Below are positions 1 through 64,000 of a stretch of DNA of 64,000 nucleotides, one piece after another (positions within the stretch are counted from its first letter, which is position 1; the number at the start of each line of letters is the position of its first letter). This DNA is from Halothiobacillus sp. Its GTDB lineage: Bacteria > Pseudomonadota > Gammaproteobacteria > JAAZVP01. The notes below the pieces were generated by a model. The model did no database searches and was not told where the DNA came from. It saw only the letters and a list, made by a program, of their open reading frames with translations. The stretch lies in assembly GCA_018623495.1 (NCBI GenBank), contig JAAZVP010000001.1:55991-119990 (forward strand). The letters are read 5' to 3'. The position numbers were made by a program, and so were the translations under genes.

Positions 1-220
1 CGGCATCGCCGGCTCCACGCGACTCGGGCGCAACGTGGTCATGGCCGCCCAGAGCGGCTCGGTGGGCCACATCCACATCGCCGACCGGACCACGGTCTAC
101 GCCCGCGGCGGGGTCACCAAGGACACCGAGCCGGGCAAGGCCTACGCGGGCTTTCCGCTGATGGAACACCGCCTCTGGCTCAAGCTCCAGGGCAAGCTCG
201 CGCGCCTGCTCAAGCGCTGA
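1..220 (+). CDS. lpxD: 3' fragment of a hexapeptide-repeat acyltransferase, most like UDP-3-O-acylglucosamine N-acyltransferase LpxD (5' end off window)
   Basis: The reading frame is open to the window start. The tail ...GKAYAGFPLMEHRLWLKLQGKLARLLKR matches the LpxD C-terminal helix pattern (G.Y.G.PL....W.K....L..L) from memory. It is followed by a strong terminator. Confidence 0.4.
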   Translation, partial: GIAGSTRLGRNVVMAAQSGSVGHIHIADRTTVYARGGVTKDTEPGKAYAGFPLMEHRLWLKLQGKLARLLKR

Positions 221-256
221 GCAGCGGCCCCTCGATCGCCTGTCCCGGAGACGAGA

Positions 257-283
257 AACCCCGCGGCCTGCCGCGGGGTTTTT
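257..283. terminator. Rho-independent terminator hairpin, usable in both directions (lpxD-like gene on + and MCP gene on -)
   Basis: aaaCCCCGCGGcctgCCGCGGGGttttt: an 8-bp GC stem with a 4-nt loop, flanked by an A-run upstream and a T5 run downstream. Confidence 0.7.
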
Positions 284-302
284 GCAGGGGCTGGGATCGG
301 GC

Positions 303-2222
303 TCAGGTGTGGAACTGGTCGACCAGCTCCTGGAGCCGGGAGGCCAGCCGTGCCAGCTCGCTGCTGGCGGTGGCGGTCTGCTTGCCGCCCTCCGAGGAGT
401 GCGCCGCGGCCTCGTTGATGTTGACCACGTTGCGGTTGATCTCCTCGGCCACCTGGCCCTGTTCCTCGGCCGCGGAGGCGATCTGGGTGTTCATGTCGGT
501 GATGGTGCCGATCGCCCGGGTGATGGACTTGAGCGAGTCGCCGGCCACGTGTGCCTGATCGGCGGTGGTGCGGGCGTGCTCGCGGCTGCTGTTCATCGCG
601 CCCACCGCCTCGCGGGACCCGCCCTGGACGCTCTCGATCATGCCCTGGATCTCCTGGGTGGACTCCTGGGTGCGGTTGGCCAGGCTGCGGATCTCCGAGG
701 CCACCACCGAGAAGCCCCGTCCGCTCTCGCCGGCGCGGGCGGCCTCGATGGCCGCGTTGAGTGCCAGCAGGTTGGTCTGCTCGGAGATCTCGCGGATCAC
801 GTCCACCACGGTGCTGATCTGCTCGGAGGAGCGTTCCAGCTCGCCGATCACCTGGGCGGCGTGTTCCACCTCGTCGACCAGCTTGCCGATGCGCTCGATG
901 GTCTCGTCGACCACGCCCTCGCCGTCGCGCGCCTCGCCGTCGGCCTCCTGGGCCGCGGTGGCCGCCGAGGCGGCGTTGCGGGCGATCTCCTGCACGGTGG
1001 CGGTCATCTCGTTCATCGCCGTGGCCACCTGCTCGGTTTCCTGCTGCTGGCGCTGGACGCCCTCGTTGGTATCGGCGGTGATCTGCGAGAGTTCCTCGGC
1101 CGCCGAGGAGAGCTGCACCGTGGAGCCGGAGACCTGCTCGATGGACTGGCGCATCTTCTCGGCGAACTGGTTGAAGGCCTGCGAGAGCTCGGTGATCTCG
1201 TCGTTGCCGCTGGTCTCCAGCCGCCGGGTGAGGTCCCCCTCGCCGGAGGCGATGTCCTCCATGGCCCGCATGGTGTGACGAATGGGGGTGATGATGCTGC
1301 GGCTGATAAGGATGGCGATGATCGCCGCGATGGCCACCGCCACCGCCATGATCAACAACACCTTGTTGCGCGTCTGGTTCATCTGCGCCACGTAGGCACT
1401 GCGGTCCATGGTGACCACCATCACGCCCACCGGTTCGCCGGAGAAGTCCTCCACGGCCCGGCCATAGGAGATGACCGGCCTGTCCGCGTAGCGGTGCTTC
1501 TCGAAGGCGGTCTTGCCCTCCAGGGCCCTGCGCAGCAGTGGGTCGTCGATCACCCCGGGGTCGCTGAGCGTGGAGGCGAAGGGTTCGAAGCCGCCCGAGC
1601 GGTGCAGGTAGAGCCCGATGTCGACGCCGAACTCCTCCTTAAACTTGTCGAAGAAGGGCTGGCCGAAGGACATGCCGAACTCGACCGTGCCCTGGTGATC
1701 GCCCCGGTATTCGATGGGGGCCATGCCGCGCAGGCCGAGGCCGGCAACGCCCTTTTCCAGGCCCCGGATGGCCGACCGCTGGCGGTTGGCGGCGAGCACG
1801 GTCTTGCGGAAGCCGCTCAGGTCGTCGCCGTGCTTCTCGGGCTTGTGGACCCGGTAGAAGGAGGTCGCCGGCGGGACGTGGAAATGGAACTGCCGCACGC
1901 CGTATTCGCGGCGCAACGGGTCGAAGACCCCGTCGGTGAGCTCCACCAGGCTCTGCCGGTCGCGCTCGGCCATGGCTCGCTTCACCGGGGGTAGGCTCGC
2001 CATCAGGCGGCTCATGGCCTCGGCCAGCCTCTGCTCGGAGCCGATCTCCGCCATGGCCGTCTCGTGCAGGGCCCTGAGCTCGCGAAGCTCGGCCTGGTCG
2101 ATGGTGGCACTGAACTCGCTCACCACCACGGGGATGATCAGTGCGGCGATGAACACGATCACCAGGGCAAACCCGAGCCCCAGGCGCGTGCCGATGGATA
2201 TCCGGTGGAGTAGTGAAAGCAC
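303..2222 (-). CDS. Methyl-accepting chemotaxis protein with a periplasmic single-Cache-type sensor, HAMP domain and MCP signalling domain
   Basis: 639 aa. It has an N-terminal TM helix, then a second TM helix followed by a HAMP domain, and the highly conserved signalling hairpin [33 protein letters not shown]. Confidence 0.9.
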
Positions 2223-2470
2223 GTGCAGACTCCCTTGGCGTCCTTAGCGGTTGTTCTCGGGCCGGGTTGGCGCTGCGGGCGTACCGCTGGTATCGGTCAC
2301 CCCCGGCGAAACTTGAGCGTGCGGCGTGATTCTAGCCCGCCGGCGGCGGGGAGTGCAGCCAACCCCCTCTTTCGGGGGCTTGCGCGAGGCGGCGGCTTGG
2401 TCTAAAACGGGCGTTCCAGCCACGGTCGATGGCGTATACTGCACCCATTTCAGAGCACCAAGGTGAAGGG

Positions 2471-3250
2471 ATGACCCACCAGGACAGCCGCCAGGGGAAG
2501 CCGGTCCGTGCCGCGGGTCGCGGTCGTTGGGCACGGGTGCTGGCGCTCGGCCTGCTGGCCGCGAGCCTCGCCGGCTGTGCCAGCGGCCCGGTCCAGCGCG
2601 AGCCGCACGACCCCCTCGAGGCCTACAACCGCGAGATGCACGCCTTCAATACCGACTTCGACCGCAAGGTGCTCAAGCCGGTGGCGCAAGGGTACCGCAA
2701 GTTCGTCCCCGCACCCGTCGATCGCGGCGTGAGCAACTTCTTCAGCAACCTCGACGACGTGATCGTGGTGGTCAACGACATCGGCCAGCTCAAGATCGAG
2801 CAGGCCGCCTCGGACCTCGCCCGGTTCACCCTCAACTCCACCGTTGGCATCGTGGGCCTGTTCGACGTCGCCTCGACCGTGGGCCTGCGCAAGCACAACG
2901 AGGACTTCGGCCAGACCCTGGGACGCTGGGGGATGGGCCCCGGTCCCTACCTGGTGCTGCCCTTCCTGGGGCCGAGCAGCCTGCGTGACGGTGTCGGCCT
3001 GGCGGTGGACAGCAGCTACCTCGACCCGGTGAACGTGGCCGTCGAAGACGACGAGGCCCGCTGGGCGCTGCGCGTCGTCGAGGTGGTGGACACCCGCGCG
3101 GGCCTCCTGCGGGGCTCCAGGGTGCTGGATACCGCCGCCCTCGACCCCTACCTGTTCACGCGCGAGGCCTACCTCCAGCGGCGGCGCTACCTGGTCTTCG
3201 ACGGTGCGCCACCGCTGGAGACCGACTTCCCCGGTGATGACGCACCCTGA
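2471..3250 (+). CDS. mlaA: MlaA/VacJ family outer-membrane lipoprotein (phospholipid asymmetry maintenance)
   Basis: Lipoprotein signal with lipobox LAGC. Conserved VacJ core (LEAYNREMHAFNTDFDRKVLKPVAQGY...NDIGQLK...GLFDVAS). Start taken at the internal Met with a GAAGGG ribosome-binding site; the ORF is open from 2429. Confidence 0.85.
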   Translation: MTHQDSRQGKPVRAAGRGRWARVLALGLLAASLAGCASGPVQREPHDPLEAYNREMHAFNTDFDRKVLKPVAQGYRKFVPAPVDRGVSNFFSNLDDVIVVVNDIGQLKIEQAASDLARFTLNSTVGIVGLFDVASTVGLRKHNEDFGQTLGRWGMGPGPYLVLPFLGPSSLRDGVGLAVDSSYLDPVNVAVEDDEARWALRVVEVVDTRAGLLRGSRVLDTAALDPYLFTREAYLQRRRYLVFDGAPPLETDFPGDDAP

Positions 3251-3770
3251 GCCGGTGGCGAGCCAACTGCACGACCGGGTGCGGGAACGCTGCCGGGCGC
3301 TGCTGGAGCGACTCGAGCTCGAACTGGGCCGGGCGATGCCGCGGCCCGAGGTCCGCTTCGACCTGCGCGGTCGTGCCGCCGGGCAGGCCGCCCTCGACGG
3401 CACCTTCCTGCGCTTCAACGCGGTGCTCCTGCAAGACCAGCCGCAGGCCTTTCTCGAAGAGGTCGTGCCCCACGAGATCGCCCACGTGGCCGTGGGCGTC
3501 ATCGCCCCGAGGGCGCGTCCCCACGGCCGCGAGTGGCGGGCGGTGATGCGCCTGCTGGGCGTGGAACCGCGGCGCTGCCACGATTTCGATACCCGCCGAA
3601 GCGAGACGCGCCGCCTGCGGCGTTTCGAGTACCGCTGCGACTGCGACACCCACGCCCTGACCAGCATCCGCCACAACCGTGTGCTCGCGGGTACCGTCTA
3701 TCGCTGCCGCCGCTGCGGTGCGCCACTGCGGCGGATCGAGCCGGGCCGGGATCAACGATCGACGAGATGA
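3237..3770 (+). CDS. sprT: SprT-family zinc metallopeptidase-like protein
   Basis: HExxH motif (HEIAHV) in a SprT-like N-terminal domain. C-terminal Cys-rich zinc ribbon (CDCDTH...CRRCG). Overlaps the mlaA stop by 14 nt. Confidence 0.75.
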   Translation: MTHPEPVASQLHDRVRERCRALLERLELELGRAMPRPEVRFDLRGRAAGQAALDGTFLRFNAVLLQDQPQAFLEEVVPHEIAHVAVGVIAPRARPHGREWRAVMRLLGVEPRRCHDFDTRRSETRRLRRFEYRCDCDTHALTSIRHNRVLAGTVYRCRRCGAPLRRIEPGRDQRSTR

Positions 3771-4123
3771 TCCTCGGGCGAGGCGTCCAGTGCCTCGACG
3801 GTGATCTCGCGTTGCCTGCGGCCGGGCCGCCGAAAAGCGCGGCGCCGGCGCTCGACGGCCACGCGGCGCCAGCCGCATTCGGGGCACCGTGGCCGGCGCC
3901 GCCCGAGGGGGGCGAGGAGGACCACCAGCAGGCCGAGGCAGCCGAGGATCACGCCCAGCAGCGGATCCACCCAGGCGCCGCCCGCCGCCGGCAGGCCGAT
4001 GGCCGGAGCGGCGAAGGCGTAGTGGCCGGGGCCGGAGCCGCGCACCAGGCGGGCCGCCCCCTCGTAGCCGCAGTTGGGGCAGCGGATGGAAACGGCACGG
4101 GCGTGGCGGGTGATGGTGTTCAT
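3752..4123 (-). CDS. Hypothetical small membrane protein with two CxxC zinc-ribbon half-sites either side of a TM helix
   Basis: 123 aa from the Met preceded by a GGGAG ribosome-binding site. Motifs CPNCG ... TM (LLGVILGCLGLLVVLLAPL) ... CPECG. Its 3' end overlaps sprT convergently by 19 nt. Confidence 0.45.
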   Translation of the reverse strand: MNTITRHARAVSIRCPNCGYEGAARLVRGSGPGHYAFAAPAIGLPAAGGAWVDPLLGVILGCLGLLVVLLAPLGRRRPRCPECGWRRVAVERRRRAFRRPGRRQREITVEALDASPEDHLVDR

Positions 4124-4257
4124 GGCGAGACTCCCTCGTCCGATGAAGGCCGAATCGTGCAACGACTATAGCTCACCGGACCGGGCTCGACCGCGCCCTC
4201 GACTCCTCGCCCTCGGTGGTGGCGGGGAAGGGCGCTCTGGTAAGATTTGGCCGCCCC

Positions 4258-4342
4258 GCCCGGGTGGTGGAATCGGTAGACACACCGAACTTAAAATTCG
4301 GAGGCGCAAGCCGTGCGGGTTCAAGTCCCGCCCCGGGCACCA
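4258..4342 (+). tRNA. tRNA-Leu, anticodon TAA, type II with long variable arm, encoded CCA
   Basis: 7-bp acceptor stem GCCCGGG/CCCGGGC. Anticodon stem CCGAA/TTCGG with loop CTTAAAA. Variable-arm hairpin GGC..GCC. T-arm GCGGG-TTCAAGT-CCCGC. Ends ACCA. Coordinates ±1. Confidence 0.85.
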
Positions 4343-4400
4343 ATCGATTGTCTCCCCCCTTCTCCGACACTCGGTGATTTCCCGTCCGCCCGCAGGCTCC

Positions 4401-6044
4401 TCAGGTGCGGAAGCGGTTGACCTGGGCCTGCAGGTTGCTGGCGAGGCGGGCGAGGTCGGTGCTGGCCTCGCTGAGCTCGTGGCCGGTGGTCTCGGTCTCC
4501 TGGGCGATGCCGTTGATGTTGGTGATGTTGTGGTTCATTTCCTCGGTCACCGCGTGCTGTTCCTCGGCGGCGGTGGCGATCTGGGAGTTCATTTCCGAGA
4601 TGCGGTGAACGGCGCCGGCGATGTCGTTGAAGCCGGCATCCGCGCGGTTGGCCGCGTCCACCGCGTGGCTGGTAGATGACTGGCTGCGTTCCATGGCCGC
4701 GGCGGTCTGGCGGGCGCCGGCCTGGACCCGGTCGATGATGTCCTGGATCTCGGCGGTGGAGTCCTGGGTCTTGCGGGCCAGGCTGCGGACCTCGTCGGCG
4801 ACCACCGCGAAGCCACGGCCGTGGGCGCCCGCGCGGGCCGCCTCGATGGCGGCGTTGAGGGCCAGCAGGTTGGTCTGCTCGGCGATGGTGCCGATCACGT
4901 CGAGCACGCGGCCGATGTCGGCGGAGTCGGAGTCGAGCTGGCGCACGGCCGCGCCGGTCTGCTCGATCTCGTGGGCGAGGTCGTTGATGGTCTGGGTGAC
5001 GTCGCCGGCCAGCGTCTTGCCCTGTTCGGCGGAGGTGGTCGCCTGGTTGGCGCTCTCGTCGGCGTTGGAGGCGTTCTTGGCCACTTCGCCCACGGTGGCG
5101 GTCATTTCGTTCATCGCCGTGGCCACCTGCTCGGTCTCGCTGCGCTGGCTCTCCATGCGTTCGCTGTTCTGCTGGCTGATGGCATTGAGCTGCTCGGAGG
5201 CGGAGGCGACGCGGCCCACGGCGTCCGTGACCTCGCCGATCAGCTCCCGCAGCCGACCCATCATGGCGTTGAAGGCCCGTGCGGTCTCGCCGATCTCGTC
5301 GTGGCCGGCATCGTCGGCGGCCAGCGAGAGGTCGGAATCGGCCTCGATCCGCTGGATGGTGTCCTTGAGACCGTGCAACGGCCGGACCACGGCCAGGTAG
5401 GTGAAGACGCCGAGCAGCAGGACGAGGACCCCCACGCCGGCGCCGAGCAGCGAGAAGGTGAGCACGGCGCGGTCGTACTGGGCGTGGGCCTGGTCGCGCT
5501 CTTCGCCGGCCACTTCCAGCTGCAGGTGGACCAGCTCGCCGATCTTGTCGCTGATGGGGTCGATGGCGTCGTAGAGCGGCCCATCGAAGGCCTCGAGCTG
5601 GCCGGCCACCCGGCCGTCGAGTTCTGCCAGGCGCCCCTCCAGCCGGTCGATGGCCCGGTCGGCATCGGTGAACAGCCGCTCGGCCTCGCGGGCGAGGCGC
5701 TGCTCGCGCGGGGTGAGCTCGGTGGCCATGTAGGCCGCCCACTGCGCCTCGATGTCGCGGCGCGCTTCGCGGATGCCGGCCAGGGCCTCGCCGGCGGTCA
5801 TCCGGCCGGCATTGGCCTTGTTGACCGCGTCGATCACCTTGACCGCGTAGTCGTCGCCGATGACCTTGAGGTCCTCGAGCGGGACGACGCGGTCCTGGTA
5901 GACCCGGTCGACCCCATCGACCACCGAACCCAGCAGGGAGAGGGCGATGCCCACCAGCAGGGCAATGCCCGCGAGGGGCACGACCACGCCGGCGATGAGC
6001 TTGTTGCGCACGCTGACACGTCGGGAGAGGGCGGTGAGGCTCAT
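4401..6044 (-). CDS. Methyl-accepting chemotaxis protein with a four-helix-bundle periplasmic sensor, HAMP domain and MCP signalling domain
   Basis: Start taken at MSLTALSRR (the ORF is open further, to 6158). Two TM helices and a HAMP domain. Signalling hairpin [33 protein letters not shown]. Paralogue of the 303..2222 gene. Confidence 0.88.
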
Positions 6045-6225
6045 GGCGATGCGATGCTCCTGGCTGACGGGTTGGGGCCGTGTCGATGGCTGTATCTCCT
6101 TATCGGCCCGTTGCGCGGAATCTTCACCCCGGAATCGGCGTGGGTCGGCCCGGATCATGAAGGCGTCATGGTCAACGGCTATTCTCGGGGGTGGCGATCA
6201 ACCCGTGATGACGTTCTGCAGGAGG

Positions 6226-6639
6226 ATGACGATGCCCGAGATCAAGACGGTCCACAAAGGCGAGATGCTGTTCGAGAGCCGGATGGGCAACCATGCCCTG
6301 GCCATCGACGTGCCCGAGGGCATGGGTGGCAGGGACCGGGGTCCCCAGCCGCCCCAGCTCTTCATCGCCTCGCTGGGCTCCTGCGTGGCGGCGCTGGTGG
6401 CGGACTACTGCAACCACCACGACATTTCCGCCGAGGGGCTCGAGGTGACCGTGTCCTTCGACAAGGCCGAGCATCCCACCCACCTGACCAACATCCGGGC
6501 ATTGGTGATGCTGCCCCACGCGGACCTGGGCCAGGGACACCGCGAGACCGTCCTGCGCAGGGTGGCCGAGCACTGCCCGGTACACGAGACCCTCTGCGCC
6601 GGCGAGAGGATGGACTTCGACATCCGCGGGCGGGATTGA
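6226..6639 (+). CDS. osmC: OsmC/Ohr-family peroxiredoxin-like protein
   Basis: 137 aa. GGAGG ribosome-binding site. Conserved OsmC motifs (...ASLGSCVAALVADYCNHH ... HCPVHETL) with the two-cysteine pattern. Confidence 0.8.
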   Translation: MTMPEIKTVHKGEMLFESRMGNHALAIDVPEGMGGRDRGPQPPQLFIASLGSCVAALVADYCNHHDISAEGLEVTVSFDKAEHPTHLTNIRALVMLPHADLGQGHRETVLRRVAEHCPVHETLCAGERMDFDIRGRD

Positions 6640-6646
6640 CGCCGGG

Positions 6647-8068
6647 ATGGCGGTGGATCGGGGGCGGGTAAGGCGCATGCTGGACCCCGAGCGCCTGCGC
6701 ACCGGCGCCCGGCGCCTGGCCGACCGCCGGGTCCGCCTGGCGATCACCGGCCTGTCGCGCTCGGGCAAGTCGGTCTTCATCACCTCGCTGATCCAGCAGC
6801 TCACCCACGCCTCGGTGAGCACCAACCTGCCGTTTTTCCGGGTGGCCGCCGAGGGCCGCCTGCTGGGCGTCCAGCCCGGTGTGGCGCGTTCGCTGGACAT
6901 TCCCCGGTTTCCCTACGCCGAGGCGATCGCGCGGTTGTCGGCCGATCCGCCGGCGTGGCCGGAGCCGACCCGCGGCATCAGTGCCGTCGATCTCGCGCTG
7001 CATTTCCAGCCCCGGGGGTGGCTCGGGCGGATGACGTCCTCGGCGCGCCTGGACGTGGAGATCGTCGACTATCCCGGCGAGTGGTTGCTGGACCTGCCGT
7101 TGATGGACACGAGCTTTCGCGAGTGGTCGGAACAGGTGGGCCGGATGTGTGCGCGTCCCCCGCGGCGTGAACTGGCCGGTCCCTGGCTCGCGGCCCTCTC
7201 GGGGACCGACCTGGCCGGTCCGGCCGATGGCGCGGCCATCAAGGCGCTCGCCGGGCACTACACGGAATTTCTCCATGGCTGCCGGGAACCCGAGCATGGG
7301 CTCAGCCTGATCCAGCCGGGCCGGTTCGTGTTGCCCGGGGAGCTGGAGGGGGCACCACTGCTGGATTTCTGTCCCTGTCCCGGTGCGCCGGCCGATGAGG
7401 CCCTGCCACCCGACTGCCTCTTCCGGACCATGGAGCGCCACTTCGAGGCCTACAAGCGACACGTGGTCCGGCCTTTCTACGAGCGCTATTTCGCCCGCTT
7501 CGACCGCCAGATCGTGCTCGCGGACGTGCTTCGGCCGCTCAACCACGGGCCGGCCAGCTACGCCGACCTGCAGGAGGCCATCCAGACCGTCCTGGGGAGC
7601 TTTCGCTATGGTCGCGGGGGCTGGCTGTCGCGGGTCTTCCGGCCACGCATCGACCGCCTGCTGTTCGCGGCCACCAAGGCCGACCAGGTGACCCCCGACC
7701 AGTGGTCGCACCAGCGCGATTTCCTCCACCGCGTGGTCGCCCGCGCCGAGAACGAGATCCGCTGCCACGACGTGCAGACCGAGACGCTCTCGGTGGCCGC
7801 CCTGCGCTCCACCCGCAGCGGGCGGGTGGAGCGTGAGGGGCGCGAGATCCCCTGCCTGGTGGGTCTGGCCGAGCCGGACCGCCGGCCGGTACGGGTCTTT
7901 CCCGGCGAGATCCCCGGGCAGGTGCCCCCGGATTCAGAGTGGACGCCGGAGCGTTTCCACTTCATCCAGTTCGCCCCGCCCGAGATCCCCGACATCGAGG
8001 GCGAACCCCTGCCCCACGTGAGCATGGACCGGGCGCTGGAGTTCGTGCTGGGAGACAAGTTCGGATGA
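6647..8068 (+). CDS. ycjX: YcjX-like P-loop NTPase (DUF463 family)
   Basis: Collinear with E. coli YcjX. Walker A LAITGLSRSGKSVFITSL. Further matches: DPPAWPEPTRGIS, IVDYPGEWLLDLP, FDRQIVLADVL, LFAATKADQV, PLPHVSMDRALEFVLGDK. Alternative start at 6677. Confidence 0.85.
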   Translation: MAVDRGRVRRMLDPERLRTGARRLADRRVRLAITGLSRSGKSVFITSLIQQLTHASVSTNLPFFRVAAEGRLLGVQPGVARSLDIPRFPYAEAIARLSADPPAWPEPTRGISAVDLALHFQPRGWLGRMTSSARLDVEIVDYPGEWLLDLPLMDTSFREWSEQVGRMCARPPRRELAGPWLAALSGTDLAGPADGAAIKALAGHYTEFLHGCREPEHGLSLIQPGRFVLPGELEGAPLLDFCPCPGAPADEALPPDCLFRTMERHFEAYKRHVVRPFYERYFARFDRQIVLADVLRPLNHGPASYADLQEAIQTVLGSFRYGRGGWLSRVFRPRIDRLLFAATKADQVTPDQWSHQRDFLHRVVARAENEIRCHDVQTETLSVAALRSTRSGRVEREGREIPCLVGLAEPDRRPVRVFPGEIPGQVPPDSEWTPERFHFIQFAPPEIPDIEGEPLPHVSMDRALEFVLGDKFG

Positions 8069-9111
8069 CCGGCCCCGGCGACGACTGGCAAAGACCGTTC
8101 GAGGAGCCGCTCGGGGAGGGCGGGGCGGCCCGGGACGAGGCGCCGGGCTGGCGCCGGGCCGAGGCCATCCCCGAGGATGCCCCGATTCGTTTCGACGAGA
8201 CGCCCGAGACCTCGGCGCGCCCGGCCGGCCGGGCGCGCCGCAAGGGTCCCGCGGCCGGGCTCTGGTTCGTGGGGGGCTCGCTCGCCTTCCTGGTGCTCGC
8301 CGGGGCCTACGAGACCGTGGGCTTCACCGCCCGGGTCCTGCGCGAGGCACCGCCGGTGGGCCTGGTCCTGCTGACCCTTCTGGGACTGGCGCTGGCGGGA
8401 CTCGGGTTGCTGGTGACCCGCGAGATCCTGGCCCTGCGGCGACTGCGGCGGATTCTGCGCCTCCACGAGGCGGTGGCGCGGCGGCGGGCGTCCCACGAGG
8501 CCGGGGCGGCCATCGCCCTGGCCGAGTCCATCGCCGACGACCTGCAAGAGACCCCCGAGCTCGCCGGCCGCCGCAGCCGGTTTCGCGACAGTTGCGCGGA
8601 GACCCACTCGGGCGAGGAGGTGTTCACCCTGTTCTCCCGCGAGGTACTGGCCGGCGTGGACCGGGACGCGGCCCGGATCGTGCGTTCCGGTGCCCGCCAG
8701 ACCGGCGTGGCGGTGGCGGTGAGCCCGCTGGTCGTGGTCGATGTGGGCTTCGCCCTCTGGCGCACCCTCAGGATGGTTCGCGAGATCGCCGCCCTCTACG
8801 GCGCCCGCCCGGGGATGGCGGGGACGCTGCGCCTGCTCCGCGAGATCGCCGCGAGCCTGCTCTACTCGGGGGTGAGCGAGATGCTCGCCGACATCGGCGC
8901 CGGTTCGCTGGCGCCGCTGGTGTCGCGCCGGCTGGCCCAGGGCTTCGGCGCGGGCCTGTTCACCGCGCGCGTCGGGGTGCGGGCGATGGCGCTCTGCCGG
9001 CCCGTGCCCTTCGCCCCCGGCGAGGCGCCCCGGGTGCGCGACATCGCCGGGGCCGTGCGCCGCGACCTGCGCGATATCCGGGCCGGCGAGGCGAACGAAC
9101 GCCCCGGTTGA
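8065..9111 (+). CDS. ycjF: YcjF-like inner-membrane protein (DUF697/TIGR01620)
   Basis: ATGA overlap with the ycjX stop. Two TM helices. Conserved C-terminal block IAVSPLVVVDVGFALWRTLRMVREIAALYG...GAGLFTARVGVRAMALCRPVPF matches E. coli YcjF. Confidence 0.85.
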   Translation: MTGPGDDWQRPFEEPLGEGGAARDEAPGWRRAEAIPEDAPIRFDETPETSARPAGRARRKGPAAGLWFVGGSLAFLVLAGAYETVGFTARVLREAPPVGLVLLTLLGLALAGLGLLVTREILALRRLRRILRLHEAVARRRASHEAGAAIALAESIADDLQETPELAGRRSRFRDSCAETHSGEEVFTLFSREVLAGVDRDAARIVRSGARQTGVAVAVSPLVVVDVGFALWRTLRMVREIAALYGARPGMAGTLRLLREIAASLLYSGVSEMLADIGAGSLAPLVSRRLAQGFGAGLFTARVGVRAMALCRPVPFAPGEAPRVRDIAGAVRRDLRDIRAGEANERPG

Positions 9112-9152
9112 CCGTCACCCGGCGGACATCCGTTTGGGCTAGATTGGAAGGC

Positions 9153-12100
9153 ATGATGCCCGCCGAACACCCCGATCCCGCGCCGGCGACAGGTGCCCGC
9201 GTGCGACCCGTGCACACCCGGGTCCCCGGGCGGGCACGTATCGAGGTCGCCGGGTTGCGACGCGATCCGGCCCGCTGCCGGCGCCTCGAGCGCCGGCTGG
9301 AGCAATGGGCCATCGTCCGCGCGGTGCGCGCCAATCCGCTCACCGGGCGGATCCTGGTGCACTTCGATCCGGACCAGCCTCTCGACGCGGTGACCGCGGC
9401 GGTGGGATGGGTCGCCGGGGAACTGGGTCTGCCCGGCGGGGCCGGTCCCGAGCCGTGGCATCCCGGGCCCGCCGACCCGTCGGGGGCGTCGGGCGGGGAG
9501 GGGGAGGTGCCCGTCGCCGAGCCCTGGCATGGTCGCACGCTGGCCGAGGTCCGCGAGGCACTCGGTCCGGGCAGCGCCGAGGGCCTGGACCATGCCGAGG
9601 CCATGGCCCGGCTGACCCGCTTCGGTCCCAACCGCCTGGAGGCGGTCCGTCAGCGCTCGCACCTGGCGATCCTGGGCGAGCAGTTCACCACCCTGCCGGT
9701 CGCCATGCTGGGGGCCTCCGCGGTGATTTCCCTGGCCACGGGCGGCATCGTGGACGCCGTGGTGATCCTCGGCGTGGTCCTGATCAACGCCGCCATCGGT
9801 TTTGTCACCGAGCGCCAGGCGGAACGTACCATCCGGGGTCTCGGCCGGGTGCCGCCGCGCCCGGTGCGGTTGCGGCGCGAAGGGGTCGTCCAGGAGATCC
9901 CGGCCGCGGAGGTGGTCCCCGGCGATCTCGTGCTGCTGGCACCGGGGACCCACGTCCCCGCCGACATGCGCCTGTTGGAGAGCAAGCGCCTGAGCGTCGA
10001 CGAGTCGCCGCTGACCGGCGAGAGCCTGCCGTCGGAGAAGACGGCGGACGCCGTTCTCGATGCCGAGACGCCGCTGGCCGAGCGCCGCAACATGGTCTAC
10101 ATGGGCACGGTGGTCACCGGCGGCAGCGGGCTCGGCCTGGTCACCGGGACCGGCGCCGACACCGAGATCGGTGCCATCCAGTCGCTGGTGGCCGGGGCGC
10201 GTCCCCCCGAGACGCCCATGCAGCGACAGCTCGAGGGGCTCGGCACCCGGCTGGGGGTGTTGAGCGGGGCGGTCTGTGCCGGCGTCTTCGTCATCGGCCT
10301 GCTGCGCGGCCAGGGCCTGTTCGCCATGCTCAAGAGCTCGGTGTCCCTGGCGGTGGCCGCGGTCCCCGAGGGCCTGCCCGCGGTGGCCACCACCACCCTC
10401 GCGCTGGGCATCCAGAACATGCGCAAGCACCGGGTGGCGATCCGCCGGCTGGACGCGGTCGAGACCCTGGGTTCGGTGCAGGTCTTCTGCATGGACAAGA
10501 CCGGCACCCTGACCCTCAACCGCATGACGGCGGTGGCGATCCACACCGACGCGCGGCTGCGGGTCGCCGATGGCGAGATCCGGTCGGGCGACCGGCCCGT
10601 GGAGGTGGCCGGGGCGCCGGCGGTGCAGGGCCTGTTGGAGGTGGTCAGCCTGTGTTCCGAGACCGAGCTGGAAGGCCCCGAGGACGCGCCGGTACTGGCC
10701 GGTTCGCCGACCGAGAACGCCATGGTCCGGCTGGCGCTCGAGGCCGGTATCGACGTGCGCGCGTTGCGCCGTGACCGGCCCCGGCGGAAGGTGGTCTACC
10801 GGGCCGAAGGCCGGCCCTACATGCGCACCGTGCACGAGTTGCCCGATGGCGGGCTGCTGGCGGCGGTCAAGGGGAGCCCGGCGGAGGTGCTGGAGATGTG
10901 CGCCACGGAGCTGGTCGACGGCGAGATTCGCGAGCTGGACGCGTCGCGCCGCGACGCCATCCTGCAGGAGAACGAGGCCATGGCGGGCGACGCGCTGCGG
11001 GTGCTGGGCGCCGCCCGCGGGGTGGTGACCGGGGTGGAGGATTCCGGGCGCGGGCAGCTGACGTGGCTGGGCATGGTGGGCATGGCCGACCCGCTGCGCA
11101 CCGGGATGGCCGACCTGGTCGCCGTCTACCACCGCGCGGGGGTCGACACGGTGATGATCACCGGCGACCAGAGCTCGACCGCCTATTCCATCGGCAGCCA
11201 GCTCGGGCTCTCCCGGGACCGTGCCCTGAGGATCATGGACTCCACCCACCTGGAGAAGGTGGAGCCCGAGCTGCTGGCGGGGCTGGTTCGCGACGTGCAC
11301 GTCTTCTCCCGGGTGAGCCCGGCCCACAAGCTCGAGATCGTGCGGGCCTTCCAGGAATCCGGCAGGGTGGTGGCGATGACCGGTGACGGGGTCAACGACG
11401 GCCCGGCCCTCAAGGCCGCCGACATCGGGGTGGCCATGGGGCAGGGCGGGACCGACGTGGCCCGGGAGATGGCCGACGTGGTCCTCGAGGACGACAACCT
11501 GCAGACCATGACCGTGGCCATCCGCCAGGGCCGGGCGATCTACGACAACATCCGCAAGACCATCCACTTCCTGCTGTCCACCAACTTCAGCGAGATCGAG
11601 CTGATGGCGGCCAGCCTGGCGCTGGGCCTGGGCCAGCCCCTCAACCCCATGCAGCTGCTGTGGATCAACCTGATCACCGACATCTTCCCCGGGCTCGCCC
11701 TGTCCATGGAGCCGGCCGAGCCCGCCATCATGGAGCGCGAGCCGCGCGACCTGGACGAGCCCATCATCCGCGGGCGCGACCTGGGGCGGATGGGGCTGGA
11801 GTCGGTGTGGATCACCGGCGGGGCGCTGGCCACCTACGTCTACGCCCTGCGACGCTACGGCCCGGGACCGCGGGCCACCACGCACGCCTTCACCACCATC
11901 ACGCTGGCCCAATTGCTGCACGCCGTGAGCTGCCGGTCGACCCGCCACAGCGTGTTCAGCCGCGAGCGGCTGCCGGCCAACCGGGCCCTGCGCTGGGCGC
12001 TGGGCGGGTCGCTGGCGGTCCAGGGGGCGGCCATCGCCGTCCCGCCCCTGCGGCGCCTGCTGGGCAACACCCCCCTGGGACCGGTGGACCTGGGGGTGGT

Positions 12101-12215
12101 GGCCGCGGGCACCCTGCTGCCCTTCGTGGTCAACGAGGCCGGCAAGCACGTCCGCTCCCGGCGCGGGGGGACGCTGCCGGCACTGGCGCAACCGGAAAAG
12201 GAGACCCAGGGATGA
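9153..12215 (+). CDS. P2-type (Ca2+/Na+/Mg2+-class, non-heavy-metal) cation-transporting P-type ATPase with an N-terminal degenerate HMA-like extension
   Basis: 1020 aa from the Met after a GGAAGG ribosome-binding site. The upstream part of the 1207-aa ORF overlaps ycjF in another frame and is rejected. Cation_ATPase_N motif MARLTRFGPNRLE. TGES motif. TM4 PEGLP (not the CPC of heavy-metal pumps). Phosphorylation site DKTGTLT. Hinge MTGDGVNDGPALKAADIGVAMG. The N-terminal ~100 aa carry the same PGRxRxxV...RLERxL...ANPxTGxxLV domain as the two downstream small proteins. Confidence 0.9.
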   Translation: MMPAEHPDPAPATGARVRPVHTRVPGRARIEVAGLRRDPARCRRLERRLEQWAIVRAVRANPLTGRILVHFDPDQPLDAVTAAVGWVAGELGLPGGAGPEPWHPGPADPSGASGGEGEVPVAEPWHGRTLAEVREALGPGSAEGLDHAEAMARLTRFGPNRLEAVRQRSHLAILGEQFTTLPVAMLGASAVISLATGGIVDAVVILGVVLINAAIGFVTERQAERTIRGLGRVPPRPVRLRREGVVQEIPAAEVVPGDLVLLAPGTHVPADMRLLESKRLSVDESPLTGESLPSEKTADAVLDAETPLAERRNMVYMGTVVTGGSGLGLVTGTGADTEIGAIQSLVAGARPPETPMQRQLEGLGTRLGVLSGAVCAGVFVIGLLRGQGLFAMLKSSVSLAVAAVPEGLPAVATTTLALGIQNMRKHRVAIRRLDAVETLGSVQVFCMDKTGTLTLNRMTAVAIHTDARLRVADGEIRSGDRPVEVAGAPAVQGLLEVVSLCSETELEGPEDAPVLAGSPTENAMVRLALEAGIDVRALRRDRPRRKVVYRAEGRPYMRTVHELPDGGLLAAVKGSPAEVLEMCATELVDGEIRELDASRRDAILQENEAMAGDALRVLGAARGVVTGVEDSGRGQLTWLGMVGMADPLRTGMADLVAVYHRAGVDTVMITGDQSSTAYSIGSQLGLSRDRALRIMDSTHLEKVEPELLAGLVRDVHVFSRVSPAHKLEIVRAFQESGRVVAMTGDGVNDGPALKAADIGVAMGQGGTDVAREMADVVLEDDNLQTMTVAIRQGRAIYDNIRKTIHFLLSTNFSEIELMAASLALGLGQPLNPMQLLWINLITDIFPGLALSMEPAEPAIMEREPRDLDEPIIRGRDLGRMGLESVWITGGALATYVYALRRYGPGPRATTHAFTTITLAQLLHAVSCRSTRHSVFSRERLPANRALRWALGGSLAVQGAAIAVPPLRRLLGNTPLGPVDLGVVAAGTLLPFVVNEAGKHVRSRRGGTLPALAQPEKETQG

Positions 12216-13399
12216 CCTGCGACTTCGTCTTCACGTCCGATTCGGTGACCGAAGGCCACCCGGACAAGCTCTGCGACCAGATCTCCGATGCCATCATCGA
12301 CGCCTACCTGAGCCGTGATCGCGAGGCCGAGGTGATCGCCGAGTCGGCCGTGGCCAACGGGGTGGTCTTCATCTCCAACCGCTTCGTGTCCTCGGCCCGC
12401 GTGGACGTGGCGGAGGTGGCGCGCCGGGTGATCGCGGACGCCGGCTACGCCGATCGCGACGGCTTCAACGCCGAGGAATGCACCATCCTCACCAGCAGCC
12501 AGGACCTGGCCGCGGCCCGGGGGCCCCGGCCGGTCGCCCCGGCGCCGGAGGCGCTGGAGCGGATCGTCGCCGGCAACCAGGTCAACAGCTTCGGCTTTGC
12601 CTGTCGCCAGAGCGAGACCCTGATGCCCCTGCCGATCCACCTTGCCCACGGGTTGTGTCGGGGCATGGACGAGGCGCGGCGGGGCGGTGCGCTGGACTAC
12701 CTGCGCTCGGACGGCCAGGTCCAGGTGGGCATCGAGTACGCCGACGGTCGGCCCCGCCGTATCAGCGGCATCACCGTCCTGGCCAGCCATGCCGAGGGCC
12801 GTGCCGTCGGCAACGACCGCATGCGCGACGACCTCTTCGAGGCGGTGATCGAACCGGTGCTGGCGGACGCCGGTATCGCCTTCGACCGGCGCTCGTTCTT
12901 CCACCTCAATCCCTTCGGCCCCATCGCCGGCGGTGGCCCCGACCTCCATTCCGGCCTGACCGGGCGCAAGAACGGCATCGACAACTACGGCGAGTATTCC
13001 CGTCACGGCGGGGCCGCGCTGAGCGGCAAGGATCCGCTGCGCATCGACCGGGTGGGCAGCTACATGGCCCGCTATGCCGCCAAGAACGTGGTGGCCGCCG
13101 GCCTCGCGGAGCAGTGCGAGGTGCACCTGGGTTACGGCATCGGGCAGGCCGGACCGGTGAGCGTGCGCGTCCAGACCTTCGGGACCGGCGAGCTGGCGGA
13201 AGAGGCGATCAAGGGGCGCCTGACGGAGGCCTTCGACTTTCGTCTCGGCGCCATCATCCACGACCTGCGCCTGCGCGAGTGGCCCGCCCACCAGGCGGGG
13301 CGCGGCTTCCGCCAGCTGGCGACCTACGGCCACATGGGCCGCGAGGACCTGCGCCTGCCCTGGGAACGTACCGACCGGGTGGACGCCCTGCGCGGCTGA
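12212..13399 (+). CDS. Divergent S-adenosylmethionine synthetase (MetK-family) paralogue
   Basis: ATGA overlap with the ATPase stop. Collinear with MetK over its full length (FTSDSVTEGHPDKLCDQISDAIIDAYL...GLTGRK...GGAALSGKDPLRIDRVGSYMARYAAKNVVAAGLAEQCEV...TFGT). Canonical motifs are altered: GAGDQG to AGNQVN, GGGAFSGKD to GGAALSGKD, DTYGG to DNYGE. Confidence 0.8.
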   Translation: MTCDFVFTSDSVTEGHPDKLCDQISDAIIDAYLSRDREAEVIAESAVANGVVFISNRFVSSARVDVAEVARRVIADAGYADRDGFNAEECTILTSSQDLAAARGPRPVAPAPEALERIVAGNQVNSFGFACRQSETLMPLPIHLAHGLCRGMDEARRGGALDYLRSDGQVQVGIEYADGRPRRISGITVLASHAEGRAVGNDRMRDDLFEAVIEPVLADAGIAFDRRSFFHLNPFGPIAGGGPDLHSGLTGRKNGIDNYGEYSRHGGAALSGKDPLRIDRVGSYMARYAAKNVVAAGLAEQCEVHLGYGIGQAGPVSVRVQTFGTGELAEEAIKGRLTEAFDFRLGAIIHDLRLREWPAHQAGRGFRQLATYGHMGREDLRLPWERTDRVDALRG

Positions 13400-13474
13400 G
13401 CCGAGCGCCGTCGGGGCGGGCGGTTCCGGGAGGCGGGTCGCGCCGGCTGCCGGCCGGGCCCGGACCCGGCGGGT

Positions 13475-13954
13475 TCAGCGCCGGCGGTCGAGCAGGAGTT
13501 CCAGCGCGTACCACACCAGCGAGATGCCGGGGGCCATTACCCGGCCCTTGGCGATCTGGCGGATGCCGGCCAGCAAGAGGGCCAGGAACAACAGGCTGCG
13601 GATGTCCGCCGCCCCGCGGCTGGCCCGGAACAGGCGGGCGTCGACCGCCTCCAGGAGTTGCCCGGGGATGGCCAGCAACTGCGCCTCGTCGATGACCGGC
13701 TCCGGGCCCAGCTCGAACAGCCCCGTCTCCCGGCCGCGGGCCTCCAGGGCGTCCATCACCTCGCCCCGGTGGCAGACGAGGACGCTGCCCGTGCGCGGGT
13801 TGGCCTCCAGGCGCGTCACTCCCTCGATTCCCGCCAGGCCGCGTTCCAGGCGCGCGAAATAGGTCGCGTCGCCCCTCGACCCGGGGATCCGGATGCGGAT
13901 GCGGCCGGGCGCCCGGTGGCTGACGAAGGCGCGGGGCAGGGGTTCAGCGGTCAT
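13475..13954 (-). CDS. Degenerate (cysteine-less) HMA-like domain protein with a C-terminal TM anchor
   Basis: 159 aa. The N-terminal domain HRAPGRIRIRIPGSRGDATYFARLERGLAGIEGVTRLEANPRTGSVLVCH is homologous to the ATPase N-terminus and to the 14319..14624 gene. A C-terminal hydrophobic segment (IRSLLFLALLLAGIRQI) and an amphipathic tail (LVWYALELLL) are present. Confidence 0.6.
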   Translation of the reverse strand: MTAEPLPRAFVSHRAPGRIRIRIPGSRGDATYFARLERGLAGIEGVTRLEANPRTGSVLVCHRGEVMDALEARGRETGLFELGPEPVIDEAQLLAIPGQLLEAVDARLFRASRGAADIRSLLFLALLLAGIRQIAKGRVMAPGISLVWYALELLLDRRR

Positions 13955-14270
13955 CCGGCCTGCCGGTGGTGTCCGTTTCCGGGGCGGCGGGCTCGTCCGC
14001 CGCGGGCTCGGCGGCCTCGGGCCGGTGGGCGGACTCGTCGATTTCGGCGCGTGCCTCGGCGACGAGGTCCTCGAACACCTCGCCCATCTCGGCCACGGTC
14101 TCCTGGCCCTTGTCGTAGAGCACCAGGCCGGCCTTGATGGCGGCCCGCGCCGCGGGCCGGCCGTAGGTGGAGGCGGCCGCCAGTGCCAGCGGCGCCGCGG
14201 CCGCCACCCCGAGGCCGATCACCACGCCCCGGGTGGTGCCGCTCTTGAGAATGTCGTCGATCTTGGCCAT
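13944..14270 (-). CDS. Small membrane-associated protein (DUF5132-like: N-terminal hydrophobic/amphipathic segment, acidic proline-rich tail)
   Basis: 108 aa: MAKIDDILKSGTTRGVVIGLGVAAAAPLALAAA...AIKAGLVLYDKGQETVAEMGEVFEDLVAEARAEI followed by an acidic E/P/A-rich tail. Overlaps the downstream gene by 11 nt. Confidence 0.5.
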   Translation of the reverse strand: MAKIDDILKSGTTRGVVIGLGVAAAAPLALAAASTYGRPAARAAIKAGLVLYDKGQETVAEMGEVFEDLVAEARAEIDESAHRPEAAEPAADEPAAPETDTTGRPDDR

Positions 14271-14318
14271 GAATGGGTTTCCCGGAGGTCTGCGTCCGTC
14301 GCCACGGGGCCCGGCGGG

Positions 14319-14624
14319 TCAGCCCCTGGTGTGTTTGAGGGCCCGCTCCCGCCAGGGCCCGATGTCGAGATCGGGGAAGAGCGAGCCCAGGGTGTCGAAC
14401 ATCTCGTCGACGGCTTCGCGGTCTTTCAGTGCCCCGAGCCTGTACTTGAGCAGCACCTTGCCGTCGTCGGGTTTCACGGTGACGTCCTTGACGCCCCGGA
14501 CCGCGCCGATCTCGCGTTCGACGCGAGCGGCGAAATCCGGGTCGTCCTTCACCCGGTCGACGCGCAGGTGCAGGCGGCCGGGGAAGAAGGAGAGGACCTT
14601 GACGCCGTCGATATCCAGGTTCAT
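14319..14624 (-). CDS. Stand-alone degenerate HMA-like domain protein
   Basis: 101 aa taken from the internal Met of a 306-aa antisense-extended ORF. VLSFFPGRLHLRVDRVKDDPDFAARVEREIGAVRGVKDVTVKPDDGKVLLKY matches the domain in the ATPase N-terminus and in the 13475..13954 gene. Confidence 0.55.
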   Translation of the reverse strand: MNLDIDGVKVLSFFPGRLHLRVDRVKDDPDFAARVEREIGAVRGVKDVTVKPDDGKVLLKYRLGALKDREAVDEMFDTLGSLFPDLDIGPWRERALKHTRG

Positions 14625-14850
14625 CGGTGCCCGTCTTTCCGTTCGGTTGCGAGGATGGGTCTGCGGGACCGGTCGCCGGCGGACATGCCTCCCGACCCCG
14701 TCGTCTACGATCATTCTAGCAGCTGCCCGCCGCCAACAGCCGGACGGATGGGGTCCCTCGCGGGGCCGGTTTCGCCGGTGGCGTGGTGTAAGCTGGGAGA
14801 AGGGCGGCACGACCCCGATGCCCGCGTCCGAAAGAGGAGGAAACCGGCCG

Positions 14851-15669
14851 ATGAGTGTCCCGGAAACGACCTTGCCCGTCCCCGGCGCGATCGCACCCGT
14901 CGACATGGAGGATCTCGCGCGCGCCCACCATTTCCTCGAGCATCCCAGCCTGGCCGCGCGGATCACCAACGTCGTGGGCACGCCGGTGGAGGCCTCCATC
15001 CGGCTCCTGCCGGAGGCCTGGTACGACCGCCTCCAGCGCCTGGCGGAATCCAGCGTGGACCGTGCGCTGGCCACCGCGGTCGCCAGCCTGGGCCGGCGCG
15101 CCGAGGGGCCCCCGCGCAACGGCGTGCACAAGACCCTGGGCATGGTCTCGGGCGCGGCCGGCGGGATGTTCGGGCTGGCCTCCTGGGCACTGGAGGTCCC
15201 CTTGATCACCACCATCGTGCTGCGTTCCATCGCCGACATCGCCCACAGCCAGGGCGAGGACCTCGCCGACCCCGAGGCGCAGGTGGCCTGCGTCCAGGTC
15301 TTCGCCTTCGGCGCCCGTTCGCACGCCGACGATGCCGCCGAGACCGGCTACTACGGGGTTCGGCTGGCGCTGGCGCTGAGCGTGCAGCACGCCGTGCACC
15401 ACATCGCCCGTCATGGACTCAAGGGCGAGGCAGCGCCGGTGCTGGTGTCGCTGATCCAGGCCATTTCCGCGCGCTTCGGCGTGGTCCTGTCGCAGAAGGC
15501 GGCGATGCAGACGGTGCCTCTCATCGGTGCCCTGGGCGGGGTCACCATCAACACCATCTTCATGCAGCACTTCCAGGACACGGCCTGGGGGCATTTCACC
15601 GTTCGCCGCCTGGAGCGCAAGTACGGCGAGGCCGTCGTCCGCGGGGCCTACACGGCCCTCGGCCGCTAG
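14851..15669 (+). CDS. EcsC-family protein
   Basis: 272 aa with an AAGAGGAGG ribosome-binding site. Matches the EcsC family (PF12787) along its length (LARAHHFLEHPSLAARITNVVG...LEVPLITTIVLRSIADIAHSQGEDL...HGLKGEAAP...VPLIGALGGVTINTIFM). Confidence 0.7.
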   Translation: MSVPETTLPVPGAIAPVDMEDLARAHHFLEHPSLAARITNVVGTPVEASIRLLPEAWYDRLQRLAESSVDRALATAVASLGRRAEGPPRNGVHKTLGMVSGAAGGMFGLASWALEVPLITTIVLRSIADIAHSQGEDLADPEAQVACVQVFAFGARSHADDAAETGYYGVRLALALSVQHAVHHIARHGLKGEAAPVLVSLIQAISARFGVVLSQKAAMQTVPLIGALGGVTINTIFMQHFQDTAWGHFTVRRLERKYGEAVVRGAYTALGR

Positions 15670-15938
15670 GCGCGGAAGCCGGTGTCGAGGTCCTGCTCGG
15701 CGGCCAGCCAGTCGTTCTCGGGTGAACCGTCGCCTGGTTGGCGCTCGAGCGACCGGAAGTAGGCCGCCTCGCGGATCCGTGCGTCGCGTTCGCCCTGGAT
15801 CCGCTGGACGTGTGCCGCCAGCTGCTCGACCGAGTCGCCGAGACCCGTGTCGCCGGCATTCGCTTCGAGCCGGTCGACGCGCTCGGCGAGCCGGTCGATT
15901 TCCTCTTTGAGGACCTTCATCGTCAGTCGTTGCGCCAT
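15666..15938 (-). CDS. DUF2934-like small coiled-coil protein
   Basis: 90 aa with an AGGAGG ribosome-binding site. N-terminal coiled coil. C-terminal motif RIREAAYFRSLERQPGDGSPENDWLAAEQDL. Its stop shares CTAG with the ecsC stop (convergent). Confidence 0.55.
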   Translation of the reverse strand: MAQRLTMKVLKEEIDRLAERVDRLEANAGDTGLGDSVEQLAAHVQRIQGERDARIREAAYFRSLERQPGDGSPENDWLAAEQDLDTGFRA

Positions 15939-16174
15939 CTTTTCCTCCTGTACCGGGAAACCCCGGCCGATTCGGTCGGTGACCCTTCCCGGAGCCGCCC
16001 GGGCGACCCGCCCGAACGCGGTGCTCCAGGATCACTCTATAGCAATAACAGCGGATTATGACGTTACGGTCACGCGCTCGCGGGGTCTGCATCGGGGCCG
16101 GCAGACGGTATCATCCGGGGTCCGGCGCCGCTTCCCGGCGCTCCGTCCCACAGCCAACGAGGTATCAGCGATCC

Positions 16175-16660
16175 ATGAAGCCAGTCAGCGTGCTGTTCAT
16201 CTGCCTGGGCAACATCTGCCGTTCGCCCACCGCCGAGGCCGTGTTCACCAAGCTGGTGGACGAGGCCGGGTTCGGTGAAGCCATCCGCATCGACTCGGCG
16301 GGGACCGCCGGCTTCCACGTCGGCGCCCGGCCGGACGATCGCGCCCGGGAGACCGCCCGGAGTCGCGGGATCGCGATGGATCACCTGCGTGCCCGGCAGT
16401 TCATCCCGGAGGATGCCGAGGCCTTCGATTACCTGCTGACCATGGACCGCTCCAACTACGAGCAGGTGATGGCCCAGTGCCCACCGGCGATGCAGGAGCG
16501 GGTCCACATGTTCCTCGACTTCGCCCCCGAGGTGGCCGAGACCGAGGTGCCCGATCCCTATTATGGCGGGCCCGAGGGTTTCGAGAACGTCTTCGACATG
16601 GTCGAGGCCGCCTCGCGCGGGCTGCTCGACGACATCCGCTCCCGCCACGGGCTGGGTTAG
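16175..16660 (+). CDS. Low-molecular-weight protein-tyrosine phosphatase
   Basis: 161 aa. P-loop CLGNICRSP (CX5R). Conserved DSAG and DPYYGG motifs. Confidence 0.85.
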   Translation: MKPVSVLFICLGNICRSPTAEAVFTKLVDEAGFGEAIRIDSAGTAGFHVGARPDDRARETARSRGIAMDHLRARQFIPEDAEAFDYLLTMDRSNYEQVMAQCPPAMQERVHMFLDFAPEVAETEVPDPYYGGPEGFENVFDMVEAASRGLLDDIRSRHGLG

Positions 16661-16701
16661 CCTCCCTCCGTCGCCACGGGTTGGGTTAGCCTCCCTCCGT
16701 C
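16644..16701. repeat. 29-bp imperfect tandem duplication (2 copies) spanning the phosphatase stop codon
   Basis: CCACGGGCTGGGTTAGCCTCCCTCCGTCG / CCACGGGTTGGGTTAGCCTCCCTCCGTCC, 27 of 29 identical. The TAG stop lies inside copy 1. Confidence 0.7.
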
Positions 16702-17057
16702 CGACCGAGGCAAAGGGTTCTTCGCATTTTGCCCGGCAACGGGAGGCATGGAAGCGACGTGACGGGGATTGCGCGCACCTTTGGGGCCGATATCCTTTCT
16801 CTGCCCGTGTAGCCGGGTGGGCGAGGCGCTTTCCATTGCTTGCCCAGTAGAGAGTACCCTTCGATCCGGGCACCCCGGCACCTTGGTCCTCCGGCCACGA
16901 GGCAAGGCGCAGGGGCCCCGGGGGTGCAACGATCAACAATCCGAGACGACCGCACCAACGGTCAATGGCCTGGGGCAGCTGGCGTCCCTGGCGCCCTGGC
17001 GAGAGGCATTGCCCTCTGCTGTGCCCTGGTGAGGGGTGTCACGTAAAGCGCGATGAA

Positions 17058-17092
17058 CCCAAAAAGGGCCCATGCCGAAACGGCATGGGCCC
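17058..17092 (-). terminator. Rho-independent terminator of rne
   Basis: Minus strand reads GGGCCCATGCCGtttcGGCATGGGCCC followed by TTTTTGGG. It lies 33 nt after the rne stop at 17125. Confidence 0.75.
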
Positions 17093-17124
17093 TTCGCGTG
17101 GCGCCGGTCGGTCCGCTGCGCGGA

Positions 17125-19917
17125 TCAGCCGCCCGATTTCTCCTCGGGCCTTTCCGCCTCCGGTTGCCGTTCCGTCTCCTCTCCGGTCGGGGGCGCGTCC
17201 TGCCCGCGCTCACCGGCCGCCGGCAGGGATTGGGCCTCGCTCGCGTCCGCGCGGGCCGGCTCGGCCTCGTCGGTGACGGGCGCCTCCGGTGCGGCCCCGC
17301 TGTCGGGCTCCCCGGGAGCGGGCGCCTCGGTCTCGCCCGCTTCGGTCGCGGTCCCGGTCTCGGCAGCCGGTTCGCTCCCCTCGGCGGTCTCACCGCCGGA
17401 CCCCGCCCGCGGTGGCTCGGCCCGGGCCACGGGTTCGTCCTCCGATCCGGTCTCGGCGGCCGGGCCATCGTCCGGTTCGCCGGCCGGCGTGGCCGGTTCC
17501 TCCGGTTTCGCCGCCGTCTCCGCCTTCGCCCCGGGCGCCCCGGTCTTGCCGGTGTCGGCACCGGCGGAGCCGCCGCCGGGTTGCGGCTGCGCGGTATCCG
17601 GGTTCGCGGGCGCGGCGGCCTCGTCGCCCGTCGCCTTGTCGCCGGTGTCCTCCCGCGCCGTGTCGTCGCCGATGATGCGGTCACCCGGTTCGGGCTTGAT
17701 GGCGGCGTTGGGCGGCAGGTGACCGACCACGTTCGGCTTGAACATGTCGTCGGCGGTCAGCTTGGGGGCCGCGGGCCTGGGTTCGGGCCGGGCCTTCTTC
17801 TCGGCCTTGGCCGGCTCGGGCGCCGGTTCCTTCTCCTCGGGGGCGGCCACGTCCGCCGGCTTGGGCTTGTCCGCCAGCCCGGGCTTGGGGCCGATCGGCC
17901 GGGGCGGCGGCGTGGGCCGGGTCGCGGGCCGGCCGGGCGAACCGTCGCCCCGGTCTTCCTTGCTCTCCTTGGCTTCCTTGCGTGGCCGGGTGTCCTTCTG
18001 CGGCTTCTTGTCCCCCCGGGCGCCGTTGTCCTGGCCCTTGCCCCGGTTGCCACCGCGCTTGCCCCCGCGCCGGCGCGACTTGCCGTTGCGCCCCTGGGGC
18101 CGGGCACGGGATTCCTCGCGTTCGCCCGGCTCCCGCCTGGGCTCCTCGGTCCGGGGGGCGGGCTTGGCCGGCTGGATGGGCTCCTCTTCCGGCTCGGGCG
18201 CGAACAGGCTGTCCCAGATGCGCTTGAGCAGGCCGGGGCCGGCGGGCTTCTCGGCGGGGGGTGCGACGGGCTTGTCCGCCTTGGGTTCGGCCGCTTCGGG
18301 GGCCGGTGCCGGGGCCGGGGCCGGGGGGGTGACGGCCTTGACCGCCGGCTCTTCGGGTCCCGGTCGCCGCTGCTCTTCCTCGGGCTGGTAGACCGGGTGT
18401 TCCATGGCCTGGACCAGGGTATGGGGGCGGATGGCCTGGAGTTCGTTCACCCGGATGCGCTCGAGCTCGTAGTGGGGCGTCTCCAGGTTGGGGTTGGGCA
18501 CCAGGATCACCTGCACCGAGTGGCGTTGCTGGATCTCGTTGATCTCGGGACGCTTCTCGTTGAGCAGGTAGGTGGCCACGTCCACCGGCAGCTGGCCGGT
18601 CACGCGACCGGTCTTCTCCTTCATGGCCTCTTCCTCGATCAGGCGCAGGATCGAGAGGGAGAGCGACTCGGTCTCGCGGATGGTGCCCTGGCCGGAGCAG
18701 CGCGGGCAGACCACCTGGCTGGACTCGCCCAGCGAGGGACGCAGGCGCTGGCGCGACATCTCCAGCAGGCCGAAGCGGGAGATGCGGCCCACCTGTACCC
18801 GCGCCCGGTCCATCTTGAGGGCCTCGCGCAGGCGGTTCTCCACCTCGCGCTGGTGGCGGTTGGGCATCATGTCGATGAAGTCGATCACGATCAGCCCGCC
18901 CAGGTCGCGCAGGCGCAGCTGACGGGCAACCTCGTCGGCGGCCTCGAGGTTGGTGTTGAGCGCGGTCTCCTCGATGTCGGCACCGCGGGTGTTGCGCCCC
19001 GAGTTGATGTCCACCGCGGTCAGTGCCTCGGTGTGGTCGAAGACCAGGGCGCCGCCCGAGGGCAGTTCCACCTCGCGCTGGAAGGCGCTCTCGATCTGGC
19101 TCTCGATCTGGTAGCGGGAGAACAGCGGGATGCGGTCCTCGTAGCGCTTGAGCTTGGGCAGCGCCTGGGGCATGACCCGCTGGAGGAAGTCGGTCGCGGT
19201 GGCGTAGACCTCCGGGTCGTCGATCAGGATCTCGCCGATGTCGGCACGCAGGTAGTCGCGCAGGGCGCGGATGATGACGTTGCTTTCCTGGTAGACCAGG
19301 AAGGGCCCTTCGCGCTCGTCGCTGGCCGCCCGGATGGCATTCCACACCTGCAGCAGGTAGTCGAGATCCCACTGCAGCTCCTCGGCGCTGCGGCCGACGC
19401 CGGCCGTGCGCACGATCAGGCCCATGCCGTCGGGCACCTCGAGCTCGGCGAGGGCCTGCTTGACCATCGAGCGGTCCTCGCCCTCGATGCGCCGCGAGAC
19501 CCCGCCGGCCCGGGGGTTGTTGGGCATCAGGACCAAGTAGCGTCCGGCCAGGCTGATGAAGGTGGTGAGCGCCGCGCCCTTGGTGCCCCGTTCTTCCTTG
19601 TCGACCTGGACCAGGATCTCCTGGCCTTCCTTGATGGCCTGCTTGAGGATCAGCTTGCCGTTGTCGTCGACCGCGTCGGGGTCGAAGTAGCTACGGGCGA
19701 TCTCCTTGAAGGGCAGAAAGCCGTGGCGTTCGGCACCGAAGTTGACGAAGGCCGCCTCCAGGCTGGGTTCGACCCGGGTGATCAGGCCCTTGTAGATGTT
19801 GGATTTCTTCTGTTCCCGGGACGGGGTCTCGATGTCGATATCGTAGAGCTTTTGCCCGTCGACTAGGGCGACGCGCAACTCCTCGGGGTGAGTTGCGTTG
19901 ATCAACATGCGTTTCAT
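17125..19917 (-). CDS. rne: Ribonuclease E
   Basis: The N-terminus [44 protein letters not shown] matches E. coli RNase E almost residue for residue. Catalytic domain, then the Arg/Pro/Glu-rich low-complexity C-terminal scaffold. The ORF is open to 19977 but the start is taken at MKRM. Confidence 0.93.
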
Positions 19918-20370
19918 AGGGGAGTTCTCTTGCCCGATTGAGGGCCAGTCGCGCCGGCGCCGCGGGAAGCGGGCCATGCACCCGGGTCGCCGTGAGGCTC
20001 ATCAACGCCGGGAACAGCAACCACCCGTCGGAGAGATTGGCGAAGATCGCGCGGATGTCGGCAAGCGGCATGACTGGCGTCCGTGTTTGCGAAAGGGTTT
20101 CGGGCCGCCTTGGGGCGGCCGGCCGCGGCCTCCCGGCCGCGGGGATACTGTTGGGTCACGTGCGCCGATGGCGCTGGCGTGGTTTGGCTCGTGCTCTCGG
20201 GAGACCGAAGCGCGCTCCCGTCGCCCGCTCGCCCTTGCCGGGCGGCCGTGTTGAGAGGTTTCGACGAGCGTCTTCCGCGAACGTTCCCGGAGCGGGCACG
20301 CGCAAGTGCCAGACGCAATGCGGGCGATTTGCCAATATAACAATGTTGTCATGGGCCTTCAATTTGCCCG
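19918..20370 (-). promoter_or_regulatory. rne 5' leader (about 450 nt, long structured leader; autoregulatory rne5-type element expected) plus the divergent rne/rluC promoter region
   Basis: A long non-coding stretch upstream of rne and divergent to rluC, as in E. coli. An AT-rich patch TTGCCAATATAACAATGTTGTCATGG sits at about 20326–20352. Confidence 0.5.
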
Positions 20371-20415
20371 GTGACGCGTTCCCGGCGGAACGGGGCGGCC
20401 TGTTATCATGGCGCC

Positions 20416-21378
20416 ATGGCCAATCCGAGCAACCCCGGGAATGGCGTTCGCTGGGTCGAGGTCGACGCCGACCGGGCCGGCCAGCGCCTCGACAATTTCC
20501 TCCGCCATGAACTCAAGGGCGTGCCGCGCAGTCGCATCTACCGTCTGCTGCGCAAGGGGGAGGTGCGGGTCAACAAGGGCCGCTGCAAGCCCCACCGGAA
20601 GCTGGCGGTCGGCGACACGGTGCGGATCCCGCCGGTGCGTCAGAGCGAGCGCGACGTCGCCGCCCTGCCGCCCGGGCTGGTCCGGGCGGTGGGCGAGGCG
20701 GTGATCCACGAGGACGAGCGCTTCCTGGCCATCGACAAGCCGGCGGGCGTGGCGGTCCACCGCGGCAGCGGGCTGGCCTACGGCGCCGACGACCTGCTGC
20801 GGGCGGCGCGCCCCGAACTCGGGCGCCTGGAACTGGTCCACCGTCTCGACCGCGAGACCAGCGGCTGCCTGCTGTTCGCCAAGGGCCGCGAACCCTTGCT
20901 CGCGGCGCAGGCCGCCCTGCGTGAGCGCGCGGTGCGCAAGGTCTACCTGGCGCTGGTCAAGGGGCGCTGGGAGGGCGGCGAGCGCCGGGTGGACGTCCCG
21001 CTGGCGAAGAACGTCCTCCAGGGTGGCGAGCGGATGGTGACCGTCGATCCCGGCGGCAAGACGGCCGTGAGCCGCTTTCGGCCGGTGGAGCGGTTCGCCG
21101 ACGCGACCCTGGTCGAGGTGGTGATCGAGACCGGCCGTACGCACCAGATCCGCGTCCATGCCGCCCACGTCGGTCATCCGCTGGCGGGGGATGCGAAGTA
21201 CGGCGACCGCGGGTTCAACCGGCACCTGCGTGCCCTGGGGCTCAAGCGACTGTTCCTGCACGCCCGCGCACTGGAGTTCGACGACCCGGGCGGGGTGGGG
21301 CGGCTGGCGCTGGAGGCACCCCTGGAGGCGGGGCTGGAATCGGTTCTCAATATACTCAGGGAAACAGATGGTCGCTGA
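20416..21378 (+). CDS. rluC: 23S rRNA pseudouridine synthase RluC (RluA family)
   Basis: S4 domain (RLDNFLRHELKGVPRSRIYRLLRKGEVRVNKGR). Catalytic motif HRLDRETSGCLLFAK. C-terminal GRTHQIRVH. Divergent from rne, as in E. coli. Confidence 0.85.
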   Translation: MANPSNPGNGVRWVEVDADRAGQRLDNFLRHELKGVPRSRIYRLLRKGEVRVNKGRCKPHRKLAVGDTVRIPPVRQSERDVAALPPGLVRAVGEAVIHEDERFLAIDKPAGVAVHRGSGLAYGADDLLRAARPELGRLELVHRLDRETSGCLLFAKGREPLLAAQAALRERAVRKVYLALVKGRWEGGERRVDVPLAKNVLQGGERMVTVDPGGKTAVSRFRPVERFADATLVEVVIETGRTHQIRVHAAHVGHPLAGDAKYGDRGFNRHLRALGLKRLFLHARALEFDDPGGVGRLALEAPLEAGLESVLNILRETDGR

Positions 21379-22039
21379 ACACAAGCTGATCGTATTCGAC
21401 TGGGACGGCACGCTGATGGATTCGGCGGCCCGCATCGTGGACAGCATGCAGGCGGCGATGGCGGATGCCGGCCTGCCGGTGCGCGAACCGGCCGCCATCC
21501 GCGAGATCATTGGCCTGGGGCTCTCCGAGGCCCTGGAGGCCCTCTACCCGGGCATCGGCGAGCGGGATTTCGCCCGCATGCAGGCGGGGTACCGGCATCA
21601 CTTCATGGAGAAGTGCACCACCCCCGCGCGGTTGTTCGAGGGGGCCGCCGAGACCCTGGCGGCCCTGCGCGAGCGGGGCTACTGGCTGGCCGTGGCCACC
21701 GGCAAGAGCCGCGCGGGCCTGGACCGGATGCTGGCGGAGACCGGGCTCGGCCCGCTGTTCTTCGCCAGCCGCTGCGCCGACGAGACCCGCTCCAAGCCCG
21801 ACCCCATGATGCTCGAGGAGATCCTGGTGGATTTCGACCTCGCCCCCGAGCAGGCGCTGATGGTGGGCGACAGCGAGTACGACATGCTCATGGCCAGCAA
21901 CGCCGGTACCCGCTCGCTGGCGGTGAGCTACGGCGTGCACGAGCGCGAGCGGCTGATGCAGCACGGCGCACTCGGTTGCATCGATGCCATCGACGAACTG
22001 GGTACACTGATGAAGGGCCCCGCCGGGGCCGCGGCATAA
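21368..22039 (+). CDS. HAD-superfamily hydrolase (phosphoglycolate-phosphatase-like, subfamily IA)
   Basis: Motif I LIVFDWDGTLMDS. Motif II AVATGKSR. Motif IV MVGDSEYDMLMASNAG. Overlaps the rluC stop. Confidence 0.75.
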   Translation: MVAEHKLIVFDWDGTLMDSAARIVDSMQAAMADAGLPVREPAAIREIIGLGLSEALEALYPGIGERDFARMQAGYRHHFMEKCTTPARLFEGAAETLAALRERGYWLAVATGKSRAGLDRMLAETGLGPLFFASRCADETRSKPDPMMLEEILVDFDLAPEQALMVGDSEYDMLMASNAGTRSLAVSYGVHERERLMQHGALGCIDAIDELGTLMKGPAGAAA

Positions 22040-22052
22040 GGAGATCCCGAGG

Positions 22053-23045
22053 ATGGACGAGCAGCAGGGGAACACGCCCGAGCGCGCCGACGAACGCCGC
22101 GAGGGCGAGCACTGGGAGCGCGAGGTTCTGGCCGAGCTGGCCTATGCCGCGGTGCGCGAGCAGCGGCGCTCGCGGCGCTGGGGCATCTTCTTCAAGAGCC
22201 TGGGGTTTCTTTACCTGCTGGTGCTGCTGCTGGTGGTGATGGCGCCCAAGCTCTCCGGCGAGCGCGTCACGCACGGCAAGCACACCGCGCTGGTGGAGCT
22301 TTCCGGGGTGATCGCGCCGGACACCCCGGCCAATGCCGAGGACACCATCGCCGCACTGGAGGCGGCCTTCGAGGACAAGAATACCCAGGGCGTGGTGTTG
22401 CGCATCAACAGCCCCGGCGGCAGCCCGGTCCAGTCGGGCTACATCTACGACGCCATCGGGCGGCTGCGCGAGCAATACCCGGATACGCCGCTCTACGCGG
22501 TGGTGGGCGACATCTGCGCCTCGGGGGGTTATTACGTGGCCGCCGCGGCCGACGAGATCTATGCCAACCGGGCGAGCATCGTCGGCTCCATCGGCGTGCG
22601 CATGGGCGGTTTCGGCTTCGTCGAGGCCATCGACAAGCTGGGCGTGGAGCGCCGGCTGTACACCGCGGGCGAGAACAAGGCGCTCAACGACCCCTTCCTG
22701 CCCGAGGACCCGGCGCAGACCGAGCACCTGCAGTCGCTGCTCGACGCGGTGCACCAGCAGTTCATCGAGGCCGTGGAGACCGGTCGCGGGGAGCGCCTCG
22801 AGCCGGTGGACGGGCTGTATTCCGGGCTGATCTGGACCGGTCGCCAGGGGGTCGACATCGGCCTGGTGGACGGCCTGGGCAGCCTCGACTACGTCGCCCG
22901 CGAGGTGGTGGGCGCCGAGCGGGTGGTCGATTTCACCCGCGAGGAGGACCTTCTGCGCCGGCTCTCCGATCGCATCGAGTCGGCGGTAGTGGGGGTCGCC
23001 ACCCGCCTGATGAGTGAACGCGTGGGTGTTCAAGCGAGTCTATAA
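22053..23045 (+). CDS. sppA: Signal peptide peptidase SppA (36K type, S49 family)
   Basis: N-terminal TM helix. Catalytic region ...[32 protein letters not shown]... Confidence 0.8.
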
Positions 23046-23053
23046 AGAGAGCC

Positions 23054-23383
23054 ATGACGGACGAGAACCACCAGCAACGGGAACACGATCGCGACGCGCT
23101 GCTGCTCGAGGAGCAGCAGGTGGAGGCCGAGCCGCCGCCGCTTTACCGGGTGGTGCTCCTGAACGACGACTACACGCCGATGGAGTTCGTCGTCCTGGTG
23201 CTCGAGCGCTTCTTCGGCATGGGCCGGGAGCGCGCCACCCAGGTGATGCTCCAGGTGCATACCCGGGGCAAGGGCGATTGCGGCGTGTTCCCGCGGGAGA
23301 TCGCCGAGACCAAGGTGCAGCAGGTGGAGGAATTCGCCCGAAACAACGAGCATCCTCTGCTATGTACCATGGAGAAGGCCTGA
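23054..23383 (+). CDS. clpS: ATP-dependent Clp protease adaptor ClpS
   Basis: 109 aa. [26 protein letters not shown]...[27 protein letters not shown]. Confidence 0.9.
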
Positions 23384-23398
23384 CCACGAGAAGAGGCA

Positions 23399-25666
<2,268 letters not shown>

Positions 25667-25732
25667 GGCGGGGGTGGCCCTCGTCCGCGCGGGCCGGGTC
25701 GGGCGCCCGGCGCGGGCAGGGCGATGCCGCGG

Positions 25733-26035
<303 letters not shown>

Positions 26036-26146
26036 TCACCGCAAGTTTCCCGGCTCGGGCGGGTCTGCCCCAGCCCGAAACGCTGTGTTAGACTCCCGCG
26101 CCAATCAGAGCCCCACCGGGGTGAAAACGACAATCTCGAGGGCAGC

Positions 26147-27082
26147 ATGACGACAGCAATGGTCTTTCCCGGCCAGGGTGCCCAGTCGGTGGGCATGCTG
26201 GGTGACTGGGCCGCCGGCAATCCCATCATCGAGAAGGTCTACGCCGACGCCTCCGAGGTACTCGGCTTCGACCTCTGGGACGTGGTCGCCAACGGCCCGG
26301 CCGAGCGGCTCGACCAGACCGAGGTGACCCAGCCGGCCCTGCTGGCCGCGGGGGTGGCGGCCTGGAGCAGCTGGCTGGCCGCGGATGGGCCCGCACCGGC
26401 CTGCATGGCCGGTCACAGCCTGGGCGAATACACGGCGTTGGTGGCCGCCGGCGCGATCGGTTTTGCCGACGCGGTGGCCCTGGTCGCCGAGCGCGGCCGG
26501 CTGATGCAGTCGGCGCTGCCCGCCGGCGAGGGGGCCATGGCGGCGGTGCTGGGCCTGGACGACGAGACGGTCCGCGAGGTCTGCCAGCGCGCCGCGGGTG
26601 ACGCGGTCTGCGAAGCGGTCAATTACAACGCCCCGGGACAGGTGGTCATCGCCGGCAACGCGGCGGCCGTCGAGCGGGCCTCCGAGGCGGCCGGGGAGGC
26701 CGGGGCCAGGCGCGTCGTCCCGCTGGCGGTGAGCGTGCCCTCCCATTGCGCCTTGATGCGCGGGGCGGCCGAGGCCCTGGCGGACGAACTGGAGAAGGTC
26801 GAGATCACCGCGCCGGAGATCCCGGTGATCCACAACGTCGACGGCCGACCGCGCACCGAGCCCGGCGCGATCCGGGCCGCGCTCGCCGAGCAGCTCTACA
26901 GCCCCGTCCGTTGGGTGGACAGCGTGCGCAACATGCAGGCCGACGGCGTCGACCGCCTGCTGGAGATGGGGCCGGGCAAGGTGCTTACCGGGTTGTCCCG
27001 GCGGATCGATCGCAAACTCGAGGCGTTGCCGGTGTTCGATACCGCGACGCTGGACAAGGCACTGGGGGAGGTGCGTGCATGA
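26147..27082 (+). CDS. fabD: Malonyl-CoA:ACP transacylase
   Basis: VFPGQGAQSVGM. Active site GHSLGEYTALV. 311 aa. Confidence 0.9.
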   Translation: MTTAMVFPGQGAQSVGMLGDWAAGNPIIEKVYADASEVLGFDLWDVVANGPAERLDQTEVTQPALLAAGVAAWSSWLAADGPAPACMAGHSLGEYTALVAAGAIGFADAVALVAERGRLMQSALPAGEGAMAAVLGLDDETVREVCQRAAGDAVCEAVNYNAPGQVVIAGNAAAVERASEAAGEAGARRVVPLAVSVPSHCALMRGAAEALADELEKVEITAPEIPVIHNVDGRPRTEPGAIRAALAEQLYSPVRWVDSVRNMQADGVDRLLEMGPGKVLTGLSRRIDRKLEALPVFDTATLDKALGEVRA

Positions 27083-27828
27083 ACAAGGAGCTGGTTGACG
27101 ACATCGCGCTGGTGACCGGCGCTTCGCGCGGTATCGGGCGGGCCACCGCCCTGGAACTGGGCCGCCGTGGCGCCCGCGTGGTGGGTACCGCCACCAGCGA
27201 ATCCGGTGCCGAGCGCATCACCGAGGCCCTGCAGGCCGAGGGCATCGACGGCCGCGGCCTGGCGCTCGACGTCACCGACGGCGACCGCGTCGCGGCGGCG
27301 ATGGGGGAAGTGACGGAGGCCTTCGGCGCGCCCACCATCCTGGTCAACAACGCCGGCATCACCCGCGACAACCTGATGATGCGGATGAAGGACGAGGAGT
27401 GGGATGCCATCATCCAGACCAACCTCACCTCGGTCTACCGGATGAGCAAGGCCTGCCTGCGCGGCATGATGAAGGCCCGTCGCGGGCGCATCATCTCCAT
27501 CTCCTCGGTGGTGGGTGCCTCGGGCAATGCCGGGCAGACCAACTACGCTGCCGCCAAGGCCGGCGTGGTGGGCATGAGCAAGTCGCTGGCCCGCGAGGTG
27601 GGGCCGCGCGGGGTCACCGTCAACGTGGTCGCCCCGGGCTTCATCGACACCGACATGACCCGCGACCTGCCCGAGAAGCAGCGCGAGGCGCTGCTGGGCC
27701 AGATTCCTGCCGGAAGGCTCGGGGATCCGGCCGAGATCGCCGCGGCGGTGGCCTTCCTGGCCTCGCCGCAGGCCGCCTACGTCACGGGGGAGACCATCCA
27801 CGTCAACGGCGGCATGTACATGGCCTGA
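27079..27828 (+). CDS. fabG: 3-oxoacyl-ACP reductase FabG
   Basis: ATGA overlap with fab[11 protein letters not shown] Rossmann motif. Catalytic region [13 protein letters not shown]. Confidence 0.9.
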
Positions 27829-28009
27829 CGTCGCGGCGGCGGGCCATGGGGCCCGGGCGCGGGCCCGGTCCCGGCGTCTGCGGGCGCCGAAACCGAATCA
27901 CGCTGGATTATTGGGATTGCCCAAAATACAATACCGCCCACAGCCGGTGCCCCGGCAGGCGGCGGTGCTCGACCGGGCAAGAATTTGGACTGCTGGAGAA
28001 AGCGAAACC

Positions 28010-28246
28010 ATGAGTAACGTTGTAGAGCAAGTGAAGAAGATCGTTGCCGAGCAGCTGGGCGTCAAGGAAAACGAGGTCACCAACGACGCCTCCTTCGTGG
28101 ACGATCTGGGCGCCGACTCCCTCGATACCGTCGAGCTGGTCATGGCTCTGGAAGAAGAGTTCGAGTGCGAGATTCCCGACGAGGAAGCCGAGAAGATCAC
28201 CACCGTCCAGGAAGCGGTCGACTACATCAACAACAACCTGAAGTAA
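28010..28246 (+). CDS. acpP: Acyl carrier protein
   Basis: 78 aa. [19 protein letters not shown] phosphopantetheine-attachment site. Confidence 0.93.
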
Positions 28247-28268
28247 GTCCGCTTCCCGGACCGTTCGT

Positions 28269-28306
28269 TGCCGCATCGCCGCCCGGCGCATGCGGCATTT
28301 CTGTAT
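28269..28306 (+). terminator. Rho-independent terminator after acpP (partial)
   Basis: TGCCGCAT-cgccgcccggcg-ATGCGGCA followed by TTTCTGTAT. Confidence 0.5.
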
Positions 28307-28330
28307 CCGGATCAGTGAAAAGGGTGTCTC

Positions 28331-29572
28331 GTGTCTGAGCGTCGCGTCGTCGTGACCGGGCTGGGCCTGGTCTCGCCCGTTGGTAACAATGTCGCGGATG
28401 CCTGGTCCGCGATCCTTGCGGGCCAGAGCGGTGTGCGGCCCATCGAGCAGTTCGATGCCACGGATTTCTCCGTGCGCATCTCGGCCTCGGTTCGGGACTT
28501 CGATGCCACCGCCTACCTGCCGCGCAAGGACCTGCGCAAGTTCGATACCTTCATCCACTACGCCATGGCGGCGGGCATCCAGGCACTGGAGGACGCCGGC
28601 ATCTCGGACGACGAGGCCGACGCCGAGCGGATCGGCGTGGCCATCGGCTCGGGCATCGGCGGTCTGCCGGCCATCGAGCGCACCCATGCCGCCTACGAGA
28701 AGGGCGGGCCGCGCAAGATCTCGCCGTTCTTCGTCCCCGGCTCGATCATCAACATGGCGCCGGGACTGCTCTCGATCCGCTACGGGCTCAAGGGGCCGAA
28801 CCTTTCCATCGTCACCGCCTGTACCACGGGCACCCACAACATCGGCGAGGCCGCGCGCAAGATCGCCTGGGGCGAGGCCGACGTGATGGTGGCCGGCGGG
28901 GCCGAGATGGCGACCTGCCCGACCGGCGTGGGCGGTTTCGCGGCCTCCCGGGCGCTGTCCACGCGCAACGACGAGCCGGAAAAGGCCAGCCGTCCCTGGG
29001 ACCGGGACCGCGACGGTTTCGTCCTCGGCGACGGCGCCGGCGTGGTGGTGCTGGAGGACTACGAGCGGGCGCGCAAGCGCGGCGCCACCATCCATGCCGA
29101 GCTCTCCGGCTACGGCACCAGTGCCGACGCCCACCACATGACCCTGCCGGCCGAGGGCGGCGAGGGCGCCTCGCGCTGCATGCAGGCGGCCCTGAAGGAC
29201 GCCGGGATCGCCACCGACCGGGTGGGCTACATCAACGCCCACGGCACCTCCACGCCGGCCGGTGACCTGGCCGAGACCGAGGCGGTCAAGGCCACCTTCG
29301 GCGATCACGCCGGGGGGATCGCGATGAGCTCCACCAAGTCCATGACCGGGCATCTGCTGGGCGCGGCCGGGGGCGTGGAGGCCGTGTTCACGGTGCTCGC
29401 CCTGCGTGACCAGGTGGCCCCGCCCACCATCAACCTCGACCAGCCGGGGGAGGGCTGTGACCTGGACTACGTCCCGCACGAGGCGCGCGAGATGCCCATC
29501 GACGTGGCCCTGTCCAATTCCTTCGGCTTTGGCGGCACCAACGGCACGCTGGTGTTCTCGCGGATCCAGTGA
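28331..29572 (+). CDS. fabF: 3-oxoacyl-ACP synthase II
   Basis: GTG start. KAS II motifs, including the active-site Cys in [10 protein letters not shown] and the His residues in HGTST and GHLLGAAG. Confidence 0.9.
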
Positions 29573-30945
29573 CGGGCGCGGCACGGTCGGTGATCCAGGC
29601 ACGGGCGCTGGGCAAGGGCGTCGACCTGCTCGCGCTCCATCGTCGCGATCCCGGGCGCTATCCCCACCTGCTGGAGAGCGCGGCCCACGGCACGCCCCAG
29701 GGCCGCTACGACATCCTCTTCGCCTTTCCCGGCGAGACCCTGGTGCTCGACGCTGACGGGCTGCGGGGGCCCCATGCCGGGGCCGGCGGATTCCTCCGGG
29801 GCCTCGATGCCTGGTGGGCGGCCGAAGGGGCCGCGCCCGGCGCCGGCGAGGCGGATGGATTGCCCTTCCTCGGGGGGTGGTTCGTCTATCTCGGCTACGA
29901 GATGGCCGGCGAGGTGGAACCCACCCTGGAACTGCCCGAATTTCCCCACGCCTTCCCGCGGGCCCTGGCGACCCGCTTTCCGGCCGCGGTGATCCGTGAC
30001 CATCGTGAAGACCGTCTCTGGCTGGTGGCCGAGCCGGGGTGCGGGGACGGCCTGGCGACCATGGCGGCCGACGTCCGCGGACTGGCCCGGGAGGCGACAC
30101 CACCGGCGCCGCTGCCGCCGCTGGCCCTGGAGGAGGAAGACCCAGCGCGCCACCTGGCCGGTGTCGAGCGGGTGCGGGGCTATATCCACGACGGTCACGT
30201 CTTCCAGGCCAATCTCTCGCGCGCCTGGCGTGCACGAGCCGAGCGCTCGTTCGACGCGGCGACCGTCTACGACCACCTGCGGCGGGCCAATCCCGGGCCC
30301 TTCGCGGCGCTGGCCACCCTGCCCGGGGGCGCGGTGATCAGTTCTTCCCCGGAGCGGTTGATCAGCCGCCGGGGCGATCGGCTCAATACCCGGCCCATCG
30401 CCGGCACCCGGCCGCGCGGTACGCCCGCCGAGGACGAGGCCCTCAAGCGCGAGCTCATCGGCCATCCCAAGGAGCGGGCCGAGCACGTGATGCTCATCGA
30501 CCTCGAGCGCAACGACCTGGGGCGGGTCTGCCGTCCCGGCAGCGTCGTCGTCGACGAGCTGATGGTGCTCGAGACCTACCAGCACGTGCACCACATCGTC
30601 TCCAGCGTCAGCGGCGAGGCCCGCGACGCGACCCGGCCCGGTGAATTGCTCGCCGCGGTGTTCCCCGGCGGCACCATCACCGGCTGTCCCAAGGTGCGCT
30701 GCATGGAGATCCTCGCCGAACTGGAGGGCGAGGGTCGCGGGCCCTACACTGGTGCGCTGGGTTACGTGAACCGCGATGGCTCCATGGACACCAACATCCT
30801 CATCCGCACCCTGTTCCAGCAGGGCCGGGAGCTGCTCTTCCGCGCCGGCGGCGGGGTGGTGGCCGACTCCGACCCCGAGCGCGAGCTGGACGAGACCCGG
30901 GCCAAGGCCCGCGGACTGCTCGCCGCGCTGGGCCAGCCCCTCTGA
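29569..30945 (+). CDS. pabB: Aminodeoxychorismate synthase component I
   Basis: Overlaps the fabF stop. Chorismate-binding domain motifs [29 protein letters not shown] and GALGY. Confidence 0.8.
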
Positions 30946-30951
30946 GCGATC

Positions 30952-31779
30952 ATGCCGGGCATGTGGATCGACGGACACGAGACCGAATGCCTGCCGGGCG
31001 ACGACCGTGGCCTGGCCTACGGTGACGGGCTGTTCGAGACCCTGGCGGTGATCGGCGGCCGGGTACGCCACGCGGAAGCCCATCTCGACCGGCTGGAGGC
31101 GGGCTGCCGGCGCCTGGGTATCGCACCCCCGGCGCGCGCGACCCTGGCGGCGGAGCTGGCCGGCCATGCCCGCGATCGCGAGCGGGCGGTGCTCAAGCTG
31201 ATCCTCACCCGGGGGTCGGGCGGGCGGGGCTATGCGCCCCCGCGGCTCGCCGAGCCGCGCTGGATCGTTCGCCTCGCGGACTGGCCGGACCGCCCGCATA
31301 CGCTCTGGCGCGAGGGCCTGGTGATGCGGATCTGCGAGACCCGCCTGGCCATCCAGCCGCGGCTGGCGGGCATCAAGCACCTCAACCGCCTGGAACAGGT
31401 GCTGGCCCGCGCCGAGTGGGACGACCCGGAGATCCACGAGGGCCTGGTGCGGGACACCGAGGGCCGCGTGATCGAGGGCGTGATGAGCAATCTCTTCTTC
31501 CGCCGGGGCGGGACCTGGCATACGCCTGCGCTGGAACGCTGCGGCGTGGCCGGGGTGACCCGCCAGCGGGTACTGGAGGCCGCCGGCGAGGAGGGCCTCG
31601 GGGTGCACGTGGGTGACTACGACCTGGAGGCCGTGCTCGGGGCCGAGGCGGCCTTTGCCTGCAACACCCTGCTGGGCGTATGCCCGGTACGGCGTATCGG
31701 GGAACGCGACTACGGCGTTCACCCGGAGACGCGCCGGTTGATGGCGCGGATCAACCCGGAAGACATGCATGCTGGCTAG
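30952..31779 (+). CDS. pabC: Aminodeoxychorismate lyase (class IV aminotransferase fold)
   Basis: GLAYGDGLFET. Conserved catalytic lysine in AGIKHLNRLE. EGVMSNLFF. Confidence 0.75.
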   Translation: MPGMWIDGHETECLPGDDRGLAYGDGLFETLAVIGGRVRHAEAHLDRLEAGCRRLGIAPPARATLAAELAGHARDRERAVLKLILTRGSGGRGYAPPRLAEPRWIVRLADWPDRPHTLWREGLVMRICETRLAIQPRLAGIKHLNRLEQVLARAEWDDPEIHEGLVRDTEGRVIEGVMSNLFFRRGGTWHTPALERCGVAGVTRQRVLEAAGEEGLGVHVGDYDLEAVLGAEAAFACNTLLGVCPVRRIGERDYGVHPETRRLMARINPEDMHAG

Positions 31780-32779
31780 GCTGTTGCGCTGGGGACTGGT
31801 GCTGTTGCTGTTGCTGGCCGGGGCGGCGGCACTGGCGGCCTGGCACGTGCAGCGGTTCCTGGAGGGGCCCATCGGCTCGCCGGAGCAGACCCACCGGCTG
31901 GTGATCGAGCGCGGCGAGAACCTGCGCGGCGTGGCCCGGGAGCTGGAGGCGGCGGGGATGATGCCCGAACCGCTGCTGCTGGTGGCCCTGGGGCGCTGGA
32001 CCGGGCAGGCGGCGCGGATCCAGGCGGGCGAGTATCGCGTGCGCGGCGAATGGCGCCCCCGAGAGCTCCTCGAGCGGCTGGTGGCCGGCGACGTGGTCCA
32101 GCACGAGCTGACGCTGGTGGAAGGCTGGACCATCGACCAGGTGCGCGCCGCCGTCGCCGGACACGACGCGCTGGAGCATACCCTCGGCGAGGTGGCCAAC
32201 AGCGGGTTGATGGCGGCACTGGGCCTGGCCGGCGGCCATCCCGAGGGGCGGTTCCTGCCCGACACCTACCGCTTTCCCCGGGGCACCACCGACCGGGCCT
32301 TCCTGCGGCGGGCGGCGCGGGCCATGGAGCAGGTGCTCGACGAGCAATGGGAACGCCGGGATCCCGGCCTGCCCCTGGAGAGCCCCGACGAGGCCCTGGT
32401 GCTGGCCTCGATCGTGGAGAAGGAAACGGCCGTGCCGGCCGAGCGGGCGCGCATCGCCGGGGTCTTCGTCAACCGCCTGCGCCGGGGCATGCGCCTGCAG
32501 ACCGATCCCACGGTGATCTACGGCCTGGGCGCGGATTACGCCGGCGACCTGACCCGCGAGCACCTCCGGCGGGATACCCCTTACAATACCTACACCCGCG
32601 GCGGACTGCCGCCCACGCCCATCGCCATCCCGGGTCGGGCGGCGATCCACGCGGCCCTGCACCCGGCCGAGACCGATGCCCTGTACTTCGTCGCCCGCGG
32701 CGACGGCAGCCACGTGTTCTCCGAGACCCTGGAGGCGCACAACCGGGCGGTCCGGAAATACCAGATCAACGGAGACTGA
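31769..32779 (+). CDS. mltG: Endolytic murein transglycosylase MltG (YceG family)
   Basis: N-terminal TM helix. YceG motifs LVLASIVEKET, IAGVFVNRL, LQTDPTVIYG and YNTYTRGGLPPTPI. Confidence 0.85.
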   Translation: MLARLLRWGLVLLLLLAGAAALAAWHVQRFLEGPIGSPEQTHRLVIERGENLRGVARELEAAGMMPEPLLLVALGRWTGQAARIQAGEYRVRGEWRPRELLERLVAGDVVQHELTLVEGWTIDQVRAAVAGHDALEHTLGEVANSGLMAALGLAGGHPEGRFLPDTYRFPRGTTDRAFLRRAARAMEQVLDEQWERRDPGLPLESPDEALVLASIVEKETAVPAERARIAGVFVNRLRRGMRLQTDPTVIYGLGADYAGDLTREHLRRDTPYNTYTRGGLPPTPIAIPGRAAIHAALHPAETDALYFVARGDGSHVFSETLEAHNRAVRKYQINGD

Positions 32780-32783
32780 GTCC

Positions 32784-33431
32784 ATGCAGCGCGGCGGTTT
32801 CGTCACCCTGGAAGGCACCGAGGGCGTGGGCAAGACCACCAACCTGGAATTCGTGGCCGACTTCCTGCGCCGTGCCGGCTGCGAGGTGGTCGTCACCCGC
32901 GAGCCCGGTGGCACCCGGCTGGGGGAGTCGGTGCGCGAGCTGCTGCTCGACCCGGACAACCGCGGCATGAGCGATGCCGCCGAGCTGCTGCTGATGTTCG
33001 CCGCCCGCGCCCAGCACCTGGACAAGGTGATCCGCCCGGCCCTCGAGCGGGGCGAGTGGGTGGTCTGCGACCGCTTCACCGAGGCCACCTATGCCTACCA
33101 GGGCGGCGGGCGGGGGATCGCTGAGAGCGACATCGGCCTGCTGGAGAACTGGGTGCAACGCTCGCTGCGACCCGATCTCACGCTCCTGCTGGATGCCCCG
33201 GTGGAGCTGGGCATGGAGCGGGCCCGGGGACGGCCGGCGGCCGCCGACCGGTTCGAGCAGGAGAAGCAGGCCTTCTTCGAGCGGGTGCGGGCCCGTTATC
33301 GTGCCCAGGCCGAGCGCTATCCCGGGCGGTTCGCCGTGGTGGATGCCACCCGTGATCTCGAGGCGGTCCAGGCCGAGCTCGCCGCGGCGCTCGAGGGCCT
33401 GGTGCAGCGGTTCGGCGGGGGCGGTGCATGA
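32784..33431 (+). CDS. tmk: Thymidylate kinase
   Basis: P-loop GTEGVGKTT. Further motifs VVVTREPGG and DRF. Confidence 0.88.
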   Translation: MQRGGFVTLEGTEGVGKTTNLEFVADFLRRAGCEVVVTREPGGTRLGESVRELLLDPDNRGMSDAAELLLMFAARAQHLDKVIRPALERGEWVVCDRFTEATYAYQGGGRGIAESDIGLLENWVQRSLRPDLTLLLDAPVELGMERARGRPAAADRFEQEKQAFFERVRARYRAQAERYPGRFAVVDATRDLEAVQAELAAALEGLVQRFGGGGA

Positions 33432-34420
33432 ACGACCCCGGGCTTTTCTGGCAGGCGGGTGCCTGGCAGCGGCTGGGGGCTGCGCTGGCGGCCGGCCGGC
33501 TGCATCACGCGGTGCTCATCGGTGGCCAGCCGGGGGTGGGCAAGGGCGCGCTGGCTCGCCGGCTGGCGGCGGCCCATCTCTGCCCGCGGGCGACGGCCGC
33601 GGGCGGCTGCGGCGCTTGCCCGGCCTGCCGCCAGGTGGCGGCGGGCAGCCACCCGGATTTCAGCCTGCTCGAGCCGGAGGAGCCGGGCAAGGCCCTGCCG
33701 ATCGACGCGGTCAGGGGCTTTGCCGGCCAGCTGGCGCTCACCAGCCAGTACGGTCACGGCAAGGTGGGGATCGTCGAGCCGGCCGAGCAGATGACCGTCG
33801 CGGCGGCCAATGGCCTGCTCAAGACCCTCGAGGAACCGGCTCCGGGCACGCTGCTGATCCTGGTCAGCGCCGAGCCGGGCCGGCTGCTGCCCACCATCCG
33901 TTCCCGCTGTCTGCAGGTCACGGTGCCGGCACCCGAGCCCGAGGCGGCCCTCGCCTGGCTGGCCGAGCGCCTGGAGGAGCCGGCGGTGGCCGGGGAGGCC
34001 CTGGCGGCGGCCCGTGGCGGCCCCCTGCGGGCCCTGGCACTGGCGGGCGAGGGGGCGCTGGAGGCCCGCCGGCGCTGGCACGCGGCGGTGGTGGCGGTGG
34101 CCTCGGGCCAGGCCGATCCCGTCTCGGCCGCGGCCGACTGCACCCGGGACGACGTCCGCCGGCAGCTCGAGTGGCTGCAACAGTGGGTCGCCGACCTGGC
34201 GCGTATGGCCGCGGGCGGGGCGCCGCGGCCGGGGAGTGCGCCGGAGGCGGAGTTGCAGCCCCTGCGGCAAACGACTAACGTGGAACGGGCGTTGGCGCTG
34301 TCGGGGGCCCTGGCCCGCCTGCGGCAGGGCCTGGTGGACACCAACCCCAACGCGGAGCTCCTGCGCGAGGAGATCCTGACCCTGTTGGCCGGGCAAGACA
34401 CCCGGCCGGGCGCATCCTGA
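33428..34420 (+). CDS. holB: DNA polymerase III subunit delta'
   Basis: ATGA overlap with tmk. LHHAVLIGGQPGVGKGALA, zinc module CGACPAC, GLLKTLEEP and SRC sensor. Confidence 0.85.
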   Translation: MNDPGLFWQAGAWQRLGAALAAGRLHHAVLIGGQPGVGKGALARRLAAAHLCPRATAAGGCGACPACRQVAAGSHPDFSLLEPEEPGKALPIDAVRGFAGQLALTSQYGHGKVGIVEPAEQMTVAAANGLLKTLEEPAPGTLLILVSAEPGRLLPTIRSRCLQVTVPAPEPEAALAWLAERLEEPAVAGEALAAARGGPLRALALAGEGALEARRRWHAAVVAVASGQADPVSAAADCTRDDVRRQLEWLQQWVADLARMAAGGAPRPGSAPEAELQPLRQTTNVERALALSGALARLRQGLVDTNPNAELLREEILTLLAGQDTRPGAS

Positions 34421-34434
34421 AGGACGGACGATCC

Positions 34435-34788
34435 ATGGCACTGAGCGGCGGCAGACCCGGCATCCTCAACCTGTCCATCCCGGACAAGCAGACCCTCTAC
34501 TCGGCCTACATGCCCTTCGTGAGAAACGGCGGCATCTTCGTGCCCACCGACAGCAGTGCCTACCGCCTGGGCCAGGAGATCTTCTTGCTGCTCTCGCTGA
34601 TGGACGAGCCGGAAAAGCTCCCGGTGGCCGGCCGGGTGGTCTGGAAGACCCCGCCGCGCTCCCAGGGCAACCGCACCCCGGGCATCGGCGTGCAGTTCAA
34701 CGAGGCCGACAAGGGCCAGACCCGCAACAAGATCGAGACCTACCTCGCGGGCGCGTTGCAGTCGGATCGGCCCACGCATACCATGTAG
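34435..34788 (+). CDS. pilZ: Type IV pilus assembly PilZ-domain protein
   Basis: 117 aa with a PilZ fold. Sits between holB and tatD exactly as P. aeruginosa pilZ does. Confidence 0.7.
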   Translation: MALSGGRPGILNLSIPDKQTLYSAYMPFVRNGGIFVPTDSSAYRLGQEIFLLLSLMDEPEKLPVAGRVVWKTPPRSQGNRTPGIGVQFNEADKGQTRNKIETYLAGALQSDRPTHTM

Positions 34789-34802
34789 CGCCCGCGGGTC
34801 CC

Positions 34803-35621
34803 GTGCCCGCCGATTCCAGCCAACATCCCGGGGGCAGCGTGCTCGTCGATTCCCATTGCCACCTCGACCTGGTGGACCTCGAGAAGTTTGACGATTCCTT
34901 CGAGCGCTTCATGGCGGCCGTGGGCGAGGCCGGCGTGGGCCACATGCTGTGCGTCTCCATCGCCCTGGAGCGCTGGCCGGCGATGATGGAGCTGATCCGG
35001 CCCTGGCCGCAGGTCTCGGCCTCGGTGGGGGTCCACCCCAACGAGACCGAGGGCCGCGACCCGGAGGTCGCGGAGCTGGTGGAGCGGGCCGCGGACGCGC
35101 GGGTCTGCGCCATCGGCGAGACCGGCCTGGACTACGTCCGCACCGACGAGGGCATGGGCTGGCAGAAGGAACGATTCGCCCGCCACATCGCCGCCGGCCG
35201 CGAGACCGGCAAGCCGGTCATCATCCACACCCGGTCGGCGCGCGAGGACACCATGGACATGCTCGAGGCGGAGAACGCCCGCGACTGCGGCGGGGTGATG
35301 CACTGCTTCGCCGAGGACTGGGAGACCGCCCGTCGGGCCCTGGATATCGGCTTCTACATCTCTTTTTCCGGCATCCTCACCTTCCGCAACGCCGAATCGG
35401 TGCGCGAGGTGGCGGCCCGGGTCCCCGAGGACCGGCTGCTGGTGGAGACCGACTCCCCCTATCTCGCCCCGGCACCCAACCGCGGCAAGCCCAACAATCC
35501 CACCTATCTTCCCCACACGGCACGGATGCTCGCCGAGGTGCGCGGCTGGGACATGGACCGGCTCGAGGCGGTGACCACCGCCAATTTCGAGCGTCTCTTC
35601 GGCGTGCAGGCGGGGGGCTGA
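34803..35621 (+). CDS. ycfH: TatD-family metal-dependent hydrolase (YcfH-like)
   Basis: DSHCHLD, IGETGLDY, IIHTR and ETDSPY motifs. The true start may be the downstream GTG near 34839. Confidence 0.8.
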   Translation: MPADSSQHPGGSVLVDSHCHLDLVDLEKFDDSFERFMAAVGEAGVGHMLCVSIALERWPAMMELIRPWPQVSASVGVHPNETEGRDPEVAELVERAADARVCAIGETGLDYVRTDEGMGWQKERFARHIAAGRETGKPVIIHTRSAREDTMDMLEAENARDCGGVMHCFAEDWETARRALDIGFYISFSGILTFRNAESVREVAARVPEDRLLVETDSPYLAPAPNRGKPNNPTYLPHTARMLAEVRGWDMDRLEAVTTANFERLFGVQAGG

Positions 35622-35651
35622 TCCCGGCGGGCGCCGGGATCCGGGGATCGA

Positions 35652-35870
35652 TCAGGCCGGCTGGCGGCTGCGGTAGTCGGGGTCGAGCCAGCAAACGGGC
35701 AGGGGTTCGCCGGAGGGGAACTCCAGTTCGTGCTTGGCGAACGTGTCCGGGTCCTGGATCTCCTCGCCGGCGTGGAAGCGCCCGGCGATCGTCTCGTGGT
35801 GGGGAGCGAACAGGTCGCCCAGGGAGAGGACTTCCACCAGGTCACCGGAAGGTTTGTGCCGCAGGTACAT
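35652..35870 (-). CDS. Small conserved hypothetical protein
   Basis: 72 aa from the Met with an AAGAGGA ribosome-binding site (the ORF is open to 35930): MYLRHKPSGDLVEVLSLGDLFAPHHETIAGRFHAGEEIQDPDTFAKHELEFPSGEPLPVCWLDPDY. Confidence 0.4.
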   Translation of the reverse strand: MYLRHKPSGDLVEVLSLGDLFAPHHETIAGRFHAGEEIQDPDTFAKHELEFPSGEPLPVCWLDPDYRSRQPA

Positions 35871-36031
35871 GGGTGCGCGCTCCTCTTGCTCTGTGCGGTT
35901 TTCCGGGCGCCGGCCGGCGCCCGTCTCCAAGTCTAATCACCCCGACCGCGCTCTGCAGGGATCGCCGCCGGTTTGACACCGCCGGCAGCGCCGGTGAGAC
36001 TCTGCGCGACTGGCAACCCGGAGCACAGCCG

Positions 36032-36811
36032 ATGACCGACTACCAGCCGTACCTGGACAAGGCCGTGGAGGCCGCCCGCGCCGCCGAAGCGGTGATCCGC
36101 CACTACTACGAGGGCAACGTGGCGGTGGAGATGAAGGCCGATCGCACGCCGGTCACCGTCGCCGACGTGGAATCGGAGAAGGCCATCCACGCGGTCCTGG
36201 AGGCGGCCTTCCCCGAACACGGCTTCTTCGGCGAGGAGACCGGCAAGAGCAACCCGGATGCCGAGTTCACCTGGCTGGTGGATCCCATCGACGGGACCAA
36301 GGGCTTCGTCCGCCAGTACCCGGTGTTCTCCACCCAGATCGCGCTGATGCACGGCTCCGAGCTGGTGGTGGGGGTCTCCAACGCCCCGCTCTACAACGGC
36401 GGCGAGCTGGCCTGTGCCTGCAAGGGCGGCGGGGCCTCCCTCAACGGCGTCCCCATCCGGGTGAGCGGGAACGAGGCGCTGGAGGACGTGGCCCTGTCCA
36501 CCGGCAACATCGCCACGCTGGCGGGCTCGGATGCCTGGGCGGGGCTGGGCCGGCTGTGCCGGCGGGTCAACCGTACTCGCGGCTACGGCGACTTCCTCCA
36601 CTATCACCTGCTGGCCTCGGGCAAGATCGAGCTGATCGTGGAATCCGACGTCAACATCCTCGACATCGCCGCGCTGGCGGTGATCGTGCGCGAGGCCGGG
36701 GGCGTGTTCACCGATCTCCACGGCGGCGAGCTGGATCTCGACACCACCGACGTGCTGGCCGCCAACAGCCCGGCGGTCTACGACCGCGCCCGCGAGCTGC
36801 TCTTCGGCTGA
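36032..36811 (+). CDS. Inositol monophosphatase-family phosphatase (SuhB/HisN-like)
   Basis: Metal-binding motifs FGEETG, WLVDPIDGTKGF and the C-terminal WDIAA-like LDIAALAVIV. 259 aa. Confidence 0.75.
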   Translation: MTDYQPYLDKAVEAARAAEAVIRHYYEGNVAVEMKADRTPVTVADVESEKAIHAVLEAAFPEHGFFGEETGKSNPDAEFTWLVDPIDGTKGFVRQYPVFSTQIALMHGSELVVGVSNAPLYNGGELACACKGGGASLNGVPIRVSGNEALEDVALSTGNIATLAGSDAWAGLGRLCRRVNRTRGYGDFLHYHLLASGKIELIVESDVNILDIAALAVIVREAGGVFTDLHGGELDLDTTDVLAANSPAVYDRARELLFG

Positions 36812-37686
36812 TCCGCCGGCTCGTCGGCCCCGTCCCGCAGCATGTCGATCATCGCCCGGCTGGCGTTGGACAGCGTCCGCCGGGCGTGATGGACCACGCC
36901 CAGCCGGCGGCGCATCGCCACGCCCGCGACCCGGATTTCCTCCACCCCGTCGCCGAGCATGGTCCTCGGCAGCGCGCTCCAGCCCAGGCCCGCGGCCACC
37001 ATGGTGCGGATGGTCTCCAGGTAGTGGGTCTCGATCAGCACGTCCAGGCCGGCCGCCCCGGTGGTCGCTTCGATGATCTCGCGGGTATAGGTGCCGGCGG
37101 CGGGCAGGATGGCGCTGAAGCCGGCGAGGTCGGCCACCGCCGGCCATTCCCGGGCGGCGAGCGGGTGGTCGGTGGCGGCGACGATCACCAGCGGATCCTC
37201 CCACAGGGGCTGGACCTGCAGGTTGCCAGGGGGCTCCGGGGGCAGGGTGATCACGCCCAGTTCGAAATCGCCCCGTTCCACCGCCTCGCGGGCCCGTTCC
37301 GAGCCCATGAAATCCAGGTCGAGGCGCACCTCGGGGTAGGTCTTGTGAAAGCGGCGCAGGGTATCGGGCATGCGCCGCAGGCCGATGTGGTGCGAGGTGA
37401 CCAGGGGCAGGGCACCGCGTACCGTGCCACGGAGATTGTCGATCGCCCGGCGTCCCTCGCGCATGTCGGCGAGCACCCTGCGGGCCAGCGGCTCCAGGGT
37501 GCGGCCGGCCTCGGTGAGCACCACGCGTCGTCCCAGGCGATCGAAGAGCCGGGCGCCCAGCTCGCCTTCCAGCGCCGCCACCCGCTTGCTCACCGCCGGT
37601 TGGGTGAGGTGGATGCGTTCGCCGGCGCGGGAGAACGAGCCGGTCTCGGCAACGGCGACGAAGGCAGCGAGATCCTGGACATCCAT
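36778..37686 (-). CDS. LysR-family transcriptional regulator, divergent from leuC
   Basis: N-terminal HTH LAAFVAVAETGSFSRAGERIHLTQPAVSKRVAALE. LysR substrate-binding domain. Confidence 0.85.
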   Translation of the reverse strand: MDVQDLAAFVAVAETGSFSRAGERIHLTQPAVSKRVAALEGELGARLFDRLGRRVVLTEAGRTLEPLARRVLADMREGRRAIDNLRGTVRGALPLVTSHHIGLRRMPDTLRRFHKTYPEVRLDLDFMGSERAREAVERGDFELGVITLPPEPPGNLQVQPLWEDPLVIVAATDHPLAAREWPAVADLAGFSAILPAAGTYTREIIEATTGAAGLDVLIETHYLETIRTMVAAGLGWSALPRTMLGDGVEEIRVAGVAMRRRLGVVHHARRTLSNASRAMIDMLRDGADEPADQPKSSSRARS

Positions 37687-37784
37687 CTATTCCCTCCTGG
37701 AATGAAAATAATGACAACAATGAATTGGTGTTATTATAAAACCCCTTCTAGACTGTTTCCATGAATCGGTCACGGGAGGCTCCA

Positions 37785-39188
37785 ATGGCAGGCAAGACCC
37801 TCTACGACAAGCTCTGGGACGCGCACGTGGTGCGCACCGAGGACGACGGCACGGCGTTGCTCTACATCGACCGCCAGCTGGTCCACGAGGTGACCAGCCC
37901 GCAGGCCTTCGAGGGATTGCGCCTGGCCGGGCGCCAGCCCTGGCGGCGGGACGCGGTGCTGGCCACCGCCGACCACAACGTGCCCACCACCGACCGCAGC
38001 AAGGGGATCGCCGACCCGGTGTCGCGCATCCAGGTGGAGACACTGGACCGCAACTGCAACGAGTTCCGGATCCAGGAATTCGGCATGGCCGATCGCCGCC
38101 AGGGGATCGTCCACGTGGTGGGCCCGGAGGAGGGCTTCACCCTGCCGGGGATGACCGTGGTCTGCGGGGACTCGCACACCTCCACCCACGGCGCGCTGGG
38201 GGCGTTGGCCTTCGGCATCGGCACCTCCGAGGTGGAGCACGTGCTGGCCACCCAGACGTTGTTGCAGAAGAAGTCGCGTTCCATGCTGGTGCGCGTCGAC
38301 GGCGAGCTGGGCAAGGGCGTGACCGCCAAGGACGTGGTGCTCGCCATCATCGGCGAGATCGGCACTGCCGGTGGCACCGGCTACGCCATCGAGTTCGGGG
38401 GCGACGTCCTGCGCCAGCTCTCCGTCGAGGGCCGCATGACGGTCTGCAACATGGCCATCGAGGCCGGCGCCCGGGCGGGCATGGTGGCCGTGGACGACAA
38501 GACCATCGACTACGTCCGCGGCCGGCCCTTCGCCCCCCGGGGCGAGCACTGGGAGGCGGCCGTGGAGGCCTGGCGGGACCTGCACAGCGACCCGGACGCC
38601 CGGTTCGACCGCACGGTGGTGCTCGACGGTTCGCGCATCGAGCCCACGGTGAGCTGGGGGACCTCCCCGGAGATGGTGGCCCCGGTGGGCGAGCGGGTGC
38701 CCGACCCGGACGCCGAGAGCGACCCGGTCAAGGCCGAGGGCATGCGCAAGGCGCTGGCCTACATGGGGCTCGAGCCGGGCACGCCGATCACCGAGATCCG
38801 TCCCGACCGGGTGTTCATCGGCTCGTGCACGAATTCGCGCATCGAGGACCTCCGGGCGGCCGCCGAGGTGGTCCGCGGCCACCACGTGGATCCCGGCCTC
38901 AAGCAGGCCATGGTGGTGCCGGGCTCCGGGCTGGTGAAGCAGCAGGCCGAGCAGGAGGGGCTCGACCGGGTCTTCACCGAGGCCGGCTTCGAGTGGCGCG
39001 AGCCCGGCTGTTCCATGTGCCTGGCGATGAACGCCGACCGGCTGGAGCCGGGCGAACGCTGCGCCTCCACCTCGAACCGCAACTTCGAGGGCCGCCAGGG
39101 GCAGGGCGGTCGCACGCACCTGGTGAGCCCCGCGATGGCGGCCGCGTCGGCCATCGCCGGCCACTTCACCGACGTCCGCGCGTTGTGA
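37785..39188 (+). CDS. leuC: 3-isopropylmalate dehydratase large subunit
   Basis: [16 protein letters not shown]... Aconitase-family Fe-S cysteines ([16 protein letters not shown]). Confidence 0.93.
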
Positions 39189-39198
39189 GGCGGCGGGC

Positions 39199-39333
39199 AT
39201 GAAGACCATCAGCGCGGCAACACGGGTCCTCGCCCTGTTCCTGGGCGGCTGCAGCACCATGGAAGGGCTCGGCCAGGACATCGAGACACTGGGCGGGACG
39301 ATCGAAGACAAGGCACGCGAGGCGAAGGATTGA
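39199..39333 (+). CDS. Entericidin A/B-family small lipoprotein (44 aa), absent from the ORF track
   Basis: GAGG ribosome-binding site 9 nt upstream. [44 protein letters not shown]: lipobox LGGC followed by the entericidin core G(L/V)GxDIxxxGxxI. Packed between the leuC stop and the leuD start. Confidence 0.65.
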
Positions 39334-39335
39334 CC

Positions 39336-39986
39336 ATGGAACCATTCAAGCGCATGAGCGGCATCGTGGCCCCGTTGGACCGCTCCAACGTGGATACCGA
39401 CGCCATCATCCCCAAGCAGTTTCTCAAGTCGGTCAAGCGCACCGGCTTCGGCCCCAACGCCTTCGACGACTGGCGCTACCTGGATGCCGGCGGGCCCGGC
39501 ATGGACAACAGCCAGCGGCGCAAGAACCCGGATTTCGTGCTCAACCAGGCCCCGTTCGACCGGGCCACCATCCTGCTGGCCCGGGAGAACTTCGGCTGCG
39601 GCTCCTCCCGCGAGCACGCCGTCTGGGCGCTCACCGACTTCGGCTTCCGGGTGGTGATCGCGCCGAGTTTCGCCGACATCTTCTTCAACAACAGCTTCAA
39701 GAACGGCCTGTTGCCCGTTGTTCTGCCGGAAGACCAGGTCGAGGCGCTCTTCCAGGCGGTGCGGGCCGAGCCGGGACTGGAGCTGACCGTGGATCTCGCC
39801 GAGCAGGTGGTGATCCGGCCGGACGGGGAGCGCCTGGGCTTCGACGTCGATTCCTTCCGCAAGCATTGCCTGCTCGAAGGCCTCGACGACATCGGGCTGA
39901 CCCTCCAGCACGCCGACGAGATCCGCGCCTACGAAAAGCGGCGCCGCGAGGAGGCGCCCTGGTTGTTCGAAGGAAGGGGGGCATGA
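39336..39986 (+). CDS. leuD: 3-isopropylmalate dehydratase small subunit
   Basis: [30 protein letters not shown]...[14 protein letters not shown]. The track's TTG start at 39330 is rejected in favour of the ATG. Confidence 0.92.
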
Positions 39987-40855
39987 CCATGAAAAGGACC
40001 GCGATCACACTGCTCGCCTGCCTGGCCGCGGGGGCCGGGCAGGCCGTTGCCGGCAACACCGAGACCGCCTGGACGACCGGCGGGTTCGAACAGCCCGAGT
40101 CGGTACTGGCCGACCCGGTGCGCCGCGAGCTCTACGTCTCCAACGTCGCCGGCGTGCCCGACGAGAAGGACGGGCGCGGTTTCATCTCGCGCATGAGCGA
40201 GGACGGCCGGGTGCTGGAGCGCGAATGGGTCGATGGCCTGAACGCCCCGAAGGGCATGGCCCTGTTCCGCGGGCGGCTCTATGTCAGCGACATCGACCGG
40301 CTGGTGGTGATCGACGTGGCCGACGGGGCGATCGTCGCCGAGTACCCGGCCCCCGGCGCCCGGTTTCTCAATGACGTCACCGTGGACGACGCCGGGCGGG
40401 TCTACTGCTCGGACATGATGGCCAATACCCTCTACCGGCTGGCGGACGGCGAGTTCGCCGTCTGGATGCGCGATCCCGCGCTGCTCTCGCCCAACGGCCT
40501 GCTGGCCGAGGGCGAGCGGCTGGTGGCCGGCGCCTGGGGCCGGCGCAGCGAGGGTTTCGCCACCGAGCACCCCGGCTACCTGCAGTCCGTGCCACTGGAC
40601 GGGGGCGCCGTCCAGCCGCTGGGCGAGGGCAGGCCGGCGGCCCATGTCGACGGCATCGTCAGCGACGGCGGCGACGGCTATTTCGTCACCGACTGGAAGG
40701 CCGGCAAGCTCTTCCATGCCGATGCCCGCGGCGAACTCACGCTGGTGGAGACCCTGGAACCGGGCAGCGCCGATCTCGGCCGCCTGCCGGTGCAGGGAAC
40801 GCTGCTGGTGCCACTGATGCAGAGCGGCCAGGTCGTGGCCCTCGATCCCGAGTGA
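39983..40855 (+). CDS. Secreted hypothetical β-propeller protein (SMP-30/gluconolactonase/LRE-like repeats)
   Basis: Signal peptide [21 protein letters not shown]. Repeated blade-like segments (..LYVSDI.., ..VYCSDM.., ..YFVTDW..). Confidence 0.55.
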
Positions 40856-40881
40856 AGAACCCATTGCAAGGCACTGATTCG

Positions 40882-41967
40882 ATGAGCAAAAAGATACTGG
40901 TTATGCCCGGTGACGGGATCGGGCCCGAGATCGTCGCCGAGGCCCGCAAGGTCCTGGATTTCCTGGCCGCCGAGCGGGGCCTGGACGTGGTGATCGACGA
41001 GGCCCCCATCGGCGGTGCGGGCCATGACGCCGCCGGCCACCCGCTGCCCGAGGCCACCCTGGAAAAGGCCCGGGCGGCCGACGCCCTGCTGCTGGGCGCG
41101 GTGGGTGGCCCCCGCTACGAGAAACTGGAGCGCCACCTGCGCCCCGAGCGGGGCCTGCTGGGCATCCGCGCGGAGCTCGAGCTGTTCGCCAACCTGCGCC
41201 CCGCCATCCTCTATCCCCAGCTGGCCGGGGCCTCCACCCTGCGCGCCGAGGTGGTGGCCGGGCTGGACGTGATGATCGTGCGTGAACTCACCGGCGGTAT
41301 CTACTTCGGCCAGCCGCGGGGCATCGAGACGCTCGCAGACGGTCAGCGCAAGGGCTTCAATACCCTGGTCTATACCGAGGCCGAGATCGAGCGCATCGGC
41401 CGCTCGGCCTTCGAGACCGCGGCCAAGCGCGGCGGCCGGCTCTGCTCGGTGGACAAGGCCAACGTGCTCGAGGTCTCCGAGCTCTGGCGCGAGGTGATGG
41501 AGCGACTCGCGCCGGAGTACCCGGACGTCGAGCTCTCGCACATGTACGTGGACAATGCCGCCATGCAGCTGGTGCGCGATCCCCGCCAGTTCGACGTGAT
41601 CGTCACCACCAACCTGTTCGGCGACATCCTCTCGGATGCCGCGGCCATGCTCACCGGTTCCATCGGCATGCTGCCCTCGGCGTCGCTGAACGCCTCCGGG
41701 CAAGGCATGTACGAGCCCATCCACGGTTCGGCACCCGATATCGCCGGCCAGGGCAAGGCCAATCCGCTGGCCACGGTCCTGTCGGTGGCGATGATGTTGC
41801 GTTACAGTCTGTCCCAATCGGCCATGGCCGACGCCATCGAGGCCGCCGTCGGGCAGGTCCTGGATCGCGGACTGCGCACGCCCGACATCGCGGCCGAGGG
41901 CGAGGCGACCGTGGGCACCGCCGCCATGGGCGATGCCGTGGTCGAGGCCCTCGCGGCGTCGGACTGA
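40882..41967 (+). CDS. leuB: 3-isopropylmalate dehydrogenase
   Basis: [27 protein letters not shown] motif. Confidence 0.93.
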
Positions 41968-42004
41968 TCGGCCCAACGAATCGCAAAAGCCCAGGGAGTT
42001 ATCG

Positions 42005-43027
42005 ATGAGCCAGACTTACGATGTCGCCGTCGTCGGCGCCACCGGCGCGGTGGGCGAGACCATGCTCGAGATCCTCGCCCAGCGCAATTTCCCGGTGGGC
42101 AGGGTCTACCCGCTGGCCAGCGCCCGGTCGGCCGGCAAGAAGGTGGCTTTCGGCGACACCTACCTGACCGTCGAGGATCTCGACAGCTTCGACTTCTCGC
42201 AGGTCCAGATCGGCCTGTTCTCCGCCGGCGGCAGTATCTCCGCGGAATACGCCCCCAAGGCGGCCGCGGCCGGCTGCGTGGTGATCGACAACACCTCGCA
42301 CTATCGTTACGACGACGATGTCCCGCTGGTGGTGCCCGAGGTGAACCCCCACGCCATCGCCGAGCACAAGACCCGCAACATCATCGCCAATCCCAACTGC
42401 TCGACCATCCAGATGATGGTGGCGCTCAAGCCGCTGCACGACGCGGCGGGCATCGAGCGCATCAACGTGGCGACCTACCAGGCGGTTTCCGGCTCCGGCA
42501 AGGAGGCGATCGAGGAGCTCGCCACCCAGAGTGCGGGCCGGCTCAACGGCCAGGATATCGAGTGCGAGGTCTACCCCAAGCCGATCGCCTTCAACTGCCT
42601 GCCCCACATCGACGTCTTCCAGGACAACGGCTATACCAAGGAAGAGATGAAGATGGTCTGGGAGACGCACAAGATCATGGAAGCGCCGGAGATCCGGGTG
42701 AATCCCACGGCAGTCCGCGTGCCCGTCTTCTATGGTCATTCCGAGGCCATCCACATCGAGACCCGCGACAAGCTCGGCGCGGAAAGGGCGCGGGAACTGC
42801 TCGAGGCCCAGGAGGGCGTGGTCGTGCTCGACACCCGCGAGGACGGGGGGTATCCCACCGCGGTGACCGAGGGCGCGACCACCGATCCGGTGTACGTGGG
42901 TCGCATCCGCGAGGACATCTCCCACGAGCGCGGACTGAACCTCTGGGTGGTGGCCGACAACGTGCGCAAGGGCGCGGCCCTCAACAGCGTGCAGATCGCC
43001 GAGGTTTTGATTAAGAATTACCTCTAA
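42005..43027 (+). CDS. asd: Aspartate-semialdehyde dehydrogenase
   Basis: VAVVGATGAVG NAD(P)-binding motif. Active-site Cys in IIANPNCSTIQ. Confidence 0.93.
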   Translation: MSQTYDVAVVGATGAVGETMLEILAQRNFPVGRVYPLASARSAGKKVAFGDTYLTVEDLDSFDFSQVQIGLFSAGGSISAEYAPKAAAAGCVVIDNTSHYRYDDDVPLVVPEVNPHAIAEHKTRNIIANPNCSTIQMMVALKPLHDAAGIERINVATYQAVSGSGKEAIEELATQSAGRLNGQDIECEVYPKPIAFNCLPHIDVFQDNGYTKEEMKMVWETHKIMEAPEIRVNPTAVRVPVFYGHSEAIHIETRDKLGAERARELLEAQEGVVVLDTREDGGYPTAVTEGATTDPVYVGRIREDISHERGLNLWVVADNVRKGAALNSVQIAEVLIKNYL

Positions 43028-43199
43028 AATATAGTGGTGATCGCTCGGATGAAGGGGCAAACGGTTACCCCGACCGGCCAGGCCGATGGCCGGGAGCAAC
43101 GAGGGGCCCGCTCATACCGTTTCGTCCGCGATCCAGGGGTGGGCGGGATTGCCGCCGGCCATCAATCGCATGGAAATCGTCAAAAGGGAGAATGGTCTG

Positions 43200-45719
43200 A
43201 TGCGTAAACTCGCGCTGGCGGCGGCCTGCTCGACACTCATCGTGTCTCAGTCCGCGAGTGCACTCGGACTCGGCAAGATCGCGACGCACTCGTATCTCAA
43301 TCAGCCGCTCGAGGCGGACATCAGTCTGCTCTCCCTGACCGCGGAAGAACGGGACTCGCTAGAGGTCCGCCTCGCCGGTCCCGAGGCCTACGAGAAGGCC
43401 GGTATCCCGCGGCCCCAGCTGCTCAACCGCGTGGATGTCGGGCTCCGGGAAGGTCCCGGCGGCCAGCCGGTGATCGCCCTGCGATCCGATCGTCCCATCG
43501 TCGAGCCCTTCGTCAGCTTCCTGGTCGAGGTGGAGTGGGCCGAAGGGCGGCTGTTGCGCGAGTACACGGTGCTCCTCGATCCGCCGACCCTGGTGCCCGA
43601 GGAGAAGCCCGACGTCCAGGCCCCGGCCAGCGAAGGGGGCCAGGGCGGGACGGCGGACCGTTACGGCCCCGTCACCGGCCGGGATTCGCTCTGGGCGATC
43701 GCCCGGCAGACGCGGCCGGGGAGCGACATCGGCATCCACCAGATGATGATCGCCCTGCAGCGTGCCAACCCCGACGCCTTCATCGACGGCAACGTCAACC
43801 TGCTGCGCGAGGGCGTGACCCTCGAGGTGCCCGACCGGGCCACCATCGAGGCCATCGATGCCGCCGAGGCGCAGGCGGAGTTCCGGCGCCAGACCGAGGC
43901 CTGGGAGGCGGGTCGCGCCGGGGCCGAGGCGCCCGCCGGGCCGGAAGCGGCGGGCACCGCCCCGGCCGGCGAGCCGGCCACGGGCGACGCGGAAGGGCCG
44001 GCGACGGCGGATGCCGCCACGCCGGAGGCGAGCGATACCGTCCCCGAGGGGGAAGGCGAGCAACCGGCGGAGGAGCCCGGGGAGAAGGTGGCCACGGACG
44101 ACGAGCTGCGGATCGTGGCCCCGGAGGGCGAGGCCGGCGAGGCCGGTGAAGGGGCCGCGACCGACCAGGCGACCCGGGCCGAGATCGGTGCGCTCCAGGA
44201 AGAGCTGACCATGGTTCGCGAGCTCGCCGAGGCGCGCCGGGCCGAGAACGAGCGGCTCAACGAACGGCTGGGCCGGCTCGAGGAGCAGCTCTCCAGGATG
44301 GAACGGCTGATCGAGCTCAAGGACGACGAGCTTGCCGAGCTGCAGGAGGCCTTGCGCGAGCAGGCCGCCGCGCCGACCCCGGCGCCGACGGCCCCGGCCG
44401 AATCCCCGCAGGAGACCGCTCCCACCGGCGCAATGGCCCTGTTGATGAATCCCGTGGTCACCGCCGCGCTGGGTGCCGGCGTGGTCGCGCTGTTGTTCCT
44501 CGGCCTGCTGGCACGGCGCCGTGGCGGCGAAGAGCCGGCCGAGGTGGTGGCCGCGCCGCGACCGGAACCGGTGGCGGAAGAGGGTTCACGGGGCGCGGCA
44601 CCGGCGGCCGAGAGCGTGTCCGAGCCGGACGCGGCCGTGGACGAGGCGCCCCCGGCCGAGGGCGAGGCCGAGGTGCTCGACGAGGCCGAGGTGATGCTCG
44701 CCTACGGGCTCAACGAGCGGGCCGTCCAGCTGCTCGACGAGGCGATCGCCGAGGAGCCCGACAACCTGGATTACCGGGCCAAGCTGCTCGAGGTCCTGCA
44801 CCGGGACGGCAACACCGAGCGCTTCCTGACCGAGGCGCGGGCGTTCGGCGAGCTGCCGGGCGCCACCGGCTCCCGGGCCTGGCAGCGAATCACCGAGATG
44901 GGCCGGGAACTGTTGCCCGGCGAGTCCCTGTTCGCCGGGGAAAGCGCGGGCGAGGCCGAGTCGGATGTCGACGCGGCGATGGAGAGCGGTGCCGAGGCCC
45001 TGGGCGTGGAATTGCCCGACATGGAGAAGCCCGCTTCCCGCGAAGAACGCCCCGAGGAGGAGACACCGGTCGAACCGGCCGCCAGCGAGGGCGTGGAGGA
45101 GCCGACCGCGCCCGCCGAGGGACGTCGCGACTACGACATCTCCGAGCTCGAGAACCTGGACTTCGGGGAGCTCGAGCGCGAGGTGGGCGGCGAGCCGCCG
45201 AGTGCCGGCGAGACGACCGAGGAGGCGTCGTCGGTGGAGGACCTCGGCCTGGGCTTCGAGGAGCCGCAGGCGGAGACCCCCGTCGAGCCAGCGGGCTTGG
45301 CGGGCCCGGAAGACACGGCGGGGGAGGTCCCGGAAGCGCCCGAGACCGAGGCGGTCGAGCCCGCGGAGACGTCCGTGGACGAGGGGCTCGAGCTGGAGGC
45401 CGCCGAGCTCGAGATGCCGGAGCCCGAAGAGTCGCGGGAAGCGGCCCCCGCGGCTACCCCGGAGGGGGCCGAGTTCGGCGAGAGCCTCGAGTTGTCCGAG
45501 GCCGAGGAGACCGAGCCGAGGGCCGAAGACCGTGCCGGAGAAGACGAGGGAGGCATGTCGCTGGGTGCCGACGAGCTCGACACCAAGCTCGACCTGGCGC
45601 GCGCCTTTATCGACATGGGCGACGCGGAAGGGGCGCGTGCCACCCTCCAGGAGGTCATCGACGGTGGCGATGCCAGCCACCGGGAGCAGGCCGAGGCGCT
45701 GCTCAAGCGACTCGACTGA
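43200..45719 (+). CDS. fimV: FimV-like type IV pilus / polar-landmark protein (signal peptide, LysM-like N-domain, highly acidic middle, TM helix, C-terminal FimV TPR-like module)
   Basis: Sits after asd and before truA, as in Pseudomonas. LysM-like YGPVTGRDSLWAIARQ. TM helix ALLMNPVVTAALGAGVVALLFLGLLA. C-terminal LDLARAFIDMGDAEGARATLQEVIDGGDASHREQAEALLKRLD. The acidic E/A/P repeats are extreme. Confidence 0.8.
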   Translation: MRKLALAAACSTLIVSQSASALGLGKIATHSYLNQPLEADISLLSLTAEERDSLEVRLAGPEAYEKAGIPRPQLLNRVDVGLREGPGGQPVIALRSDRPIVEPFVSFLVEVEWAEGRLLREYTVLLDPPTLVPEEKPDVQAPASEGGQGGTADRYGPVTGRDSLWAIARQTRPGSDIGIHQMMIALQRANPDAFIDGNVNLLREGVTLEVPDRATIEAIDAAEAQAEFRRQTEAWEAGRAGAEAPAGPEAAGTAPAGEPATGDAEGPATADAATPEASDTVPEGEGEQPAEEPGEKVATDDELRIVAPEGEAGEAGEGAATDQATRAEIGALQEELTMVRELAEARRAENERLNERLGRLEEQLSRMERLIELKDDELAELQEALREQAAAPTPAPTAPAESPQETAPTGAMALLMNPVVTAALGAGVVALLFLGLLARRRGGEEPAEVVAAPRPEPVAEEGSRGAAPAAESVSEPDAAVDEAPPAEGEAEVLDEAEVMLAYGLNERAVQLLDEAIAEEPDNLDYRAKLLEVLHRDGNTERFLTEARAFGELPGATGSRAWQRITEMGRELLPGESLFAGESAGEAESDVDAAMESGAEALGVELPDMEKPASREERPEEETPVEPAASEGVEEPTAPAEGRRDYDISELENLDFGELEREVGGEPPSAGETTEEASSVEDLGLGFEEPQAETPVEPAGLAGPEDTAGEVPEAPETEAVEPAETSVDEGLELEAAELEMPEPEESREAAPAATPEGAEFGESLELSEAEETEPRAEDRAGEDEGGMSLGADELDTKLDLARAFIDMGDAEGARATLQEVIDGGDASHREQAEALLKRLD

Positions 45720-45744
45720 GGCGCTCGACCCCGCCCTTTGGCCG

Positions 45745-45782
45745 AAGGCCAGCAGGCGCGCCTGCTGGCCTTCGCTGTTTTG
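45745..45782 (+). terminator. Rho-independent terminator after fimV
   Basis: A perfect 14-bp palindrome AAGGCCAGCAGGCG|CGCCTGCTGGCCTT followed by cgcTGTTTTG. Confidence 0.6.
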
Positions 45783-45858
45783 GGGGCCGCGAAACCCTTT
45801 GCATGCGCGGCGCCGAGGCAGGAGAATCCCGCTCTTTCGGGAAACCGGGACGGCGAAA

Positions 45859-46638
45859 ATGAAGGTCGCGCTCAAACTGGAATACGACGGCACGCGCTAC
45901 CATGGCTGGCAGGGTCAGCAGGGCGTGGCGACCGTCCAGGCGGAGGTGGAGCGGGCGTTGTCGAGAGTGGCCGATGCGCCGGTGGAGGTGGTCTGTGCCG
46001 GGCGTACCGATGCCGGTGTGCATGCCACCGGGCAGGTGGTCCACTTCGAGACGGGCGCCGAGCGTGCACCTCGATCCTGGGTCCTGGGGGCCAACAGCAA
46101 CCTGCCGGCCGACGTCTCGGTGGTGGGCTGTCAGCCGGTGGAGGCGGATTTCCACGCGCGCTTCTCGGCGGTTCGCCGGGCGTATCGCTACGTGATCCTC
46201 AATCGCTGGGTCCGTTCGGCCGTCCACGGCCCCCGGGTCACCTGGTGGCACCGGCCGCTGGATGTGGAACGCATGCGCGCTGCCTCGACGGTGCTTTTGG
46301 GCACCCATGACTTCACCAGCTTCCGGGCCAGCGAATGCCAGGCGAAGAGCCCGGTGCGCACGCTGGAGCGGCTCGAGATCAGCCGCAGCGGGGATTTCAT
46401 TCACGTGGACGTGCAGGCCAATGCCTTTCTCCACCACATGGTGCGCAATCTGGTCGGCAGCCTGCTGCTGGTGGGGCAGGGCGACCGCGACGGCGACTGG
46501 CTGGCCGCGGCGCTCGAGGCAAGGGATCGCCGGCGGGCCGGCATGACGGCGCCGGCGCGGGGCCTCTACCTGGTGGGCGTGGGTTACCCCGAACGCTTCG
46601 CCGTCGACGGCGAGGGCGTGCTGCCGGCCTTCGGCTGA
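45859..46638 (+). CDS. truA: tRNA pseudouridine(38-40) synthase
   Basis: MKVALKLEYDGTRYHGWQ. Catalytic Asp in GRTDAGVHA. Confidence 0.92.
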   Translation: MKVALKLEYDGTRYHGWQGQQGVATVQAEVERALSRVADAPVEVVCAGRTDAGVHATGQVVHFETGAERAPRSWVLGANSNLPADVSVVGCQPVEADFHARFSAVRRAYRYVILNRWVRSAVHGPRVTWWHRPLDVERMRAASTVLLGTHDFTSFRASECQAKSPVRTLERLEISRSGDFIHVDVQANAFLHHMVRNLVGSLLLVGQGDRDGDWLAAALEARDRRRAGMTAPARGLYLVGVGYPERFAVDGEGVLPAFG

Positions 46639-46689
46639 AGGCGGCCGGGGTCTGGTAGAATGCAGGGCGCTTTCACCGGAGAGGTGTCG

Positions 46690-47322
46690 ATGGAGACGAG
46701 AACGCGGGTCAAGATTTGCGGGATCACCGATCCCGAGGACGGGCGCCGGGCCGCCATGCTCGGGGTCGATGCCATCGGCCTGGTCTTCCACCCCGACAGC
46801 CCGCGTGCCCTGGAAACCGCTCGGGCCCGGGAAATCGTCGCGGCCCTGCCGCCGTTCGTCACCTCGGTCGCGCTCTTCCTCGACCCGGAACCCACACGGG
46901 TCGAGCGTGTGCTGGAGACCGTGCGCCCGGATATGCTGCAGTTCCACGGCAGCGAGAGCGCGGCCTTCTGCGAGGGTTTCGGCGTGCCCTACCTCAAGGC
47001 GATCGCCATGGGCGGAGAGACCGGGCCCGAGGCACAGATCAACGCGCATCCGGCGGCCAGCGGTTACCTGCTCGACAGCCACGTGCTGGGCGGAGCCGGG
47101 GGCAGCGGGCAGGCCTTCGACTGGACCCGGGTGCCTTCCACCGCACCGGGCCGGATGATCATCGCCGGCGGCCTGGCACCGGGCAACGTGGCCCGGGCGA
47201 TCGCCGAGACCTGCCCCTACGGGGTGGACGTGAGCAGTGGTGTGGAATCGGCGCCGGGGATCAAGGACCACGGCAAGATGGCGGCATTCATTCACGAGGT
47301 GAATCATGGCAACGGCGACTGA
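46690..47322 (+). CDS. trpF: Phosphoribosylanthranilate isomerase
   Basis: VKICGIT...LQFHGSE... TIM-barrel PRAI motifs. Confidence 0.88.
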
Positions 47323-48517
47323 TCGGGTGCGGCTGCCCGACGAGAACGGACATTTCGGCATCTTCGGCGGCCGCTTCATCCCCGAGACCCTCATGGGCCC
47401 GGTGGAGGAACTGCGCGAGGCCTACGAGAAATACCTGGCCGACCCGGCCTTCCTGGCCGAGCTGGACGCCGACCTGGCCGACTACGTCGGCCGCCCGTCG
47501 CCGATCTACCATGCCACCAACCTCTCGGAGAAGGTCGGTGGCGCGCAGATCTATTTCAAGCGCGAGGATCTCAACCACACCGGCGCGCACAAGGTGAACA
47601 ACGCCATCGGCCAGGCCCTGCTGGCCAAGCGCATGGGCAAGACCCGCATCATCGCCGAGACCGGCGCCGGCCAACACGGCGTGGCCACGGCCACGGTGGC
47701 CGCGCGCCTGGGGCTGGAGTGCGTCGTCTACATGGGGGCCGAGGACGTCGAGCGGCAGAAGGCCAACGTCTTCCGCATGCGCCTGCTGGGCGCCCGCGTG
47801 GTGCCGGTGGAATCCGGCAGCCGCACGCTCAAGGATGCCCTCAACGAGGCGATGCGCGACTGGGTCACCCACATCGACGACACCTTCTACATCATCGGCA
47901 CGGTCGCGGGTCCGCATCCCTACCCGGCGATGGTGCGCGACTTCCAGTCGGTGATCGGCCGCGAATCCCGCCGCCAGATGCTCGACAAGACCGGGCGCCT
48001 GCCGGACGCCCTGGTGGCCTGCGTGGGCGGCGGCTCCAACGCCATCGGCCTGTTCCACCCGTTCCTGGACGACGAGCAGGTGGCCCTCTACGGCGTCGAG
48101 GCCGGCGGCGACGGGGTCGAGACCGGCCGCCACTCGGCGCCCCTGAGTGCCGGCCGCCCGGGCGTGCTGCACGGCAACCGGACCTACATCATGGAGGACG
48201 CCCGCGGCCAGATCATCGGCACCCACTCGATCTCGGCGGGGCTCGACTACCCCGGCGTGGGCCCCGAGCACAGCTGGCTCAAGGACAGCGGCAGGGCGCA
48301 CTACGTGGCCGTCAACGACGACCAGGCGGTGCGCGCCTTCCACGAGGTGACGCTGACCGAGGGCATCATGCCGGCCCTGGAGACCGCCCATGCGCTCAGT
48401 TACGCGATGACGCTGGCCGGCGAGATGGAGCGCGAGCAGAGCATCCTGGTCAACTTCTCCGGCCGGGGCGACAAGGACATGGAGACCGTGGCGAAGATGG
48501 AGGGTTGGGAGCTGTGA
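47306..48517 (+). CDS. trpB: Tryptophan synthase β chain
   Basis: PLP-binding motif [17 protein letters not shown]. Confidence 0.95.
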
Positions 48518-49320
48518 GTCGGATCGGCGAAGTCTTCGAGCAGTGCAGGGCGGCGAATCGCGCCGCGCTGGTGCCCTACGTCACCGCCGGCGACCCGCGC
48601 CCGGGCGATACCGTGGACCTGATGCACGCCATGGTCGCCGCCGGGGCGGACGTGATCGAGCTGGGGATGCCGTTTTCCGATCCCATCGCCGACGGGCCGG
48701 TGATCCAGAAGGCCCACGAGCGGGCGCTCAAGCACAGCGTGGGCGTCCACGACGTGCTCGACATGGTGCGCGAGTTCCGCCGCGAGGACGGCGACACCCC
48801 GGTGGTGCTGATGGGGTATCTCAACCCCATCGAGTACATGGGCGTGGACGTCTTCGCCAGCGGGGCCGCCGACGCGGGCGTGGACGGGGTCCTGGTGGTG
48901 GATGCGCCGCCGGAGGAATCCGCCGACCTGCACCGGGCCATCGAGAGCCGGGGCATGGACAGCATCTTCCTGGTCTCCCCGACCACCAGCGACGAGCGCA
49001 TCGGCATCATCGGCCGGGTCTGCGCGGGTTATGTCTACTATGTCTCGGTGAAGGGCGTGACCGGGGCGAGTGGCACCGACTGGGGCGCGGTCGCCGAGCG
49101 GGTGGACAACCTGCGCCGCCTGGTGGACCTGCCGGTGGGCGTGGGCTTCGGCATCGGCACCCCGGAAGACGCCGCCAGCGTGGGACGTTTCGCCGACGCC
49201 GCGATCGTCGGTTCGGCGGTGATCCGCCTGATCGAGGCCCACGGTGACGACCGCGAGGCCATGCTGAAGGCCATCCGCGACCTGCTCGCCGGCATGCGCC
49301 GGGCCATGGACGCCGGCTGA
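48514..49320 (+). CDS. trpA: Tryptophan synthase α chain
   Basis: GTG start overlapping the trpB stop (GTGA). [28 protein letters not shown]. The upstream part of the track ORF (47719-) is rejected. Confidence 0.9.
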
Positions 49321-49361
49321 GGCCGGTGGACGAAGAACCCAGGGGATAGACGGGACACGAG

Positions 49362-50225
49362 ATGAGCTGGTTCGAGAAACTGATTCCTTCCACCATCCGC
49401 ACCGAGGGCGGCTCCAAGAAGAGCGTTCCCGAGGGCCTGTGGTCCAAGTGCGATGCCTGTGACGGCATCCTCTACAAGGGCGAGCTGGAGCGTAACCTGC
49501 TGGTCTGCCCCAAGTGTGGTCACCACATGCGCATCGGTGCCCGGTCCCGTCTCGAGCATTTCCTCGACGAGGGGGACCGCGAGGAGATCGGTGCCGAGCT
49601 CTCACCGGTGGACGCGCTCAAGTTCCGCGACAGCAAGAAGTACCGCGACCGGATCGGCCAGGCGCAGAAGAAGACCGGCGAGAAGGACGCCCTGATCGCC
49701 TACCGGGGCAGCCTCAAGGGCATGCCGGTCGTGGGCTGTGCCTTCGAGTTCGCCTTCATGGGCGGCTCCATGGGCTCGGTGGTGGGCGAGCGCTTCGTGC
49801 GCGCGGTGGACACCGCCATCGAACACCGGGCGCCGCTGGTCACCTTCACCGCGAGCGGCGGGGCGCGCATGCAGGAGGCCCTGATCTCGTTGATGCAGAT
49901 GGCCAAGACCAGCGCCGCGGTCGCCCACCTGCGCCGGCGCGGTCTGCCCTTCGTGGTCGTGCTCACCCACCCGACCATGGGCGGCGTCTCGGCGAGCCTG
50001 GCGATGCTCGGTGACGTGCACATCGCCGAGCCGGACGCCCTGATCGGCTTCGCCGGGCCGCGGGTCATCGAGCAGACCGTGCGCGAGAAGCTCCCCGAGG
50101 GCTTCCAGCGCTCGGAGTTCCTCCTCGAGCACGGGGCGGTGGACATGATCGTCGATCGCCGCGAGCACCGCGACGAGATCCACCGCCTGCTGGCCACGCT
50201 CACCCACCGGACCGGCCGGGCCTGA
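49362..50225 (+). CDS. accD: Acetyl-CoA carboxylase carboxyltransferase β subunit
   Basis: N-terminal zinc ribbon CDACDG...CPKCGHH. Carboxyltransferase domain. Confidence 0.92.
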
Positions 50226-50260
50226 ACCCGTACCCCGGCGGGCGAGGGCCGGTCGAACGC

Positions 50261-51538
50261 ATGCGATTCCGCCGACTGCAAGACTGGCTGGCCTGGCAGG
50301 AAGGCCTGCACGGGCAGGAGATCGAGCTGGGCCTGGAGCGCGTGGGCCGCGTGCTCGAGGCGATGGGGCCGGCGGCGAGGCCCGCGCCGCGGGTGATCAC
50401 CGTGGGCGGCACCAATGGCAAGGGTTCCACGGTCGCCCTCCTGGAAGCGGTCCTCGGGGCCGCCGGTTACCGGGTCGGCAGCTACACTTCCCCCCACCTG
50501 CTGCGCTACAACGAGCGCGTACGCCTGGACGTCGAACCGGTGGACGATGCGGCGCTCTGCCACGCCTTCGCGGCCGTGGACCGGGCCCGGGGCGACACGC
50601 CCCTGACCTATTTCGAGTTCGGCACGCTGGCGGCACTGGAGATCCTCGCCGGGGCCAGCGTGGACGTGGCGATCCTCGAGGTGGGCCTGGGCGGGCGGCT
50701 GGACGCGGTCAACGCGGTCGATCCCGACGTGGCGCTGGTGACCAACGTGGCCCTCGACCACCAGGCCTGGCTGGGCGAGGACCTCGCCAGCATCGCGGCC
50801 GAGAAGGCCGGCATCCTGAGAGCCGGCCGCCCGGCCGTGCTGGCCGACCCGGCGCTGCCGCGGGCCGTCTTCGAGGCGAGCGGGGCGATCCTCCGGCGGG
50901 CCGGGCGCGATTACACCTGGCGGGCCGAGGACGACGGCTGGGAGTGGCGCGGCCGGGGCCCGGCGCATCGCCTGCCGCTGCCGGCCCTGCCCGGGGCGCA
51001 CCAGCTGGCCAATGCCGCGGGTGCGCTGGCGGCCCTCGAGACCCTGGCCGAGGACCTGCCGGTGGACCCGGCCGCGATCGGCGCGGGATTGCGCAGCGTG
51101 CAGGCGCCGGGTCGCTTCCAGCGGGTGGCCGAGGCCCCCGCCGTGGTCCTCGACGTCGGCCACAACCCGCACGCGGCCCGGGGGCTGGCGAAGGCGCTGG
51201 CGGCCGAGCCCGTGGCGGGGCGCAACCTCGCCGTCTGCGCCACCTTCGCCGACAAGGATCGCCGCGGGATCGTCGACGCCCTGGCGGGCGCCTTCGATGC
51301 CTGGTTCGTGGCACCGCTGGAGGGGCCGCGAGGCGAGGGTGGCGAGTCGCTCGCGGCGATCGTCGAGCGGCAGACGGCGCTGCCGGTCGATTCCTGCGCC
51401 TCGCCGGAAGCGGCCCTGGCGGCGGCGCTGGAGCAGGCCGCGCCCGGGGACCGCGTGGTGGTGTTCGGTTCCTTCCAGACCGCGGCGGCGGCCGCGCAGA
51501 TGATCGGCCAGAACCGGAGGACGACCGATGGAGAATAG
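50261..51538 (+). CDS. folC: Bifunctional folylpolyglutamate synthase / dihydrofolate synthase
   Basis: P-loop VGGTNGKGST. Mur-ligase fold. Confidence 0.88.
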   Translation: MRFRRLQDWLAWQEGLHGQEIELGLERVGRVLEAMGPAARPAPRVITVGGTNGKGSTVALLEAVLGAAGYRVGSYTSPHLLRYNERVRLDVEPVDDAALCHAFAAVDRARGDTPLTYFEFGTLAALEILAGASVDVAILEVGLGGRLDAVNAVDPDVALVTNVALDHQAWLGEDLASIAAEKAGILRAGRPAVLADPALPRAVFEASGAILRRAGRDYTWRAEDDGWEWRGRGPAHRLPLPALPGAHQLANAAGALAALETLAEDLPVDPAAIGAGLRSVQAPGRFQRVAEAPAVVLDVGHNPHAARGLAKALAAEPVAGRNLAVCATFADKDRRGIVDALAGAFDAWFVAPLEGPRGEGGESLAAIVERQTALPVDSCASPEAALAAALEQAAPGDRVVVFGSFQTAAAAAQMIGQNRRTTDGE

Positions 51539-52076
51539 GCTCAAGCATCGCCTGGTGGGTGCCGCGGTCCTGTTGGCGCTGGCGGTGATCTTCTTGCCGT
51601 TCTTGCTGGACGGCTCGGGCCTGGAACAGGCCGAGGTGGGCGAGATGCCGCCGCCGCCGGCGTCGCCGGAGCCGCTCTCGCTGACGGTCGAGGCGCCGTC
51701 TCCGAAACAGCGGGCAGCCATGGAGGCGCCACCGACCACCGTGGTCGAGCCGGCCCCCGAGGCCGGGGAGCCGCCGGGGCCGGAGGTGGCCGAGCGCGAG
51801 ATCCGCGTGGCCGAGGACGAGGCCGGCGAGGAGGGCGAGGCCGCCCCCTGGGTCGTGCAGGCGGGCAGTTTCGGCAAGCAGGGCAACGCCCTGGAACTGC
51901 GCGACCGGTTGCGCGAGTCGGGGCTGTCGGCCTTCGTGGAGGCCACCGGCGAGGGTGAAGGGCGCCTCTACCGGGTGCGCATCGGTCCGTGGCTGGATCG
52001 CGGCGAGGCCGAGTCGGTGGTCGAGACGCTGGCCGACGAGCACGGGCTGGAGGGGCTGGTGATCCGCCACGAGTGA
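51528..52076 (+). CDS. dedD: SPOR-domain cell-division protein (DedD-like)
   Basis: N-terminal TM helix, Pro/Glu-rich linker and C-terminal SPOR domain (WVVQAGSFGKQGNALELRDRL...YRVRIGP). Confidence 0.75.
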   Translation: MENRLKHRLVGAAVLLALAVIFLPFLLDGSGLEQAEVGEMPPPPASPEPLSLTVEAPSPKQRAAMEAPPTTVVEPAPEAGEPPGPEVAEREIRVAEDEAGEEGEAAPWVVQAGSFGKQGNALELRDRLRESGLSAFVEATGEGEGRLYRVRIGPWLDRGEAESVVETLADEHGLEGLVIRHE

Positions 52077-52205
52077 TCCGGGGAAGCGCTGCCCGGGCCC
52101 GGGATTGCCGGGACATGGCGGGCGCGTGGTTGCCCCGAGGCTGGCGGTTGCTACAATGCCGGCTTCTCCAGTCGGGTGAATGTCCCGCGGGTCCGTGGCC
52201 TTTCG

Positions 52206-52703
52206 ATGAGTCTTACCTGGGTCGATTTCGTCATCATCGGGATCATCTTCCTGTCCTCGCTGATCAGCCTGGTCCGCGGGTTCATGAAGGAGGTGATCTC
52301 GCTCGCGAGCTGGGTCGCGGCCTTCTGGGTCGCGCTGATGTTCGCGTCCCCGCTCGCCCCGCTGGTCCCTGCCTCGGTGGAGGTCCCCTCGCTGCGCCTG
52401 GCGATCGCCTTCATCGTGCTGTTTCTGCTCACCCTGGTGGTGGGCGCGATCGTGAATTTCCTGGTCAACCAGCTGGTCAAGAAGACGGGGCTGAGCGGGA
52501 CGGACCGCGCGGTGGGCGTGCTCTTCGGCATCGTGCGCGGCGTGGTGCTGATCACCCTGCTGGTGCTGCTGGTCGGGCTGACGCCCGTGCCGCAGGACCC
52601 GTGGTGGCAGGAGTCCGTGCTGATCGATCATTTCCAGACGCTGGCCATCTGGGCGCGCGACATGCTGCCCCCGGACCTGGCCCGGCATTTCGTGTATCAC
52701 TAG
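52206..52703 (+). CDS. cvpA: Colicin V production membrane protein CvpA
   Basis: MSLTWVDFVIIGIIFLSSLISLVRGF... CvpA-family multi-TM protein. Lies upstream of purF, as in enterics and Pseudomonas. Confidence 0.85.
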   Translation: MSLTWVDFVIIGIIFLSSLISLVRGFMKEVISLASWVAAFWVALMFASPLAPLVPASVEVPSLRLAIAFIVLFLLTLVVGAIVNFLVNQLVKKTGLSGTDRAVGVLFGIVRGVVLITLLVLLVGLTPVPQDPWWQESVLIDHFQTLAIWARDMLPPDLARHFVYH

Positions 52704-52736
52704 GGCGCCCCGGGGGCGCAGGCAAGAGGTCGAGGT

Positions 52737-54245
52737 ATGTGTGGGATCATCGGTATCGTGGGTCACAGCCCGGTGAATCAGACGCTCTACGACGGGCTCA
52801 CGATTCTCCAGCACCGGGGCCAGGACGCCGCCGGGATCATGACGTGTGAAGGCGGCCAGCTGCACCTGCGCAAGGACAATGGCCTGGTCAAGGATGTCTT
52901 CCGCACGCGCCACATGCGCGACCTGGAGGGGGAGATGGGCATCGGCCACGTGCGCTATCCCACGGCCGGCTGCTCCACCTCCGCCGAGGCCCAGCCGTTC
53001 TACGTCAACTCGCCCTACGGCATCGCCCTGGCGCACAATGGCAACCTGACCAACTCCGAGGAGCTCAAGCGCGACCTGTTCGTCCAGGACCGGCGCCACA
53101 TCAACACCCGCTCGGACTCCGAGATCCTGCTCAACGTGCTGGCCCACGAGCTCCAGGAGAGCGGCAACCTGAACCTGCGGCCCGAGGACGTTTTCCAGGC
53201 GGTCGCCGGTGTCCATCGCCGCTGCCGCGGGGGCTACGCGGCCACCGCCATGATCCCGGGCAAGGGCATCATCGCCTTTCGCGATCCCCACGGCATCCGC
53301 CCGGTGGTCTTCGGCATGCGCGAGACCCCGGAAGGCAAGGAATACATGGTCGCCTCCGAGAGCGTGGCGGTGGAGGCGCTGGGCTTCAAGCTGATCCGCG
53401 ACCTCGCCCCCGGGGAGGCGGTCTACATCACCCAGGACGGCGAACTGCACACCCAGCAGTGTGCCGATTCCCCCAGCTATGCCACCTGCGTGTTCGAGTA
53501 CGTCTACCTGGCCCGGCCGGACTCCATCATCGACGACGTCTCGGTCTACAAGGCCCGCCTGCGGATGGGCCAGCTGCTGGGCGAGAAGATCGAGCGGGAA
53601 TTCCCGGAGCACGACATCGACGTGGTGATCCCCATCCCCGACACCAGCCGGACCTCGGCCCTGGAGCTGGCCAACCACCTGGGCGTGAAATACCGCGAGG
53701 GCTTCATCAAGAACCGCTACATCGGCCGCACCTTCATCATGCCCGGCCAGACGGTGCGCAAGAAGTCGGTGCGCCAGAAGCTCAACCCCATCGACCTGGA
53801 GTTCCGCGGCAAGAACGTGCTGCTGGTGGACGACTCCATCGTCCGCGGTACCACCTCCGGCCAGATCATCCAGATGGCCCGCGAGGCCGGCGCCAACAAG
53901 GTCTACATGGCCTCGGCGGCCCCCGTGGTGCGCTATCCCAACGTCTACGGCATCGACATGCCGGCGGCCTCCGAGCTGATCGGCCACGGCCGCAGCGTCG
54001 AGGAGATCCGCGAAGTGGTCGGGGCCGACTGGCTGGTCTACCAGGACCTCGAGGACCTGGTGGAGGCGGTGCGCCACGGCAACCCGTCGCTGGGGGATTT
54101 CGACACCGCGATCTTCGACGGCCGCTACATCACCGGCGACGTTACCGACGACTACCTGCGCGAGCTGGAATCGCAGCGCAACGACAGTGCCAAGGCGGCG
54201 GTCAACCAGAGCGGCTCCAACGTCGAGCTGCACAACCGGCCATGA
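52737..54245 (+). CDS. purF: Amidophosphoribosyltransferase
   Basis: [10 protein letters not shown]-terminal nucleophile. PRTase motif [14 protein letters not shown]. Confidence 0.95.
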
Positions 54246-54844
54246 CCGCCCGGGGACTCCTGCTGGCACTGGTGACCACCCTGGCGCCCGGCATCGTCCA
54301 GGCCCTGCCGGCCCCGGTGCAGGGGGCCGTGGCCGAGATCCGCGAGCGCCAGGGCGGCGAGGCCGCGCCGTTTGCCGTGGTCAGCGTGGGCGAGCAGCGC
54401 CTGTATCTCTTCGGCGGCGAGCTGGGGGTGAAGACCTACCCGGTCTCCACCTCGGCGGTGGGCATCGGCAGCGAGGCGGGCAGCAACCGCACGCCGCTGG
54501 GGCTGCACCGGGTGGCGCGCACCTTCGGCGACGGCCAGCCGCGGGGCATGATCTTCAAGGCCCGCCGACCCACCGGCGAGATCGCCGAGATCCTCGAGGC
54601 GCCCGTCGACGTGCCCGAGGATCACGTCACCACCCGGGTGCTCTGGCTCGAGGGGCTCGAACCGGGGCGCAACAAGGGTACCGGGGTGGACTCCTTCCGC
54701 CGCTACATCTACATCCACGGGACCCAGGAGGAGGGGCTCGTGGGTCGGCCGGCCTCGCACGGGTGCGTGCGCATGCGCAACGACGACGTGATCGAGGTCT
54801 TCGACACGCTCGGGCGGGGCAGCCTGGTCCAGATCATCCGATAG
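54242..54844 (+). CDS. L,D-transpeptidase (YkuD) domain protein with signal peptide
   Basis: ATGA overlap with purF. Signal peptide. Catalytic motif [11 protein letters not shown]. The track's longer same-frame ORF (53459-) is rejected. Confidence 0.75.
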
Positions 54845-54851
54845 GAACGCC

Positions 54852-56033
54852 ATGACCAACTACCGGGACAAGGGATTCCAGACGCGGGCGGTGCGTGCCG
54901 GCCAGCGCCGCACCGGCGAGCAGGAGCAGTCCGAGCCCATCTTTCCCACCTCCAGCTTCGTCTTCGACAACCCGGAGCAGGCCGCGGCGCGCTTCGCCGG
55001 GGAAGAACCCGGCAACATCTACTCGCGCTTCACCAATCCCACCGTGGCACTCTTCGAGGAGCGCCTGGCGGCACTGGAAGGCGCCGAGGCCGGGGTGGGC
55101 ACGGCCTCGGGGATGGCCGCCATCCTCTCGCTGATGATGAGCCTGCTGGAGGCCGGCGACCACGTGGTCTGCGCGCGCCAGGTGTTCGGGACCACGGCGA
55201 CCCTGTTCAACAAGTACCTGGCCCGCTTCGGCATCGTTACCGACTTCGTCGACCTCACCGACCTCGATGCCTGGGGGGCGGCCATCCGCCCGGAGACCCG
55301 GATGCTGTTTCTGGAGAGCCCCTCCAACCCGCTCACCGAGGTGGCCGACATCCGAGCGCTGGCGGAGCTGGCCCGCGCGCACGACTGCCGGCTGGTGGTG
55401 GACAACTGCTTCTGCACCCCGGCGTTGCAGCGGCCGCTGGAGCTGGGGGCGGACCTGGTGGTGCACTCGGCCACCAAGTACCTCGACGGGCAGGGGCGCT
55501 GCGTGGGCGGGGCCGTGGTCGGTGACGCCGCGACGATGGCCGAGGTGCGGGGCTTTTTGCGCACCGCGGGGCCGAGCATGAGTCCGTTCAATGCCTGGGT
55601 GTTCGCCAAGGGCCTGGAGACACTGGGCCTGCGCATGGAGGCCCATTCGCGACACGCCCGGGCCGTGGCCCAATGGCTGGACGACCAGCCGGGCGTCGAG
55701 CAGGTCCACTACCCGGGCCTGCCCGAGCATCCCCAGCACGCGCTGGCCGGGCGGCAGCAGTCGGCCTACGGCGGCATCGTCAGCTTCCGTGTCGCCGGCG
55801 GCGAAGCGGCGGCCTGGCGGCTCCTGGAGGGCCTCGAGTGGCTCTCGCTCACGGCCAACCTGGGCGATGCCAAGACCACCATCACCCATCCCGCCACCAC
55901 CACCCACGGCCGGCTTTCGGCCGAGCAGCGCCGGGAGGCCGGCATCGACGCCGGCCTGATCCGCATGGCCGTGGGCCTGGAGTCCGTGAGCGACATCCTC
56001 GACGACCTCGGCCGGGGCCTGGAACGGCTCTGA
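54852..56033 (+). CDS. metZ: O-succinylhomoserine sulfhydrylase
   Basis: Cys/Met-metabolism PLP enzyme (SATKYLDGQG lysine). Lies after purF, as in Pseudomonas. Confidence 0.85.
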   Translation: MTNYRDKGFQTRAVRAGQRRTGEQEQSEPIFPTSSFVFDNPEQAAARFAGEEPGNIYSRFTNPTVALFEERLAALEGAEAGVGTASGMAAILSLMMSLLEAGDHVVCARQVFGTTATLFNKYLARFGIVTDFVDLTDLDAWGAAIRPETRMLFLESPSNPLTEVADIRALAELARAHDCRLVVDNCFCTPALQRPLELGADLVVHSATKYLDGQGRCVGGAVVGDAATMAEVRGFLRTAGPSMSPFNAWVFAKGLETLGLRMEAHSRHARAVAQWLDDQPGVEQVHYPGLPEHPQHALAGRQQSAYGGIVSFRVAGGEAAAWRLLEGLEWLSLTANLGDAKTTITHPATTTHGRLSAEQRREAGIDAGLIRMAVGLESVSDILDDLGRGLERL

Positions 56034-57235
56034 TGGAGGCGACCGCCCGCCGACAGCTGCGCGCGGTCTTCGATCATGCCCTGGCGGCCGTGCACGGCGA
56101 AACGGCCGTCTACCGCCATCTCCGATCCCGGCCCCTGGCGGGGCCCGTCGACGTGCTCGCCGTGGGCAAGGCCGCGGGTGCCATGTTCGACGGGGCCGTG
56201 GCCGGCTGCGACGCCCGCCGCGGTCTGGTGGTCACCAAGCCGGGCCACGGCCGGCCCCGCCGTTCCCCCGCCGAGGCTGTCGAGGTGCTCGAATCCGCCC
56301 ACCCGGTCCCCGACCGGCGCAGCCTGGCCGCGGGCGAGGCGCTGCTGGCCTTCATCGGCGGCCTGCCCCGGGGCCGCCCGCTGCTGATCCTGGTCTCCGG
56401 CGGGGCCTCGAGCCTGGTGGAGGTGCCGGCGGCGGGGGTGGACCTGGACCTGCTGGTGCGCGCCAATCGCTGGCTGCTGGGCAGCGGACTGGACATCGGC
56501 GCCGTCAACGCCGTCCGCCGGCGCCTGTCCCGGATCAAGGGCGGCGGCCTGCCGGGCCTGCTCGGCGACCGGCCGGCGCGGGGCCTGCTGATCTCCGATG
56601 TCCCCGGCGACGACCCGTCGGTGATCGGTTCCGGCCTCCTGGCGCCCGGCGCGGGCGCGCTTCCCGGAGTGCCCGACTGGCTGGCGGCCCGGCTGCCGGG
56701 ACCGTCCGCCGTGCGGGGTGGCGGGATCGACCTGGCGGTGGTGGCGAGCAACGCCCGGGCCCGCTCGGCAGCGGCCGAGCGGGCCCGGGAAACGGGTTGG
56801 CCGGTCCATGCTCGCGGGGCGCTGGTCGAAGGGGACGCCCGGCAAGCCGCCCGTGCCCTGGTGGCCGAGGCCGCCGGGGGACCCCCCGGGCTGTACCTCC
56901 GGGGCGGGGAGACCACCGTGACCCTGCCCGCGGCACCCGGGGAGGGCGGGCGCAACCAGCATTTCGCCCTGGCCGCCGCCGATGCCATCCGCGGGCGCGA
57001 TGACCTGCTGGTGCTGGCCGCCGGAACCGACGGCTCGGACGGGCCCACGGCATGGGCCGGGGGCCTGGTGGACGGGGGCACCGTCGAGCGGGGCGAGGCG
57101 GCGGGGCTGGACGCCCGCCAGGCGCTGGCGGCGGCCGATTCCGGGCGATTTCTCGATGCCAGCGGGGACCGGTTCGCCACCGGACCCACGGGCACCAACG
57201 TGATGGACCTCTACCTGGTCTTCAAATCGGCATAG
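56033..57235 (+). CDS. Glycerate kinase of the MOFRL family (glycerate 2-kinase/hydroxypyruvate-reductase-associated type)
   Basis: ATG overlaps the metZ stop. MOFRL-family hallmarks (VLAVGKAA...LVSGGASSLVE...LAAGTDGSDGPT...[11 protein letters not shown]). Confidence 0.7.
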   Translation: MEATARRQLRAVFDHALAAVHGETAVYRHLRSRPLAGPVDVLAVGKAAGAMFDGAVAGCDARRGLVVTKPGHGRPRRSPAEAVEVLESAHPVPDRRSLAAGEALLAFIGGLPRGRPLLILVSGGASSLVEVPAAGVDLDLLVRANRWLLGSGLDIGAVNAVRRRLSRIKGGGLPGLLGDRPARGLLISDVPGDDPSVIGSGLLAPGAGALPGVPDWLAARLPGPSAVRGGGIDLAVVASNARARSAAAERARETGWPVHARGALVEGDARQAARALVAEAAGGPPGLYLRGGETTVTLPAAPGEGGRNQHFALAAADAIRGRDDLLVLAAGTDGSDGPTAWAGGLVDGGTVERGEAAGLDARQALAAADSGRFLDASGDRFATGPTGTNVMDLYLVFKSA

Positions 57236-58656
57236 AGCGCCAGGTACTGCTCCGCGCTGCGTGACCAGCTGAAGTCCTGTCCCATGCCGGCGCGCTGCAG
57301 TGCCCGCCAGGCGTCGGCGTCCTCGCGCGTGGCGATGGCCCGGCGCATGGCCTCCGCCAGCGCCCCGGCCCGGGGTGCGTCGAAGGTGAAGCCGTTGGCG
57401 GTGCCGGCCGCGAGATTCGCCGGGGTGGCGTCCACCACCGTGTCGTTGAGTCCGCCCACCGCGTGGGCCACCGGCGGGGTGCCATAGCGCAGGCTGTAGA
57501 GCTGGTTGAGGCCGCAGGGCTCGAAGCGCGAGGGCATCAGGAAGGCATCCGCGCCGGCCTCGATTCGGTGGGCCAGGGCCTCGTCGTAGCCGATCCGCAC
57601 CGCCACCCGCCCGGGTCGCCGTTGCGCCCGTTCCCGCAGGGCGTGTTCGAACCGGGCCTCGCCGCTGCCCAGCACGGCCAGCTGCAGCGGTTGGTCGTCG
57701 AGGGCGTCGAGTGCCTCGAGGATCAGGTCCACCCCCTTCTGTTCCACCAGCCGGCCGATGAAGCCGAACAGCGGGATGTCGTCGGCCTGCGGCAGGCCGA
57801 TCTGGGCCTGCAGGGCCCGCTTGTTGGCGGCCTTGCCGGCGAGATCGTCCCGCTGGAAATGGGCCGGCAGATGGGGGTCGCGGGCCGGGTCCCAGGTGTC
57901 GGTGTCGATGCCGTTGAGGATGCCGTGCAGCTCGCCGGCCCGCGAGCGCAGCAGGCCGTCCAGGCCCCAGCCGAATTCGGGGGTCTGGATCTCGCGGGCG
58001 TAGGTGGGGCTGACGGTGGTGATGCGGTCGGCATGGACCAGTCCGCCCTTGATGAACGACAGCTGGCCGAAGAATTCCAGGGCCTGCCAGTGCCAGAGCG
58101 ACTCCGGCAGCCCGAGGGCCTCGAAGGTGGCCCGGTCGAAGATCCCCTGGTAGGCCAGGTTGTGGATGGTGAACACCATCCCCGGCCGGCCGGGCCGGTC
58201 GTGGAGCAGGGCGGGGGCGAGCCCGGTCTGCCAGTCGTTGCAGTGGAGGAGGTCGGGTCGCCAGTCGCCGATGCCCCGGTCGGCCAGGGTGGCGACACTC
58301 CGGCACAGGCCGGCGAAACGCTCGGCATTGTCGGCCCAGGGCTGCCCGTCGGGCCCCATGTAGGGGTTGCCGGGGCGCCGGGAGAAGCCGGGATGGTCGA
58401 CCAGGTAGACGGGGATGTCGCTACCCGGCAGGCGGGTTTCCAGCAGGCGCGTGTCCGGCTCGTCGAGTGCCACCCCCTCGACGGGAACGGCCGGCGTCTC
58501 CAGGCCCGCGAGCAGGTCGGCATAGGCGGGCAGGCACAGGCGGATGTCGTGCCCCCGGGCGGCGATGGCCGGGGGCAGGCTGCCGCTGACGTCGGCGAGT
58601 CCGCCCGTCTTGACGAGCGGGGTGGCTTCGCTGGTGGCGAAGAGGATACGCTCCAT
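57211..58656 (-). CDS. glgA: Glycogen synthase (ADP-glucose type)
   Basis: [23 protein letters not shown]... KTGGL motif and GT-B fold. Confidence 0.92.
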
Positions 58657-58695
58657 GGTTTTGGCCCTTCGGGTTGGGGCGGCGTTCCATTCTCC

Positions 58696-58715
58696 TGTAA
58701 CACGGCGGCGTTACA
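58696..58715. promoter_or_regulatory. Perfect inverted repeat TGTAAC-N8-GTTACA in the divergent glgA/glgC promoter region (candidate operator)
   Basis: ccTGTAACacggcggcGTTACAagcttCTATATTcagg, with a -10-like TATATT downstream. Coordinates ±2. Confidence 0.4.
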
Positions 58716-58824
58716 AGCTTCTATATTCAGGTACGGATGGTCGCCCCGGTCCCGTGGACGGTGGCCGCAGCGGCATGAAGCCGTATCGCCCCAATTTCAG
58801 CTCGAGCAAGAGGAAACCGCAGCG

Positions 58825-60099
58825 ATGTCCGATGAGCAGCAGAATCCGCGTTTCGTCAGTCGGCTCACCCGCGAGACCCTGGCGCTGATTCTCGCCGGCG
58901 GGCGCGGGTCGCGCCTCAAGGACCTGACCAAGGGCCGGGCCAAGCCGGCCGTGCCCTTCGGCGGCAAGTTCCGCATCATCGACTTCCCGCTCTCCAACTG
59001 CATGAACTCGGGCATCCGCCGCATCGGCGTGCTGACCCAGTACAAGGCCCATCCCCTGATCACCCACATCCAGCAGGGCTGGGGGTTTTTGCGCGGCGAG
59101 TTCAACGAGTTCGTCGAGCTCCTCCCGGCCCAGCAGCGTCTCGAGGAGGGCAACTGGTACGTGGGCACCGCCGATGCCATCTACCAGAACCTCGACATCG
59201 TCGCCCACCACGCCCCCGAGTACGTGATGATCCTCGCCGGCGACCACATCTACAAGATGGACTACGGGGTGATGATCGGCGAGCACGTGGCCAGCGGGGC
59301 CGACGCCACGGTGGGTTGCATCGAGGTGCCGGTGGAGGAGGCCACCGGCTTCGGCGTGATGGCTGTCGACGAGCACGACCGGGTGGTGGAGTTCCAGGAA
59401 AAGCCCGCCCGGCCCAAGGCCATTCCCGGCCAGGAGGGCATCGCGCTCGCCTCCATGGGGATCTACGTGTTCAGTCGCGAGTTCCTCTTCGAGCAGCTGC
59501 GTCGCGACGCCGCCTCCGGTACCTCCGATCGCGACTTCGGCAAGGACATCATCCCCTCGATCATCGAGGAGCATCACGTCCAGGCCTACCGTTTCCGCGA
59601 CGTGCAGAGCGGGCGCCAGCAGTACTGGCGCGACGTGGGCACCGTGGATGCCTTCTGGGCGGCCAACCTGGAGCTGATCGGGGTCACCCCCGAGCTCAAT
59701 CTCTACGACCGGGAGTGGCCCATCTGGACCTACCAGGAGCAGCTGCCGCCGGCCAAGTTCGTCTTCGACGACGACGACCGCCGGGGGATGGCGGTGGATT
59801 CCATGGTCTCGGGAGGCTGCATCATCACGGGGGGCGTGGTTCGCCACTCGTTGCTGTTCTCGCAGGTCTGTGTCGAATCCTTCGCCGAGGTGGAGGATTC
59901 GGTGGTGCTGCCGGAGGTGACCATCGGGCGGCGCGCCCGGGTGCGCCGGGCAGTGCTCGATCGGGGCTGCGTGGTCCCGGATGGCATGGTGATCGGCGAG
60001 GATGCCGAGCAGGACCGCGCCCGCTTCCACGTGACGCCCAAGGGCGTCGTTCTCGTCACACCGGAGATGCTGGGCCAGGAAAACTCCCATGTCGTCTGA
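58825..60099 (+). CDS. glgC: Glucose-1-phosphate adenylyltransferase
   Basis: [44 protein letters not shown] is typical GlgC. The track ORF is extended upstream (57463-), antisense of glgA, and that extension is rejected. Confidence 0.93.
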
Positions 60100-61792
60100 T
60101 CCGCTCAAGGTGGTGCTCGTCTGGCACATGCACCAGCCGGACTACCGCGAGCCGGGATCGGGTGCCTACCAGCTGCCCTGGACCTACCTCCACGGCATCA
60201 AGGACTACACCGACATGGCCGCCCACCTCGAGGCCGAACCGGAGGCCCGGGCGGTGGTCAACTTCGCGCCCACCCTGCTCGAGCAGCTCGACGACTACGT
60301 GGGCCAGATCGGGGCCTTTCTCGAGGACGGCGAAACCATCAGCGACCCGCTGCTCAACGCCCTGGTGCAGCCGGTCCCGCCGGTGGACAGCGACGACCGT
60401 CACCACCTGATCCAGGCCTGCCTGCGGGCCAACAGGCGGCGGATGATCGAGCGTTTCCGGCCGCTCGAGGAGCTGGTCACCATCGCCGAATGGGTCTGCG
60501 AGCACGGCCATGCCCTCGACTATCTCGACCCCCAGTTCCTGGCCGACCTGCTGGTCTGGTACCACCTGGCCTGGCTGGGCGAGAGCCTGCGCGACGATGC
60601 GCGCGTGCAGCGGCTGGTGGACAAGGAGCGCCGGTACGGTCTGCAGGATCGGGTCACGCTCCTGCGGGTGATCGGCGAGGCCCTGGCGGGCATCGTGCCG
60701 CGCTACCGTTCGCTGGCCGAGGCGGGGCAGGTGGAGCTCTCCTGTACCCCCTACGCCCACCCGATCCTCCCGTTGCTGATCGACCTGCAGGCCGGCCGCG
60801 AGGCCCTGCCGACGATGCCGTTGCCGCTGTTGTCCGCCTATCCCGGTGGCGAGGACCGCGCCCATTGGCACGTGCGCCGCGGGCTGGAAACCTTTCGCCG
60901 GCATTTCGGTTTCGAGCCCGCGGGTTGCTGGCCCGCCGAGGGCGGGGTTTCCGAGGCCGCAGTGCGGGTGTTCGCCGAGCACGGCTGTCGCTGGCTGGCC
61001 TCGGGCGAGGGGGTGCTGCGCAACAGCCTGGCCGCCTCGGGAAGGCCGCCCCGCGACGGGCACTGCCTGCACCGCCAGTACGGCCATGTCGAATCCCCGG
61101 GCGTGCGGCTGTTTTTCCGCGACGACGGCCTCTCCGACCTGATCGGCTTCGAGTTCGCCGACTGGTCGGCCCACGACGCGGTGGCCAACCTGGTGGGCCA
61201 CCTGGAGAACATCCACGGGGCCTGCGACGACCATTCCGACGCGGTGGTCTCCATCATCCTCGACGGCGAGAATGCCTGGGAGCACTACCCCGAGAACGGC
61301 CGCGCCTTTCTCGGTGCGCTCTATGCCCGGCTGGTGGAGCATCCCGGCATCGAGCTCACCACTTTCGGCCGCGTGGTCGAGGCGGGCGGGGAATCCGTGG
61401 AGCTCGAACGGCTGGTGGCCGGCAGCTGGGTCTACGGCACGTTCTCCACCTGGATCGGCGAGCGCGACAAGAACCGCGGCTGGGACCTGCTCGGCGCGGC
61501 CAAGCAGGCCTTCGACGCCGCCGTGGCCGAGGGTCGCCTGCAGGGGGACCGGTTGCGGCGGGCCGAGCACCAGCTGGCGATCTGCGAGGGCTCGGACTGG
61601 TTCTGGTGGTTCGGGGACGACAACCTGCCGTCCGTGGTCAGCGAGTTCGAGCGCCTCTACCGCCTCCAGCTCACCAGCCTCTACCAGTTGATCGGCGAGA
61701 CCCCGCCGGACGAGCTCTCGCGGGTGTTCACCCGCGGGGGCGGGGACGGCAGCCGGGGCGGGGCCATGCGGGCCGGCCGGGGAGGCGGGTGA
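60089..61792 (+). CDS. Glycoside hydrolase family 57 protein (α-glucan-active; possible GH57 branching enzyme or amylase)
   Basis: [10 protein letters not shown]-terminus. GH57 catalytic-region motifs (...EGGVSEAAV... [12 protein letters not shown]...). Overlaps the glgC end. Confidence 0.75.
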
Positions 61793-61794
61793 CC

Positions 61795-63264
61795 ATGGCG
61801 GATGCCTCCCCCCTCGGCGATCGCCGGGCCGGTCTGCTGCTCCACCCCACCTCGCTGCCCGGCCCCTATGCCCAGGGCGACATCGGCGTCGAGGCGCGCA
61901 ACTTCGTCGACTTTCTGGCTGCCGCGGGCTTTCGCGTCTGGCAGATGCTGCCGGTGGGGCCGGCGGACGGGGCGGGCTCGCCGTACTCCGCCTTCTCCAC
62001 CCATGCCGGCAACCCCGAGCTGATCGACATCGGGGGGCTGGTGGAAATGGGCTGGCTGCTCCCGGCGGAGGCCGAGGCCCCGGGAGGAGATGCCGCCTTC
62101 CGGCGCCGATGCCTCCAGCTCGCCGGTGGCCGTTTCTTCGACGCCGGGGCCGAGCGCGAGGGGCTGGCGGCATTCCGCGAGCGCCACGCCCGCTGGCTGG
62201 AGGATTTCGCGCTCTTCTCCGCCCTGAAACAGCACTTTTCCGGGCGGCCCTGGTTCGAATGGCCCGAGCCGCTGCGACTGCGCGACCCGGACGCCCTGGC
62301 GGCGGCCCGCGACACCCACGCGGCCGCCATCGACCAGGTGGTCTTCGAGCAGTACGTCTTCGAGTGCCAGTGGCAGGCGCTCCGGGGGCACGCCCGGGAG
62401 CGGGGTGTCGCCCTGTTCGGCGACCTGCCCATCTTCGTGGCCCGCGACAGTGCCGAGGTCTGGAGCGAACCCGGCTATTTCAAGCTCGACGCCCACGGGC
62501 AATGCCGGGTGGTGGCCGGCGTGCCGCCGGACTACTTCTCCGCCACCGGCCAGCGCTGGGGCAACCCGGTCTATCGCTGGGACCGCCTCGAGGCCGACGA
62601 CTTTGGCTGGTGGAAGGCGCGCATGGCTACCCAGCTGGCGCGTTTCGACCTGGTGCGCATCGACCATTTCCGCGGCCTCGAGTCGGCCTGGGAGATCCCG
62701 GCGGAATCGGAGGATGCCACCCGGGGTCGGTGGGTGGAGGCCCCCGGACGGGCGCTGCTCGAGGCGCTGCACGCGCATTTCGACGCCCTGCCGCTGGTGG
62801 CCGAGGATCTCGGCGTGATCACCCCCGCCGTGGACGCCCTGCGCGAGGCCTTCGACCTGCCGGGCATGCGCATCCTGCAGTTCGCCTTCGATTCCGACGC
62901 CCGCAATCCCTACCTTCCGCACAACCACGCGGCCAACACCGTGGTCTACACGGGCACCCACGACAACGACACCACCCGCTCCTGGGCGGAGGGGCTGGAT
63001 GCGGCGACGGCCGCGCGGGTGGCCGACTACCTCGGTGAACCGGGGGAGGCGATGCCCTGGCCGCTGGTGCGCGCCGCGCTCGCCTCGGTGGCCCGGCTGG
63101 CGGTGGTGCCCATGCAGGACGTGCTGGCCCTGGGCGGCGAGGCACGCATGAACACCCCGGGCACCGAGGCGGGCAACTGGCGCTGGCGTTTCCAGTGGTC
63201 GCAGGTGGGCGATGGCCTGGCCGGGTACCTGGCCCGGCTCAATGCCCTCTACGGCCGGGGCTGA
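61795..63264 (+). CDS. malQ: 4-α-glucanotransferase (amylomaltase, GH77)
   Basis: RAGLLLHPTSLPGPYAQGDIG. VRIDHFRGL. GTHDNDT. Confidence 0.9.
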   Translation: MADASPLGDRRAGLLLHPTSLPGPYAQGDIGVEARNFVDFLAAAGFRVWQMLPVGPADGAGSPYSAFSTHAGNPELIDIGGLVEMGWLLPAEAEAPGGDAAFRRRCLQLAGGRFFDAGAEREGLAAFRERHARWLEDFALFSALKQHFSGRPWFEWPEPLRLRDPDALAAARDTHAAAIDQVVFEQYVFECQWQALRGHARERGVALFGDLPIFVARDSAEVWSEPGYFKLDAHGQCRVVAGVPPDYFSATGQRWGNPVYRWDRLEADDFGWWKARMATQLARFDLVRIDHFRGLESAWEIPAESEDATRGRWVEAPGRALLEALHAHFDALPLVAEDLGVITPAVDALREAFDLPGMRILQFAFDSDARNPYLPHNHAANTVVYTGTHDNDTTRSWAEGLDAATAARVADYLGEPGEAMPWPLVRAALASVARLAVVPMQDVLALGGEARMNTPGTEAGNWRWRFQWSQVGDGLAGYLARLNALYGRG

Positions 63265-63285
63265 GACCCCGGCCCCCGGCATTCG

Positions 63286-64000
63286 TCAGAGCCAGCGCAT
63301 CAGGCCCAGCTCGTAGGGGTGGGACAGCAGCCGGTGGTTGGGTGCGAAGCGCAGCCGGTAGTACTGGAGCCCGGAGAAGTCCGGGTGGACGTTCAGCCCG
63401 AACAGCCAGCAGCCGTCGCCGCATTCCTCGATGGGGTCGAGGTGGTAACAGGAGAGGGTGCGGAATTCGCCGTTCTCCCGGCTCACCTGGCATTCCACCA
63501 GGATGTCGTCCGGTGTCAGCCCGTTGAGGTCGATGCGCACGCGGATCTCGAGTTCCTGGTCGGCGTAGAGGGCGTCGGGGGCGGGATCGGTGCGCTCGGC
63601 ATGCACGCCGTCCCAGCGCTCGTGGATCTTGCGTTTCCACGCCGCCAGTTCCTCGGCCGGCGCGGCCGCGTCGGCCCGCAGTTGGCGGTGCTTGCGGATC
63701 GACGGCAGGTAGTAGCCGCGGATGTAGTCCATCAGCATCCGCTCGGCATTGAAATGCGGCAGGATCGAGGCGAGCGAGGCCTTCGACATCCGCACCCACT
63801 CCTTGGAGTAGCCGTTGCGGTTGGGCGAGTAGTACTGCGGGATGACCTGCTGCTCGATGATGTCGAGGAGGTCGGATGCCTCCTCGAAGTCACGCTGCTC
63901 GGGGTCGAAGTCGCCGTCGTGGGGCGTGATGGCCCAGCCGTTCTCGCCGTTGTAGCCCTCGGCCCACCAGCCGTCGAGCACCGAGAGGTTGATGCCGCCA
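63286..64000 (-). CDS. glgP: α-glucan (glycogen) phosphorylase family protein, C-terminal part (5' end off window)
   Basis: C-terminal region of GT35 α-glucan phosphorylases (...WAITPHDGDFDPEQRDFEEASDL...). The reading frame is open to the window end. Confidence 0.7.
   Translation of the reverse strand, partial: GGINLSVLDGWWAEGYNGENGWAITPHDGDFDPEQRDFEEASDLLDIIEQQVIPQYYSPNRNGYSKEWVRMSKASLASILPHFNAERMLMDYIRGYYLPSIRKHRQLRADAAAPAEELAAWKRKIHERWDGVHAERTDPAPDALYADQELEIRVRIDLNGLTPDDILVECQVSRENGEFRTLSCYHLDPIEECGDGCWLFGLNVHPDFSGLQYYRLRFAPNHRLLSHPYELGLMRWL

Follow-up and report, generated by a model that had tools for sequence, protein, structure and literature searches.

The window, a stretch of 64,000 nucleotides, carries a P2-type cation ATPase gene, a divergent S-adenosylmethionine-synthetase (MetK) paralog and three small genes on the opposite strand. 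The four open reading frames reported for the ATPase and the small genes in a preliminary description stood as given, and public annotation places the ATPase start at 9156. The MetK paralog had been missed in that description. The features are as follows.

9153..12215, forward strand: P2-type cation ATPase, 1020 aa (Pfam, NCBIfam)
9201..9422, forward strand: CoBaHMA domain of the pump, residues 17-90, 'VHTRVPGRARIEV...ANPLTGRILVHF' (HMA_2, family HMM)
12212..13399, forward strand: divergent MetK paralog (gene calls, PDB match)
13475..13954, reverse strand: CoBaHMA plus helical/TM-hairpin protein, 159 aa, FezC-like architecture (HMA_2, AF2, Foldseek)
13709..13933, reverse strand: CoBaHMA domain of the 159-aa protein, residues 8-82
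13487..13603, reverse strand: hairpin helices of the 159-aa protein, residues 118-156
13944..14270, reverse strand: DUF5132 protein, 108 aa (Pfam DUF5132, 44.7 bits)
14319..14624, reverse strand: stand-alone soluble CoBaHMA protein, 101 aa (HMA_2, family HMM)
14421..14603, reverse strand: CoBaHMA domain of the 101-aa protein, residues 8-68
14851..15669, forward strand: EcsC-family protein (Pfam EcsC, E 7e-27)

Three copies of the CoBaHMA domain

The ATPase N-terminus and two of the small proteins had been described as sharing an HMA-like domain without a CxxC motif, and our searches agreed. In pairwise BLASTP comparisons, the ATPase N-terminus matched the 159-aa protein (E 2e-7, 46% identity over 50 aa) and the 101-aa protein (E 2e-5), and the two small proteins matched each other (E 4e-9). 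All three matched Pfam HMA_2 (PF19991), for which the cutoff is 30 bits: the 159-aa protein scored 59.4 bits with a full-length match, above the cutoff, and the ATPase N-terminus (27.7 bits, E 3e-6) and the 101-aa protein (23.7 bits, E 5e-5) fell below it. The 101-aa protein also matched the classical HMA profile of Pfam (E 4e-3). A family HMM built by iteration on 87 loci recovered the ATPase N-terminus, the 159-aa protein and the 101-aa protein with E-values of 1e-20, 6e-22 and 4e-15, respectively. The Pfam names HMA_2 and DUF5132, which had been proposed earlier, were borne out by the profile searches.

The three segments are copies of CoBaHMA (Pfam HMA_2), an arginine-rich, cysteine-less module of ferredoxin fold that has an added β0 strand and bears a conserved stripe of His/Arg/Arg/Lys. 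That the domain already bears this name had been overlooked. Gaschignard et al. 2024 (Proteins) reportedly also deals with the CoBaHMA domain family. The family was defined on calcyanin N-termini and is known both as single-domain proteins and as fusions to membrane proteins; its members have a ferredoxin-like HMA fold, an extra His-bearing β0 strand and conserved basic β1 residues, and lack CxxC (Benzerara et al. 2022, PMC8890360). The window copies agree with the family in fold, in the basic β1 residues (GRxRx[K/R]) and in the absence of CxxC from all three; the β0 His is present except in the atypical 101-aa copy, in which it is replaced by Ser and β1 reads 'GRLHLRV'. Across related copies, R14 and R16 were invariant and K/R18 was frequent, and CxxC was found in 0/82, 1/54 and 0/44 of 180 related domain copies. 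Metal carriage by the small proteins is unlikely, as had been argued, because they have no Cys site.

The proposed HMA/MerP-like ferredoxin fold was recovered in AF2 models of the 159-aa protein and the ATPase. The 159-aa model (pLDDT 93.4) showed the order β0-β1-α1-β2-β3-α2 followed by three helices, and its top Foldseek matches in the PDB were MerP, the PacS N-domain, CopZ and plant HMA domains, with target TM-scores of 0.64-0.76, rmsd of ~2 Å and E-values of only 0.01-0.1. In the full ATPase model (mean pLDDT 78.7), residues 17-90 formed the same fold with pLDDT 83-92 (β17-21, β27-32, α39-50, β55-61, β66-71, α77-90), and the linker residues 96-119 were disordered (pLDDT <50). G26, R27 and R29 of the pump were near-invariant in 31 homologues.

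A P2-type pump and its neighbours

The pump has a CoBaHMA domain at its N-terminus, joined through a flexible linker to a standard Cation_ATPase_N / E1-E2 / HAD / Cation_ATPase_C body (Pfam, NCBIfam). Its motifs include PEGLP in M4 (E406), DKTGT (D448), STNFSEIE in M5 and NLITD in M6; neither a CPC motif nor the P1B-6 motifs that define FezB were found in its sequence. The closest PDB relatives were the P2A Ca2+-ATPases SPCA1 (518 bits), LMCA1 (443) and SERCA (381), with which the pump shares PEGLP, DKTGT and equivalents of N768, E771, N796, T799 and D800. It differs from them in a ~125-residue N-terminal CoBaHMA extension and in a Gln at the position of E908, and it scored under every NCBIfam equivalog cutoff. 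Judged by these motifs and relatives, the pump is P2-type, P2A-like and Ca2+-pump-like rather than a heavy-metal P1B ATPase, in line with the earlier assignment.

The MetK paralog starts within the ATPase gene, overlapping its stop by 4 nt, and its top PDB match was 7r3b (307 bits). Its family carries D238->H in 74/74 members and K269->R in 73/74, with an altered GAGDQG motif.

The middle small gene was confirmed as DUF5132 and shares 11 nt with the CoBaHMA-TM gene downstream of it, as first described. Its product begins with a hydrophobic helix containing GxxxG ('GVVIGLGVAAAAP'), continues into an acidic helix whose residues E61, E64, D68, E72 and E76 were at least 90% conserved among 62 homologues, and ends in an acidic, disordered tail. 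The acidic stripe is complementary in charge to the basic CoBaHMA residues (R14, R16, K/R18). The EcsC gene, divergent from the small-gene operon, recurred in 8/80 of the loci described below (seven from Gammaproteobacteria and one from an unclassified Pseudomonadota MAG) and is possibly a lineage-specific accessory gene.

Conservation of the gene cluster

One test named in the preliminary description was co-conservation of the small genes with this ATPase subfamily. We examined the best 80 pump loci, from 80 genomes in at least seven phylum-level groups (Gammaproteobacteria, Nitrospirota, Desulfobacterota, Cyanobacteria and others), and conservation was strong for both the small genes and the MetK paralog. 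The pump carried an N-terminal CoBaHMA domain in 77/80 loci. The MetK paralog was its most constant partner, following it in 73/80 loci and in 46 of the 47 loci of at least 15 kb. DUF5132 lay within 10 kb of the pump in 60/80 loci, the CoBaHMA plus two-helix hairpin protein was present in 49/80, with fusions in a further eight, and the soluble CoBaHMA protein in 30/80. In related loci, 49/53 CoBaHMA-TM genes had DUF5132 directly upstream; seven cyanobacterial loci encoded natural fusions of DUF5132 with the hairpin portion of CoBaHMA-TM, and a full-length fusion of the two occurred in one deltaproteobacterial locus.

A profile search with the 159-aa protein retrieved 589 representatives of clusters formed at 50% identity (E<=1e-30), and a reverse start from CoBaHMA-TM proteins led to a CoBaHMA-ATPase in six of seven neighbourhoods. 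The small-protein trio was also found beside P2 pumps with DUF445 (three loci) and beside a 645-aa short ATPase (one locus). About a quarter of the loci, such as that of Methylococcus capsulatus and those of several cyanobacteria, had no DUF5132 gene within 10 kb; hence the pump can occur with no partner next to it. A suspected actinobacterial link between HMA_2, DUF5132 and the ATPase did not appear in the best 80 loci.

That the similarity reflects chance or composition in a 70% GC genome, or that the small ORFs are spurious, as many are at high GC, would accord with two of three Pfam scores lying under the gathering cutoff, but it is ruled out by cross-phylum conservation, with pairwise E-values down to 4e-9 and signature-bearing orthologues in the same gene order in low-GC Nitrospirota and Cyanobacteria.

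A possible docking platform and its precedents

We consider it somewhat probable that these genes form an accessory module around a P2A-type, Ca2+-pump-like ATPase, in which docking between DUF5132 and CoBaHMA builds a membrane platform, a reading that draws on analogy with the systems compared below. The module would comprise five genes: the pump, DUF5132 as a single-pass membrane protein, the CoBaHMA plus hairpin protein, the soluble CoBaHMA protein and the MetK paralog. The GxxxG helix of DUF5132 may mediate its self-association within the membrane, and the conserved acidic helix may dock on the basic side of CoBaHMA. This docking domain is common to pump, hairpin protein and soluble protein, which would for that reason be recruited to one platform or compete for it; the platform could stabilise, localise or gate the pump. 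For PacL-CtpC of mycobacteria, such logic has been demonstrated by experiment. Several points speak against this reading: about a quarter of the loci have no DUF5132 gene within 10 kb of the pump, the pump is without the FezB-defining P1B-6 motifs, homology between DUF5132 and PacL is not supported, the soluble copy in the window lacks the β0 His, and the literature hypothesis is that CoBaHMA binds anionic lipids, not an acidic protein helix (10.64898/2025.12.07.689555).

The small proteins had earlier been seen as regulatory or autoinhibitory partners of the pump. The N-terminal CoBaHMA would then inhibit or regulate a Ca2+/cation efflux pump of the plasma membrane, and the free CoBaHMA proteins would be competing decoys or activators, as in CopZ/CopA but without metal transfer. 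The ~30-residue flexible tether, often seen in regulatory N-domains of P-type ATPases, the domain shared by pump and partners and the lack of a Cys metal site all accord with this proposal, which nevertheless leaves the near-obligate DUF5132, the membrane hairpin and the DUF5132-hairpin fusions unexplained, and nothing predicts that the N-domain docks to any of the A, N and P domains. We regard it as unlikely; a scaffold or assembly role fits the evidence at least as well. The two proposals are partly compatible and do not exclude each other.

To a similar degree, we doubt that the genes are a ferrosome-like kit whose pump fills a membrane-bounded granule inside the cell with Ca2+ or another cation, for which Ca-polyphosphate and amorphous Ca-carbonate granules are candidates. 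The four-part architecture matches FezA/B/C/D, the trio adjoins ccyA and cax in iACC-forming Microcystis, and carriers of the cluster include Methylococcaceae and Chlorogloeopsis, with Ca- and P-rich inclusions in C. fritschii. Some loci neighbour Na_Ca_ex (10 loci), Pst/PhoU, ppk/ppx or PHA_gran_rgn, and coat or curvature elements could be supplied by the short-helix hairpin and by a conserved protein of 22-residue repeats (36/80 loci). However, ccyA lay within 10 kb of the pump in 0/80 loci, the repeat protein is absent from the window, and PacL is a precedent for such modules acting in the plasma membrane.

Slightly less probable again is that the basic patch binds anionic lipids and that the three CoBaHMA proteins are co-targeted without contacting each other or DUF5132. 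The conserved basic stripe and the lipid hypothesis in the literature favour this, and every partner is, or could be, membrane-associated. Against it, the tight coupling of the DUF5132 gene, the fusions and the acidic stripe together suggest a protein partner, and the N-terminal part of CtpC, R-rich per Grant et al., has the PacL1 Glu/Ala segment as its ligand (PMC9374683).

Several known systems resemble the platform that we favour. The parallel drawn earlier with CopZ/CopA holds formally, in that the same fold occurs on the pump N-terminus and in a free small protein encoded nearby. In contrast to CopZ/CopA, the window set lacks CxxC and gives no hint of metal transfer, its pump is not P1B and its extra membrane partners have no CopZ counterpart; FezB/FezC/FezD with FezA and PacL-CtpC are closer precedents. 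In Microcystis aeruginosa PCC 7806, the same three small-protein types (DUF5132, CoBaHMA and CoBaHMA-hairpin, the hairpin there DUF454-like) lie next to one another and adjoin ccyA and cax, with which they are co-expressed (10.1101/2024.07.07.602159). Calcyanin and a Ca2+/H+ exchanger are found there, whereas the window has a P-type ATPase and a MetK paralog.

Ferrosomes are iron-storage organelles. Once purified, they show the strongest enrichment for FezB, FezC and FezA, and their formation requires FezB and FezC. An N-terminal RxRxR motif is common to FezB, FezC, CtpC and the soluble Fez proteins; FezC joins an HMA domain to two TM helices, and the N-terminus of FezA is hydrophobic and contains GxxxG (10.1101/2020.01.10.902569). 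The part list of the fez clusters (RxRxR pump, HMA plus 2-TM protein, soluble motif protein, small GxxxG protein) agrees with that of the window, a likeness drawn from published descriptions of Fez proteins and not from alignment. FezB is an iron-gene-linked P1B-6 ATPase (D[Y/F]SCA, HNxxT), unlike the P2A-like window pump, which has no iron context.

In Mycobacterium tuberculosis, PacL1 combines a GxxG-containing TM segment with Glu/Ala repeats and a tail that is disordered. It binds the N-terminal domain of its pump, at CtpC residues 1-85; pump abundance depends on it, and it gathers the pumps in foci (PMC9374683, PMC13043812). Like PacL, the window DUF5132 is a small protein with an N-terminal TM Gly motif, an acidic helix and a disordered tail, encoded beside a P-type ATPase, but it has no metal motif. 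In HMM searches of the 62 DUF5132 members, one gave a weak DUF1490 match (E 0.088) and none matched DUF6110; in Actinobacteria, the analogous DUF1490/PacL system takes the place of the DUF5132 one. The CoBaHMA papers covered do not report three copies of the domain around a P2-type pump that has DUF5132 and a MetK paralog beside it; the domain is already known, and its module on a Ca-type P2 pump with a MetK paralog appears to be undescribed. By these comparisons, we infer that the module is analogous to FezA/B/C/D of ferrosomes and to the PacL-CtpC "effluxosomes".

Gene layout and the three CoBaHMA copies

In the window, whose GC content is about 70%, the cluster consists of a P-type ATPase gene and a MetK-like gene on the plus strand, towards which an operon of three small minus-strand genes converges. 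The ATPase and the small proteins were placed by ORF coordinates and translation and the MetK-like gene by gene calls, and the gene calls for the contig were identical in public metagenome assemblies. Judged by its RNase E gene and the best homologues, the DNA comes from a gammaproteobacterium with relatives in Thioalkalivibrio and the Chromatiales. The genes of the region are as follows.

6647..8068, plus strand: YcjX-like (DUF463) gene, upstream of the ATPase
about 8065..9111, plus strand: YcjF-like (DUF697) gene, directly upstream of the ATPase
9153..12215, plus strand: P-type ATPase of 1020 aa with an N-terminal CoBaHMA domain (the pump)
12212..13399, plus strand: MetK-like gene (the MetK paralog), whose start overlaps the ATPase stop by 4 nt
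13475..13954, minus strand: 159-aa CoBaHMA-hairpin protein (CoBaHMA-TM)
13944..14270, minus strand: 108-aa DUF5132 protein
14319..14624, minus strand: 101-aa soluble CoBaHMA protein
14851..15669, plus strand: EcsC-family gene adjoining the small-gene operon
15666..15938, minus strand: DUF2934 gene adjoining the small-gene operon

The middle gene of the small operon had been called DUF5132-like; a Pfam search assigned it to DUF5132, and its 11-nt overlap with the 159-aa gene is present. No YcjX-like or YcjF-like gene was seen beside the pump in any other locus inspected. An EcsC gene lies beside the cluster in 8 of 80 related loci (seven from Gammaproteobacteria and one from an unclassified Pseudomonadota MAG). 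The RNase E gene (17125..19977, minus strand) has a very long C-terminal region rich in Pro, Glu, and Ala, and the strand opposite it carries several long spurious ORFs, typical of 70% GC DNA. A tRNA gene (4258..4339, plus strand) was the sole Rfam match at gathering score in the window, with no riboswitch or other Rfam element there, including ahead of the ATPase and the MetK paralog. The stretch 8800..16200 yielded no consensus promoter, and its one terminator-like site (15883..15898, plus strand) was no better than those of shuffled sequences.

The preliminary description had proposed that one Cys-less HMA-like domain occurs three times, in the ATPase N-terminus and in the 159-aa and 101-aa proteins. 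Pairwise BLASTP among the three segments gave E values of 2e-7, 2e-5, and 4e-9. The Pfam model HMA_2 (PF19991) matched the 159-aa protein over its whole length with 59.4 bits, passing the 30-bit gathering cutoff, and matched the pump N-terminus (27.7 bits) and the 101-aa protein (23.7 bits) just under this cutoff; the 101-aa protein also matched classical HMA in the Pfam search. With a profile iterated on related loci, the three copies reached E values of 1e-20, 6e-22, and 4e-15. The HMA-like identity therefore stands, and it was incomplete in one respect: the domain is already published. PF19991 is CoBaHMA (Conserved Basic residues HMA), first found in the N-terminus of calcyanin, the protein that marks cyanobacteria forming amorphous calcium carbonate inside the cell, and it is defined by a His-bearing β0 strand and basic residues in β1 and β2, without metal-binding cysteines (PMC8890360).

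These features were counted in 180 collected domain copies (82 from pumps, 54 from hairpin proteins, 44 from soluble proteins). The β0 His was present in 80/82, 53/54, and 38/44 copies, respectively, and the two Arg of GRxRx[K/R] (R14, R16) in 100% of pump and hairpin copies and about 92% of soluble ones. A CxxC motif was found in a single hairpin copy (1/54) and in no pump (0/82) or soluble (0/44) copy, and it is absent from all three window copies. In the window, β1 reads GRARIEV in the pump, GRIRIRI in the 159-aa protein, and GRLHLRV in the 101-aa protein, which is slightly degenerate and has Ser in place of the β0 His.

An AlphaFold2 model of the 159-aa protein, based on an alignment of 76 sequences drawn from database proteins, had a pLDDT of 93.4 and the order β0-β1-α1-β2-β3-α2, after which come one long helix and two helices of 18 residues each that pair as a hairpin. 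Its best Foldseek matches in the PDB were MerP, the PacS N-domain, CopZ, and plant HMA domains, with rmsd of about 2 Å and target TM-scores of 0.64–0.76 at E values no better than 0.01–0.1. In the AlphaFold2 model of the whole pump, residues 17–90 take the same fold, and a disordered linker connects them to the pump body; β0 was modelled at residues 17–21 of the pump and 8–15 of the 159-aa protein. The models thus predict an HMA-type ferredoxin-like core in both proteins, and the 101-aa copy is assigned the same putative core by homology. The hairpin family is not huge, with 589 matches at E ≤ 1e-30 and 7167 at E ≤ 1e-3 in a profile search of 1.84 billion 50%-identity representatives. CoBaHMA is reported both as a stand-alone single domain and as part of membrane proteins that serve transport and lipid metabolism, and Gaschignard et al. 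(2024) are said to propose that they bind anionic lipids, an idea also quoted in one further literature source.

Conservation across related loci

With one genome taken per species, we obtained 80 loci, in which the components were identified by local profile searches of all ORFs. The loci came from Gammaproteobacteria (Chromatiaceae, Methylococcaceae), Nitrosospira, Thiobacillus, Nitrospirota/Thermodesulfovibrionia, Desulfobacterota, Cyanobacteria, Binatia, and Myxococcota. Single loci are named below by an L number and have coordinates of their own.

Occurrence of the components in all 80 loci and in the 47 loci of at least 15 kb
CoBaHMA domain on the pump: 77/80, with 2 more as a split ORF; 45/47
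DUF5132 within 10 kb of the pump: 60/80; 39/47
CoBaHMA-hairpin protein: 49/80 plus 8 fusions; 33/47 plus 6 fusions
Soluble CoBaHMA protein: 30/80; 23/47
MetK paralog: 73/80; 46/47

A lack of co-conservation between the small genes and the ATPase subfamily had been set beforehand as a refutation test of the preliminary description, which passed it, with co-conservation found for both DUF5132 (60/80) and the hairpin protein (49/80). The small partners were not visible near the pump in about a quarter of the loci. When the hairpin protein was taken as the starting point, 6 of 7 neighbourhoods contained a CoBaHMA-ATPase. The observation is real and non-random, and chance or an ORF artefact is ruled out because the cluster is conserved across phyla.

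The DUF5132 gene was immediately upstream of the CoBaHMA-hairpin gene in 49 of 53 cases. Seven cyanobacterial loci encode a fusion of DUF5132 with only the C-terminal helical/hairpin half of the CoBaHMA-TM protein, the CoBaHMA domain being absent (L037:9264-9836, L033:9312-9890, L042:856-1371, L055:9434-10018, L063:9071-9646, L078:9435-9959, L086:7249-7884), and one deltaproteobacterial locus encodes a fusion of DUF5132 with the whole protein (L040:8992-9840). The DUF5132-hairpin fusions therefore provide a Rosetta-stone argument for joint action of the two.

The trio of small proteins was also found beside P2 pumps with a DUF445 gene replacing MetK (L004, L087, and the Microvirga plasmid L091). 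In this variant (L004, L087/L088, L091), DUF5132 and the CoBaHMA-hairpin protein, the latter with a duplicated hairpin, are each present once or twice beside a CoBaHMA-P2 ATPase and a DUF445 membrane protein, and a MetK paralog is absent. L091 is located at 1185–1191 kb of plasmid pMVF16-1 of Microvirga sp. VF16 and is unannotated in PLSDB; this megaplasmid was the sole result of a tblastn search of plasmids, and local HMMs showed the same module there. In L089 (2762-10750) and L090, downstream of ppx and ppk1, DUF5132 and a CoBaHMA-hairpin protein accompany a short P-type ATPase of 645 aa with an N-terminal CoBaHMA and an additional soluble CoBaHMA protein, which is the same accessory module on another pump type, adjoining polyphosphate genes. 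A CPC-type P1B ATPase whose N-terminal CoBaHMA reads RRIRLR adjoins the P2 cluster in L030 (6397-8589, minus strand), and the tag is therefore common to heavy-metal-type and Ca-type pumps in one locus.

A protein of ~200 aa, rich in Gly, Ala, and Val and containing a 22-residue repeat with an alternating hydrophobic pattern, was present in 36 of the 80 loci and absent from the window. It lies between the hairpin gene and the pump, for example in L022 (1207-1896, plus strand), L016 (9257-9985), and L017 (952-1686), has no Pfam match, and could be a coat or filament component of the same system. Other recurrent neighbours among the 80 loci were Na_Ca_ex exchangers (10 loci), DUF3562 (11), a zinc-ribbon protein (13), PHA_gran_rgn (7), and Pst/PhoU genes (4–7). 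Several of these are of the sort expected near ion- or granule-handling systems, which is not proof of such a role.

The P2-type pump and the MetK paralog

The pump body was confirmed as a P2-type ATPase, with PEGLP in M4 (E406) and DKTGT, and its closest solved relatives were human SPCA1 (518 bits), Listeria LMCA1 (443 bits), and SERCA (381 bits). Unlike SPCA1, the pump retains SERCA-type ligands of both Ca2+ sites (N811/E814 in M5 and N839/T842/D843 in M6), and the M8 glutamate E908 of SERCA is replaced by Gln in an alignment inspected by eye; the SERCA reference numbering is that of the established SERCA structures. The NCBIfam PMR1-type and SERCA-type models scored 630 bits (cutoff 798) and 493 bits (cutoff 703), and every NCBIfam equivalog cutoff was above the score of the pump. 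A Ca2+-like cation as its substrate is therefore a reasonable guess and nothing more. Homologues of the pump number in the thousands, and PF19991 is annotated at the N-terminus of most of the best 120.

The MetK paralog is the most constant neighbour of the pump, and its start lies at most 20 nt from the pump stop codon in 45 of 75 pairs. It aligns with canonical MetK from end to end (E 1e-90 to 7r3b), and the paralogs form a separate group, with 43–59% identity across phyla, that lacks the canonical residue set D118/D238/K269. In E. coli numbering, the equivalent of D238 is His in 74/74 paralogs, K269 is Arg in 73/74, and D118 is Asn, Gln, or His in most, while the GAGDQG loop has become [PT][AV][KR][NQDH]Q[VA]T. 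Residues that bind the triphosphate and metal are conserved (HPDK, D163, R244/K245, K265, D271). According to Taylor and Markham, D118, D238, and K269 reportedly matter more for methionine binding and SAM formation than for tripolyphosphate hydrolysis; given the changes at these residues, an altered substrate or a triphosphatase-like role is conceivable from the sequences. No link between MetK and an ATPase was found in the literature searched. Always adjacent to the pump and with Asp invariably replaced by His at a position that binds substrate, the MetK paralog poses an enzymological puzzle by itself.

Proposed assembly and comparison with known systems

The acidic stripe of DUF5132 (E61, E64, D68, E72, E76) lies on one helical face, is at least 90% conserved among 62 homologues, and is complementary in charge to the invariant Arg stripe of CoBaHMA. 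We propose that DUF5132 may oligomerise in the membrane and that its acidic helix would bind the basic face of CoBaHMA domains. Through this docking domain, the pump, the hairpin protein, and the soluble protein could assemble into one platform or compete for it, and the platform might stabilise, localise, or gate the pump. If this docking model is true, CoBaHMA gains a concrete ligand, DUF5132 gains a function, and a genetic handle is obtained on the organisation of bacterial Ca2+ pumping and possibly on Ca-rich inclusions.

The closest analogies are with the Fez and PacL systems and not, as the preliminary description had suggested, with the copper chaperone CopZ and its pump CopA, where both partners carry a CxxC metal site that the window copies lack; a metal-chaperone role was rejected because no Cys site is present. 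In purified ferrosomes of Desulfovibrio magneticus, FezB, FezC, and FezA were the most enriched proteins, and FezB and FezC are required for ferrosome formation (10.1101/2020.01.10.902569). An N-terminal "R-rich" RxRxR motif occurs in FezB homologues and related P1B pumps, including CtpC of M. tuberculosis, as well as in FezC, which has an HMA annotation and two TM helices, and in soluble Fez proteins; the hydrophobic N-terminus of FezA-type proteins contains GxxxG (10.1101/2020.01.10.902569). Compared with the published descriptions of these proteins, the window has the full set of parts: GRxRx[K/R] is present on the pump, on an HMA protein with a hairpin, and on a soluble protein, and the small protein in the place of FezA is DUF5132, with GVVIGLG. 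However, FezB is a P1B-6 pump (D[Y/F]SCA in M4, HNxxT in M6), whereas the window pump is P2 (PEGLP). D[YF]SCA together with DKTG was found in no ORF of any locus, and strictly speaking the cluster is therefore no fez cluster; Fur and Feo were not seen among the recurrent neighbour families of the loci.

In PacL1 (DUF1490), the N-terminal TM segment carries a GxxG groove, Glu/Ala repeats bind residues 1–85 of CtpC, and the tail is disordered; pump abundance depends on PacL1, which also brings several pumps together in membrane foci, and the related DUF6110 proteins accompany P1B-6 pumps (PMC9374683, PMC13043812). DUF5132 resembles PacL in its TM segment with a Gly motif, acidic Glu/Ala helix, disordered tail, and position near a P-ATPase, with CtpC taken here from its published description. 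Homology was unsupported by the Pfam searches, which gave one DUF1490 match (E 0.088) and no DUF6110 match among the 62 DUF5132 homologues. In Microcystis, DUF5132, a single-domain CoBaHMA protein, and a CoBaHMA protein with a DUF454-like hairpin adjoin ccyA and a Ca2+/H+ exchanger and are co-expressed with both (10.1101/2024.07.07.602159). A search up to 10 kb from each of the 80 pumps found no calcyanin-like GlyZip protein, and a direct ccyA link was rejected for these loci.

A wider reading, which we consider unlikely, is that the cluster encodes a ferrosome-like, membrane-bounded cation-storage compartment loaded by the SERCA/SPCA-like pump, in other words a widespread bacterial "calcium granule" kit. 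DUF5132 would then be a FezA/PacL-type scaffold and the CoBaHMA-hairpin protein a membrane-shaping or anchoring component, CoBaHMA would act as a common address tag, as on calcyanin of amorphous-calcium-carbonate-forming cyanobacteria, and the His-substituted MetK paralog might supply some chemistry for the compartment.

No paper in the literature searched joins the Fez, PacL-CtpC, and Microcystis lines, or any of them with a P2 pump or MetK, and the module in the form seen here, built around a P2 pump of Ca type and joined by a MetK paralog, seems to be undescribed. The finding ties three young fields and is directly testable. Together, ferrosome organelles, PacL "effluxosomes", and calcyanin CoBaHMA in carbonate biomineralisation appear to draw on one common module, in which a P-type pump and its partners carry an Arg-rich HMA-like tag and are accompanied by a small membrane protein with GxxxG and an acidic helix. 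In the window, this module is attached to a P2 pump of calcium type, and conservation of the cluster reaches from Gammaproteobacteria to Cyanobacteria and Nitrospirota.

Follow-up and report, generated by a model that had tools for sequence, protein, structure and literature searches.

The 44-codon open reading frame lodged between leuC and leuD in the window (i.e. the whole stretch of 64,000 nucleotides that was analysed) is, as judged by homology, codon-position composition and conservation across genomes, a genuine conserved gene and a member of the entericidin family; on these same grounds the reading of it as a chance ORF was rejected. We consider it likely that the gene encodes an entericidin A/B-family pre-lipoprotein and that it forms an integral, co-transcribed part of a leuC-ecn-leuD-orf290-leuB operon. 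Its product is most likely a small helical lipoprotein of the envelope, whose translation, like its transcription, would be coupled to that of the leu genes. The finding, though correct, is unremarkable: since the family (PF08085) is known, the arrangement appears in reference annotations, and the exact protein has been called and Pfam-labelled in public databases, the gene was already known.

The gene (39199..39333 including the stop, plus strand; supported by the ORF list, PF08085, an HMM of slot peptides and public gene calls) starts with an ATG at 39199, ends with a TGA at 39331-39333 and specifies a product of 44 aa. The leuC stop (TGA, 39186-39188) is separated from this ATG by 10 nt (the start codon thus begins at the 11th nt past the stop), and a GAGG Shine-Dalgarno sequence (39187..39190, plus strand) overlaps the leuC stop and lies 8 nt 5' of the start codon. 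At the other end, two nucleotides (CC) stand between the stop and the leuD ATG at 39336, and the AAGGA Shine-Dalgarno sequence of leuD (39325..39329, plus strand) falls within the final codons of the small gene, with 6 nt between it and the start of leuD. On rereading the sequence, we found the position, the ATG, the GAGG, the TGA, both junctions and the 44-aa translation exactly as the earlier note had given them. The length of the ORF is by itself uninformative, since 42 ORFs of at least 30 aa overlap the 5-kb stretch around it (70.5% GC). Its codon-position pattern (GC3 0.82 > GC1 0.60 > GC2 0.47) is of the coding type and is displayed by the proposed frame only; the GC3 value lies at the low edge of that of 45-codon windows of the neighbouring genes (0.92 +/- 0.04, minimum 0.80). 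An Rfam scan of the region returned no RNA element.

The assignment to the entericidins, originally made from the letters of the peptide, was borne out by a profile search, in which the Pfam family PF08085 (Entericidin EcnA/B) matched at 28.3 bits against a gathering cutoff of 23.3 (E = 1.6e-6), with residues 20-39 aligned to profile positions 1-20 of 20. This entericidin core (39256..39315, plus strand) thus spans all 20 positions of the profile and overlaps a helix modelled by AF2 over residues 22-43. A query-free profile (built from 28 leuC-leuD spacer peptides of other genomes, the window peptide being excluded) recovered the small ORF at 41.1 bits (E = 4.6e-12), the runner-up among the window's 887 six-frame segments reaching E = 1.5. 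The peptide carries the family core (Cys-x-Thr-x-x-Gly-x-Gly-x-Asp-[IVL]-x-x-x-Gly) and, with its 44 aa, has the pre-protein size typical of the family (~40-60 aa). Aligned with its 8 closest homologues, the peptide shows no variation at C18, T20, G23, G25, D27 and G32 (for Cys18 this holds in the 9 closest), and across the 38 slot peptides C18, T20, G23 and G32 are each kept in 90% or more. An exhaustive phmmer search with the 44-aa peptide yielded 38 hits, the top two of which (P0002 and P0003) were rejected as spurious, both being long repetitive proteins. A word-index search with the same peptide returned only the peptide itself, which is too short for shared 5-mers.

The earlier note had also called the gene unannotated, a status that stems from the 60-aa display floor of the six-frame track available to its reader and not from the public record. 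NCBI, ENA and Logan all contain a protein identical to the window peptide (P0001), for which the PF08085 match is precomputed; the ENA and Logan assemblies in which gene callers placed it come from the same organism. On two assemblies (L001 and L002) it is called between Aconitase and Aconitase_C genes, with synteny as in the window, and the L001 assembly represents the same genome as the window (3 mismatches in 12,135 nt). The 60-aa floor of the track thus misses a real gene that is known to standard gene callers and to Pfam.

The surroundings of the gene are those of a leucine biosynthesis operon (order: LysR on the minus strand, leuC, small ORF, leuD, 290-aa ORF, leuB, asd, fimV). The names leuC and leuD, already given to the flanking genes, held on profile comparison: leuC, encoding the large subunit of 3-isopropylmalate dehydratase (37785..39188, plus strand), matched NCBIfam NF004016 at 811 bits and Pfam Aconitase at 599 bits, and leuD, encoding the small subunit (39336..39986, plus strand; also a public gene call), matched NCBIfam NF002458 at 315 bits. 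For the start of leuC we adopted the public gene call (L001 4587-5990; adding 33198 gives the window positions); the frame is open from an ATG farther upstream, at 37761, as well. Upstream of leuC lies a divergent LysR-family gene (36778..37686, minus strand; Pfam HTH_1 and LysR_substrate, L001 gene call), whose product probably regulates the leu operon; a promoter-like site for the minus strand was seen at 37761-37733. Between leuD and leuB (3-isopropylmalate dehydrogenase; 40882..41967, plus strand; Pfam Iso_dh 450 bits, gene call) a second passenger gene is found, a called ORF of 290 aa with an N-terminal signal-like sequence (39983..40855, plus strand), which overlaps the leuD stop by 4 nt and shows sub-threshold Pfam matches only (SGL and PQQ_2); no homologue of it was detected in 80 related leu loci. 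A scan for promoter-like and terminator-like sites between leuC and leuD, with an E. coli-type consensus that may not suit DNA of 70% GC, detected none. The small ORF hence shares the features by which we delimited leu-operon-embedded entericidin-like lipoproteins, an annotation-level group and not a curated family (i.e. location on the same strand in the leuC-leuD spacer, a spacer free of promoter-like and terminator-like sites, and a close junction with leuD).

To the earlier note this location had seemed an odd one, a view that did not survive comparison with other genomes. Using LeuD alone as query (and thus blind to the peptide), we collected 80 loci, out of more than 592 matching ones, from contigs representing one genome per species. 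In 78 of them leuC lies directly upstream of leuD, with a spacer of at most 60 nt in 33 loci and a longer one in 45. An ORF for a lipoprotein with the motif C-x(2-6)-G-x-G-x-D occupies the slot in 27 of these 78 loci, and in 7 further ones the slot HMM still matches a small lipoprotein there that has diverged or been expanded by repeats. When all the aligned spacer peptides were considered (the window's own included), 27 of 38 matched PF08085. According to their labels, the carriers account for 23 of 38 betaproteobacterial and 4 of 35 gammaproteobacterial loci, proportions to be read with the caveat that some 'Gammaproteobacteria' labels of MAGs may follow GTDB usage and so hide betaproteobacteria. 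They include members of Methylophilaceae, Gallionellaceae, Rhodocyclaceae/Zoogloeaceae (Thauera), Sulfuricellaceae, Comamonadaceae-type Burkholderiales and Neisseriaceae, together with several unclassified gammaproteobacterial MAGs. In Snodgrassella (L058) the slot harbours two tandem entericidin copies, which resemble an ecnAB pair. In Guyparkeria and Halothiobacillus, the closest relatives as judged by LeuD (76-78% identity), the spacers measure 12-14 nt and the gene is absent, which implies that it is dispensable for leuCD function. It is likewise absent in Pseudomonas and in Acinetobacter baumannii, and in Acinetobacter baylyi a gap in the locus numbers of leuC and leuD (ACIAD0463 and ACIAD0466) suggested an insert. 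Placement in the leuC-leuD slot is common in related bacteria, yet not universal.

The same arrangement is named in reference annotations of Burkholderia. In B. ambifaria, WP_011658379.1 carries the PGAP name 'entericidin A/B family lipoprotein' and lies 64 nt upstream of leuD, and in B. arboris the order leuC, 48-aa ecn ORF, leuD was confirmed on the sequence. The Burkholderia cepacia complex thus resembles the window in having a same-strand entericidin-family gene between leuC and leuD, followed by leuB. It differs in the details of the peptide (48 aa, a long signal peptide, LAG↓C, Asn at +2 and a charge of -1, as against LGG↓C, Ser at +2 and -4 in the window) and in the distance to leuD (the gene ends ~64-67 nt before leuD in Burkholderia and 2 nt before it in the window). 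In B. cenocepacia J2315 the slot gene is annotated as BCAM0983A, and it has been reported to be induced jointly with leuC1 and leuD1 (BCAM0983, BCAM0983A and BCAM0984 by 2.9-, 2.0- and 2.1-fold, respectively). The frequency of the leuC-ecn-leuD order and its coupling appear to have gone undiscussed, as the papers in the searchable library that contain both entericidin and isopropylmalate do so in table rows or passing text; we regard its recurrence as a modest comparative-genomics observation and not as a surprise.

The geometry of the slot recurs together with the gene. Of 28 slot ORFs, 14 have a stop that overlaps or abuts the leuD ATG (TAATG, TGATG, TAAATG), and in 20 the two are at most 8 nt apart; at the 5' junction most loci show a gap of 8-52 nt, often with a recognisable Shine-Dalgarno sequence. 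The junctions in the window (10 nt with GAGG upstream, 2 nt downstream) fit this pattern. Such tight stop-start junctions, in the window as in most homologues, could suggest that the ORF matters above all in cis, carrying ribosomes from leuC to leuD as a translated bridge, and that its peptide has little or no function; the position of the leuD Shine-Dalgarno sequence inside the 3' end of the ORF, and the fact that other genomes have small genes in the slot that are unrelated or have diverged strongly, agree with such a role. The codons of the mature peptide point the other way. Within nine valid pairs of close slot genes (the pair L031/L067 was left out, as it fell out of register in the ungapped comparison), pS ranged from 0.17 to ~1.1, pN from 0 to 0.10 and pN/pS from ~0 to 0.28, the pair L050 and L059 reaching a pS of 0.85 at a pN of 0. 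By this measure the slot homologues are under clear purifying selection on the mature peptide. Moreover, the C-x-T-x-x-G-x-G-x-D...G core is conserved across classes, the family is also kept as free-standing genes in many contexts, and where the insert is missing the two leu genes are coupled to each other directly, across spacers of -4 to 25 nt, which makes a bridge unnecessary. We hence hold it very improbable that the ORF serves chiefly as a bridge, and favour its reading as a gene for a functional lipoprotein.

The extent to which the family occurs outside the leu operon was apparent from a second, peptide-selected sample of 74 loci (69 from a metagenome scan seeded with a 3-sequence alignment, plus 5 contigs bearing the closest peptide hits), which is biased by its two search patterns. 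Within it, 61 of the 74 loci lie outside a leu context and 7 between leuC and leuD, the rest consisting of 2 that are cut by a contig end beside leuD and 4 that have one of the two flanks only. Free-standing copies were found on chromids of Burkholderia, Ralstonia, Cupriavidus and Azospirillum. The first B. cenocepacia peptide hit (L083) was rejected as a candidate for BCAM0983A, being a free-standing paralogue. The two peptides most similar to that of the window, P0006 and P0010 (52-57% identity, the value varying with the alignment), are both free-standing and have acidic tails of the type ...LGDTIEDEAEEE, and P0009, another close homologue, sits in a leu-type slot. As the closest peptides are mostly free-standing, the slot gene need not have been inherited vertically in the lineage of the window.

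The layout of the predicted product is that of a lipoprotein, i.e. a signal peptide followed by Cys, in agreement with the signal and LGGC lipobox proposed before, albeit with a short core and an atypical lipobox. The predicted signal peptide covers residues 1-17 (39199..39249, plus strand; family alignment, property table and AF2 helix 6-15), and the TGC codon of Cys18 (39250..39252, plus strand; alignment) specifies the residue of the LGG↓C lipobox to which the lipid is predicted to be attached. Cys18 is aligned to the lipobox Cys of the family, and Lys2 and Arg9 precede the hydrophobic stretch. Arg9 breaks the classical PROSITE PS00013 lipoprotein pattern, as judged by a hand check, and among the peptides compared this signal peptide is the weakest. 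In comparison to the 28 slot homologues, the window peptide is an outlier in several respects: its uncharged core before the Cys counts 8 residues (after Arg9) against 12-17; a lipobox with Gly at -2 is seen in none of the 28; the net charge of the mature peptide is -4 against a range of -2 to +2 (median +1); and its helical hydrophobic moment (0.53) is near the low end of their range (0.50-0.79). Furthermore, Ser is found at +2, a position at which Asn occupies 23 of 29 slot peptides (the window's included). The short core, the atypical lipobox, the Ser at +2 and the charge lower our confidence in efficient export.

These same traits (the shortest hydrophobic core of the set, LGG↓C, Ser in place of a near-universal Asn, and the outlying charge) would also be expected if the product were made without being an exported lipoprotein, its signal having degenerated in a gene that is decaying or has been repurposed for a small cytoplasmic or inner-membrane peptide. 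The GC3 below that of the neighbours, and the close LeuD relatives that lost or never had the gene, fit such a course of events. Set against this, the ORF is intact and preceded by a good Shine-Dalgarno sequence, it has kept the Cys and the entire entericidin core, and LGG↓C recurs in independent, free-standing homologues (P0006, P0013, P0016 and P0039). A core of 8 residues (here VLALFLGG, after Lys2 and Arg9) is also compatible with the lengths known from lipoprotein signal peptides. We regard loss of export as quite improbable, and continue with the exported lipoprotein as the preferred reading. The AF2 model (single sequence) places helices at residues 6-15 (signal) and 22-43 (mature peptide), with pLDDT block means of 71-88 over the mature part and an overall mean of 75. 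A profile search of the PDB matched signal peptides alone and found no solved structure of any family member.

On this basis we propose that the small ORF would be co-transcribed with leuCD and would initiate independently at its own GAGG, and that its 17-residue signal peptide may direct the product to Sec export. In general lipoprotein biogenesis, Sec export is followed by processing through Lgt, LspA and Lnt and by sorting through Lol; the pre-protein would accordingly pass to these three enzymes for lipidation, with cleavage at Cys18. Because the +2 residue is Ser and not Asp, the resulting 27-residue product would probably be sorted to the outer membrane through the Lol pathway. There it may reside on the membrane surface as a single lipid-anchored, weakly amphipathic and strongly acidic helix. 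Ribosomes that end on the small ORF would re-initiate on leuD, and such termination-reinitiation coupling would explain why an insert between two subunit genes is tolerated. The level of the product would track the expression of the leu operon.

The name of the family invites a different view of its function, as the earlier note had implied by speaking of toxin/antitoxin-like peptides. The annotation of E. coli K-12 lists ecnA as 'antidote' and ecnB as 'bacteriolytic', both in tandem beside efp (b4410 and b4411), and the products (EcnA 41 aa, EcnB 48 aa) share with the window peptide the Pfam family, a similar size, and a signal peptide with a lipobox Cys. Their core (C-N-T-x-R-G-x-G-E-D-I...G) aligns with the window peptide, which in BLASTP, run against the verified E. 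coli sequences, is 41% identical to EcnB and 36% to EcnA. Were the window gene a bacteriolytic toxin of the EcnB type, or an antidote of the EcnA type, in a toxin/antitoxin-type module, its tie to the leu operon would let a lack of leucine set off membrane damage or a programmed lysis of the cell. Besides membership in PF08085, this identity and the E. coli annotation, the co-induction with leuCD in B. cenocepacia and the tandem pair in the slot of Snodgrassella could be cited in favour of such a role. The window, though, holds one gene inside leuCD where E. coli has two (lysin and antidote) beside efp: neither the HMM nor a regex search detected a second entericidin copy among the 887 six-frame segments of the 64 kb, and the single copy thus stands without a partner there, outside any two-gene locus of the ecnAB type. 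Both NCBIfam equivalog models are failed widely, with 21.2 bits for EcnB (NF007487) against a cutoff of 94 and 19.9 bits for EcnA (NF007319) against 86, and since the peptide is equidistant from EcnA and EcnB, neither role can be assigned to it. It is also more acidic than the E. coli entericidins; a charge of -4 and an amphipathicity that is low for the family would poorly suit the lysis of anionic membranes, and the outlying core, lipobox, +2 residue, charge and hydrophobic moment taken together argue against a membrane-lytic role. Finally, a lysin that is of necessity translated along with an essential biosynthetic operon would presumably be costly.

Experimental work on other members of the family points away from lysis as well. 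Atu8019 of A. tumefaciens, an orphan EcnB-like lipoprotein and the one orphan homologue with biochemical tests in the literature consulted, is surface-exposed and associated with OMVs, and is non-lytic both in cells and on liposomes. Like the window peptide, it is an entericidin-family lipoprotein without an EcnA partner, and its mature peptide has ~30 residues; it differs in being alphaproteobacterial and in not being reported in a leu operon, and the two are likened by description and not by sequence. We consider Atu8019 the best functional analogy for the window peptide. In Moraxella catarrhalis (ecnAB, MCR_1029) and Xanthomonas citri, which have entericidin-family genes outside Enterobacteriaceae (a two-gene locus in Xanthomonas), the phenotypes of ecnAB mutants concern adherence in the former and biofilm, EPS and H2O2 tolerance in the latter, and not lysis. 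A toxin or antidote role for the window gene is in our view unlikely. By analogy with Atu8019, its product would most likely act as a small envelope/OMV lipoprotein, a role that is better supported than that of a lysin, each being reached by reasoning from sequence and from related systems. The 'toxin' label that propagates through annotations is unjustified for orphan members such as this one.

A further-reaching possibility, which we hold to be improbable, is that the leuCD-embedded entericidin-like lipoproteins constitute a conserved functional module and do not merely hitchhike. If so, LeuD could be made only when the small ORF is translated, its lipopeptide would tie branched-chain amino-acid synthesis (through leucine limitation and LysR control) to a property of the envelope, such as permeability or the behaviour of the outer membrane or of vesicles, and the leuC-leuD junction would represent a selected docking site for small exported proteins in Beta- and Gammaproteobacteria. 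What the lipoproteins of the entericidin family do is as yet little understood, and the arrangement described here, carried by about a third of the sampled LeuD-selected beta- and gammaproteobacterial loci, offers a clean natural system in which to ask whether these peptides are tied to leucine limitation or are tolerated passengers of the leu operon.

The leu operon of the window carries, besides the entericidin-like lipoprotein gene (ecn, 39199-39333, + strand), a second and lineage-specific passenger: a 290-aa ORF located between leuD and leuB (39983-40855, + strand; 4-nt overlap with the leuD stop), whose product, judging by a signal-like sequence at its N-terminus, is probably exported. 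Its Pfam matches (SGL/gluconolactonase-like and PQQ_2) were all sub-threshold, and no homologue of it was found among the 80 related leu loci selected by LeuD similarity. Downstream, leuB is followed by asd and then by a FimV-like gene (41967-64000 in the window; 8807-12135 in L001, another assembly of this genome); since this is the leuB-asd-fimV order known from Pseudomonas, the backbone synteny of the window is typical for Gammaproteobacteria. The only Rfam match above the gathering score in the whole window was a single tRNA gene (4258-4339, + strand). A 713-aa antisense ORF (37770-39911, - strand) that covers leuC, ecn and leuD was rejected as a gene, together with many other long, out-of-frame overlapping ORFs, as the usual artefacts of a 70% GC sequence.

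The small genes residing in the leuC-leuD spacer (hereafter slot genes) of other genomes were found to occur in tandem as well as in extended forms. Within the leu operon of Snodgrassella communis (L058), the spacer harbors two consecutive entericidin-like lipoprotein ORFs (2651-2776 and 2795-2935), which resemble an ecnA/ecnB pair. In Azonexus and related genomes (L028, L035, L036 and L076) the slot gene encodes a 71-72-aa lipoprotein with an entericidin-like beginning (ACNTAEGVKKD...) followed by 3-4 KKGGEAV-type repeats, while in Sideroxydans and Gallionella (L041 and L047) the slot holds secreted, non-lipoprotein versions of this repeat (91-100 aa). The slot proteins of these six loci matched no Pfam family above threshold, and seem to have arisen from the slot gene through repeat expansion. 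Furthermore, three metagenome contigs (L133, L164 and L118) possess slot-resident variants of ~110 aa, in which an N-terminal entericidin-like core (CNAARGLGQDIENLGLL...) is succeeded by a long Pro/Val/Glu-rich tail with YPYPYP; the L133 variant was scanned against Pfam and gave no match.

Two public proteins (P0004, 116 aa; P0005, 73 aa) contain two entericidin units per ORF, each being a fusion of tandem copies or else the product of read-through in gene calling. The free-standing acidic entericidin-like genes closest to that of the window (P0006, in contigs L092 and L093; P0010, in L091) adjoin other very small genes (including an Alanine_zipper (Lpp-like) lipoprotein, unnamed 53-57-aa ORFs and PRC-barrel proteins), which hints at clusters of small envelope proteins.

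The leuC-leuD junction was also found to accommodate other genes. In a betaproteobacterial MAG (L043, 2508-2979) the 498-nt spacer contains a weak HicA-like ORF followed by a HicB-like antitoxin (PF15919 and UPF0150, both above cutoff), an insert that constitutes a bona fide toxin-antitoxin pair. Larger inserts are present in Saezia sanguinis (L030, 1637-2759: an entericidin-like gene and a periplasmic Cu/Zn superoxide dismutase) and in L069 (1650-2997: a secreted PEBP-family protein and an unassigned second ORF of ~220 aa). Taken together with the other slot cases, these two inserts suggest that small exported or accessory genes have repeatedly landed at the leuC-leuD junction.
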